Shown here one piece after another: positions 1 to 32,923 of a DNA stretch of 32,923 nt (positions within the stretch are counted from its first letter, which is position 1; each line of letters starts with the position of its first letter). Both the position numbers and the translations under genes were made by a program. Below the pieces are notes generated by a model. That model had not been told where the DNA came from and searched no databases. It was given only the letters and a program-made list of their open reading frames with translations. The stretch is taken from sequence record ON470593. The stretch is one strand, 5' to 3'. The DNA comes from Escherichia phage vB_EcoM-683R1.

Positions 1-570
1 ATGTCTGAAGAAAAAGGAATTCTTTCCCGGATAACTGAATCGTTATCCGGCGTGGGAGGAGCAATTAAAGGCGCGGTTGGAGCAGCAAGAGAGATTCAGA
101 ATCTGACTGTCGACTATGCAGTTAAAGAGAAGACGCACACCTTACTCGATAAGCTAATGGATGTTCAGATGCAGCAAATGTCGCTTCAGGAGCTGCTGAT
201 TGCGGCTAAGGAGAAAATTGTTGAACTGGAAAATGAGAAAGTAAAGCAAGAGAACTGGGCCGCTGAAGCGGCGAGCTATGAACTTTACCAGCCTATGCGG
301 GGTACTCTGGTCTATCGCAGCAAGCTTTCTGCAGATACTGACCAATCTCCGGTTTATATTTGTCCCAATTGCTACGAGCAAAAGAGAAAATCTATATTGC
401 AAGCGGAAGGTCTGGTTATTAAGCCAGGCCTTGGGCGAGCCGTTAATATGGTTTGTTCGCACTGTAGGGCTTCCTATCTGTTCAACCGAAATGCTTTAGA
501 GGCCAGACTGCCTGCTGAAGATGAAAATCCGGGGAAGGCAATCACGGATTACGATCCTTACAACCAGTAA
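1..570 (+). CDS. Hypothetical protein, N-terminal coiled-coil region and C-terminal zinc-ribbon (CPNC...CSHC); may be 5'-truncated by the window edge
   Basis: 189-aa ORF; two CxxC pairs about 30 aa apart; heptad-like QELLIAAKEKIVELENEKVKQE segment; convergent with the repressor gene. Confidence 0.45.
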   Translation: MSEEKGILSRITESLSGVGGAIKGAVGAAREIQNLTVDYAVKEKTHTLLDKLMDVQMQQMSLQELLIAAKEKIVELENEKVKQENWAAEAASYELYQPMRGTLVYRSKLSADTDQSPVYICPNCYEQKRKSILQAEGLVIKPGLGRAVNMVCSHCRASYLFNRNALEARLPAEDENPGKAITDYDPYNQ

Positions 571-620
571 TTTCTTTAAGCATGGGTACCCTTCCGGCCA
601 CCCAGAGTTAAAGGAACTAA

Positions 621-645
621 GCGCCCCATCGTCGGGGCGTTTCAA
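621..645 (+). terminator. Possible intrinsic terminator after ORF 1..570
   Basis: GC-rich hairpin GCGCCCC-atcgtc-GGGGCGT followed by TTTCAACTT; U-tract is weak. Confidence 0.3.
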
Positions 646-887
646 CTTGCGTGACTTATCAGTTCGTCGCGGTGTTGTCCTCTACGCTTACCGTACGCAT
701 ACGGACTCGGCGCTTACCTCGATCCCATCGGGTGCCATTTCATTTTGCCAGGAGTACTGCGGCTTACCTGTCACGCGGTTCAGTTTGTTAAAGAGCTGGT
801 ATTAAAAAACGCATTAATTATGCGGTATCGTATTTATATGCGTTATGGGATTTTGCGTCAATACGAAAATGAATTATTTTGCAAATA

Positions 888-916
888 AGAAAACCGCCCT
901 TGTGGAGAGCGGTTTG
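888..916 (-). terminator. Hairpin terminator downstream of the repressor gene (readable on both strands)
   Basis: AAACCGC(C)C...G(A)GCGGTTT inverted repeat; on the minus strand the stem is followed by UUUUCUUAUUU directly after the repressor stop (946-948). Confidence 0.4.
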
Positions 917-945
917 ATCAGAAGTAAGTTATCAGACTGTAAAGG

Positions 946-1620
946 TTAGTACATGCGTAGCGCGGATTTGGCGATCCCCGCCACGTAATGGATTTTTTCA
1001 ATGTTTTCGCGTGGTACTCTGACTGGTGGATGATCTTCATTTACAGACATTAGATGGAACAGGCCATCGCGTTCGAACAAGAAGGTTTTAACCATGACCT
1101 CACCGTCCCGGGTAACCACAAGTACTTCATCACCAGGAGTGTAGTCGTGGTTGGGTTCGACGATTACGAACTCACCCTCTTTGATTCTAGGCATCATTGA
1201 ATCACCAACACATTTCAGGGCGTATGCATCTTCATCCTTTGTCGGCCAGTATATGAAACCATCACTGCTACCTACTGAATATTGGGTGTCGCTCCAAAGT
1301 CCTCCAACGCCTAGCTGAGTGTTTCCCAAAACAGGTACTTTATTAAACCTAAGAGAAATATACGTTTTTATACCCGTCGCGTCCTCTTTCTCCATTTCTT
1401 GAAGGCTCCTTTCTGCCAGGTCTATTGGTGACACGTGGAAGTAGTCGGCGATCTGCTTTAACGTTGCGTATTTCGGATCTTTCACCTCTCCTGATACCAG
1501 CCTGTGTAGCGTTGGTTGGTTCAGTTGTAACCGACGTGCCAGCTCAGTTATCGAGCTTATCTTGGCTTTGTCCATCAGGTACTTGATGTTTTGAGAAAGG
1601 ATATCGGTAGTATCAATCAT
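946..1620 (-). CDS. CI-like prophage repressor (N-terminal HTH, C-terminal S24/LexA-type autopeptidase)
   Basis: HTH segment ISSITELARRLQLNQPTLHRLVSG; S24 catalytic Ser in GDSMMP and Lys in VMVKTF; divergent from a cro-like gene. Confidence 0.85.
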   Translation of the reverse strand: MIDTTDILSQNIKYLMDKAKISSITELARRLQLNQPTLHRLVSGEVKDPKYATLKQIADYFHVSPIDLAERSLQEMEKEDATGIKTYISLRFNKVPVLGNTQLGVGGLWSDTQYSVGSSDGFIYWPTKDEDAYALKCVGDSMMPRIKEGEFVIVEPNHDYTPGDEVLVVTRDGEVMVKTFLFERDGLFHLMSVNEDHPPVRVPRENIEKIHYVAGIAKSALRMY

Positions 1621-1761
1621 TTGGATTCATCCATGTTGTATACAGGGACGGTGATTATGCGTTATCGGATATTTTAATCCAGGATGATATAGAATTGCCG
1701 TATTGCTGAATAATCCGTTTTCGTATAAATTTGCGCTATAGACGAAAGTGGAGACTTAAAT
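1621..1761. promoter_or_regulatory. Divergent repressor/cro promoter-operator region
   Basis: 141-bp AT-rich spacer between divergently transcribed repressor and cro-like genes; individual operators not resolved by eye. Confidence 0.5.
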
Positions 1762-1962
1762 ATGTCCGGACTAACACCACAAGAGATGGTCAAAAGCTTG
1801 ATTGATTCAGGGTATACCCAAAACCAAATTGCCGAAATTGCAGGCGTGAAGCAGTCTTCTATTAGTCGGCTTCTCACCGGGGTTCATTCTGACCCTCGCT
1901 TTTCTACAGTACGTGCGATAGAAAAGCTTTTTCAGGAAGTGACAGCTAGACAAAAGGCGTAA
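1762..1962 (+). CDS. Cro-like small HTH regulator
   Basis: 66 aa; HTH QNQIAEIAGVKQSSISRLLTG; divergent from repressor; immediately precedes the replication gene. Confidence 0.7.
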   Translation: MSGLTPQEMVKSLIDSGYTQNQIAEIAGVKQSSISRLLTGVHSDPRFSTVRAIEKLFQEVTARQKA

Positions 1963-1965
1963 CCC

Positions 1966-4227
1966 ATGTCTGATAACAAACCATGGGGAGCTACGCCCGA
2001 TGAGTGGTTCCACTTCGATCTGGTGTTGGGGATGACAGACAGGCTTTTACCTGTGGTGTCCAATCCCTGTGCAGAACTGTCGCCTAATAGCAAGCTGTCT
2101 CATAATTTCGGCAAAACCCCCAGTCGCTACAATGGCCAACGTAAGGTTGTTGGTATCCCCGACTGGGCTAACTATGTTGTTACGGAAAACGATTTTGCCC
2201 GGTGGTCGAACGAACCCGATTACGGTATTTGCGTTCGTACTGGCGACGGGGTGGTGGCTCTGGACTGCGATATCAATGACGCCGGGATGCAGGAGATCGT
2301 ACGCAATATTATCCTGTCATGCCTGGGGGAACTTCCGCCACGTCGCTGGCGGGCTGACAGTCATAAATGCCTGTACCTGATTGCTGTTGATGGCGACTAC
2401 CGTAAACGTGGTCACCGCCTGGAAGGCGAAAACAAACAAATAGAGCTGCTCGCTAAGGGCCAGCAGTTTGTGGCTTGTGGTACCCATCCGGCAGGCGAAC
2501 GTATTCAGTGGGACTGCGGTCTGCCCGGCGAACCTCTGAAAATTACATCTGAACAGCTCGAAAGCCTGTGGCAGCGTCTGGCGGATAACTTACCCGTGAA
2601 AGACAGCTATACCGCAGGTGCAGGACGTCAGCGTGATCTTTCCTGTGTTGATCCTTCCGCGACAGATGATGTCGCCGACTGGCTTGACGCGAACGGGTGG
2701 ACTCTGTCAGTCAGCTCTGATGGTTCCCGCAATCTGAAACCGTTTCGGGATGAGTCAGAATACAGCAACGGTTGCAGCGAAACATCCATTAAGTATTTCC
2801 CAAAAGGGACGGGGGGATTTGAACAGGGACATTTTAAAAGCATGCACAACACCGATGCGGGGCTTACTGATGCCGACTGGCTGGAAGGCTACGGCTATAC
2901 GCAATCCCTGTTCGAAGATCTCACGGTGGTTGAAGATGGCGATAAGCCTGAATTTACCGATATTAATACAGATATGACAGCTCATTTTCTGGAACGCTTT
3001 ATCTACGTCATCGAGGGTGACCAGGTATGTGATCTTAGCCGACCGCCATATCAGTGCATGATGGATATGAAGTCGTTCAAAAACCTGATGGCGCCTTACC
3101 AGTTCCCGCCAGAAGGGAAAGGGCAACCAACTCCCGCAACCAAACGGTGGATAGAGCATCGGCATAAGAAGATTGCTGAGACGACAGGCTATAAGCCCGG
3201 TGCGGGACGTATTATCGAGCGTTTCGACGGGCGGTTTGAGATAAACGAATTTTATATGCCTGAGCATCCACGTACAGCGGATACAAGTAAGGTGTCCACG
3301 TTCCTTAATCATATGGCGTATCTGGTACCTGATGCCTGGCAGCGCGAGTTTTTCATCGCCCGTCTGGGGTGGATGGTTCAGCGTCCGGAGCGTCGATGCC
3401 CGATTTCTATTCTGCATGTGGCTTCCGCACATGGTACGGGCAGAGGATGGGTCAGCCAGTTAATGGAGCGCGTGCTTGGTCCGTGGAACTGTGCTCGTAC
3501 TCGCATGAAGATCCTGTGCGATAACCAGTTCCATGACTATCTGTACAATACGCTTCTATGCACCATTGACGAGGTGCGCGAAAATGATAAGCGGTATGAG
3601 GTGAACGATAAGATCCGTGACGTGCTGACAGAACCACGGTTTGAAGTGAACCGCAAATATGGCAGCAAAAAAACGATGGATATATACACCGGCTTTCTGT
3701 TCTACACCAACCACTTTGATGCGCTGGCGCTGCCAGAGGAAGACCGACGTATCGCTGTGCTGGGGGGCCCTGACTTCGCCGCAACTGAAGAGCATTACGC
3801 CAGCCTGTACGGTGCGCTAAGCGACAGCGACTTTATCGCCCAGGTGTACTGGTATCTGATGGGCGTTGACCTGTCTCGCTTTAACTGGCAGCGCGCCCCC
3901 GAGACGAAAGAACGCCTTCTGATGATTGAAAGCAATAAGAGCGATGTGGAGGCTGCTCTTATTGAAATCCTGGATAATCCGCCTGTGCCAGCAATGACTT
4001 ATCAACAAATTGTTAACGCAATACTGGCAGAAGCAGGAATGGATGTAGAAATTAACCAGAAGCATATTACTCGCATTTTGAAAGAAAGAACAAAGCGGGA
4101 ACCCGTACGCGTAAAAATTGACGGGTTTGTATATAGGATTTGGATTCTTGTAAAAAATAACGATTTCAGCAACGAAGAATTGCGCGAAATATATAAATCT
4201 TGCGAAATTTTGCAATCTGGATTGTAA
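1966..4227 (+). CDS. Replication initiation protein, primase-polymerase (AEP/PrimPol-like N-terminal domain) fused to a large C-terminal region
   Basis: 753 aa; N-terminal VALDCDIND (DxD) and CGTHP motifs typical of archaeo-eukaryotic primase domains; iteron origin immediately downstream. Confidence 0.7.
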   Translation: MSDNKPWGATPDEWFHFDLVLGMTDRLLPVVSNPCAELSPNSKLSHNFGKTPSRYNGQRKVVGIPDWANYVVTENDFARWSNEPDYGICVRTGDGVVALDCDINDAGMQEIVRNIILSCLGELPPRRWRADSHKCLYLIAVDGDYRKRGHRLEGENKQIELLAKGQQFVACGTHPAGERIQWDCGLPGEPLKITSEQLESLWQRLADNLPVKDSYTAGAGRQRDLSCVDPSATDDVADWLDANGWTLSVSSDGSRNLKPFRDESEYSNGCSETSIKYFPKGTGGFEQGHFKSMHNTDAGLTDADWLEGYGYTQSLFEDLTVVEDGDKPEFTDINTDMTAHFLERFIYVIEGDQVCDLSRPPYQCMMDMKSFKNLMAPYQFPPEGKGQPTPATKRWIEHRHKKIAETTGYKPGAGRIIERFDGRFEINEFYMPEHPRTADTSKVSTFLNHMAYLVPDAWQREFFIARLGWMVQRPERRCPISILHVASAHGTGRGWVSQLMERVLGPWNCARTRMKILCDNQFHDYLYNTLLCTIDEVRENDKRYEVNDKIRDVLTEPRFEVNRKYGSKKTMDIYTGFLFYTNHFDALALPEEDRRIAVLGGPDFAATEEHYASLYGALSDSDFIAQVYWYLMGVDLSRFNWQRAPETKERLLMIESNKSDVEAALIEILDNPPVPAMTYQQIVNAILAEAGMDVEINQKHITRILKERTKREPVRVKIDGFVYRIWILVKNNDFSNEELREIYKSCEILQSGL

Positions 4228-4494
4228 AAAGGTGACGGCTAGGTGACGGCAAAACGCTTAAGCGTCACCTTAAAAAGTATATATAAAACAATGGGAAATG
4301 TGCTAAAGGTGACAGGTGACGGCAGAATTTAAAACTATATACGCGATAGTGTGTATTTTAGGTATTATACGATCGCTTATATATAGAGAACTAAAATCAA
4401 CCGTCACCTGTCACCTAAAACATCTTCAGGCCTTATATGGCGCGCTTTGCAGCAGGTGACGGATATGTAATTACGCGTCACCTAGCCGTCACCC
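4228..4494. repeat. Iteron-type replication origin: about 10 copies of GGTGAC(G/A)G in both orientations, as nested inverted repeats around an AT-rich core
   Basis: Plus copies at 4231, 4242, 4308, 4315, 4455; minus copies (GTCACC) at 4263, 4401, 4408, 4475, 4486. Arms 4306-4322 and 4400-4416 are exact reverse complements; outer arms 4231-4249 and 4475-4493 likewise. AT-rich core 4323-4399. Confidence 0.7.
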
Positions 4495-4542
4495 GGAAAT
4501 TAACTTGAAAAAATTAGCAAATAACTAAATGAGGATACGACG

Positions 4543-4833
4543 ATGTCAAAGATATTCCGCCAATGTATGCCTTACGGTATCCGCAAAACAGCTGAGGGGG
4601 CTTGGGAAGCATTCAACAGAGACTACCAGCCCTTAGGGGAGGCTTTTTTCTTCAAAAGAGCACTAACGCAGGCCACTCGAGATGTGTTGGCGCCACCGCC
4701 GGTAACTCAGCGCGACGACTGTGTATGGCTGTATAGCGATATCGAGCACCCGATGCACTCTGAGGCTTACTGGAAAGCGTATTGCCAGCGGCTTAAACAT
4801 CTTTCTAACCTCAAAATGAAAGATGAACGGTAA
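4543..4833 (+). CDS. Hypothetical phage protein
   Basis: 96-aa ORF between origin and antiterminator gene; AGGA-type RBS upstream. Confidence 0.5.
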   Translation: MSKIFRQCMPYGIRKTAEGAWEAFNRDYQPLGEAFFFKRALTQATRDVLAPPPVTQRDDCVWLYSDIEHPMHSEAYWKAYCQRLKHLSNLKMKDER

Positions 4834-4858
4834 GTAGCAAAACGTAGAGGTCAGAGCT

Positions 4859-5281
4859 ATGCGTGATATTCGACTGGTTTTAGAGCGATGGGGGGGCTGG
4901 GCTGCGAGCGAAGGTTGCAGTGTCTACTATCCACCTGTTTCCGCTGGATTTAAGAATCTGCTACCTGCAACGCAAGCCGGGCGGCTGAAGTGCAGTGACA
5001 ATGACGGTCTGATCATCAGCTCTGCTATGAACTGCCTGAAGAAAAAAGATCCGTACCTGTGTACGCTCCTTGAGTGGCATTACATCCAGGCGATGCCTGT
5101 GAGGGCTATGGGTGTGAAGCTCGGCGTATCACACACTCAAGTTCTGAAGAGGCTCCAGGCTGCAGAGGGATTTATCGACGGCTGCCTGGCTATGCTGGAC
5201 GTGGTTCTGGAAATGGATCAAGCAGTTCAGTCAAAGCCTAAGGCTATCAGGACTTTGCGAAGGAGCTGCCCGGCGGCATAA
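4859..5281 (+). CDS. Late-gene antitermination protein Q (phage 82/21 Q-like family)
   Basis: N-terminal MRDIRLVLERWGGWAA and KRLQAAEGFIDGCLAMLD segments match the antiterminator-Q family as I recall it; sits directly upstream of the lysis cassette. Confidence 0.75.
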   Translation: MRDIRLVLERWGGWAASEGCSVYYPPVSAGFKNLLPATQAGRLKCSDNDGLIISSAMNCLKKKDPYLCTLLEWHYIQAMPVRAMGVKLGVSHTQVLKRLQAAEGFIDGCLAMLDVVLEMDQAVQSKPKAIRTLRRSCPAA

Positions 5282-5795
5282 TATCCAGTAATCAATCACG
5301 TAAGGGAATCAGATGGTATTCAGGATTGCCGTAAACACCTGACGGCTTCAGGTATCAAGGTAAGATAAAAAATAGTTGTGGAATTCCAAAAAGCCGATTA
5401 GCCTGATATCTGTTGAAAACAGTTCATCACGAAGAGGCTTCCGCAAGGGGGCCTTTTTTATTGCCCCATTCTGGGGAAAAGTTAATAAAACAGGGCTTTC
5501 GCTGCGAAAAAACGCTATGCAGTTTTTGCCCTTTTTTATGCACCTTTTATTCACTCGAATTTCGTCATTCTGGACCACTTAAGTTGATTAAATAGGCCTT
5601 TCATCGCAAATCTATTGCGAGCGGGGATCGTGTGGTTCCTATAACGTACATTATGTTAAATAACTTCCTTTTTTAACAAATTTAACAAGGTTCGCTATGG
5701 CGAACTTTTTTTGTATTCAGGGCCCACCGAAGGACGGCTCATAACCCAATCCTACGGGCGTATACGCAGGGCCCGCCTTTCAACAACACCCCGTA
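5282..5795 (+). promoter_or_regulatory. Late-operon leader (expected late promoter, Q-utilisation site and tR'-like terminator)
   Basis: About 500 bp without a credible ORF between Q and holin; contains a clear intrinsic terminator; candidate -35/-10 TTGCCC-16bp-TAATAA at 5461-5488 is unverified. Confidence 0.45.
5689..5713 (+). terminator. Intrinsic terminator (tR'-like) in the late leader
   Basis: GTTCGC-tatg-GCGAAC hairpin (5690-5705) followed by an 8-T run. Confidence 0.6.
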
Positions 5796-5813
5796 ATGGC
5801 GGAGGTGGGAAGT

Positions 5814-6155
5814 ATGAAAATGCACAATGCTCCTCATTCCTGGCCTGACTTACTGGAACTCTTACAAAGTTGGTGGCGTGGAGATACGCCGTTGGGCGCA
5901 GTGGTTATGTCAATTGTTATGGCTGGCTTGCGCATTGCCTATTTTGGCGGTGGCGGCGGCTGGAAACGAAAAACGCTTGAGATTTTGCTCTGTGGTGCTC
6001 TGACGCTGACTTTTGCATCCGCTCTTGAGTATGTCGGATGGCCTAAATCGCTTTCTGTTGCCATTGGTGGTGGTGTTGGGCTGATCGGTGTCGATGCTAT
6101 TCGTGGGGCTGCAATGCGAGTAATCGGTAACAAGTTTGGTGGCTCTAAGGAGTAA
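5814..6155 (+). CDS. Holin with dual-start motif (Met-Lys-Met)
   Basis: GGAGG at 5801-5805, 8 nt before ATG 5814; second ATG at 5820 (MKM, as in lambda S107/S105); hydrophobic transmembrane segments, charged C-terminus; directly upstream of endolysin. The track ORF begins at 5796, which lacks an RBS. Confidence 0.7.
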   Translation: MKMHNAPHSWPDLLELLQSWWRGDTPLGAVVMSIVMAGLRIAYFGGGGGWKRKTLEILLCGALTLTFASALEYVGWPKSLSVAIGGGVGLIGVDAIRGAAMRVIGNKFGGSKE

Positions 6156-6158
6156 TTC

Positions 6159-6635
6159 ATGCAGACACTAAATTCCCAACGTAAAGCTTTCCTGGATATG
6201 GTGGCATGGTCAGAAGGAACGGATAACGGGCGACAACCGACACGTAATCACGGTTATGACGTTATCGTCGGAGGTGAGTTGTTCACTGATTACTCCGATC
6301 ACCCTCGCAAACTTGTCACGCTAAACCCGAAGCTTAAATCAACAGCCGCAGGCCGGTATCAGCTTCTTTCACGCTGGTGGGATGCCTACCGCAAGCAGCT
6401 TGGCCTGAAAGATTTTTCGCCAGAAAGTCAGGACGCTGTGGCGCTGCAGCAGATTAAAGAGCGTGGCGCTTTACCGATGATTGACCGTGGCGATATTCGT
6501 CAGGCAATCGACCGTTGCAGCAATATCTGGGCGTCGTTACCTGGTGCAGGTTACGGTCAGTATGAACATAAAATCGGTGACCTGATTTCCAGGTTTAAAG
6601 ATGCTGGTGGGGTGGTAAATGAAGCTGACTTATAA
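6159..6635 (+). CDS. R: Endolysin, lambda R-type lytic transglycosylase
   Basis: 158 aa, near-identical by recollection to lambda R (…QRKAFLDMVAWSEGTDNGRQ…RNHGYDVIVGGELFTDYSDHPRKLVTLNPKLKSTAAGRYQLLSRWWDAYRKQLGLKDFSP…). Confidence 0.93.
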   Translation: MQTLNSQRKAFLDMVAWSEGTDNGRQPTRNHGYDVIVGGELFTDYSDHPRKLVTLNPKLKSTAAGRYQLLSRWWDAYRKQLGLKDFSPESQDAVALQQIKERGALPMIDRGDIRQAIDRCSNIWASLPGAGYGQYEHKIGDLISRFKDAGGVVNEADL

Positions 6636-7143
6636 GATTGTCATCGCGGCATTTTTCTTCTCTGCCTTTGGGGCGCTCGTCTGGTCTGCAAACCATTACC
6701 ACAGCAAGTATCAGGCAGAAAAGTTGCGGGCTGATAAAGCGGAAGGTGAAGCTGAATATCAAGGGAAAGTGATAGCTAATCAGGCATTAAACTTCAATCG
6801 TTTTAACCAGATAGCAGAAAACGCAAGCCGATTAAATTCTCTGGTCGACATCGGTCACGAGAAGACAGTCATCAAATACCGTGAGGTTCTGCTCCGTGAA
6901 AAGAACTGTGATTTCCCTGTTCCTGCTGATATTGCTGTCGGGTTGCTCAACTACGCGAACCGTTTACGCGCCAGCGCATTGCACGCCGATTCCGGGTACA
7001 TTGACCCAGCCGGTGATCGTGCCACTACCACCAGAACGTTGACATATTGCCAGGCTGTTCTGTGGATTAACCCATTGTTGGCAGCCATCGAGAAGGCGAA
7101 TAACCAGTTGGCTGGTGTCCGACAAATAGAACAGTCCCGGTAA
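6619..7143 (+). CDS. Rz: Rz-type i-spanin (inner-membrane spanin subunit)
   Basis: N-terminal transmembrane helix (IVIAAFFFSAFGALVW), coiled-coil periplasmic domain; follows and overlaps the endolysin; contains the embedded Rz1 frame. Confidence 0.75.
   Translation: MKLTYKIVIAAFFFSAFGALVWSANHYHSKYQAEKLRADKAEGEAEYQGKVIANQALNFNRFNQIAENASRLNSLVDIGHEKTVIKYREVLLREKNCDFPVPADIAVGLLNYANRLRASALHADSGYIDPAGDRATTTRTLTYCQAVLWINPLLAAIEKANNQLAGVRQIEQSR
6896..7042 (+). CDS. Rz1: Rz1-type o-spanin lipoprotein, embedded in the +1 frame of Rz (not in the ORF track)
   Basis: GTG start at 6896; translation VKRTVISLFLLILLSGCSTTRTVYAPAHCTPIPGTLTQPVIVPLPPER with lipobox LLSGC and Pro-rich mature part; stop TGA 7040-7042. 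Confidence 0.65.
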   Translation: MKRTVISLFLLILLSGCSTTRTVYAPAHCTPIPGTLTQPVIVPLPPER

Positions 7144-7204
7144 TAGCATTACAGAAGCTCTTCCAGGAGGGGCTTCGATAATGACCTGATAACTGGAAAA
7201 TAAA

Positions 7205-7777
7205 ATGACTAAGAAGCTGAAAGCAAAACACGAGGTGTTTTGTCGCGAGTTTCTTGTCGATCTGAATGCTACACAAGCAGCTATTCGCGCAGGCTACGTC
7301 TCCAGGCGAGCACATGTTACGGGGGCTGAACTATACGGTAAACCTGAGATACGCGCCCGTATTAACGAGCTAAAGCAGGAGCGTATTGATCAACTGGGCA
7401 TTGATGCGAATTATGTGCTGATGCGACTGGTTGAGATCGACAGGCTCGATGTGGCTGACATCCTAGAGGACGATTTAAGTATTAAGCCTCTGTCTGCGTG
7501 GCCGGAATCGTGGCGTCGGTACCTGAGTGGATTTAACCTCGCTGAAATGTTTGAGGGGCGAGGAGATGACAGAGAAATGGTCGGGATCCTTAAAAAGATT
7601 AAGTGGCCTGATAAGGTTAAAAACCTTGAGTTGCTTGGGCGTCATGTTTCTGTTCAGGCGTTTAAAGACAACGTCAAAAATGAAGTGACTGGCGCTGATG
7701 GAGGACCAGTCAGAACAGAAATTACCAACTTAACGCCGGAGCAGGCTGCAGAGGCGTATAGAAAAATGATGGGCTAA
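7205..7777 (+). CDS. Terminase small subunit
   Basis: 190 aa; N-terminal [25 protein letters not shown] segment typical of small-terminase DNA-binding domains; directly upstream of large terminase. Confidence 0.7.
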
Positions 7778-7779
7778 GT

Positions 7780-9402
7780 ATGCCGTTACCATTCCCCTTC
7801 GATTTTAAACATCCTGATTACCAGATGGTTTTTGAATGGCGGATGGAACGCCTACAGCGCATTCGCCAGAATCCTGAAATATTGCCTGCACTAAAACAGT
7901 TTTACCGAACCAATCCGGCTCAGTTCATCATCGACTGGGGCATGACAACGGACCCGCGTAATATTGATTATGGCCTGCCGGTGACCATTCCGTTTTTACT
8001 CTTCCCTAAGCAGGAGGAGTGGATCCACTGGATTATGGAACGCTGGGGCAATCGGGAGAATGGTATTACCGAAAAATCCCGTGAAATGGGGCTCAGTTGG
8101 ACCGCGATCGGACTGGCATGTTCGCTTTGTCTCTTCAACAAAGAAATGGTTATCGGTTTCGGCTCCCGTAAAGAGGAATACGTCGACAGCACCGGTGACC
8201 CGAAAGCATTGTTCTGGAAGGCGCGCAAGTTCGTGGAAACACTGCCTGTAGAGTTTCGCGGTTCGTGGAGCGAGAAGAAGCACGCGCCATATATGCGTGT
8301 TGAGTTTCCTGAAACTGGTGCCGTTATCAAAGGCGAGGCTGGCGATAATATTGGTCGTGGTGACCGTACCACGCTTTATCTGGTTGATGAGGCTGCATTC
8401 CTTCAGCGTCCTCTGCTGATTGATGCGGCGTTGTCACAAACGACGCGTTGCCGTATCGACCTGAGTTCAGTTAACGGCATGGCTAACCCGTTCGCTCAGA
8501 AGCGTCATGGCGGGAAGATACCGGTATTCACATTCCACTGGCGGGATGATCCTCGCAAGGATGAAGAGTGGTATCGCAGGGAATGCGAGAAAATCGATAA
8601 TCCGGTGGTGGTGGCACAGGAACTTGATCTGAACTACAGCGCATCAGCGGAAGGCGTCCTGATTCCATCCGAATGGGTACAGGCTGCCGTTGATGCGCAT
8701 ATCAAACTGGGTATCCAGCCAACAGGCAAACGACTTGGCGCGATGGATGTCGCCGACGAAGGCAGGGACAAAAATGCCTTTTCCACCCGTCATGGCTTCC
8801 TCCTGGAAAATGTGCGGGAATGGTCCGGTGTGGGCAGCGACATTTATCAGTCCGTCAAGAAGGTTTTCGGCTTTTGCGAACAGGACAACCTCGAAGAGTT
8901 TCGCTTTGACGAGGACGGGCTGGGCGCTGGCGTTCGCGGCGATGCACGCGCTATCAACGAACTGCGTAACGCTGCGCGTCGACCGTCAATACTTGCCACA
9001 CCGTTTCGAGGTAGTGGCGCGGTATTTGATCCGGATGATGAAGCTGTTCGCGGGGACAACGGGCAAGCCGCACGTCTGAACAAGGACTTCTTCGCTAACG
9101 CCAAAGCCCAGAGCTGGTGGCGGTTACGTAAACTTTTTCAGAATACCTGGCGCGCCGTGGTTGAAGGTATGGCTTACAACCCGGACGAAATCATCTCAAT
9201 CAGCAGTAGCATGGCACTCAAAGATAAACTCATCATCGAGCTTTCGCAGCCGACCTATTCCATTAATGGTGTGGGAAAAATAGTTATTGATAAACAGCCT
9301 GATGGAACCCGATCGCCAAACCTTGCCGACTCGGTGATGATCAACTATGCCCCAATGAATTCAGCCCTGAACATCTGGGAGCTGCTAGGGAGACAGGCCT
9401 GA
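7780..9402 (+). CDS. Terminase large subunit (ATPase/nuclease)
   Basis: 540 aa; Walker-B-like LYLVDEAAF; position between small terminase and portal. Confidence 0.8.
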
Positions 9403-10868
9403 TGGCACGAAACAAACAAGCCCTGCGGCGAACTGCGCAGGCCACAGCTGATGGTTATGAGAATTTTATTGCCCGCGTAGGGATGCAGACACCTAACCAG
9501 CACTCAGCATCCACCTACCGGGCTAATTTCACCAGTCGTAACCGCATGCTGGTGGAATGGTCCTATCGTTCGTCCTGGATCATCGGCGAAGCAGTCGATG
9601 CTATCCCGGATGATATGACCCGCAAAGGCATTCGCATCACTTCGGAAATTGATGCAAAAGATCGTGGCATTCTCGAATCACAACTGGATGAGTTGCAAAT
9701 CTGGGATGCGCTGAATGACGTGCTGAAATGGTCGCGCCTCTACGGCGGCGCGGTGGGTTTCATCATGATTGAGGGGCAGGCACCAATGACCCCGCTGCGA
9801 CCCGAAACCATCGGTAAGGGCAAGTTTAAGGGAATTCTCCCGCTCGACCGCTGGATGATTGACCCGGTACTGACCCGCCGCATTAAAGATATGGGGCCGG
9901 ACCTGGGTAAACCTGAGTTTTACGATGTGGTGACCACAGCAACGGGAATTCCTGCCTGGCGCATTCATCACAGTCGACTGATTCGCTTTGATGGCGTCAC
10001 GCTGCCATTTCAGCAGAAGATGACCGAGAACGAATGGGGAATGTCGGTTGTAGAGCGTATCTGGGATCGTCTTACCGCGTTCGACAGCGCTACTGTCGGC
10101 GCGGCGCAGCTGGTCTACAAAGCGCATTTGCGTACCTACAGCGTGGAGAAGCTACGCGAGCTTATCGCACTTGGTGGTCCTGCGTATGAAGCGTTGCTGA
10201 AGAATATTGACCTGATTCGACAGTTCCAGAGCAATGAAGGCATGACTCTCATGGACTCGCGGGATAAGTTTGAAACCCATCAGTACAGCTTCAGTGGTCT
10301 GGATGACATCCTTTCACAGTTTGCAGAACAGATTAGTGGCGCTGTTGGTATCCCACTGGTGCGGTTGTTCGGACAGTCCCCGAAGGGATTTTCTACCGGC
10401 GATGCAGACCTTGCCAACTATTACGACCGGGTAAGCTCGTTGCAGGAGAGGCGTTTACGTCTTCCGGTGCGGCGGATACTGGACATCATGCATCGTTCGG
10501 AACTTGGCAAGCCGCTGCCGGACGATTTCACGTTTGAGTTTAACCCGCTCTGGCAAATGTCTGATGTCGATCGCTCAACGGTGGCGTTAAACACTACCAA
10601 CGCAATCAGTACAGCGCTGGGTGATGGTCTGATGACACTGAAAGCCGCTATGACTGATTTGCGAGAAAATTCTGACGTAACCGGCATCGGGGCATCCATT
10701 ACCGACGAGGACATCGAGAATGCCGAAGATGAAGCGCCGCCCGGCATCGGCGAACCTGATGACGAACCGCAGGAACCGTCAGGCGGAAATCCGGTATCGA
10801 ACCAGCCTACGCAGGATAGCGCGGGCGGTCGGGGACATCGTAAATGGTCACTACGATGGTTCAAATGA
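9402..10868 (+). CDS. Portal protein
   Basis: 488 aa immediately after TerL (ATGA-type overlap); acidic Pro-rich C-terminus; precedes head-morphogenesis gene. Confidence 0.65.
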   Translation: MARNKQALRRTAQATADGYENFIARVGMQTPNQHSASTYRANFTSRNRMLVEWSYRSSWIIGEAVDAIPDDMTRKGIRITSEIDAKDRGILESQLDELQIWDALNDVLKWSRLYGGAVGFIMIEGQAPMTPLRPETIGKGKFKGILPLDRWMIDPVLTRRIKDMGPDLGKPEFYDVVTTATGIPAWRIHHSRLIRFDGVTLPFQQKMTENEWGMSVVERIWDRLTAFDSATVGAAQLVYKAHLRTYSVEKLRELIALGGPAYEALLKNIDLIRQFQSNEGMTLMDSRDKFETHQYSFSGLDDILSQFAEQISGAVGIPLVRLFGQSPKGFSTGDADLANYYDRVSSLQERRLRLPVRRILDIMHRSELGKPLPDDFTFEFNPLWQMSDVDRSTVALNTTNAISTALGDGLMTLKAAMTDLRENSDVTGIGASITDEDIENAEDEAPPGIGEPDDEPQEPSGGNPVSNQPTQDSAGGRGHRKWSLRWFK

Positions 10869-11493
10869 CAGTATCACGGAAATTATTGAGGCGCTGGAGC
10901 GCTACAGTGAAATCATCACCCCCTGGGCGACAAAGGTCGCGGAAAACTTTACCGCCGATATTGTGCGCAAGAATGATGAGCAGTGGCGTAAACACAGCAA
11001 AACCATCAGCCGTGAGCTACGCAATCTGGTAAACAGTGCCCCGCCAGGGCAGGTGATGAAATCCATCGTTGCTGAACAGGTTAAGTACATTAAATCGCTA
11101 CCCCTCGAGGCGGCTGACAGGGTGTACGACATCCAGAATCGGGCGATTGAAGCTGTTGTGACCGGTGGGAGAGCGGAACATTTTGCTAAAGAAATAGCCG
11201 CATCGGGTGATATAGCAAAGTCCAGAGCTGACCTGATTGCCCGTACTGAACTTGGACGTGCAACCGGCGCGCTGGATCAGGCGCGTGCGCTGGCAATTGG
11301 TTCGAATGGTTATATCTGGCGTACAGCCGAAGATGGTGACGTCAGGCATTCTCATCGGGAAATGGAAGGTAAATTTGTCGAATGGGGCAAACCTCCAACG
11401 CTTGATGGCATGACCGGTCACGCTGGCGAGCTCCCGAATTGCCGCTGTTATAAAGAAATCGTTTTTCCCACCTCCCATTCTTATCCCGCCTGA
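10720..11493 (+). CDS. Head morphogenesis protein (Mu F / SPP1 gp7-like); true start uncertain, ORF overlaps portal by about 150 nt
   Basis: 257 aa; position after portal; C-terminal region resembles Mu F family by recollection (…ARTELGRATG…GELPNCRCY). Confidence 0.65.
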   Translation: MPKMKRRPASANLMTNRRNRQAEIRYRTSLRRIARAVGDIVNGHYDGSNDSITEIIEALERYSEIITPWATKVAENFTADIVRKNDEQWRKHSKTISRELRNLVNSAPPGQVMKSIVAEQVKYIKSLPLEAADRVYDIQNRAIEAVVTGGRAEHFAKEIAASGDIAKSRADLIARTELGRATGALDQARALAIGSNGYIWRTAEDGDVRHSHREMEGKFVEWGKPPTLDGMTGHAGELPNCRCYKEIVFPTSHSYPA

Positions 11494-11507
11494 ATCGCAG
11501 GTAACAC

Positions 11508-12728
11508 ATGAAATATTTTTTCAATACCCGGCTGGGGGAAACCCGCTATCAGCTGGCTGACGGCTCGTTGCTGTGCAAAGACGTGCCGATAGGACGAACA
11601 GGTAAGCAGCTCTATGGTGCTGATGACCTGCCAAAACTGAAACCCGATAAGTTCGGTGAAATAGTCGTCACGCGTTCTCCTGAGCAGGTATTCCATCCGG
11701 CCACGCTCGCCTCATTCGAAGGGATGAGCATCACGATCCTGCATCCTGAAGATGAAAACGGGAATGTGCGGCTGGTAAATCCCGAGAACTGGAAAGAGCT
11801 TGCTGTCGGGCACCTCCAGAATGTCCGGCGCGGGACGGGTGAGCAGTCTGATTTGATGCTGGCTGACCTTATCGTCAAAGACGAAAACGCCATTCAGCTT
11901 ATCGAAGATGGCCTGCGAGAAGTGTCGTGCGGCTATGACGCGGAGTACGAGCAGACCGAGCCAGGTAAAGCCGGGCAGGTCGATATTACCGGAAACCATG
12001 TGGCTCTTGTCCCCAAAGGCAGAGCCGGAAATCGTTGTGCAATTGGAGACAGAGACACAATGGCAAATCAAAAGAAAAACTGGTGGAACCGCATGCGTGC
12101 AGCCATCAAGACAGGAGATGCCGACACCATGAACGAACTGGTGGAGTCGGCTCCCGCATCGGTTACAGGAGATGAGGGGGATTTGCCGCAGGGCGTTAAT
12201 CTCAACATCAACCTGTCCCCGCAGCAACCACTACCGGACAAAGCACCAGAGATGGGTGGAGGTCCAACCGGCGACAGTGATGATGACCTCAAAACATTAC
12301 TGAAAGCCCTGCTGGCTAAGCTGGAAGGAAATGCCACGGGCGATAACGATAATAAGCCTGACGATAATCCGACCGGTGACGGCGAGGACGATGAAGAGGA
12401 AACCACGATTACTGGTGACTCAGCCTGGCGTGCCGAAGTTATCGTTCCGGGTATCGATCTGAGCCGTAAGATGAAACCGACCGAGTTCAAACGCGAGGTT
12501 CTGGCTTCCGCAGATAAAACGCTGGTTCGCCAGATTGTCGGTGATGCGGATATCCGCAAATTGCCGAAACAATCGGTCGACATGGCGTTTAATGCCGTGT
12601 CTGAGATTGCCAAAGGGCGAAACACCCGCGCCACCACCGGCGATGCACAGCGCCTAAACATGGGCATGACCAGTATCGCTTCCCTGAACAAACAAAACGC
12701 TGAATTCTGGGCAAACCGTAAAGGGTAA
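11508..12728 (+). CDS. Head scaffold / prohead-processing-like protein with acidic low-complexity linker
   Basis: 406 aa; D/E/G/N-rich segment (GDSDDD…GDGEDDEEETT) about 12240-12420; position between morphogenesis and capsid genes. Confidence 0.5.
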   Translation: MKYFFNTRLGETRYQLADGSLLCKDVPIGRTGKQLYGADDLPKLKPDKFGEIVVTRSPEQVFHPATLASFEGMSITILHPEDENGNVRLVNPENWKELAVGHLQNVRRGTGEQSDLMLADLIVKDENAIQLIEDGLREVSCGYDAEYEQTEPGKAGQVDITGNHVALVPKGRAGNRCAIGDRDTMANQKKNWWNRMRAAIKTGDADTMNELVESAPASVTGDEGDLPQGVNLNINLSPQQPLPDKAPEMGGGPTGDSDDDLKTLLKALLAKLEGNATGDNDNKPDDNPTGDGEDDEEETTITGDSAWRAEVIVPGIDLSRKMKPTEFKREVLASADKTLVRQIVGDADIRKLPKQSVDMAFNAVSEIAKGRNTRATTGDAQRLNMGMTSIASLNKQNAEFWANRKG

Positions 12729-12731
12729 AAA

Positions 12732-13238
12732 ATGAATAATGTATTTCTGTACCGGATGCCTGTTGGCATTGCCGGGGCTGTCTCTCGCCCGCAGGACTTA
12801 ACCGTCGAACCGGTGGTCCTTAAATCCGATAACGCCTTCGCTGCCTATGGCCTGGCTGGTAAATACGATGATGACGGTTTTTTCGTGCCGCTGGCAGATG
12901 GTGATACCGCAGACAAGGTAAAGGGGATCTACGTGCGCCCTTATCCGACCACGTCGCAGCCGGACATGGTTCGCCAGGTGGGAACAGGCAAGAACTTCCC
13001 GGGCGACGCCATGAAGCGTGGCTACGTGACTGTTAATCTCGGTTCTGATTTTGATGCCAGCACCATCAAAAAAGGCGACCCGGTATACGTTGTCGTCTCC
13101 ACTGATGAATCCATCAAAGTGCCGCTGGGGGGATTCATGTCCACGTCAGTCAGTGGCAAAAATGTGGTGCTGACCAACGCTGAATTCACAGGTGCCGGTG
13201 ATGCTGACGGCAATGCAGAAATTTCCTGGAAGATTTAA
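12732..13238 (+). CDS. Head structural / decoration-like protein
   Basis: 168 aa; synteny immediately upstream of the putative major capsid gene. Confidence 0.45.
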   Translation: MNNVFLYRMPVGIAGAVSRPQDLTVEPVVLKSDNAFAAYGLAGKYDDDGFFVPLADGDTADKVKGIYVRPYPTTSQPDMVRQVGTGKNFPGDAMKRGYVTVNLGSDFDASTIKKGDPVYVVVSTDESIKVPLGGFMSTSVSGKNVVLTNAEFTGAGDADGNAEISWKI

Positions 13239-13249
13239 GGAACAGACGA

Positions 13250-14191
13250 ATGATTACTTTTGATCAGGCAACCGTTGACAGCTCTGGTGCCTTTCTCATC
13301 GGGGAGCTGGAGCGACTCGACCAGACGCTGAACCTGCCACTGGTGGGGTACACCTGGACCCGCGATATTCAGTTGCGTGAAGATGTCTCTATCGCAGATG
13401 ACATTTCCAGCTGGACGAATACCAGCTTCGCCGCTGCGGGTACTGGTGCAAATCCGAATGGCAAAAACTGGGTAGGCAAAGACTCAACCGCTATTGCTGG
13501 CGTGAACGTGGATATCGGCAAATCCGGTAACCCGCTGAACCTGTGGGGGATGGAACTTGGCTGGACGGTCATAGAATTGCAGGCTGCTCAGCAGGTCGGC
13601 CGCCCGATTGATACGCAGAAGTATGACGGTATGCAACTGAAATGGCAGATGGATAACGATGAACAGGTATATGTTGGCGATTCCGCATTAAACCTGAAAG
13701 GCCTTGTTACCCTGGACGGCGTGCCTGTCAACAACGCTGCCAAAACGTGGGCAACCTCAACACCGGACGAAATCCGCGCAAGCATTAACCAGGTGCTGTC
13801 TGATGCGTGGGCCGCTTCCGGTTACTCTGTGGTTCCGCGTGATTTGCTGATCCCGCCTGAGCAGTTTGCTCTGTTGTCCAGCATCATCGTTTCATCTGCG
13901 GGTAACCAGTCCCTGTTGACGTATCTTCAGACCAACACCATCAGCTATCACCAGAACGGTGTTCCGCTGAATATCCGCGCGGTTAAATGGCTGAAAGGCC
14001 GTGGTGTGAGGAAAAAGGATCGCATGGTTGCGTACACCAACGATAAAAAATACGTTCGCTACCCGCTGGTTCCGCTTCAGAGCGTGCCGGTGCAGTATCG
14101 CGGTCTGTATCAGATCGTCACTTACTACGGCAAGCTGGGTGCGGTTGAGCCAGTGTACAAAGAAACCATTTCGTACGTTGATGGCATTTAA
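13250..14191 (+). CDS. Major capsid protein (putative)
   Basis: 313 aa; strong AGGA RBS; position and size consistent with the capsid gene of SfV/Mu-like head modules. Confidence 0.6.
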   Translation: MITFDQATVDSSGAFLIGELERLDQTLNLPLVGYTWTRDIQLREDVSIADDISSWTNTSFAAAGTGANPNGKNWVGKDSTAIAGVNVDIGKSGNPLNLWGMELGWTVIELQAAQQVGRPIDTQKYDGMQLKWQMDNDEQVYVGDSALNLKGLVTLDGVPVNNAAKTWATSTPDEIRASINQVLSDAWAASGYSVVPRDLLIPPEQFALLSSIIVSSAGNQSLLTYLQTNTISYHQNGVPLNIRAVKWLKGRGVRKKDRMVAYTNDKKYVRYPLVPLQSVPVQYRGLYQIVTYYGKLGAVEPVYKETISYVDGI

Positions 14192-14232
14192 CAGCCACAT
14201 GGCCCCCTGGCGGGGCCATTAAGGATGACCCG

Positions 14233-14454
14233 ATGGCAAAAAATAATGCAGTAATACACGTACATACCCCGTTTGTGCTCACGCTTCCCGACGGTTCACG
14301 GCGCGAGTTTGTTAAAGGCCGTCATGCTGTGGAGGAAGACGTTGCCACGCACTGGTTCACTCGTGCGCACGCGGAAGTATCCGTTGGCAAAGCCACAGAC
14401 GCGCGTAACGAGGTAAAAAATGCCAAAGAATCAAAATCTGCCAGCGGTAAGTGA
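14233..14454 (+). CDS. Small phage protein (head-tail region)
   Basis: 73-aa ORF with RBS, in the structural operon. Confidence 0.4.
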
Positions 14455-14827
14455 TTTTCGCCGCGACTTCCCGCAGTTTGCTGACCCTGCCAAATATCCC
14501 GAAGCGCAAATCCAGTTTCGTCTGAATCTGGCCGATGAACTGCTGAGCGAAAACGTCACCGGCAAAAAGTTGTTTCCGTATTTTGCCGGATTGTTCGTTG
14601 CACACTACATGACGCTCTGGGCGGCAGACAGCCGGGCGATGCTGGCTGGCGGGCCGGGCGGTTCAACCAATGGTGTTCAGTCCTCAAAGTCCGTTGACAA
14701 GGTAAGCGTCAGCTATGACACCAGCGCGACGCTGAATCCTGATGCAGGTTTCTGGAATAACACCCGATATGGCGCTGAATTTTATCAGTTGATCACGATG
14801 TTCGGTGCAGGCGGTCGCCAGCTATGA
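14420..14827 (+). CDS. Head-tail connector/completion protein
   Basis: 135 aa; operon position between capsid and sheath. Confidence 0.5.
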
Positions 14828-15378
14828 GTTTCAAAAGCGGTGTAACAACGAGGGTGGATAACGCTAAGGCCATTCTGGATGCGCTCAGGTCGTTAACCAA
14901 AAAAGATGTGCTGGTCGGCATCCCTTCGGAAGACAGCGGGCGGGATGATGTTCCGTTTGGTAATGCGGGCATCGGTTACCTCAACGAATACGGCTCACCA
15001 GAGCAGAACATCCCGCCACGACCTCACCTGGTCCCCGGCGTTAAATCGGCAGAAGAGCAGACGGTGCCGCAGCTCAAAACCGCGGCGCAGGCTGCTCTTG
15101 ATGGTAATGCTGCGGGAGCAGAACGCGCACTCAACCGTGCCGGAACGCTGGCCGCTAATGGCGTCAGGCGTTACATGACTATTACCGGCTTTACGCCGCT
15201 TGCTGACAGCACTGTTGAAGCCCGGGCTCGTCGGGGGCGCAAGGGGGCAACACTGGAACTTGCCCGGCGTGTTGCTGGCGAATCTCCCGGAACCGATCTG
15301 GCGAAACCATTAATTGACACCGGGCAATATCGCAGAGCTATTACCCATGTAGTGAGGGATAAAGATGCCGACTCTTGA
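14824..15378 (+). CDS. Head-tail joining protein
   Basis: 184 aa; start overlaps upstream stop (ATGA coupling). Confidence 0.5.
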
Positions 15379-15754
15379 TGTAACAGATGTGCTTTTTGAC
15401 CCCGATTTTTGCGGCTTCAATTTGTGGGTAACACGCCGAGTGCAAACGGTGGATGAGGACGGGATCGGCAGCGACAGTGAAGTTAAAAAGCAGTTTGCCG
15501 GAGTCGTAACTGTTGATCGCTCTCTGGAAAACCGTCGTATGCAGGCCGGGCAGGTAATCAGTGGTGCAATTCTGATTGTGACGACTGAGCGACTGACACA
15601 GGGACAGACTGGCCGTGATGCCGATATCGTGACGTATCAGGGCCGTGATTATCGTGTGACTTTCGTCGACCCGTATACAGCGTATGGTGCCGGATTCGTT
15701 CAGGCGCATTGTGAGTTGATGCCGTTTGATGGGGGAACTCCGGTTGAGCAATAA
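15365..15754 (+). CDS. Head-tail joining / tail completion protein
   Basis: 129 aa; overlapping, translationally coupled. Confidence 0.5.
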   Translation: MPTLDVTDVLFDPDFCGFNLWVTRRVQTVDEDGIGSDSEVKKQFAGVVTVDRSLENRRMQAGQVISGAILIVTTERLTQGQTGRDADIVTYQGRDYRVTFVDPYTAYGAGFVQAHCELMPFDGGTPVEQ

Positions 15755-16292
15755 CACCAGTACAGAGCGCGGATGGTTAATACCAACCAGTGGCGATCCG
15801 GATTATGACGAAGCGCTCGACAGGCTGTTAAGCCAGTGGATGCGTAACGTTTCCGGCCTGTCTGCCGGGATGGTTCGCCCGCGCTGGCAGAAAGAGCAGC
15901 CGCCACTGCTACCGGTTGAAACGAACTGGTGTGCGTTTGGGGTTATCGGATGGTCAGGTGATGACAGTCCGGCATTCACCAGACAGACCGATGATGGCTC
16001 TCAGCTCTGGCGGCATGAAACGATTGAGTGTATGGCTTCGTTTTATGGACCGGCGGGGATGGTGTATGCGTCCCGGTTTCGTGACGGTATATCTGTGCCG
16101 CAGAACAATGCAGCACTGAATGCGCTGGGGCTGTCTCTTGGCGATTACACAGGTCTGACTCCCTTCCCTGAACTTATTAATCAGCAATGGGTCCGCCGCT
16201 ACGATATGACGGTGCGCCTGCGCCGGAAGGTTGTGCGCGAGTACGGTATTAAATCGCTGGTGGAAGCACCAGTCATCTTTTTCGGAGATTAA
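15726..16292 (+). CDS. Tail completion / neck protein
   Basis: 188 aa; immediately upstream of sheath. Confidence 0.5.
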   Translation: MMGELRLSNNTSTERGWLIPTSGDPDYDEALDRLLSQWMRNVSGLSAGMVRPRWQKEQPPLLPVETNWCAFGVIGWSGDDSPAFTRQTDDGSQLWRHETIECMASFYGPAGMVYASRFRDGISVPQNNAALNALGLSLGDYTGLTPFPELINQQWVRRYDMTVRLRRKVVREYGIKSLVEAPVIFFGD

Positions 16293-16295
16293 GCT

Positions 16296-17441
16296 ATGGC
16301 ACAGGGCTTGCCTGTATCAAACGTTGTTAATGTTGATGTGATCATGTCGCCGCGTGCAGCATCAGGGCGAAATTTTGGTGCATTACTCATTCTCGGCCCG
16401 TCCACAATCATTCCGGTAAGTGAGCGCATTCGCCGTTATTCTGCCGCGGAAGATATTGGAAAAGATTTTGGCGTGGAATCACCAGAATATAAAGCTGCGC
16501 AGGTGTTTTTCTCACAATCACCGAAACCTCAGGAGGTTTTTGTTGGTCGTTGGGTGAAAACGAAGGGAGACAGCGAACAGGCCACGCCTGAGACGCTGGA
16601 GCAGGCTGTGAATGCCATGCTTGATTATACTTCATGGTATGGGCTGGGGATTGCAGACGATGCAGATATTCCGGATGCAGACTGGCTGAAAGTGGCTGCG
16701 GCGATCGAATCCTCTTCTGTAAGCCGTATTCTGGCGATTACGACAAGCGATGAGAAATGCCTGCAGACTGCATCCAGAGATGATTTGGCATCAAAACTGA
16801 AAAGCGCCGGATATTCACGCAGTTTTATACAATATTCATCGGGTAATAAATTCGCTGCGTTATCTGCATTTGGCCGGGCATTCACGGTTAATTTCAATGG
16901 CAGTAATACCGCGATTACGCTCAAGTTTAAGCAGGAGCCGGGTGTCGGGTATGAAACACTGACAGTCAGCCAGGCATCGGCACTTGATGCAAAAAACTGC
17001 AATGTGTTCGTGTACTACCAGAATGATACAGCTATCCTCCAGCAGGGAGTGATGGCTAACGGCGATTTCTTTGATGAACGCCACGGCCTGGACTGGTTAC
17101 AGAATTATGTGCAGACCAACCTCTATAACCTGCTTTATACCAGCACCACGAAGGTTCCCCAGACTGAAGCCGGTATTACCCGACTGTTATCAAATGTTGA
17201 AAAATCACTGGATCAGGCCGTTCAGAATGGACTGATTGCTCCGGGCGTATGGAACGGTGGCGACCTTGGCCAGTTGTCATCAGGTGACACGCTGCCCAAA
17301 GGTTATTACGTATACGCCCAGCCGCTGGATGAACAGGCACAATCAGAACGTGAAGCCCGTAAGGCTCCGGTGATTCAGGCTGCAATAAAACTTGCAGGCG
17401 CGGTTCATTACGCTGACGTACAGATTAACGTTGTTCGCTAA
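16296..17441 (+). CDS. Contractile tail sheath protein
   Basis: 381 aa; followed directly by a tube-sized gene, chaperone and tape measure (Mu L-M-like order). Confidence 0.75.
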
Positions 17442-17451
17442 GGGGAAGTGA

Positions 17452-17892
17452 ATGTCTACCTATTCTTTTATGGATGTCACTGCGACGCTGACCGGGCCGA
17501 CCGGTTCGATTGACCTCGGGTACGGTTCGGCAAGTTCTGAAGAGGGGATTGTGGTTGCGATGGGCGGTCCTAAAAACACCATGACCATCGGTGCTGATGG
17601 TGAAGTGATGCACAGCCTCCATGCAGATAAAAGCGGGACGATTACCGTTAACCTTCTGAAGACATCACCGACAAATAAAAAATTGTCGCTGGCGTATAAC
17701 GCACAGAGCCAGTCTTCTGCCACATGGGGGAATAACGTTATCGTTATCCGCAACAAGGTCAGCGGCGACATCATCACGGCACGCAGTGTTGCGTTCCAGA
17801 AACAACCGGATAACGCCAACGCTAAAACCGGTAATACGATGCCGTGGGTGTTTGACTGCGGCAAGATTGACCAGGTTCTCGGGGAGTTTTAA
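17452..17892 (+). CDS. Tail tube protein
   Basis: 146 aa; between sheath and chaperone. Confidence 0.7.
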   Translation: MSTYSFMDVTATLTGPTGSIDLGYGSASSEEGIVVAMGGPKNTMTIGADGEVMHSLHADKSGTITVNLLKTSPTNKKLSLAYNAQSQSSATWGNNVIVIRNKVSGDIITARSVAFQKQPDNANAKTGNTMPWVFDCGKIDQVLGEF

Positions 17893-17895
17893 TGC

Positions 17896-18348
17896 ATGGA
17901 ATTCGAAATTAAAGGCGTGAAATATCGCACGGCAAAACTCAGCGTTTTTGACCAGCTGAAAGTGACCCGCAAACTTCTGCCGGTGCTGGCAGGAATGATG
18001 TCAGATTTCGGGAGTATTCGCTCCCGTTTGCCTGCTGACGGCAAAATCGACACCGTGAAATTCGAACAGTTAAAACCGGTGTTTGAAACCATGCTCCCGC
18101 GTATCGCTGAGGAACTGTCTTCCCTGACCGAAGATGACACCGATGCGATTATTCATCCCTGTCTTGCGGTGGTATCGCGGCGTCATATGGACGGATGGGT
18201 GCCGGTATTTACCCAGGGCGAACTGATGTTTGATGATATTGACTTGCTGGTCATGCTGCAGCTGGTGGCGCGGGTGGTCGCCGATTCGCTGGGAAATTTT
18301 TTGCCTACACCCCTTACCAGCACGACGCAGAGCCTGCAACAGGGCTGA
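17896..18348 (+). CDS. Tail assembly chaperone (G-like)
   Basis: 150 aa; between tube and tape measure; slippery run near the 3' end. Confidence 0.6.
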   Translation: MEFEIKGVKYRTAKLSVFDQLKVTRKLLPVLAGMMSDFGSIRSRLPADGKIDTVKFEQLKPVFETMLPRIAEELSSLTEDDTDAIIHPCLAVVSRRHMDGWVPVFTQGELMFDDIDLLVMLQLVARVVADSLGNFLPTPLTSTTQSLQQG

Positions 18349-18536
18349 CGTTTAACAGCCTGCCGGACGGGCTGTCCTACCTTCTCAATCCGGTTGACGC
18401 CGGGTTAATTCCTTATACAGCACTTAAAGATGGCTCTGTCGATTTGTATGACATTGCTCTCTTGAATGACCATCTGGCGGTAAAAGCGGATAACCAGCGA
18501 CGCATTGAGAAATGGAGAGAGGATAATGAACGCTGA
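17896..18536 (+). CDS. Predicted -1 frameshift-extended chaperone isoform (GT-like)
   Basis: Slippery heptamer T_TTT_TTG at 18297-18303; the -1 frame stays open from 18303 to TGA at 18534-18536 (…EPATGLTFNSLPDGLSYLLNPVDAG…IEKWREDNER), ending inside the tape-measure start region. Confidence 0.4.
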
Positions 18537-20541
18537 AACTATTAAAGATTTCCTCGTCTCGCTTGGCTTCCGTGTGGATGATGCAGGAGCGAAAAAGTTC
18601 GGTTCTGTCCTCGCCGGTACAACTGCAAATGTCATCAAAATGGGGCTGGCTGTTGAAGGGGCTGCGCTGTCCGTGGTGGCCTTCACGGCTAAGATCGCCT
18701 CCGGCCTGGATAATCTTTACTGGGCGTCACAGCGCACCGGCGCGACGGTCCAGGGAATTCAGTCTATTGGCTATGCGGTTTCGCAGGTTGGCGGCAGTGT
18801 GGACGCTGCGCGATCTTCTCTGGAAAGCCTCTCCCGGTTTATTCGTAACAATCCCGGAGCAGAAGGCTTTCTGAATCGCCTGGGCGTACAGACCCGTGAT
18901 GCCAGCGGTAACATGCGTGACATGGCTGCTATCTTTACGGGCGTTGGACAGAAACTCAGCAGCATGCCGTATTACCGGGCTAACCAGTATGCGCAGATGC
19001 TGGGCATTGACGAAAATACCCTGATGGCTATGCGTCGCGGAGTGGGGCAGTTCAGCGCTCAGTATTCAGAAATGGTGAAAGCGATCGGATTTAATGCCGA
19101 TCAGGCTGCCTTATCGTCAAACCGGTTTATGACCTCGCTGAAATCGCTCGGTGAAATGGCCAGGATGGCGCGGGACAAAATCGGATCGAATCTTGCGGAC
19201 GGACTGGCGGGGCAGATTGATAACNNNNNNNNNNNNNNNNNNNNNNNNNNNNNNNNNNNNNNNNNNATAATTGAAAATTTTCCCAAAATTGAAGTCACCA
19301 TCACAAAGGTCATAAAGGGGATCCTCTGGCTGGGTGAGATAGTCGGGCGGGTAGCATTTCGGATAGTCGATGGTGTCGGAGATATCATCGAGTGGTGGGG
19401 GAAACTGGATGCCGAAACGAAAACCCTGATAGAGGTTATCGGCGGTCTGGTTGTCGCCATGCGGATACTTAACTCTACTTTCTGGATGTCACCTATAGGG
19501 CTGATTACCGGTCTGATCGTGGCTCTCGGTCTCTTGTGGGAAGACTACAAAACATGGAAAGAAGGCGGTAACAGTCTTATCGACTGGGAAAAATGGCAAC
19601 CGGCAATAGATAAAGCGAAGGATGCGATCACCTGGCTTCGTGATCACCTTCTGGAACTAAAAGATGGTGTTGGCGGCTGGCAAAATGCACTGGAAATCCT
19701 TGGTACATTCATCGCGGGTGTCTGGGTATCCAGGGTTCTGGGGGCTTTCGGGAAAATATCAGGTTTGCCGGTCCCGCCGTGGTTAAAAGGCTGGATGGCT
19801 TATGCTGCGTATTTGTACTCTGATCGCGAAAATATTGGTGCCAGTGCGAAGTCATCCTGGGATTACACGAAACAAAATATTGGAGATTCATTGCGCTGGC
19901 TTGGCATTGATACCGATTTTGGTCGTAATCCTCATACCGTAAAAGGCGCAAATATTCAGTCAGATATTCCAGGTGCTGAGCCGGAACAATATGCACAGGC
20001 TACGAAACGAGGAGAACGGAATAACAATCCGGGAAACCTTAATTTTGCTGGTCAGGCAGGGGCTTCTCTTGAACGCCCGGGCGGGCGATTTGCCAGATTT
20101 GAAACTGCCTTTGATGGATTACGGGCTCTTGCTCGTCAGTTAATGCTGTACGCCGGACGGGGAATAAACAGTGTGGAGAAAATTATCTCTACCTGGGCAC
20201 CTGCGTCTGATAATAACAACACAACAGCGTATATCAGGGCTGTATCGCAACGACTGGGAGTGGATCCCCGGGCTGCCCTGAATATGAGCGATCCGCAAAC
20301 CATGTCAGCATTGATGAGCAGCATTATCCAGCATGAGAATGGAAGAAATATCTATTCTCGAGAGCTGATTAATAAGGCTGCCGTGGCGGGAATTAGTGGC
20401 AAAGTGACAGAGGTTAACCAGCAAAATACCTACCACATTTACGGTGGCGGAGATCCGCACGCTGTCGGTAATGAGGTTGCACGTCGGCAACAGTCTGCAA
20501 ATGCTCAGGTCATGCGAAGTAATCAGGTGAGGGTGGGTTAG
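18505..20541 (+). CDS. Tail tape measure protein (TTG start; interrupted by an N-run)
   Basis: 678 aa; transmembrane-like central segments (…LIVALGLLWEDY…); follows the chaperone; C-terminal region with NNPGNLNF motif. Confidence 0.75.
   Translation: MRNGERIMNAETIKDFLVSLGFRVDDAGAKKFGSVLAGTTANVIKMGLAVEGAALSVVAFTAKIASGLDNLYWASQRTGATVQGIQSIGYAVSQVGGSVDAARSSLESLSRFIRNNPGAEGFLNRLGVQTRDASGNMRDMAAIFTGVGQKLSSMPYYRANQYAQMLGIDENTLMAMRRGVGQFSAQYSEMVKAIGFNADQAALSSNRFMTSLKSLGEMARMARDKIGSNLADGLAGQIDNXXXXXXXXXXXXXXIIENFPKIEVTITKVIKGILWLGEIVGRVAFRIVDGVGDIIEWWGKLDAETKTLIEVIGGLVVAMRILNSTFWMSPIGLITGLIVALGLLWEDYKTWKEGGNSLIDWEKWQPAIDKAKDAITWLRDHLLELKDGVGGWQNALEILGTFIAGVWVSRVLGAFGKISGLPVPPWLKGWMAYAAYLYSDRENIGASAKSSWDYTKQNIGDSLRWLGIDTDFGRNPHTVKGANIQSDIPGAEPEQYAQATKRGERNNNPGNLNFAGQAGASLERPGGRFARFETAFDGLRALARQLMLYAGRGINSVEKIISTWAPASDNNNTTAYIRAVSQRLGVDPRAALNMSDPQTMSALMSSIIQHENGRNIYSRELINKAAVAGISGKVTEVNQQNTYHIYGGGDPHAVGNEVARRQQSANAQVMRSNQVRVG
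19225..19266. other. Assembly gap / masked bases (42 N) inside the tape measure gene
   Basis: Run of n characters; length is a multiple of 3, so frame is preserved. Confidence 0.99.
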
Positions 20542-21128
20542 TGGATATTCTCTCTACACTTTTTCATCAGCAGAGCAGAAAAATAGGAATGATTGTTCCC
20601 AGTGTTGTTATTTCAGAGAAGCATACAGATATGCTTGAAATAACAGAGCATCCGGTAGAGGTCGGGGCCGCTGTCGCTGATCATGCCTATAAAAAACCGT
20701 CAGAAGTGGTGATGGAGGTTGGTTTCGCCGGTGGCGGCGCATTGCTGGATTTTGCCAGTAACCTGACGGCTACCAGCCTGCTCGGCCTGAGTCCTCAGCA
20801 GACGTATCAGGAGCTACTGGGTCTGCAGGAAAGCCGTATCCCCTTCGATGTGGTAACCGGTAAACGGCTGTACAGCAACATGTTGATCCGGGCGCTGGAA
20901 GTGACGACGGACAAGACAACCGAAAACGTCCTGTCCGCCGTCCTCACCCTGAGGGAGGTCATTATCTCCCGGACACAGCAGATTACCGTCGCGGATAAAA
21001 CCAACATGAAGGAAGGGGCCAGCACGTCGGCGGTACAGAACAGCGGCAACAAAACCACAAAGCCTCCAGATACTTCACTGCTGAAAAGCATCACGGGTAA
21101 CGTGGCGTCATTACTGGGGGGCGGCTAA
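20541..21128 (+). CDS. Tail/baseplate protein (Mu N-like position)
   Basis: 195 aa; GTG start overlapping the tape-measure stop. Confidence 0.5.
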   Translation: MDILSTLFHQQSRKIGMIVPSVVISEKHTDMLEITEHPVEVGAAVADHAYKKPSEVVMEVGFAGGGALLDFASNLTATSLLGLSPQQTYQELLGLQESRIPFDVVTGKRLYSNMLIRALEVTTDKTTENVLSAVLTLREVIISRTQQITVADKTNMKEGASTSAVQNSGNKTTKPPDTSLLKSITGNVASLLGGG

Positions 21129-21430
21129 TGACAATTCAGGAAATTCCGCTGACAGCGGACAACCAGCAGTTCAGCATCGTCCTGGGTGGTGTCACCTGGC
21201 GGATTAGCATCATATGGCGCGATCTGTACTGGATTATGGACCTGCAGAACGACAGAGGGGAGCCGGTAATCTCCGGTATTCCTCTCGTCACTGGTGCTGA
21301 CCTGCTGGCGCAGTACGCCTGTATGGGGCTTGGTTTTAAGCTGGTGGTGGTCTGTGATGACAACACACAGGATTACCCCACAAAAACTGACCTGGGCGGT
21401 CGCAGCCATTTACTGGTATCAACGGAGTAA
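21128..21430 (+). CDS. Small baseplate-associated protein
   Basis: 100 aa; ATGA-coupled to the upstream gene. Confidence 0.5.
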   Translation: MTIQEIPLTADNQQFSIVLGGVTWRISIIWRDLYWIMDLQNDRGEPVISGIPLVTGADLLAQYACMGLGFKLVVVCDDNTQDYPTKTDLGGRSHLLVSTE

Positions 21431-21432
21431 GC

Positions 21433-22071
21433 ATGTCACAGAACTGGATGAGACATTTCGAGCTGCAGCTTGTGGACGGGAACGGTCAGGGAATTGAGCT
21501 AAGTGATTTCAAAGTCACCTTTACGATCGACTGGTTCAACATCAGCAGCGCGTCCCGGGTAGGGACTATCAAAATTTATAACCTCTCGGCAGATACTGTG
21601 AACCGAATTACCGGGCAGGAGTTTTCGAAAGTGCGTCTGATTGCCGGTTACGACGGTATCGCGCCGGAGGTGTCAGCAAGCGACGTAGGGACCGTGCGGG
21701 AAGTTGACGCGGCGGACGTGGGCCAGAGAGATGGCCGCAACTACGGACTGATTTTCAGCGGTGAAATTCGCTACTCGGTCACAGGAAAAGACAGTCCGGT
21801 TGATACCTACGTCCTGATTCAGGCAGCAGATACTGATCTGGCTTTTGCTACCAGTATAACCTCACAGACGCTGGCTGCCGGTTACACGGTCGCTGATGTG
21901 AACCGTGCGCTGATGAAAGACTTCGAAGCCAAAGGCGCGACCGAAGGCCTGACGCCTGAAATGCCTGCTACTGTATTCCCCCGGGGGCGGGTACTCTTTG
22001 GCATGACGCGGCATCTAATGGATAACGTAGCCGGACAATGTGGCGCAACATGGCAATTCGTGGACGGTTAG
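21433..22071 (+). CDS. Baseplate protein (Mu P-like, N-terminal part if the next ORF is the same gene)
   Basis: 212 aa; ends at TAG 22069-22071 that is in frame with the next ORF. Confidence 0.5.
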   Translation: MSQNWMRHFELQLVDGNGQGIELSDFKVTFTIDWFNISSASRVGTIKIYNLSADTVNRITGQEFSKVRLIAGYDGIAPEVSASDVGTVREVDAADVGQRDGRNYGLIFSGEIRYSVTGKDSPVDTYVLIQAADTDLAFATSITSQTLAAGYTVADVNRALMKDFEAKGATEGLTPEMPATVFPRGRVLFGMTRHLMDNVAGQCGATWQFVDG

Positions 22072-22077
22072 CGCCAG

Positions 22078-22497
22078 ATGGTGGTGAATAACGAATATGT
22101 TCACGAAGCGATTGTGCTCAACAGCGCTACCGGGCTTATTGGAATGCCGCAGCAGACTATCGGTAACGGCGTAAACGTCCGCGCGCTTATTAATCCGAAC
22201 ATCCGGGTTAACGGGCTCATTCAGCTGGATCAGGCTTCCGTCTATCGTACCGCGTTGTCGAACAACGATATTGCGATGGCTGGTGGTCAGATCACCGACC
22301 AGAACACGGACGGAAATATCACGCTCAGCGGCACCACATCGCAGCCTGCCAGCATCGCAACGGATGGCGTTTATATTGTGCGCGGGATTATGTACACTGG
22401 CGACACAAGGGGCCAGGCGTGGTACATGGATATGATGTGTGAAGCGCGTGGCGCGGCGGATCTTGTTTCCTCATCAGCGAGGGAAAGAGGGCTTTAA
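22078..22497 (+). CDS. Baseplate protein (possible C-terminal continuation of 21433..22071)
   Basis: 139 aa; same reading frame as the upstream ORF, separated only by TAG-CGC-CAG. Confidence 0.5.
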   Translation: MVVNNEYVHEAIVLNSATGLIGMPQQTIGNGVNVRALINPNIRVNGLIQLDQASVYRTALSNNDIAMAGGQITDQNTDGNITLSGTTSQPASIATDGVYIVRGIMYTGDTRGQAWYMDMMCEARGAADLVSSSARERGL

Positions 22498-22832
22498 TGA
22501 AACGGTTATGTTTGGCGTTAGTTATGATGGTTACTGCTCCGGCGATGGCTGCAATTCAGTGCGGCAACTACACGATGACCGGTGACGGAATGACTGTTAT
22601 TAACGGTGAAACTGTCACATCACAGAAGATAAAATTTCTGGGAAAAGATGGTGACTATTCAAACATGAAAATGGACATGGGCCTGATGCCTTCCCGTGAT
22701 GGTAACAATTACGGCTTTGAGTTTGTGAAACGTAACGGAAAAGCTTTCCTGAACGTCCAGCTGCTGCAGAACAGCATGGACGCGCCGAAAATCATTGGAT
22801 CTTTCCCGTGTAAAAAAGTGAGCAGCAAGTGA
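22497..22832 (+). CDS. Small secreted/periplasmic protein with Sec signal peptide (cargo gene inside the baseplate module)
   Basis: 111 aa; MKRLCLALVMMVTAPAMA|AIQ signal peptide; two Cys in the mature part; lower GC than flanking tail genes. Confidence 0.6.
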   Translation: MKRLCLALVMMVTAPAMAAIQCGNYTMTGDGMTVINGETVTSQKIKFLGKDGDYSNMKMDMGLMPSRDGNNYGFEFVKRNGKAFLNVQLLQNSMDAPKIIGSFPCKKVSSK

Positions 22833-23341
22833 CAGTTGATGATGATCCTTTGAATTCATTTCAAGACCCTGACTTTCAGGAACTTCTCGGCGGAATTGAT
22901 ATTACTCTTGTTATAAGGTTTTTTAATTATTTTTCGCGTTTCGAATATGCGTTAAAAAGAATTAATTTCAAAAAAACTGATCGTAGAAATTATCTAATCG
23001 GTGCTGACTGGAGCCGCTACGCTACTGATGATACGCGGCCTTTATATCCTACTGGAAATAGAAATGTCGATAGGGCAGTTGAGTATCTATGTCAGCAACC
23101 TGTGAAGCAGCAGAGGCATGATTTTTCGTGGGAGGATAAACCTCCAATCGAACCTCATTCTCTTGCTGAAGCATTAAAGCAGATCCCGTATATAAGAAAT
23201 AATCTCTTTCACGGCGGGAAGTATTTACGTCCCGCCCCCGTTCGTGATGAAAAGTTATTGAAATACTCTATTTATTTGATGCAGTTGTGTTTGATAACTG
23301 ATAATCAGCTTTCTGAATACTTTAATACTATCCACCGATAG
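22829..23341 (+). CDS. Hypothetical protein with HEPN-like R-x4-H motif (RNNLFH); cargo gene
   Basis: 170 aa; GTG start overlapping upstream stop (GTGA); AT-rich codon usage; followed by an intrinsic terminator. Confidence 0.55.
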   Translation: MTVDDDPLNSFQDPDFQELLGGIDITLVIRFFNYFSRFEYALKRINFKKTDRRNYLIGADWSRYATDDTRPLYPTGNRNVDRAVEYLCQQPVKQQRHDFSWEDKPPIEPHSLAEALKQIPYIRNNLFHGGKYLRPAPVRDEKLLKYSIYLMQLCLITDNQLSEYFNTIHR

Positions 23342-23357
23342 TCATTCTTCATGAGAT

Positions 23358-23390
23358 AAAACCTGCCACCCGGCGGGTTTTTTGCTTTTT
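23358..23390 (+). terminator. Intrinsic terminator closing the two-gene cargo insert
   Basis: AAAACCUGCC-ACCC-GGCGGGUUUU hairpin (one G-U pair) followed by UUUUUUGCUUUUU. Confidence 0.65.
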
Positions 23391-23401
23391 GGAGCCTACC
23401 A

Positions 23402-24171
23402 ATGGCAGTAACTGACCAGACCCGCAGTGGCGATCTTGCCGAAACATTTAAATCTGAACGGGAAACAACAAAGAACCAGATCCGTGTCGCCTTGCCTGGC
23501 ATTATTCAGTCATTCGATCCTGACGCGGTGACGGCGGTTGTGCAGCCAGCTATCCGGTCAGTTGAAAAGGATAACGACGGTAACCGCATTACCAAAAATT
23601 ACCCATTGCTGGTGGATGTGCCAGTGGTATTCCCGCGCGGCGGAGGCTGTACGTTGACTTTTCCGGTAAAAGCTGGGGATGAGTGTCTTGTCGTTTTTGC
23701 CGATCGTTGTATTGATTTCTGGTGGCAGAGCGGCGGGATACAGGAGACGGTTGATGACAGAATGCATGATTTATCGGATGCGTTTTGTATTGTCGGTCCC
23801 CAGTCGCAGGCTAGGAAGATTAGCGGTATTAATACCAGTGCCACACAGTTGCGTAGTGACGACGGCAGCACCTATTTTGAGCTTAATCCTGATACCAGGA
23901 AAATTAAAATTGTCGCTCCGGGGGGGCTTGATGTGGTTGCCCCCCTGGCTGATTTTTCTGAGAAAGTAACCATTCATGGCCTGTTAACCTGGATGGGGGG
24001 CATGGTGGGGTCTGTGGNNNNNNNNNNNNNNNNNTTTCTGGTGTGGCTTCAAAAATCACTGGTGCTGTTGAGTTTTTGGGGAGCGTGAAGGCTAACGGCA
24101 AGCCAATCGATGATACGCACACTCATGGTGGTGTTCAGCGCGGTGGAAGCAGTACCGACGGGGTAAACTGA
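23402..24171 (+). CDS. Baseplate spike/hub protein (Mu V / gpV-like), interrupted by a 17-N gap
   Basis: N-terminal part 23402-24017; C-terminal part continues in a different frame after the gap (…SGVASKITGAVEFLGSVKANGKPIDDTHTHGGVQRGG…) to TGA 24169-24171. Confidence 0.55.
24018..24034. other. Assembly gap / masked bases (17 N) inside the baseplate spike gene
   Basis: Run of n characters; length not a multiple of 3, so the apparent frameshift is an artefact. Confidence 0.99.
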
Positions 24172-24524
24172 TGCGATACAGACGTGAAGACGCCGATGGC
24201 GATTACACCTTTGGCAGCGGTGATGACACCTGGCTGATTAACTCACCGGAGGCCGTGGCGCAGGCGGTAAAAACGCGATTCGAATTGTGGTATGGGCAAT
24301 GGTTTCTCGACACCACCGAGGGGACTCCGTGGATCCAGTCCGTACTCGGTAAGCAGAAGCCGGAAACCTACAACCTGGCGATCCGTAAGCGCATCCTCGA
24401 AACGCAGGGCGTTAAATCAATCCTCTCTTTCAATACGACGCTGGATACCACGACCCGACGTGTCATGTTTTCCGCTGAAATCGACACTCTTTATGGAATA
24501 ACGACTGTTACATCGGAGGCGTAA
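24171..24524 (+). CDS. Baseplate wedge protein (Mu W / gp25-like position)
   Basis: 117 aa; ATGA-coupled; between spike and baseplate J genes. Confidence 0.55.
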   Translation: MRYRREDADGDYTFGSGDDTWLINSPEAVAQAVKTRFELWYGQWFLDTTEGTPWIQSVLGKQKPETYNLAIRKRILETQGVKSILSFNTTLDTTTRRVMFSAEIDTLYGITTVTSEA

Positions 24525-25723
24525 TGGCTCTGAACCTTGATTCTCTCGGTTTATCTGCAAAGGTAACCGCGGAGGGGATCAGTGCGCCTGATTATCAGAC
24601 GATACTCAGCACCCTGATTAGCTATTTTCAGCAGATTTATGGCAGTGATGCCTACCTCGAACCGGACAGCAAAGACGGCCAGATGGTGGCTCTGATGGCG
24701 CTGGCGATTCATGATGCCAATAATACTGCGATAACTGTCTACAACTGTTTTTCACCGGCAACCGGCTATGGGGCTGCACTGACCTGTAACGTGAAAATAA
24801 ATGGTATTTCACGTAAAGGCGCGACGAACTCTACGGTTGATTTGCTTCTTACAGGAACTGCCGGAACAACCATCATTAATGGCAGCGTGAAAGACAGTAA
24901 TAATGTGATATGGCGTTTGCCTGCTTCAGTGGTGGTAGGCGTGGATGGTACAGTGATGGTGACCGCAACATGTTCCGTCAGTGGTGCAGTGGCGGCGCTG
25001 GCTGGAACTATCACTGAAATTAATACGCCAACCCGTGGCTGGGTTTCGGTAACCAATCCTGCTGCAGCCACTGTGGGCACTCCGGCAGAAACTGACGCTG
25101 AGTTACGTATCCGCCAGTCGCAAAGTGTTGCGTTGCCATCAATAACCCCATTTGAAGCACTGGATGGTGCTGTTTCTAATGTTACCGGTGTAACCCGCCA
25201 CAAACTCTATGAAAACGATACTGGTTCGGAGGACGGTAACGGGTTACCGCCACACTCTGTTGCTGTAATTGTGGATGGCGGTGATGTAACGGATATTGCT
25301 CAGGCTATCAGAGGGAATAAAGGCCAGGGGACAGCCACTCACGGTACAACATCCGTTACGGTTCCGGATAAATACGGCAATCCCCATGTAATCAAATTCT
25401 CGCGTTCCAGTGATGTGCCTGTTTATGCCCTGATTAAATTAAAAGTTTTTACGGGTTATACCTCACAGATAGGGCAGCAGATCCAGCAGGCTATTTCCGA
25501 CTATATCAATAGTCTGATGATTGGTGATTCGGTCCTTTTAAGTCGCATTTACTCACCGGCGAATCTTGGCGTGGTGAGTGGCGGGAATGCACGCTATTAC
25601 GATATTCAGGAACTGACGATTGGGAAATCCCCGGGGGCTTTGTCGTCATCAAACATTGATATCAGATACAACGAATCTGCGTCCTGTACCCCGAAAAATA
25701 TCGTTATAACGGTGGAGTCATGA
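24524..25723 (+). CDS. Baseplate J-like protein
   Basis: 399 aa; size and position typical of baseplate J family in Mu/P2-type baseplates. Confidence 0.75.
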   Translation: MALNLDSLGLSAKVTAEGISAPDYQTILSTLISYFQQIYGSDAYLEPDSKDGQMVALMALAIHDANNTAITVYNCFSPATGYGAALTCNVKINGISRKGATNSTVDLLLTGTAGTTIINGSVKDSNNVIWRLPASVVVGVDGTVMVTATCSVSGAVAALAGTITEINTPTRGWVSVTNPAAATVGTPAETDAELRIRQSQSVALPSITPFEALDGAVSNVTGVTRHKLYENDTGSEDGNGLPPHSVAVIVDGGDVTDIAQAIRGNKGQGTATHGTTSVTVPDKYGNPHVIKFSRSSDVPVYALIKLKVFTGYTSQIGQQIQQAISDYINSLMIGDSVLLSRIYSPANLGVVSGGNARYYDIQELTIGKSPGALSSSNIDIRYNESASCTPKNIVITVES

Positions 25724-26400
25724 GCAAATACACCGAACTAATCACGAACTACCACGCCACCAAACCTAAATTTCTTGCGCATGTTGATCTGATGACCCGG
25801 CCACTTATTGATGTTGCGGCTGCCACCAGAGGGCTGATTAGTGCATTTGATATTGACTCTGCGGTTGGTGTGCAACTTGACATCCTTGGATTGTGGATCG
25901 GACGTAGCCGTGTTGTCAGCCAGCCTATCTCAGGTGTCTATTTCAGCTGGGATACCGACGGGCTTGGATATGATCAGGGGGTATGGCAGGGACCATACGA
26001 TCCTGATTCAGGATACATGTATCTCAGCGATGAAACTTATCGTGTCATTCTTAAAGCGAAGATTGCGATTAATAACTGGGACGGACGGAATGATTCGCTT
26101 CCGGCAATTCTTGACGCGGCAACAGCAGGATCCGGGCTGCGAATGCAGATAGTCGATAACCAGGACATGACGATATCGGTCTGGGTCTTTCCTGATACTG
26201 ATATTTCAGATGTATCGCGTGAGTTAATTGCGGCAATTAAACAGGGGTATCTCACAGTAAAAGCCGCCGGGGTATGGGCGGGTGGCATTGAAACACCTTC
26301 GGTGGAAACCCCATCGGAAGGCTCAAAATTTTTTGGTTTTGATATGGATAACGAATTCATCAGTGGTTTTGATGTAGGAGCATGGGGAGTATTACTCTGA
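25720..26400 (+). CDS. Tail protein (Mu gp48-like) upstream of tail fibre
   Basis: 226 aa; overlapping stop/start with neighbours. Confidence 0.6.
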
Positions 26401-27194
26401 TGGCGAAAAATGACTTTAAAGCGTTTGCAACGGATCGAAATGCCAATGTTATATCGCAGGAGGAATGGGAAGCGTTGCCCGCGCTTTTATCTGGATTTAC
26501 AGCAGGGAAAGCCTCCAGTGCGCAAGTCAATAAGGTTATTCGGCAGGCCAGCTTTATTGCTGCAGCTCTGGCCCAGTTTGTAAGTGATAAAACGCAACGG
26601 GATGTGCTTGATAATGGTGATCTGCCCGGTTTTGTTGAATTGCTGGGATCGGGGTTTGCTGTTGAATACCTGAGCCGCAAGAATCCGTTTGGCGATATCA
26701 AATCGGACGGCACGGTGAAAACAGCTCTCGAAAACCTTGGTTTGGGAGAAGGTGCCCCAGCTATTGGCGTTCCGTTCTTCTGGCCGTCCGCTGCAATGCC
26801 AAATTCTGTCATCGACAGCTGGTCCGGTATGGTGTTTTTGAAGTTTAACGGGGCGAAATTTTCTGCCTCTGATTACCCTGTGCTGGCGAAAGTGTTTCCT
26901 TCGCTGGTATTACCTGAAGCCCGCGGTGATTTCATTCGTATCTGGGATGACGGGCGAGGTGCAGACGGTGGTCGCGAATTATTAAGCTGGCAGGCAGCTA
27001 CAAACTTTTCTCAGTTTGCCGGGAATATAGGCGATGGTGCGGGCCACACAATTAATTTTCATGATGGTATCGCCGGAAATCAGCCAGGATTTTCACGATT
27101 TAATTTCACCAGTAACTCTGTGGGTGATGGTGTGAATTTTGTTGCCGTCAGACCGCGAAATATTGCATTTAACTTTCTGGTGAGGGCTAAATGA
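26400..27194 (+). CDS. Tail fibre protein with switchable C-terminus (constant part fused to variable part Sv)
   Basis: Start ATG 26400 overlaps upstream stop (TGATG); tail-collar-like motifs (PFFWPS…[17 protein letters not shown]…[12 protein letters not shown]); crossover site inside the gene at about codon 113. Confidence 0.75.
26725..26750 (+). promoter_or_regulatory. Invertase crossover site L (hix/gix-like 12-2-12 site) inside the tail fibre gene
   Basis: CTCTCGAAAACC-TT-GGTTTGGGAGAA; right half-site and core identical to the inverted partner at 28547-28572. Confidence 0.7.
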
Positions 27195-27787
27195 TGACCC
27201 CAATTTTTGATGAAAATGGACTGGCTACAGTGCCGGGCGATATGCGTTGTTTTTATTATGATGCTGAAACATCTGAGTATACGGGCTGGTCTGATGAATA
27301 TATTAATACTGGCGTAAGTATGCCCGCCTGTTCCACTGGAATTAACCCTGGCGAAAACATTCCGGGAAAAGTGGCTGTATTTACAGGTAAGGGATGGAGC
27401 CATGAAGAGGACCATCGCAATGAGACTGTTTACTCAATCGAAAATGGCGCAGCTGTTACAGTGGATTATATCGGTGCCATCAAAGATGGTTATGTCACGC
27501 TTTCACCGTTAACGCCATACGATAAATGGGATGGTGAGAAATGGGTGACGGATACCGAGGCACAGCATAGCGCCGCAGTAGACGCGTCAGAAGCACAGCG
27601 CCAGTCACTGATTGATGCAGCAATGGCTTCCATTAGTCTGATTCAGCTGAAATTACAAGCCGGGCGGAAACTGACGCAGGCAGAAACAACCCGGCTTAAC
27701 GCTGTGCTGGATTACATTGACGCGGTGACGGCAACAGATACCAGCACCGCGCCGGATGTCATCTGGCCTGAACTGCCGGAGGCGTAG
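27191..27787 (+). CDS. tfa: Tail fibre assembly protein (Tfa)
   Basis: 198 aa; conserved C-terminus …[30 protein letters not shown]; ATGA-coupled to the tail fibre. Confidence 0.8.
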
Positions 27788-28199
27788 GCCATTCAATATC
27801 TGGCGCACCGGAAGTATCGACCAGTTCCAGTGCGTCCAGATAATCCAGCCACAAATTATATTGCACCAGTTCCTCACCTTTCAGGCGACCAATCGCCGCT
27901 TTACCAGGCCATTGCTTACTGTTTATGTATTCGTTGACCTGATTAATCAATTGCTGCTTTTTCAGTTCGGCTGCGGCAATTTGTTCCTCATGAGTTGGCG
28001 GTGGAATATCAATCCATGCAGGCATTCCGTCGATGACACCTCTGTATTTTCCTTCTGGTGCTTCCTTCATAAATTCGGCAGCAACAGTGTCGTCAATTTC
28101 GATTCCATCATCGGGCCATTCGCCGGATTCCTGATAAGCGATTTTAAGCTCCACAGGGAAAAACGCATTTTTATCGGCACTGAAAATATATTTCTGCAT
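27759..28199 (-). CDS. Alternative tail fibre assembly protein (Tfa'), opposite orientation
   Basis: 146 aa; conserved C-terminus …[26 protein letters not shown]; convergent with and overlapping tfa. Confidence 0.8.
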   Translation of the reverse strand: MQKYIFSADKNAFFPVELKIAYQESGEWPDDGIEIDDTVAAEFMKEAPEGKYRGVIDGMPAWIDIPPPTHEEQIAAAELKKQQLINQVNEYINSKQWPGKAAIGRLKGEELVQYNLWLDYLDALELVDTSGAPDIEWPTPPAVQAR

Positions 28200-28201
28200 T
28201 T

Positions 28202-28546
28202 CTACCGTCCTATCGAAATATAACTGAATCTGTATTGCTGTGAGATATCACTGGTTGCCACACGCCACGCTGAATTACTGATATGTTCAAAATTTACAGA
28301 CAAAACCTGCGGGGCAGGATTCGACGGGTCTGACTGAACGGCATCAGACATAACACTGACTGAAATCATCGGCTGATTAGGGAATGGTATAGGGAAGTGT
28401 CCACTGATAAAGCGGGTCGTGTTTCCTGAAAAAGTGCCAAACTGAACAATATATCCACCTGGTAGCCTGAACCATCCCGAACCAGAAGCGAATGCTCCCA
28501 TATCCGGTATCTGATTATCTCCTGTGCCCACATTCCGTTTTGCCGC
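28202..28546 (-). CDS. Alternative tail-fibre variable segment Sv' (promoterless; expressed only after inversion fuses it to the constant part)
   Basis: Minus-strand frame is open from crossover site R through TGA at 28202-28204; reads VGLGEAAKRNVGTGDN… with the core dinucleotide at codon positions 2-3, the same phase as in the plus-strand fibre. Confidence 0.6.
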   Translation of the reverse strand, partial: AAKRNVGTGDNQIPDMGAFASGSGWFRLPGGYIVQFGTFSGNTTRFISGHFPIPFPNQPMISVSVMSDAVQSDPSNPAPQVLSVNFEHISNSAWRVATSDISQQYRFSYISIGR

Positions 28547-28572
28547 TTCTCCCAAACCAACGTTTATGAAAA
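28547..28572 (+). promoter_or_regulatory. Invertase crossover site R (hix/gix-like)
   Basis: TTCTCCCAAACC-AA-CGTTTATGAAAA; inverted partner of site L; lies just upstream of the invertase start, as in Gin/Cin/Pin/Hin systems. Confidence 0.7.
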
Positions 28573-28626
28573 TGCAGAAATAACGAGCAAATGGCATCAT
28601 TCCTGCTTTTGTCAGAGGGATCCACT

Positions 28627-28941
28627 ATGCTTATTGGCTATGTACGTGTGTCAACAAATGACCAGAACACAGATCTACAACGTAATGCGCTGAACTGTGC
28701 AGGATGCGAGCTGTTTTTTGAAGACAAGATAAGCGGTACAAAGTCCGAAAGGCCGGGACTGAAAAAACTGCTCAGGACATTATCGGCAGGTGACACTCTG
28801 GTTGTCTGGAAGCTGGATCGGCTGGGGCGCAGTGTGCGGCATCTTGTCGTGCTGGTGGAGGAGTTGTGCGAACAAGGTGTTAATTTTAGTAGTTATGTTA
28901 TTACAGGTGGGGGATTTCTCCCCCTTATGCAGATTTTCTAG
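28627..28941 (+). pseudogene. Serine DNA invertase (Pin/Gin/Cin/Hin family), 3'-truncated after about 90 codons
   Basis: MLIGYVRVSTNDQNTDLQRNAL…KLDRLGRS…GVNF matches the invertase catalytic domain (active-site Ser in VRVS); after GVNF the sequence diverges (SSYVITGGGFLPLMQIF*) and the resolvase C-terminal/HTH domain is missing; DNA turns AT-rich at about 28888. Confidence 0.8.
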
Positions 28942-28945
28942 TTAA

Positions 28946-29791
28946 CTATTGGCGAAGTGGCCATATTTTTCTGTTTTTTAAAAAACTATCTTCAACTATA
29001 TAACTGCAACAATGTTCACTAAGGCCATAAAAACTAATTATTCCATATTTATGAGAAGCTATATCAGACAGTTCTGCTAATACTGTGGCAAGCCAACGAG
29101 CGATGCTAAGAGAATAGAATCTTCCCCACTTTTGAACAATGGTATTTTGTCCAGTACGGATGGAGGCTGATATAAGGTCTTGCATAATGTTGGTACTTTC
29201 ATTCATATACATGACCGTTGTATACGGTGAAAGAGTGGCATTGATAAACCTAGCATTTTCTTCAACACGTCTTTGTTCAACTGTATAATAATAATGTTTT
29301 TCAAGGATACTCTCGGCTACTTCTCCCCACCATTTATTAATAGGTTCATTATTGGTTAAATTGGGGCTGCTTAATGAGGAGAAATTTGCGTAACGTCCCC
29401 GTCGGGCATCAGCAAAGGAATCTAAACATTCAAGTATTTTGTAGGTAATTTTATGTGTAGGACGTGAATATCTCAGAGATAGTTGCATTTTTTTAGAAAT
29501 ACTATCAACCTCGTTGGTTAATTCAATGAGCTTATGTCCAAATTTTCTTACAATATTCTCATCAGGCATTTTCCCTTTGTGTTCAATGGCATAGTGTGCA
29601 ACAAGTATTAGTTTAGCAAGTCTCTCAAAACCTACAGAAAGCCCAAAAAATGCTGTGTAATATTCACCTATTTTGTCTGCATAATTGGCTTTACCTATGG
29701 CTGTTGCCCCAGAACCAATGAGCTGTGTAACTAAAGATGCTTCTCGGCCCAGAGCGTGCCATGCTGGAATATCCCAGGGATTTTTATTCAC
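28946..29791 (-). CDS. Hypothetical protein encoded in the AT-rich islet; candidate accessory/defence gene, function unknown
   Basis: 281-aa ORF, GTG start with AGGAAA RBS 8 nt upstream; low GC; located at the prophage end where cargo genes typically sit. Confidence 0.6.
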   Translation of the reverse strand: MNKNPWDIPAWHALGREASLVTQLIGSGATAIGKANYADKIGEYYTAFFGLSVGFERLAKLILVAHYAIEHKGKMPDENIVRKFGHKLIELTNEVDSISKKMQLSLRYSRPTHKITYKILECLDSFADARRGRYANFSSLSSPNLTNNEPINKWWGEVAESILEKHYYYTVEQRRVEENARFINATLSPYTTVMYMNESTNIMQDLISASIRTGQNTIVQKWGRFYSLSIARWLATVLAELSDIASHKYGIISFYGLSEHCCSYIVEDSFLKNRKIWPLRQ

Positions 29792-29918
29792 TTTATTATT
29801 TTCCTTTGCTCATAAATTTAAATTGTTTGAGTATCTCATAAAATATAAGGAGATGGTTAAGGTTGTTGATCGCATATAATAGCTATTGAAAGTCAAGAAC
29901 TCGGTTTTATGTTCTACC

Positions 29919-29959
29919 ACTAATTAATATATTGTGAGTTTGACAATATATTAATTAGT
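29919..29959. repeat. Perfect 17-bp inverted repeat with 7-bp spacer (candidate operator)
   Basis: ACTAATTAATATATTGT-gagtttg-ACAATATATTAATTAGT; arms are exact reverse complements; about 130 bp upstream of the 281-aa gene. Confidence 0.8.
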
Positions 29960-30092
29960 ATGATCAAACCAGCCATCAACTGATTCCTTGTATCTTTCAG
30001 AGTCTCCAGAACAAAAGCCTTAACGAATTCCTTATTTGTGAGTGCCTTACCAAAAGCCCATTGTTGCAGGGAACGAGTATAAAACTCGCCAG

Positions 30093-30359
30093 CTACTGGA
30101 GCAGGCTACCTGATTGTCGATCGATTCCTGCGTCCATATAGTCGATGGTCTTCTGGAGCTCTTCGATTAGGGCAATAGCTTTTGCTCGAGAAATGCATAT
30201 TAGTTGATCCGGAAATTCTTGTAAGGGCCAGTTTGGTATACAGGCCATGTTATCAGTGAAGGATGCAGACAAGTAAACTTCATTGGTAACTAGGGAATAG
30301 CTTACCTCAAAATTGGTGAGTTCCGGCAAACTGCTAACGTTTGATTCTTTTCTGCGCAT
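30093..30359 (-). CDS. Hypothetical small protein
   Basis: 88-aa ORF upstream of, and co-directional with, the 281-aa gene; no recognised motif. Confidence 0.4.
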   Translation of the reverse strand: MRRKESNVSSLPELTNFEVSYSLVTNEVYLSASFTDNMACIPNWPLQEFPDQLICISRAKAIALIEELQKTIDYMDAGIDRQSGSLLQ

Positions 30360-30669
30360 AATATTATCCAGGACTGTAATTATGTACAGTTAATGGTCTT
30401 CAATTTCGAAGAGGGAGTCAAGGGGGAGTCTCAAATGAACCTTTATAGAAAGGGGAGCTCTTTGTGTTGCTGAACGTATGCAAAATTTTTTTGCACCATA
30501 AATTCAATAACACATTCAATAACACATTACTGCATCACCATGAAAATAAATGTATTTTTATTTAATTTCACACATATCACAATTGATGCATTTTTTAGTG
30601 ATTAACAGCGCCATAAGGAAACTCTCAAAACAACACAAACCGGGCGGGCATTATACGCGCATTCTTTAC

Positions 30670-31518
30670 TCAGACCAGTTTTTTCACCAGCGCTTCACTG
30701 TGACGAATACGTTCTGGAGCCAGTTCCAGATCCTGCTGAATCAGCGCAATGAACAGCAAATCCGTTAACATTCCCTGCGCGTGACAAGCAGAGATTGAAG
30801 CACTGTTTGTCGCTTGTTCTTCGGCAATGGTATACAGGCAATGAGAAGCACGCTGTTGCAGGGCATTCGGAGTAAAGCCGGTAATCGCCAGCACTTTTCC
30901 GCCCACTCGCAGCATCTCATCTGCCGCCAGGTTTAACTCGCGTCGTACACCGGTGTAAGAAATGGCTAATAACAGATCGTCAGGGGACGACGCCTGTACG
31001 GTAGCGAGTAGCGCATGCATATCGCGCACTGCGGCAGCATTGAAGCCAATCTTCATCAGCTTCCAGGCAAAGTTTTGCGCCACCAGACCCGAAGCGCCAA
31101 TACCGGTCAGAATTATCCGCCGCGCAGAGCGCAACATTGTTACGCATTCATGCAGTTTCTCTTCACTATTAACGTTTAGCGTTGCGTACATAGCGGCAGT
31201 ATTTTCTTTAATCAGTTTTTCGCCGACCAGCCGTAACGGATCATCACCGCGGATTTGGTTATGAATGGGCACGGAGGGCGATTCCGGCTGGCTTGCCAGC
31301 GCTTCACTCAACGCCAACTTAAGCGCCGGAAAACCTTTATAGCCGAGTTTTTGCGCGAACTTCACGACGCTGGACTGACTGACTCCGGCTTCGTTGGCCA
31401 GTTGCTGAGAGCTTAAATGGCGCGCCGTATCAGGTTGTAGCAGCAGATAATCCGCCAGTTTTTTATCACTCTGGGCAAGCCCCTGGTAACGCTGACGGAT
31501 ACGAAGTAAGCCGTTCAT
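30670..31518 (-). CDS. yfhH: RpiR/MurR-family transcriptional regulator YfhH (host)
   Basis: HTH …LANEAGVSQSSVVKFAQKLGYKGF… plus SIS domain; start set at MNGLLRIRQ (282 aa); adjacent to pgpC and tadA as in E. coli. Confidence 0.85.
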   Translation of the reverse strand: MNGLLRIRQRYQGLAQSDKKLADYLLLQPDTARHLSSQQLANEAGVSQSSVVKFAQKLGYKGFPALKLALSEALASQPESPSVPIHNQIRGDDPLRLVGEKLIKENTAAMYATLNVNSEEKLHECVTMLRSARRIILTGIGASGLVAQNFAWKLMKIGFNAAAVRDMHALLATVQASSPDDLLLAISYTGVRRELNLAADEMLRVGGKVLAITGFTPNALQQRASHCLYTIAEEQATNSASISACHAQGMLTDLLFIALIQQDLELAPERIRHSEALVKKLV

Positions 31519-31726
31519 ATCTTTCCTCGCGATGAAATAGTGGCGACAACAGGCAATATGAGACAAACGCGAGTGAATTTTATATTCCATTGCCGCTAAT
31601 TTCCATGAATTAAAAATTCCAGTTAGCCATGATGCGGTCGATTGTTGCCGGAAAAGTGATGATCTATCTGTTAGGCTATGTAGTAGCGAAAATTAATCAG
31701 GATGTTTCAGTCCAGAGGAGTATGGT

Positions 31727-32362
31727 TTGGCAACTCACGAGCGTCGTGTGGTGTTTTTTGACTTAGATGGAACATTGCATCAGCAGGATATGTTCGGCAG
31801 TTTTTTGCGTTATTTACTGCGGCGCCAACCGCTGAATGCGTTGCTTGTCCTGCCGTTGTTGCCGATCATAGCCATTGCGTTATTGATAAAAGGCCGTGCG
31901 GCACGCTGGCCGATGAGTCTGCTTCTGTGGGGATGCACTTTTGGTCACAATGAAGCGCGTTTGCAGGCGTTGCAGGCCGATTTCGTACGCTGGTTTCGTG
32001 ACAATGTTACCGCCTTTCCGCTGGTTCAGGAGCGATTAACCACCTACCTGTTAAGTTCCGATGCTGATATCTGGTTGATTACCGGCTCTCCGCAGCCGCT
32101 GGTTGAAGCGGTTTATTTCGATACGCCCTGGCTGCCGCGGGTTAATCTTATCGCCAGTCAGATTCAGCGTGGCTATGGTGGTTGGGTATTGACGATGCGT
32201 TGCCTCGGGCATGAGAAGGTCGCGCAACTGGAGCGTAAAATCGGCACGCCACTGCGGTTGTACAGTGGCTATAGCGACAGTAATCAGGACAACCCGCTGC
32301 TTTATTTCTGTCAGCATCGTTGGCGAGTAACCCCGCGCGGTGAACTCCAGCAACTGGAATAG
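31727..32362 (+). CDS. pgpC: Phosphatidylglycerophosphatase C (host)
   Basis: 211 aa, MATHERRVVFFDLDGTLHQQDMFGSFLRYLLRR…, recognised as E. coli YfhB/PgpC (HAD-like). Confidence 0.9.
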   Translation: MATHERRVVFFDLDGTLHQQDMFGSFLRYLLRRQPLNALLVLPLLPIIAIALLIKGRAARWPMSLLLWGCTFGHNEARLQALQADFVRWFRDNVTAFPLVQERLTTYLLSSDADIWLITGSPQPLVEAVYFDTPWLPRVNLIASQIQRGYGGWVLTMRCLGHEKVAQLERKIGTPLRLYSGYSDSNQDNPLLYFCQHRWRVTPRGELQQLE

Positions 32363-32374
32363 AGTAAAGCATAG

Positions 32375-32923
<549 letters not shown>

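Follow-up and report, generated by a model that had tools for sequence, protein, structure and literature searches.

The Pri-Rep-ori of SaPI and PICI elements is a closer precedent for the locus analyzed here than is P4 alpha. For SaPI Rep/PriRep5 and the E. coli PICI Pri-Rep, binding of iterons by the C-terminal domain and replication of rep-ori plasmids have been demonstrated, and the origin lies directly 3′ of the gene, with 6–12 iterons in two oppositely pointing sets around an AT-rich center (PMC9371898, PMC6092414). P4 alpha comprises a primase, an SF3 helicase and a C-terminal winged-helix origin binder, in that order (PMC2777425), and pRN1 has an essential cis region downstream of its ORF904 gene (PMC2777425, PMC4234260). 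The Eru10 replication type of Stx phages was classified by gene content, with no origin or iterons mentioned (Fagerlund et al. 2022; PMC8951638).

We analyzed a 32,923-nucleotide stretch of DNA from Escherichia phage vB_EcoM-683R1 (ON470593), referred to below as the window, in which the gene for a 753-aa primase-helicase is followed by an array of short inverted repeats. The locus shares with SaPI1 Rep, SaPI5 PriRep5 and EcCICFT073 Pri-Rep an apparently self-loading SF3 helicase-initiator and a putative origin 3′ of the gene, in which two iteron sets flank an AT-rich center. Like PriRep5, the protein joins primase and helicase in one chain, and its predicted C-terminal winged helix would, as in those systems, read short iterons. 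Unlike SaPI and PICI elements, the phage has its own virion genes and hence carries a Pri-Rep-ori-like replicon without being a PICI. Its similarity to PriRep5 is at the level of the fold only, the helicase belonging to the DUF5906/NrS-1 branch, and its iterons are 8 bp long and stand in a rigid ten-site mirror layout. Their recognition seems to be specified by the wing of the winged helix.

In lambda, the replication genes lie between cro and Q and the iterons adjoin an AT-rich region, and in the lambdoid O/ori series the DNA-binding part of the initiator and the iterons co-vary among natural alleles. The phage resembles lambda in the cro-Q context, in the placement of iterons beside AT-rich DNA and in having an allelic series of initiators and iterons, but it is without an O/P-type initiator or DnaB loader, its initiator being itself helicase and primase. 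Its 8-bp iterons are mirror-symmetric and intergenic, after the gene, whereas those of lambda lie inside the gene. With pRN1 ORF904 and NrS-1 the phage protein has in common the joining of a Prim-Pol and an SF3 helicase (and a winged helix) in one polypeptide. The hosts are different and the sequences very distant, with the NrS-1 helicase as the best structural match, and ORF904 was not found to bind iterons in a sequence-specific way.

The primase-helicase gene and its surroundings

The gene order runs from a LexA-like CI repressor (946–1620, minus strand) and Cro (1762–1962) through the 753-aa gene (1966..4227, plus strand), the array and a 96-aa ORF (4543–4833) to the Q antiterminator (4859–5281), which is followed by holin, endolysin, terminase and the other late genes. 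Between cro and Q there are only the 753-aa gene and the 96-aa ORF. By its published description, the Eru10 type likewise has nothing but a PF09250 protein and Q from cI to the late region (PMC8951638), and in this gene content the module matches Eru10. The region is 100% identical to that of three induced E. coli phages (vB_EcoM-606R2, -689R2 and -611R5), and the deposited element is itself an induced phage. It is temperate and complete, with genes for terminase, head, tail, baseplate and lysis, and does not carry stx.

The module was found in 45 of 5426 complete E. coli genomes. An Stx2b prophage (STEC435, L002) has a 98%-identical primase together with a GGTGGC version of the array, and its replication module lies upstream of stx2b (L002, 5469–6704). 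In an O121 strain the Q gene is interrupted by IS1 (L003, 5000–5697), and in CAU16175 (L017, 1810–4078) and Erwinia tracheiphila (L009) the primase is frameshifted and the iteron array intact. The 96-aa ORF, which has no Pfam or PHROG match, is also conserved in Salmonella, Erwinia, Izhakiella and Serratia. Some E. coli prophages have an unrelated gene of 76 or 139 aa at this position, and Xenorhabdus, Limnobaculum and Avibacterium lack the ORF but retain the array.

The 753-aa protein consists of an N-terminal AEP Prim-Pol, an SF3 helicase (DUF5906, NrS-1/D5-like) and a predicted C-terminal winged helix. Pfam matches were obtained to PF09250 (Prim-Pol, residues 75–185; E 3e-7) and PF19263 (SF3 helicase; E 6e-14), with no Toprim domain by Pfam, and the protein matched PHROG 1156 'DNA primase' with an E of 8e-87. 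The best Foldseek match of the AF2 model (pLDDT 84.6) was the NrS-1 helicase region (6k9c, E 2e-18), with further matches to MPXV E5, vaccinia D5, ASFV PrimPol and SaPI5 PriRep (7ola, E 1.7e-8, TM 0.55). A sequence search of the PDB returned the NrS-1 helicase region only, PriRep5 being reached by fold search alone. In the model, residues ~650–735 (codons 3913..4170, plus strand) form a predicted winged helix (elements H660–670, S676–678, H679–690, H698–709, S714–718 and S721–727), which is followed by a terminal helix of residues 736–752 (codons 4171–4224, plus strand). Residues ~712–727 (REPVRVKIDGFVYRIW; codons 4099..4146, plus strand) are predicted to be the beta-hairpin wing of this domain, and it is this stretch that co-varies with the iterons.

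A protein search returned 463 proteins at E ≤ 1e-10, among which the full-length relatives are the top scorers only; most of the others share just the N-terminal Prim-Pol and have a VapE-type helicase. One such sister family, with proteins of 722–729 aa, includes the E. coli member P0046, which is 97% identical over the N-terminal 44%. Its members carry iteron arrays of the GAAGCCAC, GGAACCAC and CTAGACCAC types directly past the stop codon, flanking a CCCCATATATATATATAAGTCG core (L010, 5170–5400; L011, 4751–4950; L012, 5179–5380), so that the placement of iterons behind the gene is seen again in combination with a different helicase and a different DNA-binding module.

The complete phage genome that is identical to the window (ON470588, 42.7 kb) also holds a leftward operon upstream of the window's start (L023, 1–9493). 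It encodes a nuclease (DUF2800, PD-(D/E)XK), an ssDNA-binding protein of the Enc34 type, a DNA polymerase of family A and an SNF2 helicase. Within a lambdoid-style genome these make up a replication set that is largely self-sufficient, and with them the replisome of the phage may for the most part be phage-encoded. The operon also encodes a CAP12/Pycsar-type TIR-domain protein, which is possibly a defence or counter-defence gene.

A mirror-symmetric array of ten iterons

The hexamer GGTGAC occurs ten times within 263 bp (4231–4493), five times on the plus strand (starts at 4231, 4242, 4308, 4315 and 4455) and five times on the minus strand (4264, 4403, 4410, 4477 and 4488). The whole 32.9-kb window contains 34 copies, compared with 12.7 ± 3.5 in dinucleotide-preserving shuffles, none of which reached 34. 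The array starts 4 bp past the TAA stop codon of ORF 1966–4227, within the intergenic interval 4228–4542 that separates this ORF from the 96-aa ORF on the same strand. The preliminary description of this DNA had placed ten GGTGAC(G/A)G-type iterons directly downstream of the primase gene; its coordinates and its count were correct, although the 8-mer consensus was slightly generous, as it fits eight of the ten sites and the remaining two (4262–4269 and 4475–4482) read GGTGACGC.

The left half begins with two direct copies of GGTGACGG on the plus strand, iteron 1 (outer left, 4231..4238) and, 11 bp from it, iteron 2 (4242..4249). A convergent minus-strand copy, iteron 3 (GGTGACGC, 4262..4269), faces iteron 2 and is followed by a 38-bp spacer and then by an overlapping direct doublet on the plus strand. 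Within this inner left doublet, iteron 4 (GGTGACAG, 4308..4315) shares one nucleotide with iteron 5 (GGTGACGG, 4315..4322), which starts 7 bp after it and points into the core. The right half mirrors the left, with iterons 5′ (CCGTCACC, 4401..4408) and 4′ (CTGTCACC, 4408..4415) on the minus strand, 3′ (GGTGACGG, 4455..4462) on the plus strand, and 2′ (GCGTCACC, 4475..4482) and 1′ (CCGTCACC, 4486..4493) again on the minus strand. The five pairs thus named share one common dyad at about 4362.

The nested exact inverted repeats of the preliminary description were confirmed: the inner arms AGGTGACAGGTGACGG (4307–4322) and CCGTCACCTGTCACCT (4401–4416) are exact inverted repeats of 16 nt, and the outer arm GGTGACGGCTAGGTGACG pairs over 18 nt with its complement at 4476–4493. 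A third mirrored pair, 4262–4269 with 4455–4462, is not picked out in that account. Identity of the region with its own reverse complement is 39% and is confined to the repeats, the sequence between them being non-complementary.

The AT-rich core of about 78 bp that had been proposed between the inner arms also stood, at 4323..4400, with 73% A+T as compared with 50% for the window, and is the presumed unwinding region. It contains two non-symmetric motifs, CTATATACGCGA at 4335–4346 and TATATAGAGAACT at 4380–4392, which were constant irrespective of iteron type in an alignment of 13 cores; in conserved form the left one reads CTATATACGCGA(G/T)A and the right one TATATAGA(G)AACT. A GC-rich GGCCTTATATGGCGCGC in the right spacer (4429–4445) is also kept across loci irrespective of iteron type. 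These core and spacer motifs could be read by a conserved part of the initiator, for example at the start of priming, or by a host factor. As they are non-symmetric, the origin would not be truly symmetric and a simple picture of a symmetric double hexamer is incomplete. Outside the array, a palindrome, TTGCGAAATTTTGCAA, lies at 4200–4215 within the last primase codons (CEILQ), and a related TTGAAAAAATTAGCAA at 4505–4520 follows the last iteron, the two bracketing the array; other variants have TTGCAAATATTTGCAA or TTGCAGAAAACTGCAA. Palindromes of this TTGC-N8-GCAA form were not enriched in the window and none was found in the cI-cro region, which speaks against a link to CI or Cro operators.

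No match to the consensus sites of DnaA (one mismatch allowed), IHF or Fis was found in 4150–4560, which fits an initiator that loads itself. Promoters in the region did not exceed shuffle expectation, no intrinsic terminator was found inside the array, and no Rfam family scored above threshold, the sub-threshold matches being only to microRNA hairpins, as a result of the inverted repeats. We considered whether the array acts instead through nucleic acid structure, as a cruciform, a long ssDNA or RNA hairpin or a terminator whose stems are the repeats. A single strand folds far better than its shuffled counterparts (−57.6 kcal/mol, z −8.6), and the changes between variants preserve the complementarity of the arms. 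The complementarity is nonetheless limited to the 8-mers, all five would-be stems share one sequence, and the direct-repeat copies change as well, which a structure does not require; nor would it explain the link to the wing residues described below, and the terminator and Rfam results also speak against it. We judge the strong folding to be a consequence of mirrored binding sites and not independent evidence, and regard the structural explanation as extremely unlikely.

The comparison with P4 bears on whether the array is an origin or an accessory site. P4 alpha and the phage protein have the same order of domains, and both replicons have 8-bp iterons in both orientations in a cluster directly after the gene. 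However, the P4 primase is of the DnaG/Toprim class and that of the phage is an AEP Prim-Pol, neither blastp nor phmmer gave a significant match to P4 alpha, and P4 needs two separated loci, ori and crr. The P4-alpha-like pairing suggested in the preliminary description therefore holds for the domain order and the iterons after the gene, and not for primase class, sequence or ori/crr organization. Its remark that the iterons resemble those of P4 without matching them agrees with the sequences: TCACC is shared, the P4 iteron (from NC_001609) being TGTTCACC and that of the phage C(C/T)GTCACC.

In P4 the iteron cluster right after the terminator of the alpha gene is crr, not ori, which lies 4.5 kb away, and by this parallel the array might be an auxiliary cis site that binds the initiator and stimulates initiation at a separate origin elsewhere. 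We consider this very unlikely, given that in the 42.7-kb genome of ON470588 the array is the sole place where at least three GGTGAC copies fall within 300 bp, that the array owns a 78-bp AT-rich core with conserved motifs for which an enhancer has no need, and that the equivalent array in SaPI/PICI elements is the origin itself (PMC9371898, PMC6092414). Elsewhere in the window, two more GGTGACGG 8-mers lie 180 bp apart on the plus strand of the tail-gene region (27544–27551 and 27724–27731), and single copies occur at 12375, 22581 and 23527. Being neither clustered nor inverted, these scattered copies are probably due to chance or codon usage.

Iteron type and the wing of the primase

Comparison with related prophages, which the preliminary description had proposed, showed that the spacing of the repeats is kept across genera. 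Measured from the stop codon, the sites lie at offsets of 4>, 15>, 37<, 81> and 88>, then, after a core of ~82 bp, at 176<, 183<, 228>, 250< and 261<, and this ten-site layout is nearly invariant in E. coli, Salmonella, Serratia, Klebsiella and Xenorhabdus. The hexamer placed on it is GGTGAC, GGTGGC, GGTAAC, GGTGTC, GGTAGC or GGTTGC, all ten copies being alike. Even among E. coli prophages with primases that are 97–100% identical, the ten sites switch jointly among GGTGAC, GGTGGC and GGTAAC, and nearly all differences between the primases of these close variants fall within residues 703–745.

The more distant loci, with protein identities of 82% to 36%, came from Izhakiella, Serratia, Erwinia, Salmonella, Klebsiella, Arsenophonus, Xenorhabdus, Limnobaculum, Avibacterium and metagenomes, and all of them have the order cI-cro-primase-array-(small ORF)-Q. 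The layout is looser in Limnobaculum (TGACAC; protein 46% identical) and Avibacterium (GGTGGC; 36%). Extra iterons were seen in an Arsenophonus prophage (14 GGTAAC; L025, 3841–4261), chiefly in its left part, which has a duplicated 57-bp unit, and in a metagenomic contig (12 GGTAGC; L027, 3886–4427), and both keep the central ten-site layout.

Across about 60 loci, iteron type co-varies with the stretch of primase residues ~712–727, the only neighboring feature to track it in the comparison of ten E. coli loci described below. The wing REPVRVKIDGFVYRIW is found with GAC iterons, REAVKLKVDGMTVRMW with GGC and (Q)PTDLVKIDGMGYRFW with AAC. In 42 further IMG/VR loci, each recognizable wing class was paired with one hexamer: FVYRIW with GAC (8/8 loci), AVKL..TVRMW with GGC (4/4), T[DEK]LVK with AAC (6/6) and PVRVK/PLRVK plus xT[NQ]RFW with GTC (3/3), together with GQ[AT]GAIKFNGKTERPW and TGC (2/2, L020 included). 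Differences in the preceding helix (RILKER, KLLREK or RVLKER) do not track iteron type. A natural chimera in the C11 prophage (L013) combines a GGC-type wing and GGC iterons with an AAC-type terminal helix, which locates the determinant within the wing stretch.

When the hexamer was forecast for three new wings, two forecasts were right (L024, GGC; L025, AAC). The third, from Klebsiella aerogenes (L026), has a PVRVK wing for which GAC was expected and GTC was found. A rule by which the first strand of the wing sets the hexamer is ruled out by this locus, which has PVRVK with GGTGTC, not GGTGAC; the turn and second strand of the wing matter too.

Part of this co-variation could reflect physical linkage, since the wing codons are only ~85–130 bp from the first iteron. 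The L013 chimera indicates that recombination between the wing codons and the iterons does occur and that the match persists, and a downstream gene that is equally close assorts freely. These comparisons of natural loci argue against linkage without eliminating it. We tentatively suggest, as a possibility that falls short of an even chance, that the loci form a natural series comprising no fewer than six or seven orthogonal pairs of initiator and origin on a fixed scaffold, and that the two central base pairs of the 8-bp iteron (GGT-NN-CAG) are read by the wing and not by the recognition helix, in an RFX-like manner.

The repeats might also be operators of another nearby regulator, such as CI, Cro, Q or the 96-aa ORF, all of them DNA- or transcription-related proteins encoded within 3 kb. 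The preliminary description had named sites for an unrelated regulator, for example Q, as the case that would speak against an origin. Among ten E. coli loci, however, the CI/Cro, downstream-ORF and Q classes assort independently, every class of CI/Cro and of the downstream ORF, as well as Q classes 1 and 2, being found with more than one iteron type. In addition, GGTGAC is absent from the cI-cro intergenic region, and the genera without the 96-aa ORF (Xenorhabdus, Limnobaculum and Avibacterium) still have the array. We give this explanation almost no weight.

A different objection accepts the initiator as the ligand but holds that its winged helix binds for regulation and not for initiation, for instance as a roadblock that times read-through into Q, or in autoregulation. 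The array is indeed flanked by the early genes on one side and Q on the other, in the same orientation, and co-variation shows only that protein and sites match, not what binding does. Yet the phage needs an origin and no other candidate cluster exists, the AT-rich core and the inward-pointing doublets are features of origins, and an operator would be expected at a promoter, of which there is none above chance here. A regulatory role is also less parsimonious, and it is compatible with an origin role; as the sole function of the array we think it very improbable.

Probable origin function and its consequences

We conclude that the array at 4231–4493 is, with a probability of about 0.85, the vegetative replication origin of this temperate phage, recognized by the product of the gene just upstream. 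This reading, which the preliminary description had put forward, draws on sequence comparison: the mirror layout is conserved across genera while all copies of the hexamer change together, only the wing stretch of the primase C terminus co-varies with repeat type, and the alternative of sites for another regulator does not hold, in that neither Q nor CI/Cro nor the downstream ORF follows repeat type and the cI-cro operator region contains no GGTGAC. If it is correct, the protein, or its residues 650–753, would favor GGTGACGG DNA over GGTGGCAG or GGTAACAG.

The following course of events may be envisaged. In the gene order seen here, inactivation of the LexA-like CI would release rightward transcription that makes Cro and the 753-aa protein and that would run through the origin to Q. 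The winged helix would then bind the 8-bp iterons GGTGAC(G/A)G, with the wing (~712–727) discriminating the two central base pairs, as the co-variation suggests. By analogy with SaPI Rep and with the SF3 initiators of SV40 and papillomavirus, the five mirrored sites of each half, with their inner overlapping doublets pointing inward, could place one helicase hexamer on each side of the core. The core would be melted without DnaA, the helicases would load themselves as a double hexamer for bidirectional unwinding, and the N-terminal Prim-Pol would prime, following the examples of SaPI Rep/PriRep5 and the E. coli PICI Pri-Rep. Elongation may be carried out by the family-A DNA polymerase and SSB of the leftward operon. 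Related phages would each have an orthogonal pair of initiator and origin, the differences lying in the wing and at iteron positions 4–5.

No published description of this origin was found in the literature that is searchable without a subscription, and in those papers the module is catalogued by gene content only, as Eru10. The design itself is already known; notable here are a geometry of ten sites that stays fixed and iterons that switch in concert with the wing among at least six specificities. The analysis assigns a concrete candidate origin and a putative determinant of specificity to a replication module found widely among the prophages of enterobacteria. Amplification of the phage genome drives Shiga-toxin gene dosage, and in Stx prophages the origin and its initiator would be a defined target for study. 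The allelic series is a natural experiment on specificity change in a winged helix, in which scaffold and geometry are constant and hexamers and wing differ. If the wing does read the iteron in the way tentatively suggested above, exchange of a cassette of a few hundred base pairs, comprising wing and origin, would re-key the phage replicon, and a handful of wing residues would constitute a readable and possibly engineerable recognition code. Co-resident prophages, Stx phages included, could in that case avoid firing each other's origins.

Follow-up and report, generated by a model that had tools for sequence, protein, structure and literature searches.

Long-tailed phages are said to conserve a −1 ribosomal frameshift in the tail assembly chaperone gene, a generalisation credited to Xu, Hendrix and Duda in 2004. 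The shift that makes G and GT in phage lambda was reportedly worked out by Levin, Hendrix and Casjens in 1993 and by Xu, Hendrix and Duda in 2004, 2013 and 2014, and the one that makes the E and E+E′ tail chaperones of phage P2 reportedly by Christie et al. in 2002. In lambda, the partner of G is the tape measure protein and that of T the tail tube protein, with a product ratio of about 30:1 (PMC5009743). In P2, PMC3091744 describes the heptamer T_TTT_TTG near the 3' end of E, and no downstream RNA structure; the P2 facts used below were drawn from this article and from the P2 GenBank record. A third case comes from Pseudomonas phage Adele (Pakpunavirus, Vandenendeviridae), in which a downstream 'hypothetical' ORF was re-read as a −1 extension of the chaperone (products TAC-N and TAC-NC), the motif being GTTTTT, T-rich and conserved, and the case being built on comparative genomics (PMC12846349).

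The locus analysed here lies in a stretch of 32,923 nucleotides from sequence record ON470593 (Escherichia phage vB_EcoM-683R1), which we call the window. The right end of the window carries the host genes yfhH, tadA and mltF, and the rest is a temperate myovirus prophage of E. coli. The 1.35-kb segment that was queried, from tube to tape measure (17452-18800), shows 100% identity to Escherichia phage vB_EcoM-606R2 and to many E. coli prophages. The module has the order sheath, tube, chaperone and tape measure, i.e., the chaperone gene sits between the tube and tape measure genes as in systems of the G/GT type, and it contains the following features.

16296-17441, plus strand: tail sheath gene (Pfam DUF3383, 4.4e-101; phrog_205 'tail sheath').
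17452-17892, plus strand: tail tube gene, directly 5' of the chaperone gene (Pfam PF11681, KPP10_Orf10, 8.8e-61; also named Phage_Tube_PhiTE).
17896-18348, plus strand: tail assembly chaperone gene (G-like, 'TAC-N'), 150 aa, frame 0 (Pfam Phage_TAC_15, E 4.9e-31; PHROG 'tail assembly chaperone').
18243-18348, plus strand: overlap of 35 codons with no stop in either frame 0 or frame −1 (the −1 frame opens past the stop at 18240-18242).
18291-18303, plus strand: putative slippery run GGGAAATTTTTTG, 13 nt, with three overlapping phased heptamers (from reading of the sequence and comparison of homologues).
18303-18536, plus strand: predicted −1 frame extension ('T' part), 77 codons and the TGA at 18534-18536 (Pfam DUF6889, phrog_4364).
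18372-18536, plus strand: RefSeq/PGAP 'DUF6889 family protein' CDS, 54 aa, CTG start (from the annotation).
18526-20541, plus strand: tape measure protein gene (phrog_2276 'tail length tape measure protein', 2.4e-260; the ATG at 18526 is the PGAP start).

A masked run of N is present inside the tape measure gene (19225-19266).

A sequence-only reading of the window had proposed that a programmed −1 ribosomal frameshift gives the chaperone a G/GT-like extension, and this proposal is supported by the domain encoded in the −1 frame, by the frame relation between the two parts and by the frozen synonymous codons at the site, all detailed below. From these comparisons, we consider it very probable that the locus uses a programmed −1 shift of the lambda G/GT and P2 E/E+E′ kind. 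The N-terminal product falls into Phage_TAC_15, a family of tail assembly chaperones, as expected of the G/GT type. The heptamer T_TTT_TTG that the sequence-only reading had placed in the chaperone ORF is present at 18297-18303 and in X_XXY_YYZ phase, and its distance from the chaperone stop, given there as about 45 nt, is 43 nt (TGA at 18346-18348). The −1 frame, described as open for 77 codons to 18534-18536, is open from 18243; the 77 codons are those counted from the post-shift codon at 18303 (79 codons when counted from 18297), and the overlap with the tape measure start that had been noted amounts to 11 nt (TGA at 18534-18536, ATG at 18526). A productive −1 shift must fall within the overlap of the two frames (18243-18348). 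The chaperone frame reads CTG GGA AAT TTT TTG CCT at the site, and GGGAAATTTTTTG contains three heptamers, all correctly phased: G_GGA_AAT (starting at 18291), A_AAT_TTT (starting at 18294) and T_TTT_TTG (18297-18303), the last of which is the best conserved of the three and likely the main shift site.

The −1 translation matches the Pfam family PF21829 (DUF6889) with E 1.2e-20 and 73.4 bits (gathering cut-off 23.9) and phrog_4364 at 1.9e-23, and the DUF6889 domain spans about 18411-18527. We modelled the chaperone and extension parts separately; in the AlphaFold model of the extension, a disordered linker leads into a domain of three helices, the C-terminal one being long, which is predicted with confidence (pLDDT 84-94 for residues 20-79). 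Compared by fold with predicted structures of viral proteins, the T-domain model returned nothing at E ≤ 0.001 (the best match, E 0.055, is a 56-aa uncharacterised myovirus protein), a search of solved structures by sequence gave no meaningful match for the chaperone or the extension, and our literature search found no mention of DUF6889. In the databases, DUF6889 comprises >1,200 protein clusters that are annotated as free-standing ORFs of 49-102 aa with inconsistent N-termini, and the entries are often misnamed 'NTP pyrophosphohydrolase' or 'lytic transglycosylase'.

P2 resembles the present phage in being a contractile-tailed temperate coliphage with the chaperone between tube (FII) and tape measure (T), in having the identical heptamer T_TTT_TTG with no downstream structure, and in having a −1 ORF that ends a few bases into the tape measure gene. 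The two differ in the shift site (GGT TTT TTG with a single heptamer in P2, a 13-nt triple run here), in the size of the products (91 and 142 aa in P2, 150 and 213 aa predicted here) and in the protein families involved, E and E′ being Phage_TAC_7 and Phage_P2_GpE, whereas Phage_TAC_15 and DUF6889 are found here. No homology to P2 E/E′ is detectable (BLASTP E 0.7, hhalign probability 0.4%). The P2 shift has been demonstrated experimentally, whereas the present one is predicted from sequence comparison. The locus would work like P2 E/E+E′ but is not a member of the P2 family.

With lambda G/GT, the locus shares the gene position, a (here predicted) −1 shift near the end of the chaperone, and a minor long product that has its N-terminus in common with the short one. 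The first heptamer here, G_GGA_AAT, resembles lambda's G_GGA_AAG. Lambda is a siphovirus whose heptamer ends in G and involves tRNA-Lys, whereas the Asn codon AAT slips poorly when in the A site of E. coli ribosomes. Klebsiella phage Mulock, on the other hand, has a true homologue (CPT_Mulock_014/015, MN098327) with ~60% protein identity, the same module and an identical GGGAAATTTTTTG. Its record joins the two parts into one CDS, named 'tape measure chaperone frameshift product'; this is purely a predicted feature, and the frameshift goes unmentioned in the Mulock genome announcement. Pakpunavirus is also a myovirus genus and includes KPP10, the namesake of the tube family PF11681 (KPP10_Orf10), but its phages are lytic, belong to another phage family and have another motif.

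For comparison we gathered 8 phage loci with annotation, 71 loci from genomes (a single one for each species, at 35-86% protein identity) and 80 contigs of viral origin, with a taxonomic spread covering Enterobacterales, Achromobacter and one Methylophilaceae MAG. The T domain was found in 159 of the 161 sequences compared, and 157 of these 159 carry it in frame −1 with respect to the chaperone. One of the two exceptions (L042) has a second indel within the domain; in the other (contig L009) T7 replaces T6, so that the predicted 213-aa fusion is encoded there as a single ORF. The overlap of the two frames in homologues ranges from 16 to 127 codons (median 36). Homologues in which the −1 frame closes just past the heptamer, the observation that the sequence-only reading had named as counting against a shift, were looked for across ~80 distinct loci, and the only exceptions are L042 and L056, which are copies with extra indels or deletions. 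The strategy had also been called conserved, and both the arrangement and the site are indeed kept across ~80 distinct loci, down to 35% protein identity.

The phased slippery motif occupies the same alignment column in every intact homologue, and most homologues keep the full 13-nt run GGGAAATTTTTTG. The final base of T_TTT_TTN can be G, T, C or A in homologues, with the six T's invariant, while the most distant homologues have C_CCT_TTT (L074, from the Methylophilaceae MAG) or G_GGA_AAT and a T_TTC tetramer (L075, from Achromobacter) at the same place. Among 81 distinct sequences, Phe135 is encoded by TTT in all 80 cases (compared with TTC in 47 and TTT in 33 for Phe112), Asn134 by AAT in 75 of 75, Leu136 by TTG in 70 of 71 (elsewhere Leu is mainly CTG), and Gly133 by GGA in 74 of 80 (compared with 4 of 72 for Gly108). 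The Leu codon just 5' of Gly133 ends in G in 73 of 79 cases. When 60 conserved, degenerate columns were scored, the slip-site codons had four of the five lowest codon entropies. Mean pairwise identity over the ten codons past the site is 0.34 in frame 0 versus 0.59 in frame −1, and over the ten codons ahead of the site it is 0.74 in frame 0; the conserved frame changes from 0 to −1 on the 3' side of the slip site. Conservation of the −1 peptide sets in at the shift site, with the consensus FFARTPRQRD…LPxGED…ALKDG.VDL.DIALMND.LD.KADN..RI..WR.

These comparisons bear on whether an accidental heptamer could simply be followed by an accidentally open −1 frame that has no function. TTTTTTG is common in the window (15 occurrences versus 8.9 ± 2.8 expected), and the heptamer alone is unremarkable. 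The combination of heptamer and long −1 ORF exceeds chance, however: among 19 in-frame heptamers in 15 kb of plus-strand genes, a long −1 ORF comes after only the three in GGGAAATTTTTTG and one at 21116, and the −1 frame is open for at least 79 codons at only ~2% of gene positions in the window, most of which adjoin a downstream gene. Together with the Pfam match (E 1e-20), the 157/159 frame relation and the frozen synonymous sites, the comparative data effectively refute an origin by chance, to which we assign a negligible probability.

DUF6889 could instead be an independent small gene of 54 aa that starts at CTG 18372, translated by its own initiation or by reinitiation past the chaperone stop. 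PGAP and many other pipelines call it so, and in some homologues an ATG or TTG is present within the domain or a few codons ahead of it. In this window, however, the −1 frame (read over 18243-18536) has no ATG or GTG, and its sole TTG codons, at 18444 and 18462, fall within the DUF6889 domain, which starts there would truncate. Start codons (ATG/GTG/TTG) upstream of the invariant LPxG are absent in 60 of 76 loci, an SD-like sequence was seen in only 1, and no promoter-like site was found between the chaperone ORF and the −1 ORF. The invariant L22, P23 and G25 of the extension precede CTG 18372, conservation of the −1 peptide reaches as far back as the slippery run within the chaperone ORF (the 0.59 versus 0.34 above), and the annotated N-termini, as noted for the 49-102 aa entries, do not agree with each other. 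We therefore find a separate gene highly improbable, and the 54-aa CTG-start CDS in RefSeq is probably an annotation artefact covering the 3' part of the extension.

A fusion could also arise at the level of transcription, if RNA polymerase added one U on the T6 run and thereby produced a single-frame fusion mRNA. An extra T does create a fusion ORF, as seen in L009 with T7; T7, T5 and probably T4 variants exist among the database sequences, T7 being found in six homologous lineages. T6 is, however, short for productive slipping, as E. coli RNA polymerase slippage needs T/A runs of about 8-9 or more (see also the recoding review PMC5009743). Moreover, L074 and L075 have only T4 and still keep a phased ribosomal motif, and the phase of the run relative to frame 0, which matters to ribosomes and not to polymerase, is conserved in every homologue. 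What is seen at this locus is thus not a long homopolymer kept irrespective of phase, as a transcriptional slippage site would be, and we regard this explanation as very unlikely.

With a programmed ribosomal shift as the preferred reading, we looked for elements that might stimulate it. The downstream stem-loop or pseudoknot that the sequence-only reading had suggested looking for did not turn up, either in single-sequence folds or in the homologue consensus: folds of 18297-18400 and 18304-18360 are no better than those of shuffled sequences (z 0.07 and −0.57, respectively), and RNAalifold on 27 diverse homologues gave −0.23 kcal/mol, with no covariation and only 2 invariant pairs. An Rfam scan of 17800-18700 returned only a sub-threshold miRNA match (E 0.98). 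We considered GGGTGG (18272-18277) as an SD-like stimulator and rejected it, as it lies 13-19 nt from the heptamers (19 nt upstream of T_TTT_TTG) and varies among homologues; it is explained by conserved Arg-Val-Val codons. No conserved upstream SD-like sequence was found at a useful distance. The locus thus shows neither a hairpin or pseudoknot 5-9 nt downstream nor an SD-like element, the marks of stimulated sites of the dnaX and IS3 type.

In an E. coli reporter without stimulators, UUUUUUG shifts at 0.118% and AAAUUUU at 0.070%, against a background of 0.055%; A_AAU_UUU belongs to the H_HHU_UUY class, which ranks with the best motifs in E. coli when a stimulator is present (with the IS3 pseudoknot, 11.4% versus 0.77% for UUUUUUG) (Sharma et al. 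2014). P2-type shifts are two- to threefold more efficient than lambda's (PMC5009743). Since UUUUUUG is weak in the reporter and P2-type shifts are efficient, native context must matter. The GGA bias and the G-ending Leu codon suggest that all 13 nt of the run play a part, by adding slip sites or by providing context.

Another reading is that a substantial share of the slips occurs one or two codons earlier, at A_AAT_TTT (18294-18300) or G_GGA_AAT (18291-18297), in which case the product would read …GNFFAYTP… in place of …GNFLAYTP… with its length unchanged. All three heptamers are phased, the preference for GGA (74/80) and for a G-ending Leu codon (73/79) is unexplained by T_TTT_TTG alone, and the strength of the H_HHU_UUY class with a stimulator would fit A_AAT_TTT. 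The sole heptamer of L074, C_CCT_TTT, sets the Phe135-equivalent codon in the A site, and only G_GGA_AAT is left in L075. Against this, AAAUUUU is at background in the stimulator-free reporter, the GGA bias could be an E-site or context effect on slipping at T_TTT_TTG, and at least 8 lineages without G_GGA_AAT and/or A_AAT_TTT still keep T_TTT_TTN. G_GGA_AAT is lost and T_TTT_TTN kept in L035, L064, L069, L070, L021, L038, L057 and L077; the broken upstream heptamers read GGT AGT, GGC AGT, GGT GAT, CTC GGA or CTT GGA, with T_TTT_TTN intact. As T_TTT_TTN outlasts the upstream heptamers in at least 8 lineages, the latter appear dispensable, and we think a substantial share of earlier slips unlikely, while giving it some weight.

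A more inclusive reading, which we put forward tentatively and consider somewhat doubtful as a whole, is that GGGAAATTTTTTG is a compound site that gives the ribosome three phased chances and so reaches a useful rate without an RNA stimulator, and that DUF6889 is never separate but a C-terminal domain of Phage_TAC_15 made by frameshifting only. If the site is compound, its heptamers may represent one lambda-like motif, one of the A_AAU_UUU class and one P2-like motif.

According to the model that we favour, a programmed −1 shift mainly at T_TTT_TTG, most ribosomes would end at 18346-18348 and give the 150-aa chaperone, while a minority would slip back by one base on GGGAAATTTTTTG. The likeliest slip would occur at T_TTT_TTG (18297-18303), with UUU held by tRNA-Phe in the P site and UUG by tRNA-Leu in the A site, and the slipped ribosomes would read 77 further codons in the −1 frame to the TGA at 18534-18536. 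The predicted fusion has 213 aa (~23 kDa), comprising 136 N-terminal chaperone residues, a flexible linker of ~25 residues and the three-helix DUF6889 domain, and its junction for a slip at T_TTT_TTG is predicted to read …ADSLGNFLAYTPYQHDAE…. If the products act as they do in lambda, the shared N-terminal part would coat the tape measure protein, the C-terminal domain of the minor product would recruit the tube protein and thereby let the tail polymerise to its correct length, and the virion would contain neither chaperone product. We infer both the shift itself and the binding partners of its products.

The gene table of one E. coli RefSeq copy lacks the 213-aa fusion, as do most records of related phages, and the product names are the same in the other identical copies. 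Among relatives other than Mulock, most carry either a separate DUF6889 ORF or no annotation here, and this holds for every RefSeq E. coli prophage copy examined. This type of shift is already known, and a homologous shift is already annotated in Mulock; the additions made here are modest, namely the proposal that DUF6889 is a domain made by frameshifting only, the run of three heptamers and a correction of the CTG start in RefSeq. The finding changes no concept and matters mainly for annotation: if DUF6889 is recognised as the 'T' domain that one chaperone family encodes by frameshifting, a domain of unknown function would gain one, and about a thousand small-ORF annotations would be corrected. 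The site would also be a natural example of a stimulator-free, multi-heptamer site, useful for studying context effects on slipping. With the shift described here, the SEN34/Mulock-like temperate myoviruses of Enterobacterales would join the long-tailed phages that make two chaperone isoforms by a −1 shift.

The rule that the T domain (DUF6889) lies in the −1 frame relative to the tail assembly chaperone has two exceptions, the genome copies L042 (Enterobacter sp. R1(2018)) and L056 (Izhakiella australiensis), both of which look decayed. An additional indel in L042 (about 1973-2113) puts the end of the T domain in the +1 frame; in L056 (about 1869-2012), a deletion truncates the T domain, and the −1 frame stays open for 241 codons. 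Public assemblies also contain homopolymer-length variants of the slippery run (locus L009; proteins P0001, P0003 and P0121), which are either sequencing errors or genuine indels at a mutable run. With T7 at 1902-1908 of L009 (Logan contig SRR23924998_45326), the 213-aa G-T fusion is encoded in frame; the tail of P0003 after the run is a +1 frame match, as expected from a T5 run, and one protein (containing …GNF-ERTPRQ…) resembles the product of a T4 run.

As for annotation, about 1,200 protein clusters across the databases present DUF6889 as a free-standing ORF. These ORFs are 49-102 aa long, their N-termini do not agree, and many have been given wrong names ('NTP pyrophosphohydrolase' or 'lytic transglycosylase'). 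RefSeq/PGAP starts its 'DUF6889 family protein' (18372-18536) at a CTG codon.

One other in-frame heptamer followed by a long −1 ORF was found in 15 kb of + strand genes of the window, G_GGG_GGC at 21116-21122, three codons ahead of the stop of the first of these two genes:

20541-21128, Dit-like baseplate gene
21128-21430, plug protein gene, which is the −1 frame at the G_GGG_GGC site

This heptamer is probably a coincidence, since E. coli ribosomes shift very poorly on G-rich heptamers and the arrangement is a plain gene overlap by ATGA.

The window contains two runs of N:

19225-19266, inside the tape measure gene
24018-24034, inside the gene that RefSeq names membrane-puncturing spike protein

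Compared with the RefSeq copy, the tape measure gene of the window has 30 extra nt (10 codons), so the 42 N of the first run appear to stand in for about 12 nt.

In the tail/baseplate region, an in-frame TAG (22069-22071) interrupts a 354-aa gene (21433-22497), leaving one ORF of 212 aa and another of 139 aa. At this codon the RefSeq prophage NZ_AP022003.1, which otherwise matches, reads CAG (Gln). The window copy may be an amber variant or an edited sequence, or the prophage may be defective. RefSeq calls the product a hypothetical protein, and Pfam weakly matches its C-terminal part to baseplate hub gp41. Two small ORFs are placed after the baseplate genes and before the spike gene, and are possibly accessory ('moron') genes within the tail module:

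22497-22832, 111 aa, no family match, N-terminus signal-peptide-like
22829-23341, 170 aa, no family match

Towards the right of the window (about 27150-29800, and from 30600 onwards to its end), the prophage finishes with two tail fibre assembly genes in opposed orientation, a gp53-like fragment, and a recombinase pseudogene that is truncated; after these come the host genes yfhH, yfhb, tadA and mltF. This end of the prophage looks like what is left of an invertible tail-fibre (host-range) segment.

Follow-up and report, generated by a model that had tools for sequence, protein, structure and literature searches.

The window analysed here, a stretch of 32,923 nucleotides of Escherichia phage vB_EcoM-683R1 (record ON470593), belongs to a temperate, SEN34-like (Brunovirus-like) myovirus integrated in E. 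coli and contains its cargo slot. This slot lies between the baseplate hub gene and the central spike gene. Its only variable gene in this copy is ORF2, and on balance we favour the reading in which this cargo gene encodes a latent HEPN RNase with a role in defence or as a toxin. The neighbouring gene ORF1 and the terminator behind ORF2 belong to the phage backbone.

Hub-spike slot and its backbone

The backbone runs in the order hub gene, ORF1, intrinsic terminator and spike gene, all on the plus strand, and we assign this slot architecture with high confidence. The left flank is the baseplate hub gene (21433..22497), which in the window has an in-frame amber codon (22069-22071) that splits it. 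Each half matches phrog_196, 'baseplate hub' (E 6e-52 and 2e-30, PHROGs), and the two matches occupy consecutive positions of the profile. In the relatives the gene is an unbroken CDS of 1065 nt, and the sole difference from the hub gene of one related locus (L004) is a change of CAG to TAG. The right flank consists of the spike RBS and the central spike gene (23391..24171). [quoted passage not shown] Its RBS (GGAG, 23391-23394) and start (ATG at 23402) are kept in the relatives. The spike gene contains a run of 17 N at 24018-24034, which matches the difference of 17 in the alignment of positions 21400-24200 (a query of 2801 bases) with 2784 bases of phage DNA. The functions found for the two flanks agree with the P-like and V-like labels given to them in an earlier note on this DNA. 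A search of the whole window against Rfam gave no match.

Directly after the hub gene lies ORF1 (22497-22832, plus strand), which is part of the conserved backbone and encodes a Sec-exported protein of 111 aa; its ATG overlaps the hub stop codon as TAATG. Every relative examined, whether from E. coli, Klebsiella, Salmonella, Yersinia or Pantoea, has ORF1 next to the hub gene, with an identity of 38-100%. In RefSeq it goes by the name 'STY1065/STY2022 family phage-derived protein', and its homologues are labelled 'Secreted protein' in UniRef. The N-terminus, MKRLCLALVMMVTAPAMA/A (the slash marks the cleavage point), is a Sec-type signal with an AxA site. Cleavage leaves 93 mature residues, and Cys22 and Cys105 are invariant in 35 homologues, which confirmed the earlier description of a Sec-signal protein with about 93 mature residues and two Cys. 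The mature protein is predicted to form an eight-stranded beta-barrel in the periplasm. Two other assignments were rejected: ORF1 is not a lipoprotein, since a lipobox is missing from the E. coli form, and it is not a baseplate component, because it carries a signal peptide. Nothing usable was obtained for ORF1 from Pfam, NCBIfam, PADLOC or a phmmer search against the PDB. In PHROGs, both ORF1 and ORF2 fall only into families of unknown function, and nothing of relevance to the two emerged from a literature search under their protein accessions, PHROG ids and the STY1065/STY2022 names. We infer that ORF1 is an independent backbone gene acting in the periplasm.

The right border of the slot is an intrinsic terminator (23358..23390, plus strand) with a 10-bp stem and a 4-nt loop at 23358-23381, followed by a T-run. 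The folding energy of the 60-nt region is -19.3 kcal/mol (z = -3.3 against shuffles). In nine of the ten other loci compared, the same CCCGCC-loop-GGCGGG-T6 hairpin separates unrelated cargo from the spike gene, and it is also kept in four loci in which the slot is empty. Yersinia phage YP3 (L003) lacks it, and another locus (L146) has a different hairpin at the same place. In the earlier note this element was a strong terminator of the insert's own. The strong hairpin is indeed present, but it cannot be assigned to the insert, because it also stands before the spike gene where the cargo is unrelated and in the four relatives with an empty slot. The terminator is a conserved element of the backbone.

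In the empty-slot relatives (L129, L130, L190 and L191), the stop codon of ORF1 is followed by about 25 nt, the terminator, the RBS and the spike ATG. A survey of 83 related loci revealed 29 architectures and 37 cargo clusters, with a slot length of 62-1501 nt, and many different slot lengths were also found among 352 E. coli genomes. ORF2-type genes are present in 5 of the 83 loci and ORF2-type cargo in 25 of the 352 genomes; about 93% of close relatives lack it. In one locus (L021), the ORF2 allele is 53% identical and the flanks are 86-93.5% identical. Elsewhere, the slot is occupied by an Mrr-type restriction nuclease (Mrr_cat), a T5orf172 protein, a YafO toxin pair or a module of two genes, the last of which encodes a UPF0332-type HEPN protein. 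A PADLOC scan of slot cargo gave one weak match (HEPN_IX, E 1.6e-4), and most of the cargo has no known annotation.

These data changed the picture of a horizontally acquired two-gene insert of low GC between two baseplate genes. ORF1 is present in every related prophage examined; it occurs without ORF2 in 78 of the 83 loci and with nothing after it in four. The earlier note had proposed a look at related prophages without the insert, and the empty-slot loci turned out to keep ORF1 and the terminator and to lack only cargo. Conservation in all related phages, named there as a finding that would speak against cargo, was observed for ORF1 and not for ORF2. The description as acquired cargo holds for ORF2 only.

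ORF2 and its family

ORF2 (22829-23341, plus strand) encodes a stand-alone protein of 170 aa, a putative member of the HEPN superfamily. Its GTG start overlaps the TGA stop of ORF1 as GTGA, and such an overlap was also seen in four or five other alleles; all five ORF2-type alleles found in the slot (50-55% identity) overlap or abut the ORF1 stop. The translational coupling and the lower GC reported earlier are both there. The GC is 0.452 in ORF1 and 0.384 in ORF2, compared with 0.543 in the hub gene and 0.506 in the spike gene; the GC3 is 0.339 in ORF2 and 0.611 in the hub gene. In identical DNA, both ORF1 and ORF2 are annotated alike in RefSeq. A promoter scan found no promoter of ORF2's own, and there is no intergenic space upstream; the only promoter-like site upstream on the plus strand is a 9-of-12 match inside ORF1. 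With no promoter to itself and a start that overlaps the stop codon of ORF1, ORF2 is possibly made only with the late operon. Antisense promoter-like hexamers occur inside ORF2, in AT-rich DNA. Promoter-like sites in these scans were no commoner than in shuffled sequence.

The HEPN hallmark is an Rx4-6H motif in which R is immediately followed by a polar residue (N, D or H). Within a four-helix up-down core, it covers the last part of core helix 3 and the beginning of the loop to helix 4, and a second conserved acidic residue lies upstream, typically in Ex3[KR] in helix 2 (Anantharaman et al. 2013, PMC3710099). As homodimers with composite active sites, HEPN proteins act as metal-independent RNases (PMC3710099). 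In the case of ORF2, the RNNLFH noted earlier in the 170-aa protein was found at residues 123-128 (R123-N124-N-L-F-H128), and an upstream E39-x3-K43 lies within FSRFEYALK. In an alignment of 128 sequences of the family, E39, R123, N125, H128 and G129 are invariant and N124 and K43 are conserved in at least 90%; R[ND]xxxH is present in 148 of 149 family representatives. The R, the following N, the H and the upstream E are thus retained across sequences of only 25-35% identity. In the AF2 model of ORF2 (pLDDT 91.4), a helix spans residues 112-127, H128 opens a loop, and the next helix spans 137-157, so the motif is placed as described for HEPN helix 3 (PMC3710099). E39 lies in the first long helix of the model, in contrast to the published position in helix 2.

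Library searches were less informative. No Pfam, NCBIfam or PADLOC model matched ORF2 at threshold, phmmer against the PDB gave nothing usable, and Foldseek of the model against the PDB returned no match with E<1. Among the 128 family members, sub-threshold Pfam matches were obtained to Abi_2 (4 members), HEPN_Apea (2) and HEPN_Swt1 (2), and UniRef labels ORF2 as 'Apea-like HEPN domain-containing protein'. Comparison of the family by hhalign with an AbiV-type neighbour, and with the UPF0332-type HEPN protein that occupies this slot elsewhere, revealed no relationship past the catalytic motif. We conclude that ORF2 very likely belongs to the HEPN superfamily.

The ORF2 family comprises 2392 clusters in many bacterial phyla and is named by no family library. 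Outside these prophages, it occurs without ORF1, in at least 427 species. Most members are chromosomal and adjoin restriction-modification (R-M), Abi, TIR or integrase genes. In raw neighbour listings, distant homologues adjoin HEPN_AbiV, TIR and Mrr/DEAD genes, and raw counts for other homologues include type I R-M specificity subunits (3), Abi_C (2), SIR2, TIR and integrases. Scanning the genes beside distant homologues with PADLOC contributed type I R-M specificity subunits and nothing else. Fusions to the YaaA-like nucleic-acid-binding domain DUF6884 (PMC11701544) occur in some members. A homologue of 30% identity is located inside the tail module of a Klebsiella siphovirus. No conserved partner or antitoxin was found among the clustered +/-2 neighbours of 88 ORF2-family loci, and a search of ORF2 for an antisense ORF like that of Tha/Ith found none that is conserved. 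Nothing was thus found that would keep a stand-alone RNase of 170 aa harmless, which counts against the reading as a latent RNase.

Comparison with known systems

ApeA is a single-gene HEPN anti-phage system, reportedly described by Gao and colleagues in 2020. Like ORF2, it is a single HEPN protein with no partner gene, and weak PF18739 matches were given by 2 of the 128 members of the ORF2 family. ApeA, however, is a protein of about 583 aa with N-terminal, Mid and split HEPN domains, which forms decamers and has a ligand pocket involving the N-terminal domain (bioRxiv 10.64898/2026.01.26.701840), whereas ORF2, of 170 aa, is HEPN-only, lacks the N-terminal and Mid domains, and has no PF18739 or PADLOC match. 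Some members of the ApeA family are found inside R-M operons (PMC3710099), as are some of the ORF2 family. We did not assign ORF2 to ApeA. Tail proteins activate Tha, an HEPN RNase carried by S. aureus prophages (PMC11087260). Both Tha and ORF2 are prophage-borne single HEPN proteins with RNxxxH. In contrast to ORF2, Tha has 301 aa, with an N-terminal region in addition to HEPN, adjoins int, and is controlled by the overlapping antisense gene ith; ORF2 lies in the baseplate operon and has no such conserved ORF. An hhalign comparison of the ORF2 family with Tha-1 of phage 80alpha recovered only a 14-residue stretch around the motif (probability 0.7%), and ORF2 does not belong to the Tha system. 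Tha and ApeA are single-protein HEPN defences shown by experiment (PMC11087260; bioRxiv 10.64898/2026.01.26.701840).

In HEPN-MNT systems, a minimal HEPN toxin of the HepT type (PDB 5yep, 7ae2 and 8xdj) has an adjacent MNT antitoxin gene. None of the 88 ORF2-family loci contains an adjacent MNT antitoxin, and the gene upstream of ORF2 encodes a secreted beta-barrel and not a nucleotidyltransferase. The HepT/MntA motif is Rx4HxY, whereas that of ORF2 continues as H-G-G-K, with no Y. An additional beta-hairpin and a PPKxQ/W insert set ORF2 apart from HepT, and no sequence-profile relationship was detectable between them. ORF2 was not classified as a HEPN-MNT protein.

In P2-like phages and P4-like satellites, anti-phage systems lie in hotspots (Rousset et al. 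2022, PMC9122126), and the slot resembles these in its conserved flanks and its interchangeable low-GC cargo rich in nucleases and toxins, including HEPN proteins; conserved flanks with many cargo sets were found here as well. It differs in phage family and position, being inside a baseplate operon between a conserved gene for a periplasmic protein and a conserved terminator, and most of its cargo has no known defence annotation. ORF2 joins two known kinds, the HEPN effectors and the cargo of prophage hotspots. It also recalls the classical morons of lambdoid phages, which reportedly go back to a definition by Juhala and Hendrix (see also Cumby et al. 2012, cited in PMC9122126). Like a moron, ORF2, and only ORF2, is an extra gene of deviant base composition between genes adjacent in relatives, inside a late operon and followed by a terminator. 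Unlike a moron, it does not have its own promoter and terminator: the terminator belongs to the backbone, and the promoterless cargo is translationally coupled to the upstream backbone gene.

Possible functions of ORF2

ORF2 is most likely a toxin or an anti-phage defence gene, and we give its predicted action as an RNase in such a role about an even chance. This draws on the toxin- and restriction-type occupants of the slot in relatives, the genes beside distant homologues, the DUF6884 fusions, and Tha and ApeA as known single-protein HEPN defences. By analogy with other HEPN proteins, it would form a homodimer with a composite, metal-independent RNase site. In the lysogen the enzyme would stay latent until phage infection or the loss of the prophage triggered it. 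Once activated, it may cut tRNA, rRNA or mRNA, leading to a growth stop and to the exclusion of competing phages, as with cargo of the abortive infection or toxin type. The terminator would keep transcription born in the slot of the lysogen from entering the spike gene and the later tail genes. The prophage encodes a Q-family antiterminator (RefSeq annotation), and during lytic growth a Q-modified RNA polymerase could read through the hairpin. Tha sets a precedent, as it defends lysogens and must be silenced in the lytic cycle of its own prophage (PMC11087260). A bolder and more tentative proposal is that ORF2 is a self-contained sensor and effector, with no partner gene or sensor domain, which would place it among the smallest single-gene RNase defences. 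Equally tentatively, the hub-spike slot would be a previously undescribed cargo hotspot of SEN34-like prophages and its other unannotated cargo a source of new defence genes.

The absence of a promoter and the coupling through ORF1 to the hub gene in the late operon may fit a role in the lytic cycle better than defence of the lysogen. ORF2 would then be a late-expressed phage RNase that might serve host shut-off or act on host defence RNAs or tRNAs or on co-infecting phages, and the homologue in the Klebsiella tail module is in line with this. We nevertheless regard it as improbable, as the gene is dispensable, other occupants of the slot are of toxin or restriction types rather than lytic-cycle functions, and most family members are chromosomal and stand beside R-M, Abi, TIR and integrase genes. 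The YafO toxin pair in the same slot of other prophages and the antisense hexamers inside ORF2 could point instead to an addiction toxin that stabilises the prophage, has no anti-phage role and is held by an unrecognised antidote, e.g., a small RNA or a host factor. The loci surveyed contain neither an MNT gene nor another conserved neighbour, a conserved antisense ORF and an Rfam match are both missing, and the hexamers are no commoner than in shuffled sequence, which makes this explanation rather doubtful.

Two further explanations appear very improbable. In one, ORF1 and ORF2 were acquired as a module with its own terminator, in which sensing or exclusion at the envelope falls to the secreted protein and the HEPN protein is the effector. 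The GTGA overlap, the lower GC of both genes and the position of all five ORF2-type alleles at the ORF1 stop speak for it, but the terminator is common to loci with unrelated cargo. Moreover, ORF1 is exported, and its mature form therefore cannot meet a cytoplasmic RNase. A functional pairing is unlikely because each gene often occurs without the other and the two products would lie in different compartments. In the other, least probable one, ORF2 is a non-catalytic HEPN-like helical protein, e.g., a nucleotide- or protein-binding regulator, and the RxxxxH match says nothing on RNase activity. Some HEPN families are indeed non-catalytic, but these usually lack the motif (PMC3710099), and the invariance of its residues and of the upstream E in the divergent ORF2 family argues against this.

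For annotation, the consequence is that ORF1 and the terminator should be counted as phage backbone and not as acquired cargo. Should ORF2 prove to be an active RNase triggered by phage, it would represent a new and very widespread minimal family of HEPN defence or toxin proteins, and the question would be how it senses infection without a partner and spares its host. The hub-spike slot is now delimited from the stop codon of ORF1 to the conserved terminator, and its cargo falls into at least 37 clusters, mostly without annotation; it is therefore a good place to search for new anti-phage and toxin genes in Enterobacterales.

The variable slot between the hub and spike genes

The observations of the earlier note were borne out: ORF1 (22497-22832, 111 aa), ORF2 (22829-23341, 170 aa), their low GC, the hairpin and the baseplate flanks were all found at the coordinates it assigned to them. 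The left flank of the pair is the baseplate hub gene (phrog_196), and the right flank is the central spike gene, with a PF18352 N-terminal domain. The ATG of ORF1 overlaps the stop of the upstream gene (TAATG), and the GTG start of ORF2 overlaps the TGA stop of ORF1 (GTGA). The GC content is 0.452 in ORF1 and 0.384 in ORF2, compared with 0.543 in the upstream and 0.506 in the downstream gene; GC3 of ORF2 is 0.339 versus 0.611. The hairpin with its T-run (23358-23390) has a 10-bp stem and a folding energy of -19.3 kcal/mol (z = -3.3 against shuffles).

Among 5426 complete E. coli genomes, just 25 had the entire 904-bp segment. A partial match was obtained in 78 further E. coli genomes, and in the five partial matches listed it covered the first ~320 bp, which correspond to ORF1. 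A wider query detected related hub or spike DNA in 352 genomes, in which the hub-to-spike distance is highly variable and the intervening annotated genes differ; among relatives these encode a YafO-family toxin, DUF4282, DUF2335 and assorted hypothetical proteins. The slot was then described in 83 loci, from IMG/VR and from the annotated loci, that span ORF1 as well as the spike start. Its length ranged from 62 to 1501 nt. Four loci were empty, with the ORF1 stop followed by ~25 nt, the terminator hairpin, the RBS and the spike ATG, and in the remainder 37 cargo clusters were combined into 29 architectures. Five of the 83 carried an ORF2-type gene. The 60 nt preceding the spike ATG were conserved irrespective of the cargo (...ACCCGCC-ACCC-GGCGGGTTTTTTGCTTTCTGGAGCCTAC..ATG).

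The earlier note had regarded ORF1 and ORF2 as a joint insert carrying its own terminator. The comparison spoke against both points: a 110-115-aa ORF1 homologue lies directly 3' of the hub gene in every locus inspected, and the terminator is conserved whatever the cargo and kept in the four empty slots. ORF1 and the terminator therefore belong to the backbone, the variable slot is bounded by the ORF1 stop codon and the terminator, and the cargo in the window is ORF2 alone. Hub-spike relatives free of the insert, to which the note had looked, were found as far as ORF2 is concerned; ORF1 and the terminator were still there. At L021, a related locus, identity is 92-93.5% for the hub gene, 90% for the spike gene and 86% for ORF1, but falls to 53% for ORF2, which suggests that the cargo has either undergone allelic replacement or evolved rapidly. 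No description of a hub-spike slot with fixed ORF1 and terminator borders was found in the literature searched.

ORF1 homologues form 410 clusters across Enterobacterales. Those in the loci inspected are 58-98% identical across E. coli, Yersinia phage YP3 and Salmonella phage SEN34, and some are named "STY1065/STY2022 family phage-derived protein" in RefSeq. The GC content of ORF1 is below that of the structural genes. ORF1 is predicted to be a small exported beta-barrel with an invariant Cys pair, present in every SEN34-like prophage examined (L001-L010, L014, L129-L207), and its predicted fold is akin to periplasmic inhibitor or immunity proteins (PliC, a T6SS immunity protein). It could be a fixed, older moron, e.g., a superinfection-exclusion factor or an inhibitor of wall-degrading enzymes. 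All five ORF2-type alleles begin on or beside the ORF1 stop codon, whereas other cargo types lie 50-330 nt from ORF1, with promoter-like hexamers in the gap. Judging from this spacing, the translation of ORF2 probably depends on that of ORF1. A search for a promoter for ORF2 found none.

The HEPN assignment of ORF2 and its family

The first search yielded 27 ORF2 homologues, and a profile run against 1.84 billion representative proteins gave 2392 clusters at E <= 1e-3. Nearly all members stand alone and are 155-180 aa long. In a few, among them homologues P0047 and P0055, the protein is joined to the C-terminal end of DUF6884, a YaaA-like domain of the nucleic-acid-binding type that is presumed to bind nucleotides or flip them (PMC11701544). 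In an alignment of 128 sequences with 25-35% identity to ORF2, E39, R123, N125, H128 and G129 are invariant, with conservation of at least 90% at K43 and N124. Among 149 family representatives, 138 have RNNLFH and 148 have R[ND]xxxH. Catalytic HEPN domains are marked by Rx4-6H, in which R is followed by a polar residue, and by an upstream Ex3[KR] (PMC3710099), and at the level of the alignment both signatures are carried by the ORF2 family. In the AlphaFold model, which is confident (pLDDT 91.4), R123-F127 are placed at the C-terminal end of a helix and H128 opens the loop to the next long helix, the position of the motif in known HEPN structures (PMC3710099). The HEPN call of the earlier note, made from one motif, is supported by family-wide conservation, by the second motif (E39/K43) and by the model. 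The structural scores were low, and Foldseek returned no match for the model. The best PDB match of the family profile was a CRISPR-associated protein (RNSVAHGGR versus RNNLFHGGK, E 0.17). Sub-threshold Pfam matches found in more than one member include Abi_2, HEPN_Apea and HEPN_Swt1, and the exact ORF2 protein is named "Apea-like HEPN domain-containing protein" in UniRef. We consider it very probable that ORF2 belongs to the HEPN superfamily.

Membership in a named HEPN family was not supported when ApeA, HepT and Tha-1 were compared. ApeA proper has ~583 aa in three domains, whereas ORF2 has 170 aa; HepT toxins are paired with an MNT protein and their motif runs on as HxY; and the alignment with Tha-1 is confined to the motif. 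Despite more than 2000 clusters, the family was captured by no Pfam, NCBIfam, PADLOC or named PHROG model.

Homologues at least 49% identical to ORF2 all occupy the same slot of related prophages, one of them in Pantoea. A 30%-identical homologue was found in the tail module of the Klebsiella siphovirus ST101-KPC2phi6.1 (L048 4971-5489), with the tail-chaperone region on one side, the tape-measure gene on the other, and an oppositely oriented HTH gene next to it. Relatives occur in at least 427 species (one genome per species), and the 80 loci listed come from Proteobacteria, Bacteroidota, Planctomycetota, Verrucomicrobiota, Chloroflexota, Acidobacteriota, Nitrospirota and one Methanomicrobiales archaeon. 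The immediate neighbours (n = 102) include type I R-M specificity subunits (3), integrases (3), Abi_C (2), CAP12-type TIR, SIR2, a BsuBI/PstI restriction enzyme, Gp49 and transposases, and one neighbourhood contains HEPN_AbiV, TIR and Mrr/DEAD. Such surroundings would fit a gene of defence islands or mobile elements. At L011 (4101-7270), a tight same-strand run encodes an XRE-type HTH protein, an ImmA-like M78 peptidase, the distant ORF2 homologue P0016, a PnuC-like NMN transporter and a NadR-like kinase/adenylyltransferase. This arrangement was present on three independent contigs, and it could be a regulated module tying a HEPN protein to NAD salvage.

Other cargo and the prophage

The commonest cargo (~27 of 83 loci) is a 243-276-aa protein followed by a 123-154-aa protein (L001 3429-4584; L009 1377-2530; L135; L201; ~23 more loci). 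The smaller protein is a bona fide UPF0332/AF0298-type HEPN domain with the motif SRAYY...R-x3-DY; its profile matches PDB 9xbd (E 6e-11) and 2hsb (3e-6), and there was a weak match to PADLOC HEPN_IX. Its partner gave weak TPR-like matches, and the two may be a putative toxin-antitoxin or defence pair. At L001, the second gene is left without RefSeq annotation. Other slots hold a 411-aa coiled-coil protein with a T5orf172/MUG113 domain (L196 4417-5652; 11 loci), a 275-aa Mrr_cat restriction-nuclease protein (L164 4439-5266), or a 190-aa protein followed by a YafO-family toxin (L005 1398-2388). Most slot cargo is without annotation. Given the HEPN, T5orf172, Mrr_cat and YafO cargo, the slot is populated by predicted nuclease and toxin genes, as are known prophage defence hotspots (PMC9122126).

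By its sequence, the window is an E. coli prophage. Its stretch 21400-24200 shares 99.4% identity with Escherichia phages vB_EcoM-606R2, -611R5 and -689R2; SEN34 (Brunovirus) and YP3 are more distant relatives of this region. One complete genome contains identical DNA; there, the prophage adjoins yfhH/tadA and has a Q-family antiterminator, terminase, head genes and myovirus tail genes. An in-frame amber codon (22069-22071, TAG; CAG in identical prophages) divides the hub gene into ORFs 21433-22071 and 22078-22497, and tail building by this copy is probably impossible without amber suppression. Among the five near-identical genomes listed, only NZ_CP032145.1 matches without mismatch. The window contains two N runs, of 42 bases in the tape-measure gene (19225-19266) and of 17 bases in the spike gene (24018-24034). 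The latter is surplus length relative to the 99.4%-identical phages, because 2801 query bases align to 2784 record bases, and it shows up among the predicted ORFs as an artificial frameshift. The two copies of a 20-nt inverted repeat (AAACCTTGGTTTGGGAGAAG, 95% complementary) flank 1.8 kb at 26732-28565 with tail-fibre and tail-fibre-assembly genes on both strands, beside a truncated recombinase gene (RefSeq annotation). The arrangement resembles an invertible host-range switch of the Mu G-segment or Hin type, apparently with a decayed invertase. Between this switch and the host yfhH at the prophage end, a 281-aa hypothetical gene (28946-29791, minus strand) is a possible further cargo position.

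Proposed action of ORF2

The comparisons establish how the slot is built and that ORF2 has the HEPN motifs, and the model points to a HEPN-type fold. Following the HEPN literature, an ORF2 dimer would form a composite, metal-independent RNase site. The protein would be latent in the lysogen, infection would be the trigger, and the cutting of cellular RNA would abort the infection, as suggested by Tha and ApeA. By analogy with lambdoid Q biology, the conserved terminator would, in the lysogen, keep transcription of the slot from reaching the spike gene and those after it, and antiterminated late transcription would pass through it, in keeping with the Q-family gene of this prophage. Alternatively, the terminator may set the ratio of upstream to downstream tail proteins.

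We know of no means of restraining an RNase as small as ORF2, and we count this as a weak point of the proposal, together with the failure to find an ORF2 promoter and the low structural scores. The main rival, an RNase made late and used by the phage for its own lytic growth, is unlikely in our judgement. In its favour, the family has settled at least twice in late structural operons, since one homologue lies in the tail module of an unrelated siphovirus. Next comes an addiction toxin with an unrecognised antidote, which we find rather improbable; clustering of the +/-2 neighbours in 88 loci revealed no conserved partner of the family. Both are preferred to the last two readings. The two-gene module of the earlier note has very little in its favour, as ORF1, being exported and universal in this phage group, is unlikely to be a partner of ORF2, and a non-catalytic HEPN protein is slightly more improbable still.

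As kinds of element, HEPN effectors and cargo hotspots of prophages are familiar. The hub-spike slot with fixed ORF1 and terminator borders appears to be new, and so does the ORF2 family, as a minimal HEPN without a partner.

Follow-up and report, generated by a model that had tools for sequence, protein, structure and literature searches.

The analysed DNA (hereafter the window) is a 32,923-nt stretch of Escherichia phage vB_EcoM-683R1 (ON470593). It carries a site-specific inversion switch of the Pin/Gin/Cin/Hin type, which occupies the right end of an E. coli prophage that is SEN34-like and lies beside yfhH. The switch type is already known and represents a textbook system. A literature search found no mention of the phage records ON470579 and ON470588. 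The locus comprises the following features, in window coordinates.

26400–27194, plus strand: tail-fibre gene in the window's orientation (264 aa; RefSeq CDS WP_001551478.1)
26400–26736, plus strand: Sc, the constant 5' part of the fibre gene (codons 1–112); PHROG tail-fibre families match residues 1–120
26725–26750: crossover site L (26 bp), CTCTCGAAAACC TT GGTTTGGGAGAA, with the core TT at 26737–26738
26737–28560: invertible segment, 1824 bp core to core; its reverse complement reproduces locus L007 of strain 22AR0747
26739–27194, plus strand: Sv, the variable tip expressed in the window's orientation (151 aa)
27194–27787, plus strand: tfa, assembly chaperone partner of Sv (Pfam Caudo_TAP, 4.7e-26; RefSeq WP_024192484.1)
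27759–28199, minus strand: tfa', chaperone partner of Sv' (Pfam Caudo_TAP, 9.3e-34)
28202–28558, minus strand: Sv', the silent alternative tip (Pfam Gp53-like_C, 4.5e-09)
28547–28572: crossover site R (26 bp), TTCTCCCAAACC AA CGTTTATGAAAA, with the core AA at 28559–28560
28627–28893, plus strand: truncated Pin/Gin-family serine invertase gene (residues 1–87/89); the reading frame continues to a stop codon at 28941
28648–28711: presumed recombinational enhancer within the 5' portion of the truncated invertase gene, assigned by position and homology
28888–30077: foreign AT-rich block (GC 35–40%) replacing the 3' half of the invertase gene
30426–30451: quasi-crossover site, GAGTCTCAAATG AA CCTTTATAGAAA, sharing 17 of 26 positions with site R as well as its AA core and its orientation

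In this arrangement, Sc is joined at the 26-bp site to either Sv or Sv', two unrelated putative receptor-binding tips that lie head to head. PHROG tail fibre and tail collar fibre families match the Sv region (residues 104–264 of the fibre protein). A comparison of Sv with Sv' detected no similarity (E = 2.5), and the two tips probably recognise different receptors. The chaperone genes tfa and tfa' overlap tail to tail, and the likeness between their products is confined to the C-terminal 80 aa (34% identity). The annotated Sv' ORF extends through site R up to 28600. An earlier note on this DNA had placed the crossover about one third into the fibre ORF; it actually falls at codon 113 of 264, ∼43% into the gene. 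The same note correctly positioned the core dinucleotide at codon positions 2–3 in both the plus-strand fibre frame and the minus-strand Sv' frame. Its prediction that inversion would create an in-frame Sc-Sv' fusion, with tfa' inverting alongside, also holds. Reverse-complementing 26737–28560 in silico results in an uninterrupted 227-aa Sc-Sv' protein, and this fusion, with the same Sc as in the window, is annotated as WP_060615827.1 in strain 22AR0747. Both fusions are in frame, the tips are unrelated and two Caudo_TAP genes lie within the segment, as expected of a tail-fibre host-range switch such as Mu G, P1 C, e14 P or p15B Min.

Sites L and R are inverted, imperfectly palindromic 26-bp sequences with identical 2-bp cores (TT/AA), as is characteristic of the Din family. 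The inner half-sites are identical, while the outer half-sites differ. Within the window, the exact 15-mer TTGGTTTGGGAGAAG is found only at 26737–26751 (plus strand) and 28546–28560 (minus strand), and the inverted repeat reaches 20 nt at 95% identity. When up to 2 mismatches were permitted, none of 100 shuffles contained two matches to the 15-mer, which excludes chance. The hix/gix-like sites described previously, with their 15-bp inverted repeat, identical half-site and shared core, are therefore genuine, and the inner halves survive precise alignment. Site L is unchanged across all related loci examined, except for the rearranged locus L015. Loss of site R in strain 357900 was considered and rejected, as the site is present there with one substitution.

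The invertase ORF (28627–28941) aligns to Gin and Pin over residues 1–87 only; identity is 75% to Gin and 94% to PinE of BH100N, which is intact. Its final 17 residues come from translation running on into unrelated DNA (35–40% GC). The breakpoint is between 28887 and 28893, and homology to the intact-pin prophage of BH100N ends at ∼28887 and restarts at 30078. The truncated protein spans positions 2–98 of 145 of the Pfam Resolvase domain, and a Pfam search detected no HTH_7 in it; intact relatives (181–196 aa) contain both Resolvase (residues 3–135) and HTH_7 (residues 138–179). Thus, the earlier claim of a truncated invertase followed by AT-rich foreign DNA is supported by the Gin/Pin alignment, by Pfam and by RefSeq, which already labels the gene a partial pseudogene “missing C-terminus”. 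The catalytic N-terminal domain, thought to be retained, is itself cut. The ORF is not a full-length invertase, as homology stops at residues 87–89, nor is it a natural short variant, given the length of the intact relatives and the lack of homology in the last 17 residues. The truncation removes the last part of the catalytic core together with the E helix and the DNA-binding HTH domain, so that the product presumably cannot act. No second invertase homologue was found within the window. The locus lacks the intact adjacent serine invertase (Resolvase, E helix and HTH_7) of the Din family and is a degraded member of that family, in which the adjacent invertase is homologous but dead.

The recombinational enhancer of Salmonella hin is a 65-bp element inside the recombinase gene, with a Fis site at each end, ∼100 bp from one hix site (PMC3798978). 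In the Din family generally, the two Fis sites are spaced ∼48 bp apart and inversion depends on Fis and on negative supercoiling. The position of the candidate enhancer (28648–28711) fits this layout, and two candidate Fis sites were assigned by eye (GTGTCAACAAATGAC, 28648–28662; GTGCAGGATGCGAGC, 28697–28711). The region is identical in the intact BH100N pin and is conserved with Mu gin. A Fis enhancer presumably survives in the retained 5' part of the gene, to judge from the sequence.

The earlier note regarded the switch as locked by the loss of its invertase. Complete E. coli genomes contradict this, as exact inversion products are present beside the same truncated invertase in three independent lineage pairs. 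The window inverted in silico is the same as strain 22AR0747 (ST38-like) over 8565 bp with 0 mismatches, inverted STEC 97-3250 corresponds to O111:H11 strain 8D over 8189 bp with 2 mismatches, and the inverted cattle strain C11 corresponds to C10 over 9640 bp with 0 mismatches. The right junction of the inverted form (Sv, site, truncated gene and foreign DNA; 829 bp) occurs in 3 complete genomes at 100% identity, and the window's form of this junction in 18. The inverted state is carried by nine or more independent complete assemblies.

A further rearrangement involves the quasi-site. CAU16175 displays a reciprocal inversion between site L and the quasi-site, with both junctions located exactly at the core dinucleotide. 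The sole identical run across the core of these two sites is 3 bp (AAC); as a result, homologous recombination cannot explain this inversion. To judge from the junction sequences, such reciprocal exchange at the core is the hallmark of site-specific enzyme action. A parallel is provided by the quasi-cix sites used by Cin of phage P1: in CAU16175, the partner of site L is likewise a degenerate sequence, in which the AA core persists. The difference is that the event here was seen once, in a natural genome. Thus, exchange at the core dinucleotides is observed both in the three lineage pairs and in the quasi-site event.

These observations are very likely explained by an orphaned Pin/Gin-type switch, intact in cis and dependent on a helper, that is flipped in trans by the invertases of other prophages. 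In such a system, a serine invertase would cut the 2-bp cores of the inverted sites and the 1824-bp segment would rotate, exchanging Sv and tfa for Sv' and tfa' in frame. The foreign block with its 281-aa gene apparently replaced the 3' half of the invertase gene, cutting it at codon 87–89. Both sites survive intact, presumably together with the Fis enhancer, which would leave the segment as an orphan substrate. It would be static without a compatible invertase, and a PinE-like or PinQ-like enzyme of another prophage could invert it in trans. Without a helper in the cell, the switch is probably frozen. In the related e14 system, PinQ of prophage Qin has been shown experimentally to invert the P segment in trans, and a pinE mutant was reported to be locked (PMC12529663).

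To relate orientation to potential helpers, we carried out a census of 21 near-identical ST38-like genomes (3 inverted, 18 in the window's orientation). Chimeric queries, consisting of a single-copy tag joined to the C-terminal half of pin or to pinQ, were used to count BLAST places per chromosome. Helper presence was deduced from extra places, as counts irrespective of position or intactness and on chromosomes only. Each of the three inverted genomes has, at another chromosomal place, either the C-terminal half of a PinE-like gene or a PinQ-like gene, and all ten genomes with neither PinE-like nor PinQ-like places are in the window's orientation. WP3-W18-ESBL-08 (NZ_AP022003.1) is an example of a strain with no such helper. 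Seven genomes with a PinQ-like gene alone stay un-inverted. The helper counts (3/3 inverted versus 8/18 un-inverted) amount to a statistically weak association (Fisher p ∼0.12) among strains that are phylogenetically related. The earlier note had called the switch probably frozen unless a related invertase acts in trans: a frozen state is not supported, while the trans proviso appears to be borne out by the extra invertase gene in all the inverted ST38-like genomes. In the inverted O111:H11 strain 8D, no helper was detected on the chromosome; a past or plasmid-borne helper must therefore be assumed for this strain.

A permanently fixed segment with a single fibre tip would agree with the clearly non-functional invertase and with the predominance of the window's orientation (18 of 21 near-identical genomes). 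It is highly improbable in view of the three lineage pairs, in which exact inversion products adjoin the same truncated gene and mismatches number 0–2 over 8–9.6 kb. This contradiction applies at the population level, and an individual helper-free strain could still fit. The inversions might instead be older than the truncation, with the truncated right end subsequently spread onto both orientations by homologous recombination. The same truncated end indeed adjoins different tail modules, SEN34-like or GP46/YmfQ-type (C10 and C11), indicating that prophages have swapped right ends. However, the two orientations within each pair are only 0–2 bases apart over 8–9.6 kb, compared to 1–8% between separate lineages, and one truncation breakpoint is common to 44 genomes of several lineages. 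The flips are thus much younger than the truncation, which makes the reverse order scarcely credible.

Invertase-independent inversion, in which the 15–20 bp inverted repeats recombine by a RecA-dependent or short-homology route, would also account for strain 8D, and exchange anywhere in the 15-bp identity yields the same product, such that the junctions cannot separate the mechanisms. Efficient RecA recombination, however, needs far more than 15–20 bp. Such a process would have to account for at least three or four independent events among just 44 genomes, and for the reciprocal core junctions in CAU16175, where the quasi-site shares just the core and scattered positions. None of the inverted ST38-like genomes is helper-free. 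We therefore consider it quite unlikely, and infer that the inversions were the work of a helper invertase. Assembly artefacts were also considered, since cultures can be mixed for invertible segments and an assembler reports one state. This possibility is close to negligible: a repeat of 15–20 bp is not long enough to confuse an assembler, the two junctions are exact, at least nine independent complete assemblies are inverted, and finding both orientations in one culture would in itself demonstrate active inversion.

The closest known system is the e14 P segment of E. coli K-12 with its invertase PinE. The published repeat TTGGTTTGGGAGAAGG equals the 16-mer at 26737–26752 of the window (PMC12529663), and the segments are of similar length (1797 bp versus 1824 bp here). 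In both, a pair of stf tips and a pair of tfa genes are arranged head to head, and pin follows just beyond site R. They differ in their Sv tips and in the adjacent pin, which is truncated here at codon 87–89. Moreover, e14 is defective and located at icd, whereas the present element, located at yfhH, is a SEN34-like myovirus prophage of full length. StfE2 of e14 blocks T2 adsorption. The G segment of phage Mu shares the order Sc, Sv-U / U'-Sv', invertase, as well as a crossover within the fibre ORF (Mu annotation). The truncated protein resembles Gin (75% identity over residues 1–87), and the enhancer-bearing 5' region of gin is retained. The Mu segment is larger (∼3 kb, with a fibre of ∼500 aa), its gix half-sites differ in sequence and its gin is intact. 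The Salmonella Hin/hix system also relies on 26-bp sites that have a 2-bp core and share one half-site, and its enhancer arrangement is presumed to apply here; Hin flips a promoter, however, while protein C-termini are exchanged in the present system.

In the 44 genomes that have the old truncation in common, both crossover sites and the candidate enhancer region have been conserved, and flipping still occurs. It is conceivable, though we think it unlikely, that the orphan segment is being kept as a helper-dependent module rather than decaying, creating a regulatory dependency between prophages. Were this the case, the invertases of other prophages would control the fibre tip of this prophage and perhaps, by analogy to StfE2, a host surface or defence phenotype as well. 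In practice, annotation and phase-variation surveys should not take an invertible segment as fixed on the ground that the neighbouring invertase is truncated. The orientation can vary among otherwise identical genomes with their co-resident prophages, and with it the fibre protein and host range that are predicted. The locus also provides a natural set of strains (no helper, PinE-like or PinQ-like) for testing invertase action across prophages.

The 281-aa gene lies on the minus strand within the foreign block (28946–29791). It has no match in Pfam, PADLOC, PHROGs or NCBIfam, and the only lead, from a fold search, is a HEPN-like similarity. The E. coli genomes that carry this gene have the truncated invertase in 44 of 44 cases. 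The HEPN-like gene, whose arrival apparently truncated pin, may itself be defence cargo.

The two 26-bp crossover sites, site L and site R, are located where the earlier note had placed them, and bracket an invertible segment of 1824 bp (26737-28560, core to core). The segment consists of four genes, namely the alternative fibre tips Sv and Sv' and two Caudo_TAP chaperone genes.

26725-26750, site L: CTCTCGAAAACC TT GGTTTGGGAGAA
28547-28572, site R: TTCTCCCAAACC AA CGTTTATGAAAA
Sv: fibre tip, 151 aa, with matches to tail fibre and collar families
Sv': fibre tip, with a Gp53-like_C match

The 15-bp exact inverted repeat proposed for these sites is found in the window only at L and R, in opposite orientations. 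Two matches to this 15-mer, with 2 mismatches tolerated, were obtained in 0 of 100 shuffles, and the repeat reaches 20 nt at 95%. The inner half-sites are identical, as had been noticed, while the outer ones differ, a pattern shared with hix sites. In either reading frame, the core dinucleotide occupies codon positions 2-3, and the reverse complement of 26737-28560 yields an open gene of 227 codons, in agreement with the predicted in-frame fusion of the constant fibre part (Sc) to Sv'. The crossover falls in codon 113 of the 264-codon fibre gene, ~43% along it and not one third as first estimated. The anticipated co-inverting chaperone, tfa', is the second Caudo_TAP gene within the segment. 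No similarity is seen between the two tips, and tfa and tfa' have only their C-terminal 80 residues in common. These chaperone genes are convergent and overlap by 29 bp (27759-27787); an 18-nt inverted repeat in this region (27706-27723 / 27832-27849) reflects their conserved C-terminal coding ends and is not a separate element.

The Pin/Gin-family serine invertase gene beside site R is truncated, as the earlier note had recognized: when the ORF at 28627-28941 is aligned to Gin (PDB 4m6f, 3uj3) and intact PinE proteins, the match is confined to residues 1-87. Strain Ceylon31 has the closest intact allele, and DNA homology to it stops between 28887 and 28893. Pfam detects positions 2-98 of 145 of the Resolvase domain and no HTH_7 in the truncated product, compared to Resolvase 3-135 and HTH_7 138-179 in intact relatives. 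Thus, the DNA-binding C-terminus is lost as proposed, and the fragment does not keep its whole catalytic domain; the product has no DNA-binding domain and no E helix, which forms the dimer and tetramer interfaces, and its catalytic core is incomplete at the end. In the NCBI annotation, it already carries the label "recombinase family protein, incomplete, missing C-terminus". A search across the window for a second invertase homologue found none.

At the same chromosomal site, the related prophage of BH100N has a pinE that is intact (184 aa), and the gene after it is a different one, of 215 aa. The two loci are homologous up to ~28887 and again from 30078, which defines 28888-30077 as a swapped block. 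Its GC content of 35-40% fits the AT-rich foreign DNA suspected in place of the invertase C-terminus, and it contains a 281-aa gene on the minus strand. Since the truncated invertase with the same breakpoint is present in 44 of 44 E. coli genomes bearing the 281-aa gene, block acquisition and truncation look like one old event.

The enhancer of the hin system spans 65 bp, has Fis sites at both ends and lies ~100 bp from a hix site (PMC3798978). A candidate equivalent is suggested by homology to this position:

~28648-28711: candidate enhancer stretch, well within the retained 261 bp

The intact BH100N gene shares this stretch without change, and it is also conserved in Mu gin; the cis requirements of the switch therefore appear complete, with putative Fis sites.

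Genome comparisons indicate that the segment has inverted repeatedly after the loss of its own invertase. The expected post-inversion right junction (829 bp: reverse-complemented Sv, site R, truncated gene and 300 bp of foreign block) is matched over its full length and at 100% identity by 3 complete genomes (22AR0747, MSB1_6C and 1296KP), and 18 have the window's own right junction. The window inverted in silico equals the 22AR0747 locus over 8565 bp with 0 mismatches and 0 gaps; in the annotation of that locus, Sc is fused to Sv' in one protein and Sv is a remnant with an incomplete N-terminus. Likewise, inverted STEC 97-3250 matches O111:H11 strain 8D over 8189 bp (2 mismatches) and inverted cattle strain C11 matches C10 over 9640 bp (0 mismatches), with the same truncated gene in both members of each pair. 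Lineages diverge by 1-8% in this region, whereas the orientations within each pair are identical or nearly so, which argues that the flips are far younger than the common truncation. The switch, previously considered probably frozen, is so in cis only; it is not locked in nature, as exact inversion products lie beside the truncated gene in three lineages.

CAU16175 (NZ_CP047378.1) carries a larger inversion, in which site L is joined to a degenerate site:

30426-30451, quasi-site: GAGTCTCAAATG AA CCTTTATAGAAA, in AT-rich DNA before yfhH

Of the 26 positions of the quasi-site, 17 are the same as in site R, and the AA core is retained. The exchange is reciprocal, with both junctions (near 425 and 5489 of the locus) exactly at the AA/TT core dinucleotide. 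Across the core, the sole identical run is 3 bp (AAC). With so little identity, a site-specific enzyme is a likelier cause than homologous recombination, and the strain thereby gives independent support for the action of an invertase. The fibre gene is destroyed in this strain, Sc being parted from both tips, and an IS421 separates the truncated pin from the 281-aa gene.

The orphan segment would flip once an invertase is supplied by another prophage. Candidate helpers were counted with a single-copy foreign-block tag joined to the missing pin C-terminal half or to K-12 pinQ, and scored by how many places on each chromosome matched at blastn sensitivity. Among the 18 near-identical ST38-like genomes in window orientation, PinE-like and PinQ-like genes are both absent from 10, 7 have only the PinQ-like one and 1 has both; two of the three inverted ones have a PinE-like gene and the third a PinQ-like gene. 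No inverted ST38-like genome is helper-free, although the numbers are small (Fisher p ~0.12) and the strains related. PinQ-type helpers alone seem weak (7/8 such genomes un-inverted), and PinE-type helpers seem more effective (2/3 inverted). O111:H11 8D is inverted with zero helpers detected on its chromosome, unlike its four sister strains, each with a PinQ-like gene.

The e14 P segment is flanked by the inverted repeats TTGGTTTGGGAGAAGG and its complement (PMC12529663), the same 16-mer as window 26737-26752. PinQ is encoded by another prophage, Qin, and shares only 38% identity with PinE; it inverts this segment in trans (PMC12529663), which fits a helper acting on the window's segment. The window's switch is laid out overall like the annotated Mu G region. 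The element is a genuine, degraded Hin/Gin/Cin/Pin inversion system of the tail-fibre host-range type, and in nature the segment very probably behaves as an orphan substrate that flips with another prophage's invertase. Already known or annotated are the type of system, its crossover sequence, the action of an invertase in trans from one prophage to another and the pseudogene status of the invertase; the sole, modest addition is natural evidence that an orphaned switch still works.

Upstream of the truncated invertase, the 281-aa gene and the yfhH junction, C10 and C11 have another tail module, of GP46 / YmfQ / baseplate V type, implying that the invertible module and right end were exchanged between unrelated prophage backbones. 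A module in the P2-like phage 500465-2 is 94% identical to the invertible module.

The greater part of a SEN34-like myovirus prophage lies within the window, with genes for terminase, portal, head, sheath, baseplate and fibre; its right end adjoins yfhH/murR. Region 26300-30700 has chromosomal matches of 100% identity in ~18 complete E. coli genomes (e.g. NZ_AP022003.1 and a strain named ST38), and likewise in vB_EcoM-611R5 (ON470588.1) and vB_EcoM-606R2 (ON470579.1). Both of the latter, deposited as "complete phage genomes", are prophage predictions flanked by host DNA: they take in yfhH, yfhB and part of tadA, all host genes, and stop at the window's last base. Both label a 104-aa read-through ORF "DNA invertase", with the truncation unmarked. 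The prophage-end stretch common to the window and the intact-pin prophage of BH100N includes one further ORF:

30093-30359, minus strand: 88-aa ORF, PHROG 17793 match (5.8e-46), a family of unknown function

Runs of N at 19225-19266 (42 bases) and 24018-24034 (17 bases) break the window sequence and look like deliberate masking rather than biology; the second falls within the RefSeq gene "xxxxx family membrane-puncturing spike protein".

Follow-up and report, generated by a model that had tools for sequence, protein, structure and literature searches.

The DNA analysed here, hereafter the window, is a stretch of 32,923 nucleotides from Escherichia phage vB_EcoM-683R1 (ON470593). It contains part of a SEN34/Brunovirus-like prophage of about 42 kb, integrated in the 5′ end of the host gene yfhL. 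The part considered runs from an invertible tail-fibre segment and a truncated serine invertase, through an AT-rich cargo cassette, to the conserved right end of the prophage. Two minus-strand ORFs had been predicted in this interval and both were found: one of 281 aa with a GTG start (28946–29791), in the cassette, and one of 88 aa (30093–30359), in the prophage end.

In the right end, or attR arm (30078–30567, minus strand), lie the 88-aa gene and some short tandem repeats; this stretch is matched at about 94% identity in about 80 further E. coli genomes that carry related prophages at yfhH. In an alignment with K-12 (reference start of yfhL at position 2664 of locus L005), host homology begins at 30567, and 48 nt from the start of yfhL are left at the attR junction (30567–30614, minus strand). 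An intact yfhL is found at attL, at the far end of the prophage. The original prediction had noted that no yfhL ferredoxin ORF is present here and that the material looks inserted relative to K-12. There is indeed no such ORF in the window, but its first 48 nt have been kept; there is indeed an insertion, but it consists of the whole prophage, which leaves yfhL intact at attL. An e14-like prophage had also been proposed. Integration at yfhL, the tyrosine integrase and the gene order, which is that of Salmonella phage SEN34 (Brunovirus), speak otherwise, and the e14/Mu-like part of the prophage is the invertase/tail-fibre module only. The records ON470579 and ON470588 were considered as isolated phages that could provide evidence for functional virions; both contain the host genes tadA-pgpC-yfhH and were therefore set aside.

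The invertible tail-fibre segment (26732–28565) lies outside the cargo and is bounded by 20-nt inverted crossover sites (26732–26751 and 28546–28565). These sites are 95% complementary, and alignments of related prophages break exactly there. A gix/pix-like sequence at 29896–29907, beside a palindrome described below, was rejected as an invertase site, its two-mismatch resemblance being within chance expectation. Next to the segment, on the plus strand, the N-terminal 87 codons of a Pin/Gin-type serine invertase (28627–28887) are cut off by the cargo insertion, and the ORF continues out of the family to 28941. The match to Pfam Resolvase (E = 1.5e-28) covers profile positions 2–98 of 145 only, and the RefSeq label is "recombinase family protein, incomplete, missing C-terminus", in agreement with the predicted divergence of the invertase from its family at 28888. 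By our reading, the last codon homologous to the e14 Pin sequence is 28885–28887; the break at 28888 is therefore correct.

The cargo cassette (28888–30077, minus strand, 1.2 kb, about 36% GC) stands in place of the 3′ half of the invertase gene, in a moron slot of variable content, flanked by the tail-fibre/invertase module on one side and the conserved prophage end on the other. The sharp drop in composition predicted at about 28888 is found: GC content is 0.45–0.48 at 28400–28999 and 0.33–0.38 across 28850–30050. The 88-aa gene has 0.44, and from there to yfhH the value is 0.35–0.39. A search of 5,426 complete E. coli genomes found the cassette in 44 (about 0.8%). About 80 more E. coli genomes match from 30078 onward only and lack the cassette, and in IAI1 the same slot holds an acyltransferase gene and a 215-aa gene instead. 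The idea of inserted cargo beyond the tail-fibre/invertase module is thus borne out for the 281-aa gene.

The interval had been treated as a single islet; it splits into the cargo cassette and the prophage end, and the homology break at 30077/30078 parts the 281-aa gene from the 88-aa gene. This bears on the possibility that the two ORFs make up a single defence locus, with the palindrome as its operator. The ORFs are adjacent, on the same strand and alike in being AT-rich, with the palindrome between them. Distribution data nevertheless already contradict a two-gene locus: the 88-aa gene is about 94% identical in about 80 E. coli genomes with other cargo in their prophages, it adjoins attP and the integrase gene in phage SEN34, and in none of 61 loci encoding homologs of the 281-aa protein is an 88-aa relative a neighbour, nor did the neighbour analysis yield any such cluster. 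We regard this arrangement as very improbable. The 88-aa gene (phrog_17793), which had been assigned to the same locus, is a conserved backbone gene found beside attP/attR of SEN34-like phages whatever the cargo, and adjoins attP in the circular phage. Both this gene and the disruption of yfhL are ordinary prophage anatomy.

The remaining signals in the cassette are few. A G+C hairpin of 6 bp with a 4-nt loop (GGGGGA-TTTC-TCCCCC) lies 22 nt downstream of the 281-aa stop codon; the inverted repeat reported at 28908–28923 is real, but its coordinates were one base off (28909–28924). Homologs in Enterobacter, Serratia, Klebsiella and Motiliproteus have a hairpin 20–40 nt past the stop, with differing sequences. 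The hairpin in the window was not called by a terminator scan; it is probably the 3′-end hairpin of the cargo transcript. This 6-bp hairpin is all that the 57 nt from the 281-aa stop to 28888 hold; R′′/R′ core sites were not recognised there by reading. Upstream, a weak candidate sigma-70 promoter (TCAACA-16-TATATT, 29842–29869, minus strand) lies about 50 nt before the GTG start; it scores 9/12 against the consensus, and the number of such sites is no higher than in shuffled sequences.

The 281-aa protein (WP_001039127.1) is all-helical. It had been described as unrecognised, and accordingly no family of PADLOC-DB 2.0.0 matched it, or the 88-aa ORF, at E values up to 1. Pfam, PADLOC, NCBIfam and PHROGs gave no match for it either, no P-loop or ABC domain was detected in the window protein with any library searched, and no mention of WP_001039127 was found in the literature searched or in the DefensePredictor supplement. 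Codon differences between E. coli alleles (synonymous:non-synonymous, 4:0, 9:3, 3:1 and 4:0) show that the gene is under purifying selection. The protein belongs to a large, patchily distributed family of about 790 sequence clusters, found in Proteobacteria, Actinobacteria, Nitrospinota and other groups, whose members are always about 280 aa long and which is named in no curated library. Motifs and library matches were compared in 91 divergent members, with identity down to 26%. When these relatives were used against the same libraries, only weak matches to HEPN models were obtained: Pfam HEPN_AbiV (PF18728) for 2 of the 91, with a best E value of 0.002 that stays far below the gathering score, and PADLOC CARF_HEPN_mCpol, also for 2 of the 91 and sub-threshold (E = 0.003).

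The predicted structure has a four-helix up-down bundle as its core and superposes on solved HEPN domains, which are its best resemblance; Foldseek against the PDB returned nothing significant for the 281-aa protein, and profile searches against PDB sequences gave no match. Six residues are invariant across the 91 members (E17, E56, R57, K60, H86 and W154), and R133, Y134 and R232 are each present in 90. The acidic residue of HEPN helix 2, in the form Ex3[KR], is represented by E56 and K60, located in the second long helix (residues 43–70), and H86 lies just past this helix. An Ex3[KR] motif in helix 2, with an alternative histidine in an insert after it, is known from HEPN domains, AbiV and AF0298 (PMC3710099). 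The canonical HEPN motif Rx4-6H is absent across the 91 members. The nearest sequences are [RK]82-x3-H86, with a spacer of 3 and either R or K at the first position, and R133-Y-x-N136, in a flexible loop after helix 114–128, which is not followed by a histidine 4–6 residues on.

HEPN domains that lack the catalytic motif can be non-catalytic binders, as are MtlR and NTase-linked domains, which tells against an RNase. The 281-aa protein might instead be an HEPN-like adaptor or regulator, for instance an RNA- or protein-binding subunit that modulates type I restriction-modification (R-M), solo copies acting on a resident R-M system or regulating otherwise. We consider this unlikely. The six strictly invariant polar or aromatic residues, E-x3-K and the histidine included, persist in members down to 26% identity, which suggests chemistry rather than binding alone, and the family also does well as a solo cassette where the host or element has no R-M system next to it.

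We surveyed the neighbourhood of the relatives at the 61 homolog loci, collected with an alignment of the closer relatives, with 229 neighbouring ORFs. At 10 loci, in various alpha- and gammaproteobacterial genera, the gene is embedded in a type I R-M operon in the order hsdM-hsdS-X-hsdR, with genes abutting or overlapping, and at two more it has type I R-M genes alongside. No domains other than those of type I R-M recur among the 229 ORFs; the next in frequency are YoeB, CAP12-TIR and Abi_C. In Serratia the homolog is carried by a P2-like prophage, between gpA and the portal gene gpQ and beside a PvuII R-M system; this P2 slot is a defined defence hotspot (PMC9122126). Another P2-like prophage, in Morganella, has the homolog between tail-fibre assembly and sheath genes (the G-FI slot). 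The Vibrio vulnificus homolog is a superintegron cassette with flanking attC repeats, that of Motiliproteus is a clear single-ORF integron cassette with attC sites, and that of Enterobacter lies in an island that bears an integrase gene along with type I R-M, HNH, Vsr and DUF4917 genes. Placement in defence islands and hotspots is thus recurrent in the family. Against a role in defence, the window protein has no PADLOC match, many homologs are solitary among housekeeping genes, only 9 IMG/VR contigs carry the family, and the window copy is solo in its prophage with no adjoining R-M system. The original suggestion of a single effector agrees with the absence of a conserved prophage partner and with the solo integron cassettes and P2 hotspots of the relatives; that of a defence locus agrees with the predicted fold and the genomic company of the relatives, which point to anti-phage defence.

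The perfect 17-bp palindrome predicted at 29919–29959 was confirmed, with 17-nt arms at 29919–29935 and 29943–29959 and a 7-nt spacer, 128–168 nt upstream of the 281-aa start. The longest arm in 200 shuffles of the region was 11 nt; the palindrome is non-random and specific to the E. coli cassette. As a shared operator it was rejected: there is no second half-site within the window, and no GTDB species representative has the full site, which in IMG/VR turned up only in the same prophage family. Nor is it a known RNA or a terminator, since its region has no Rfam match, it has no U-tract behind it and it was passed over by the terminator scan. It is not equipment of the whole family either, being unconserved upstream of homologs in other genera. 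This feature of the E. coli cassette alone may serve as a regulatory site, or form a hairpin.

A hairpin at this position recalls AbiV, an HEPN RNase neutralised by the upstream non-coding abiV2 RNA, of which it binds a small hairpin (bioRxiv 10.1101/2024.05.05.592566). On this Lactococcus precedent, the 281-aa gene could mainly be an addiction (TA-like) module stabilising mobile elements, with an upstream RNA as antitoxin that would be bound through the 17-bp hairpin. The cassette has 286 nt of non-coding sequence upstream of the gene (29792–30077), which folds somewhat better than shuffled sequences (z = −2.5), and in three alleles about 97% alike the arms of the perfect hairpin are identical and 3 of the 7 loop positions vary; TA modules are also plentiful in integron arrays and islands. 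However, homologs of different genera have no conserved sequence or structure upstream and share only about 25 nt around the ribosome-binding site; a partner RNA peculiar to E. coli may nevertheless exist. Some copies leave little or no room for such an RNA, with 85 nt at most upstream or an overlap with hsdS: in Enterobacter only 85 nt separate hsdR from the gene, and R-M-embedded copies abut hsdS. Rfam gives no support, and the best promoter-like site is downstream of the palindrome, which would therefore go untranscribed. An addiction module of this kind seems to us a rather improbable explanation.

The occurrence of the family in R-M operons and in phage defence hotspots argues that the 281-aa product is probably an anti-phage RNase. 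Most likely, the gene is a prophage moron that by itself encodes an abortive-infection RNase. Stated in full, it would be a self-contained lysogenic-conversion gene for a latent HEPN-type endoribonuclease, acting as an abortive-infection or superinfection-exclusion effector, a reading to which we give a probability of roughly 0.55. The protein would dimerise as other HEPN domains do, and the conserved residues may form a metal-independent RNase site. The effector would be silent in the lysogen and turned on by an infecting phage. For the relatives embedded in R-M operons this might happen when the restriction complex is lost, as with PrrC; for the solo copies the trigger might be some phage product. 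The activated protein would cut tRNA, rRNA or mRNA; translation would therefore stop and the infection abort. Such a function would account for an accessory gene that lacks annotation and occurs in about 0.8% of complete E. coli genomes, and would bring an unnamed family of about 790 clusters into the anti-phage repertoire. It would also offer a compact single-protein case for the silencing and triggering of a sensor-less HEPN nuclease, with an active site that departs from Rx4-6H.

PrrC is the closest precedent in gene arrangement. In the E. coli prr locus (hsdM-hsdS-prrC-hsdR) it occupies the same position between hsdS and hsdR as the 10 relatives described above; PrrC and the R-M-linked HEPN clades (Anantharaman et al. 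2013, PMC3710099) have an HEPN-like fold in common with the present family, and the expected logic is alike, that of a latent RNase serving as a second line of defence behind restriction. PrrC is about 400 aa long, whereas the present proteins, of about 280 aa, lack its N-terminal ABC-ATPase and the Rx4-6H motif. No sequence similarity was detected, and in contrast to the R-M-linked PrrC the window copy is solo in its prophage, without the type I R-M embedding of PrrC/RloC-type systems. We tentatively raise the possibility, less likely than the general reading above, that the family is PrrC's counterpart in minimal form, without the ATPase: an HEPN-only guard of type I complexes, with solo forms sensing a phage product, a non-canonical site (E-x3-K, [RK]-x3-H, R-Y-x-N) and, in E. 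coli, an undescribed prophage-borne defence gene under a palindromic control site. Because some copies are embedded in R-M operons and others are solo, a guard of the restriction enzyme on the PrrC model can be tested directly by comparing them.

Other known systems resemble the gene in part. AbiV of Lactococcus (PF18728; PDB 9bj5) is about 200 aa long and needs the upstream abiV2 RNA, whereas the present proteins have an extra C-terminal helical part and no conserved upstream element. HepS of Gifsy-1 and Tha of S. aureus prophages are, likewise, single-protein HEPN defences of prophages; they have no detectable sequence relation to the present family and, unlike it, possess canonical HEPN motifs, and they are triggered by tail proteins. 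P2 old/tin and Z/fun and the morons of temperate phages (Rousset et al. 2022, PMC9122126) are similarly variable, AT-rich cargo of one or a few genes at fixed slots. Both P2 slots are occupied by homologs of the 281-aa protein, while the P2 exclusion proteins themselves are unrelated to it; the slot in the window differs in that its phage is a SEN34-like myovirus, where it separates the tail-fibre module from attP. Finally, Esos of the Vibrio cholerae superintegron (Darracq et al., bioRxiv 10.1101/2024.07.02.601686), likened here by its description only, is a single-gene integron cassette with an HEPN-like domain only, and causes growth arrest upon infection. The present family, like Esos, is found as Vibrio integron cassettes; its V. 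cholerae member is rare (3 sequences), which argues against its being an N16961 cassette.

In an alignment with E. coli K-12, host homology begins at position 30567, 48 nt inside yfhL (remnant at attR, 30567–30614), and continues to the right end of the window. A genome with an identical locus harbours an intact yfhL about 42 kb away, adjoining a tyrosine integrase gene at attL (L093, 7207–7467). This arrangement shows that everything in the window to the left of 30567 is prophage, inserted in the 5′ end of yfhL. With an intact yfhL beside the attL integrase and 48 nt at attR, the phage supplies a replacement 5′ end; yfhL is regenerated at attL, and the ferredoxin gene is displaced, not lost. 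Inserted material had been predicted beside yfhH, and there is indeed an insertion, but it extends to the whole prophage and yfhL itself survives at the other end.

The features originally listed between the invertase and yfhH are all present in the sequence, the G+C hairpin (GGGGGA/TCCCCC, read from the sequence) lying one base further on, at 28909–28924. They had been taken as one AT-rich islet (28888–30669). GC content drops from 0.45–0.48 to 0.33–0.38 at about 28850–30050, is back to 0.44 at 30050–30350, and then remains at 0.35–0.39 as far as yfhH. The stretch 28946–30560 was searched by megablast against 5,426 complete E. coli genomes: 44 carry it in full, and about 80 further genomes match from 30078 onward only, at about 94% identity. 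E. coli IAI1, with the same type of prophage, has an acyltransferase gene and a 215-aa gene in the cargo position. SEN34, a temperate Salmonella phage (Brunovirus), shows the same layout in circular form, in the order tail fibre, tail-fibre assembly, O-acetyltransferase, small gene, 88-aa homolog (83% identical), attP and integrase. Since the genomes sharing only the right-hand part, the other cargo of IAI1 and the SEN34 layout agree, the islet divides into a conserved phage end (30078–30567), including the 88-aa gene, and a variable cargo restricted to 28888–30077, in the moron (accessory cargo gene) slot of an SEN34-like phage type.

The 88-aa ORF (30093–30359, minus strand) matches PHROG 17793 (E 5.8e-46), whose function is not assigned, and its relatives are limited to a few phages and to prophages of Escherichia, Salmonella and Citrobacter. 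In IAI1 (positions 6016–6282 of locus L002) the ORF is intact, with about 95% nucleotide identity, and it goes without RefSeq annotation there and in many other genomes. It is a backbone gene adjoining attP, independent of the cargo. The suggestion that the 281-aa and 88-aa genes form a two-gene locus, made from their neighbouring positions, is contradicted by the distribution data and has become very improbable: some 80 genomes keep the phage end without the cargo cassette. Upstream of the 88-aa gene, the attR arm holds two short tandem direct repeats, of 2 × 11 nt (AAGAGGGAGTC / AAGGGGGAGTC, 30409–30430) and 2 × 12 nt (ATTCAATAACAC, 30502–30525), which may be integrase arm-type or host-factor sites.

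On the other side, the cargo adjoins a truncated invertase ORF (28591–28941, plus strand), matching Pfam Resolvase over profile positions 2–98 of 145 only and labelled by RefSeq in identical genomes as a recombinase without C-terminus. Read against e14 Pin, codon 87 is the last homologous one, ending at 28887; the cargo insertion removed the rest of the gene, its 3′ half. Inverted crossover sites of 20 nt (26732–26751 and 28546–28565, 95% complementary) still bound the invertible tail-fibre segment (26732–28565). As the invertase breaks off at codon 87, the segment has probably become fixed in one orientation, barring action in trans by a Pin/Gin-type enzyme of another prophage.

The 281-aa ORF (28946–29791, minus strand, GTG start) encodes a protein without a matching model in Pfam, NCBIfam, PHROGs or PADLOC, the last in line with the undescribed defence locus originally suspected. 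Relatives number 486 in a 90%-clustered collection, those with 56–74% identity coming from Enterobacterales, Vibrio, Halomonadaceae, Marinobacter, Methylocella and Acetobacteraceae. An exhaustive HMMER search gave 788 family clusters at 50% identity, nearly all of 265–290 aa, and GTDB species representatives added Sphingomonadales, Rhizobiales, Paraburkholderia, Mycobacterium paraense, Nitrospinota, Gemmatimonadota and Mailhella. Such a patchy spread is typical for horizontally transferred accessory genes.

The AlphaFold2 model of the protein is confident (pLDDT 83.7, pTM 0.84) and all-helical, except for a small hairpin and a low-confidence loop (residues 130–148) that holds a conserved R-Y-x-N. 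The solved structures matching it (scores in brackets) were a HEPN domain protein (4nqf, 9.3), YutE (1ylm, 7.1), AF0298 (2hsb, 7.0), the HEPN-like domains of two nucleotidyltransferases (2pbe, 6.9; 3jyy, 6.6), a HEPN toxin (5yep, 6.5), sacsin HEPN (3o10, 6.4), AbiV (9bj5, 6.2), Csm6 (8jbc, 6.1), HepS (9oik, 5.3) and an integron-cassette HEPN (3jrt, 5.2). Two weak signals at the sequence level, independent of each other, agree with this result: Pfam HEPN_AbiV (E 0.002) and PADLOC CARF_HEPN_mCpol (E 0.003), each matching 2 of 91 members.

In an alignment of these 91 members, with identity down to 26%, E17, E56, R57, K60, H86 and W154 are invariant, R133, Y134 and R232 are found in 90, and position 82 is R or K in all but three. 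In their survey of HEPN domains (PMC3710099), Anantharaman et al. describe an Rx4-6H motif and a further acidic residue conserved in helix 2, "typically as part of an Ex3[KR] motif"; AbiV/AF0298-type domains lack the motif His and have an alternative conserved His from an insert between helices 2 and 3. The 281-aa family shows the same arrangement, with E56-x3-K60 in the second long helix (residues 43–70), H86 at the start of the next one, and R133 in a flexible loop at the end of helix 114–128. The arrangement also recalls AbiV, whose motif region is disordered in crystal structures (bioRxiv 10.1101/2024.05.05.592566). The strict Rx4-6H is absent from the alignment, and catalysis is therefore predicted, not assured.

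ORFs were then predicted at 61 non-redundant homolog loci, and those flanking the homolog were grouped into clusters. Only three families recur, together in 10 loci, and Pfam identifies them as HsdM, HsdS and HsdR of type I restriction-modification (R-M) systems. The order is hsdM-hsdS-(optional ORF)-X-hsdR, X being the homolog, on one strand, and stop codons abut or overlap the start codons that follow them. This order is found in Nitratireductor, Bradyrhizobium, Mesorhizobium, Acidocella, Aurantiacibacter, Novosphingobium, Erythrobacter, Qipengyuania, Robiginitomaculum and a Rariloculaceae genome. Enterobacter provides an eleventh locus, ordered hsdM-hsdS-hsdR-X, and in Agrobacterium a type I set lies beside the homolog on the opposite strand. 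When the two closest ORFs to either side of the homologs (229 in all) were assigned to Pfam families, type I R-M domains ranked first, followed by YoeB toxin (3), CAP12/Pycsar TIR (2) and Abi_C (2), all others being singletons. The Acidocella operon (L060, 5291–6025) has a CAP12/Pycsar-type TIR effector gene between hsdS and the homolog, and three other operons have there a 204–230-aa ORF without family.

X takes the place that prrC has in the prr locus of E. coli. There a HEPN anticodon nuclease is kept silent by the restriction complex until restriction is inactivated by phage T4, and R-M linkage of this type is known for at least 16 HEPN clades (PMC3710099). The same operons, together with the lack of a strict Rx4-6H, would suit a HEPN-like protein that serves type I R-M enzymes as an adaptor and has no catalytic activity, a reading that we consider unlikely; many homologs are found in other company. 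A Klebsiella homolog is at the end of a lambdoid prophage, and one in a Morganella P2-like prophage lies between tail-fibre assembly and sheath genes, in the Z/fun slot of P2. Homologs are cassettes between attC repeats of the Vibrio vulnificus superintegron and flanked by attC in Motiliproteus. That of Acidibrevibacterium (L012, ~7700–7980 and 8990–9090) is a single-gene insert with direct repeats of about 75 bp directly downstream of a tRNA-like sequence, and looks like a minimal island remnant. A distant 273-aa relative, WP_001576903.1 (33% identical over residues 17–175 of the 281-aa protein), occurs on some 130 conjugative plasmids of IncX type from Klebsiella, E. coli and Salmonella, for example near resolvase and DinQ-like toxin genes on pE001 (NC_019067.1; L091, 3968–4789). 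In a Serratia P2-like prophage, the homolog lies in the interval from gpA to portal gpQ, next to a PvuII R-M system; this interval is a P2 defence hotspot (Rousset et al., PMC9122126). A recent study found chromosomal integron cassettes to be rich in small anti-phage genes (bioRxiv 10.1101/2024.07.02.601686).

E. coli alleles of the 281-aa gene differ by synonymous and non-synonymous codons in ratios of 4:0, 9:3, 3:1 and 4:0, with a frameshift in one IMG/VR contig. Because these differences are mostly synonymous, the gene is maintained by selection. We favour, with a probability of about 0.55, a latent HEPN-type RNase carried as a prophage moron. Infection by another phage would activate the enzyme, which would cut cellular or phage RNA; translation would stop and the infection abort, protecting the lysogenic population. 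To the observed fold, motifs, selection and context, this reading adds dimerisation, RNase chemistry, latency and a trigger, all by analogy with PrrC, AbiV, HepS and Tha.

In its working the family would resemble R-M-linked and Abi-type HEPN proteins. It differs from AbiV in having no AbiV model match and no conserved RNA partner, and from PrrC/RloC in lacking the ATPase and Rx4-6H. Because neither comparison held, PADLOC gave no match and a literature search found no paper mentioning the protein, we predict an undescribed HEPN-like family among the RNase-based abortive-infection genes, an established class. The comparison with Esos, a Vibrio cholerae cassette that is HEPN-like and has been shown to act against phages, is by description. 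The gene is a well-supported, easily testable defence candidate, not a new principle, and the family offers an unusual motif set and a natural contrast between embedded and solo copies.

Upstream of the gene, a perfect palindrome has 17-nt arms (29919–29935 and 29943–29959) and a 7-nt spacer. It is far beyond chance, the longest arm never exceeding 11 nt when the region was shuffled 200 times. Three alleles with about 97% similarity agree at each of the 34 arm positions and differ at 3 of the 7 in the loop. It is absent from all GTDB representatives, occurs in IMG/VR in the same prophage family only, and its half-site has no second occurrence in the window, immunity region included. It has neither Rfam match nor U-tract, and the upstream regions of homologs elsewhere conserve nothing like it. 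These results limit its possible roles by exclusion. The palindrome is real and peculiar to the E. coli cassette; it may bind a dimeric regulator upstream of the promoter, or form a hairpin in DNA or RNA. An upstream RNA could also act as antitoxin to the 281-aa gene in an addiction module, which we hold to be improbable. With upstream regions in other genera the gene shares no more than about 25 nt, around its ribosome-binding site and GTG start. A candidate promoter (TCAACA-16-TATATT, 29869–29842) lies about 50 nt upstream of the start, such sites being no commoner than in shuffles. Most homologs have some hairpin 20–40 nt past the stop, in the window the GGGGGA/TCCCCC repeat. A minus-strand frame of 57 codons without stop (29924–30095) starts where the 88-aa gene ends and takes in one palindrome arm; it gives no ORF of at least 40 aa and may be a remnant of earlier cargo.

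Outside the window, the early region of the prophage (L093, 12378–13139) encodes a TIR-domain protein adjoining DNA polymerase, SNF2 and VRR-NUC genes, possibly a further defence or counter-defence gene. The records of vB_EcoM-606R2 and -611R5 (ON470579.1; L006, 1–2254) were considered as packaged phage genomes and rejected as such: they carry host tadA, pgpC and yfhH, and are prophage regions with host flank.
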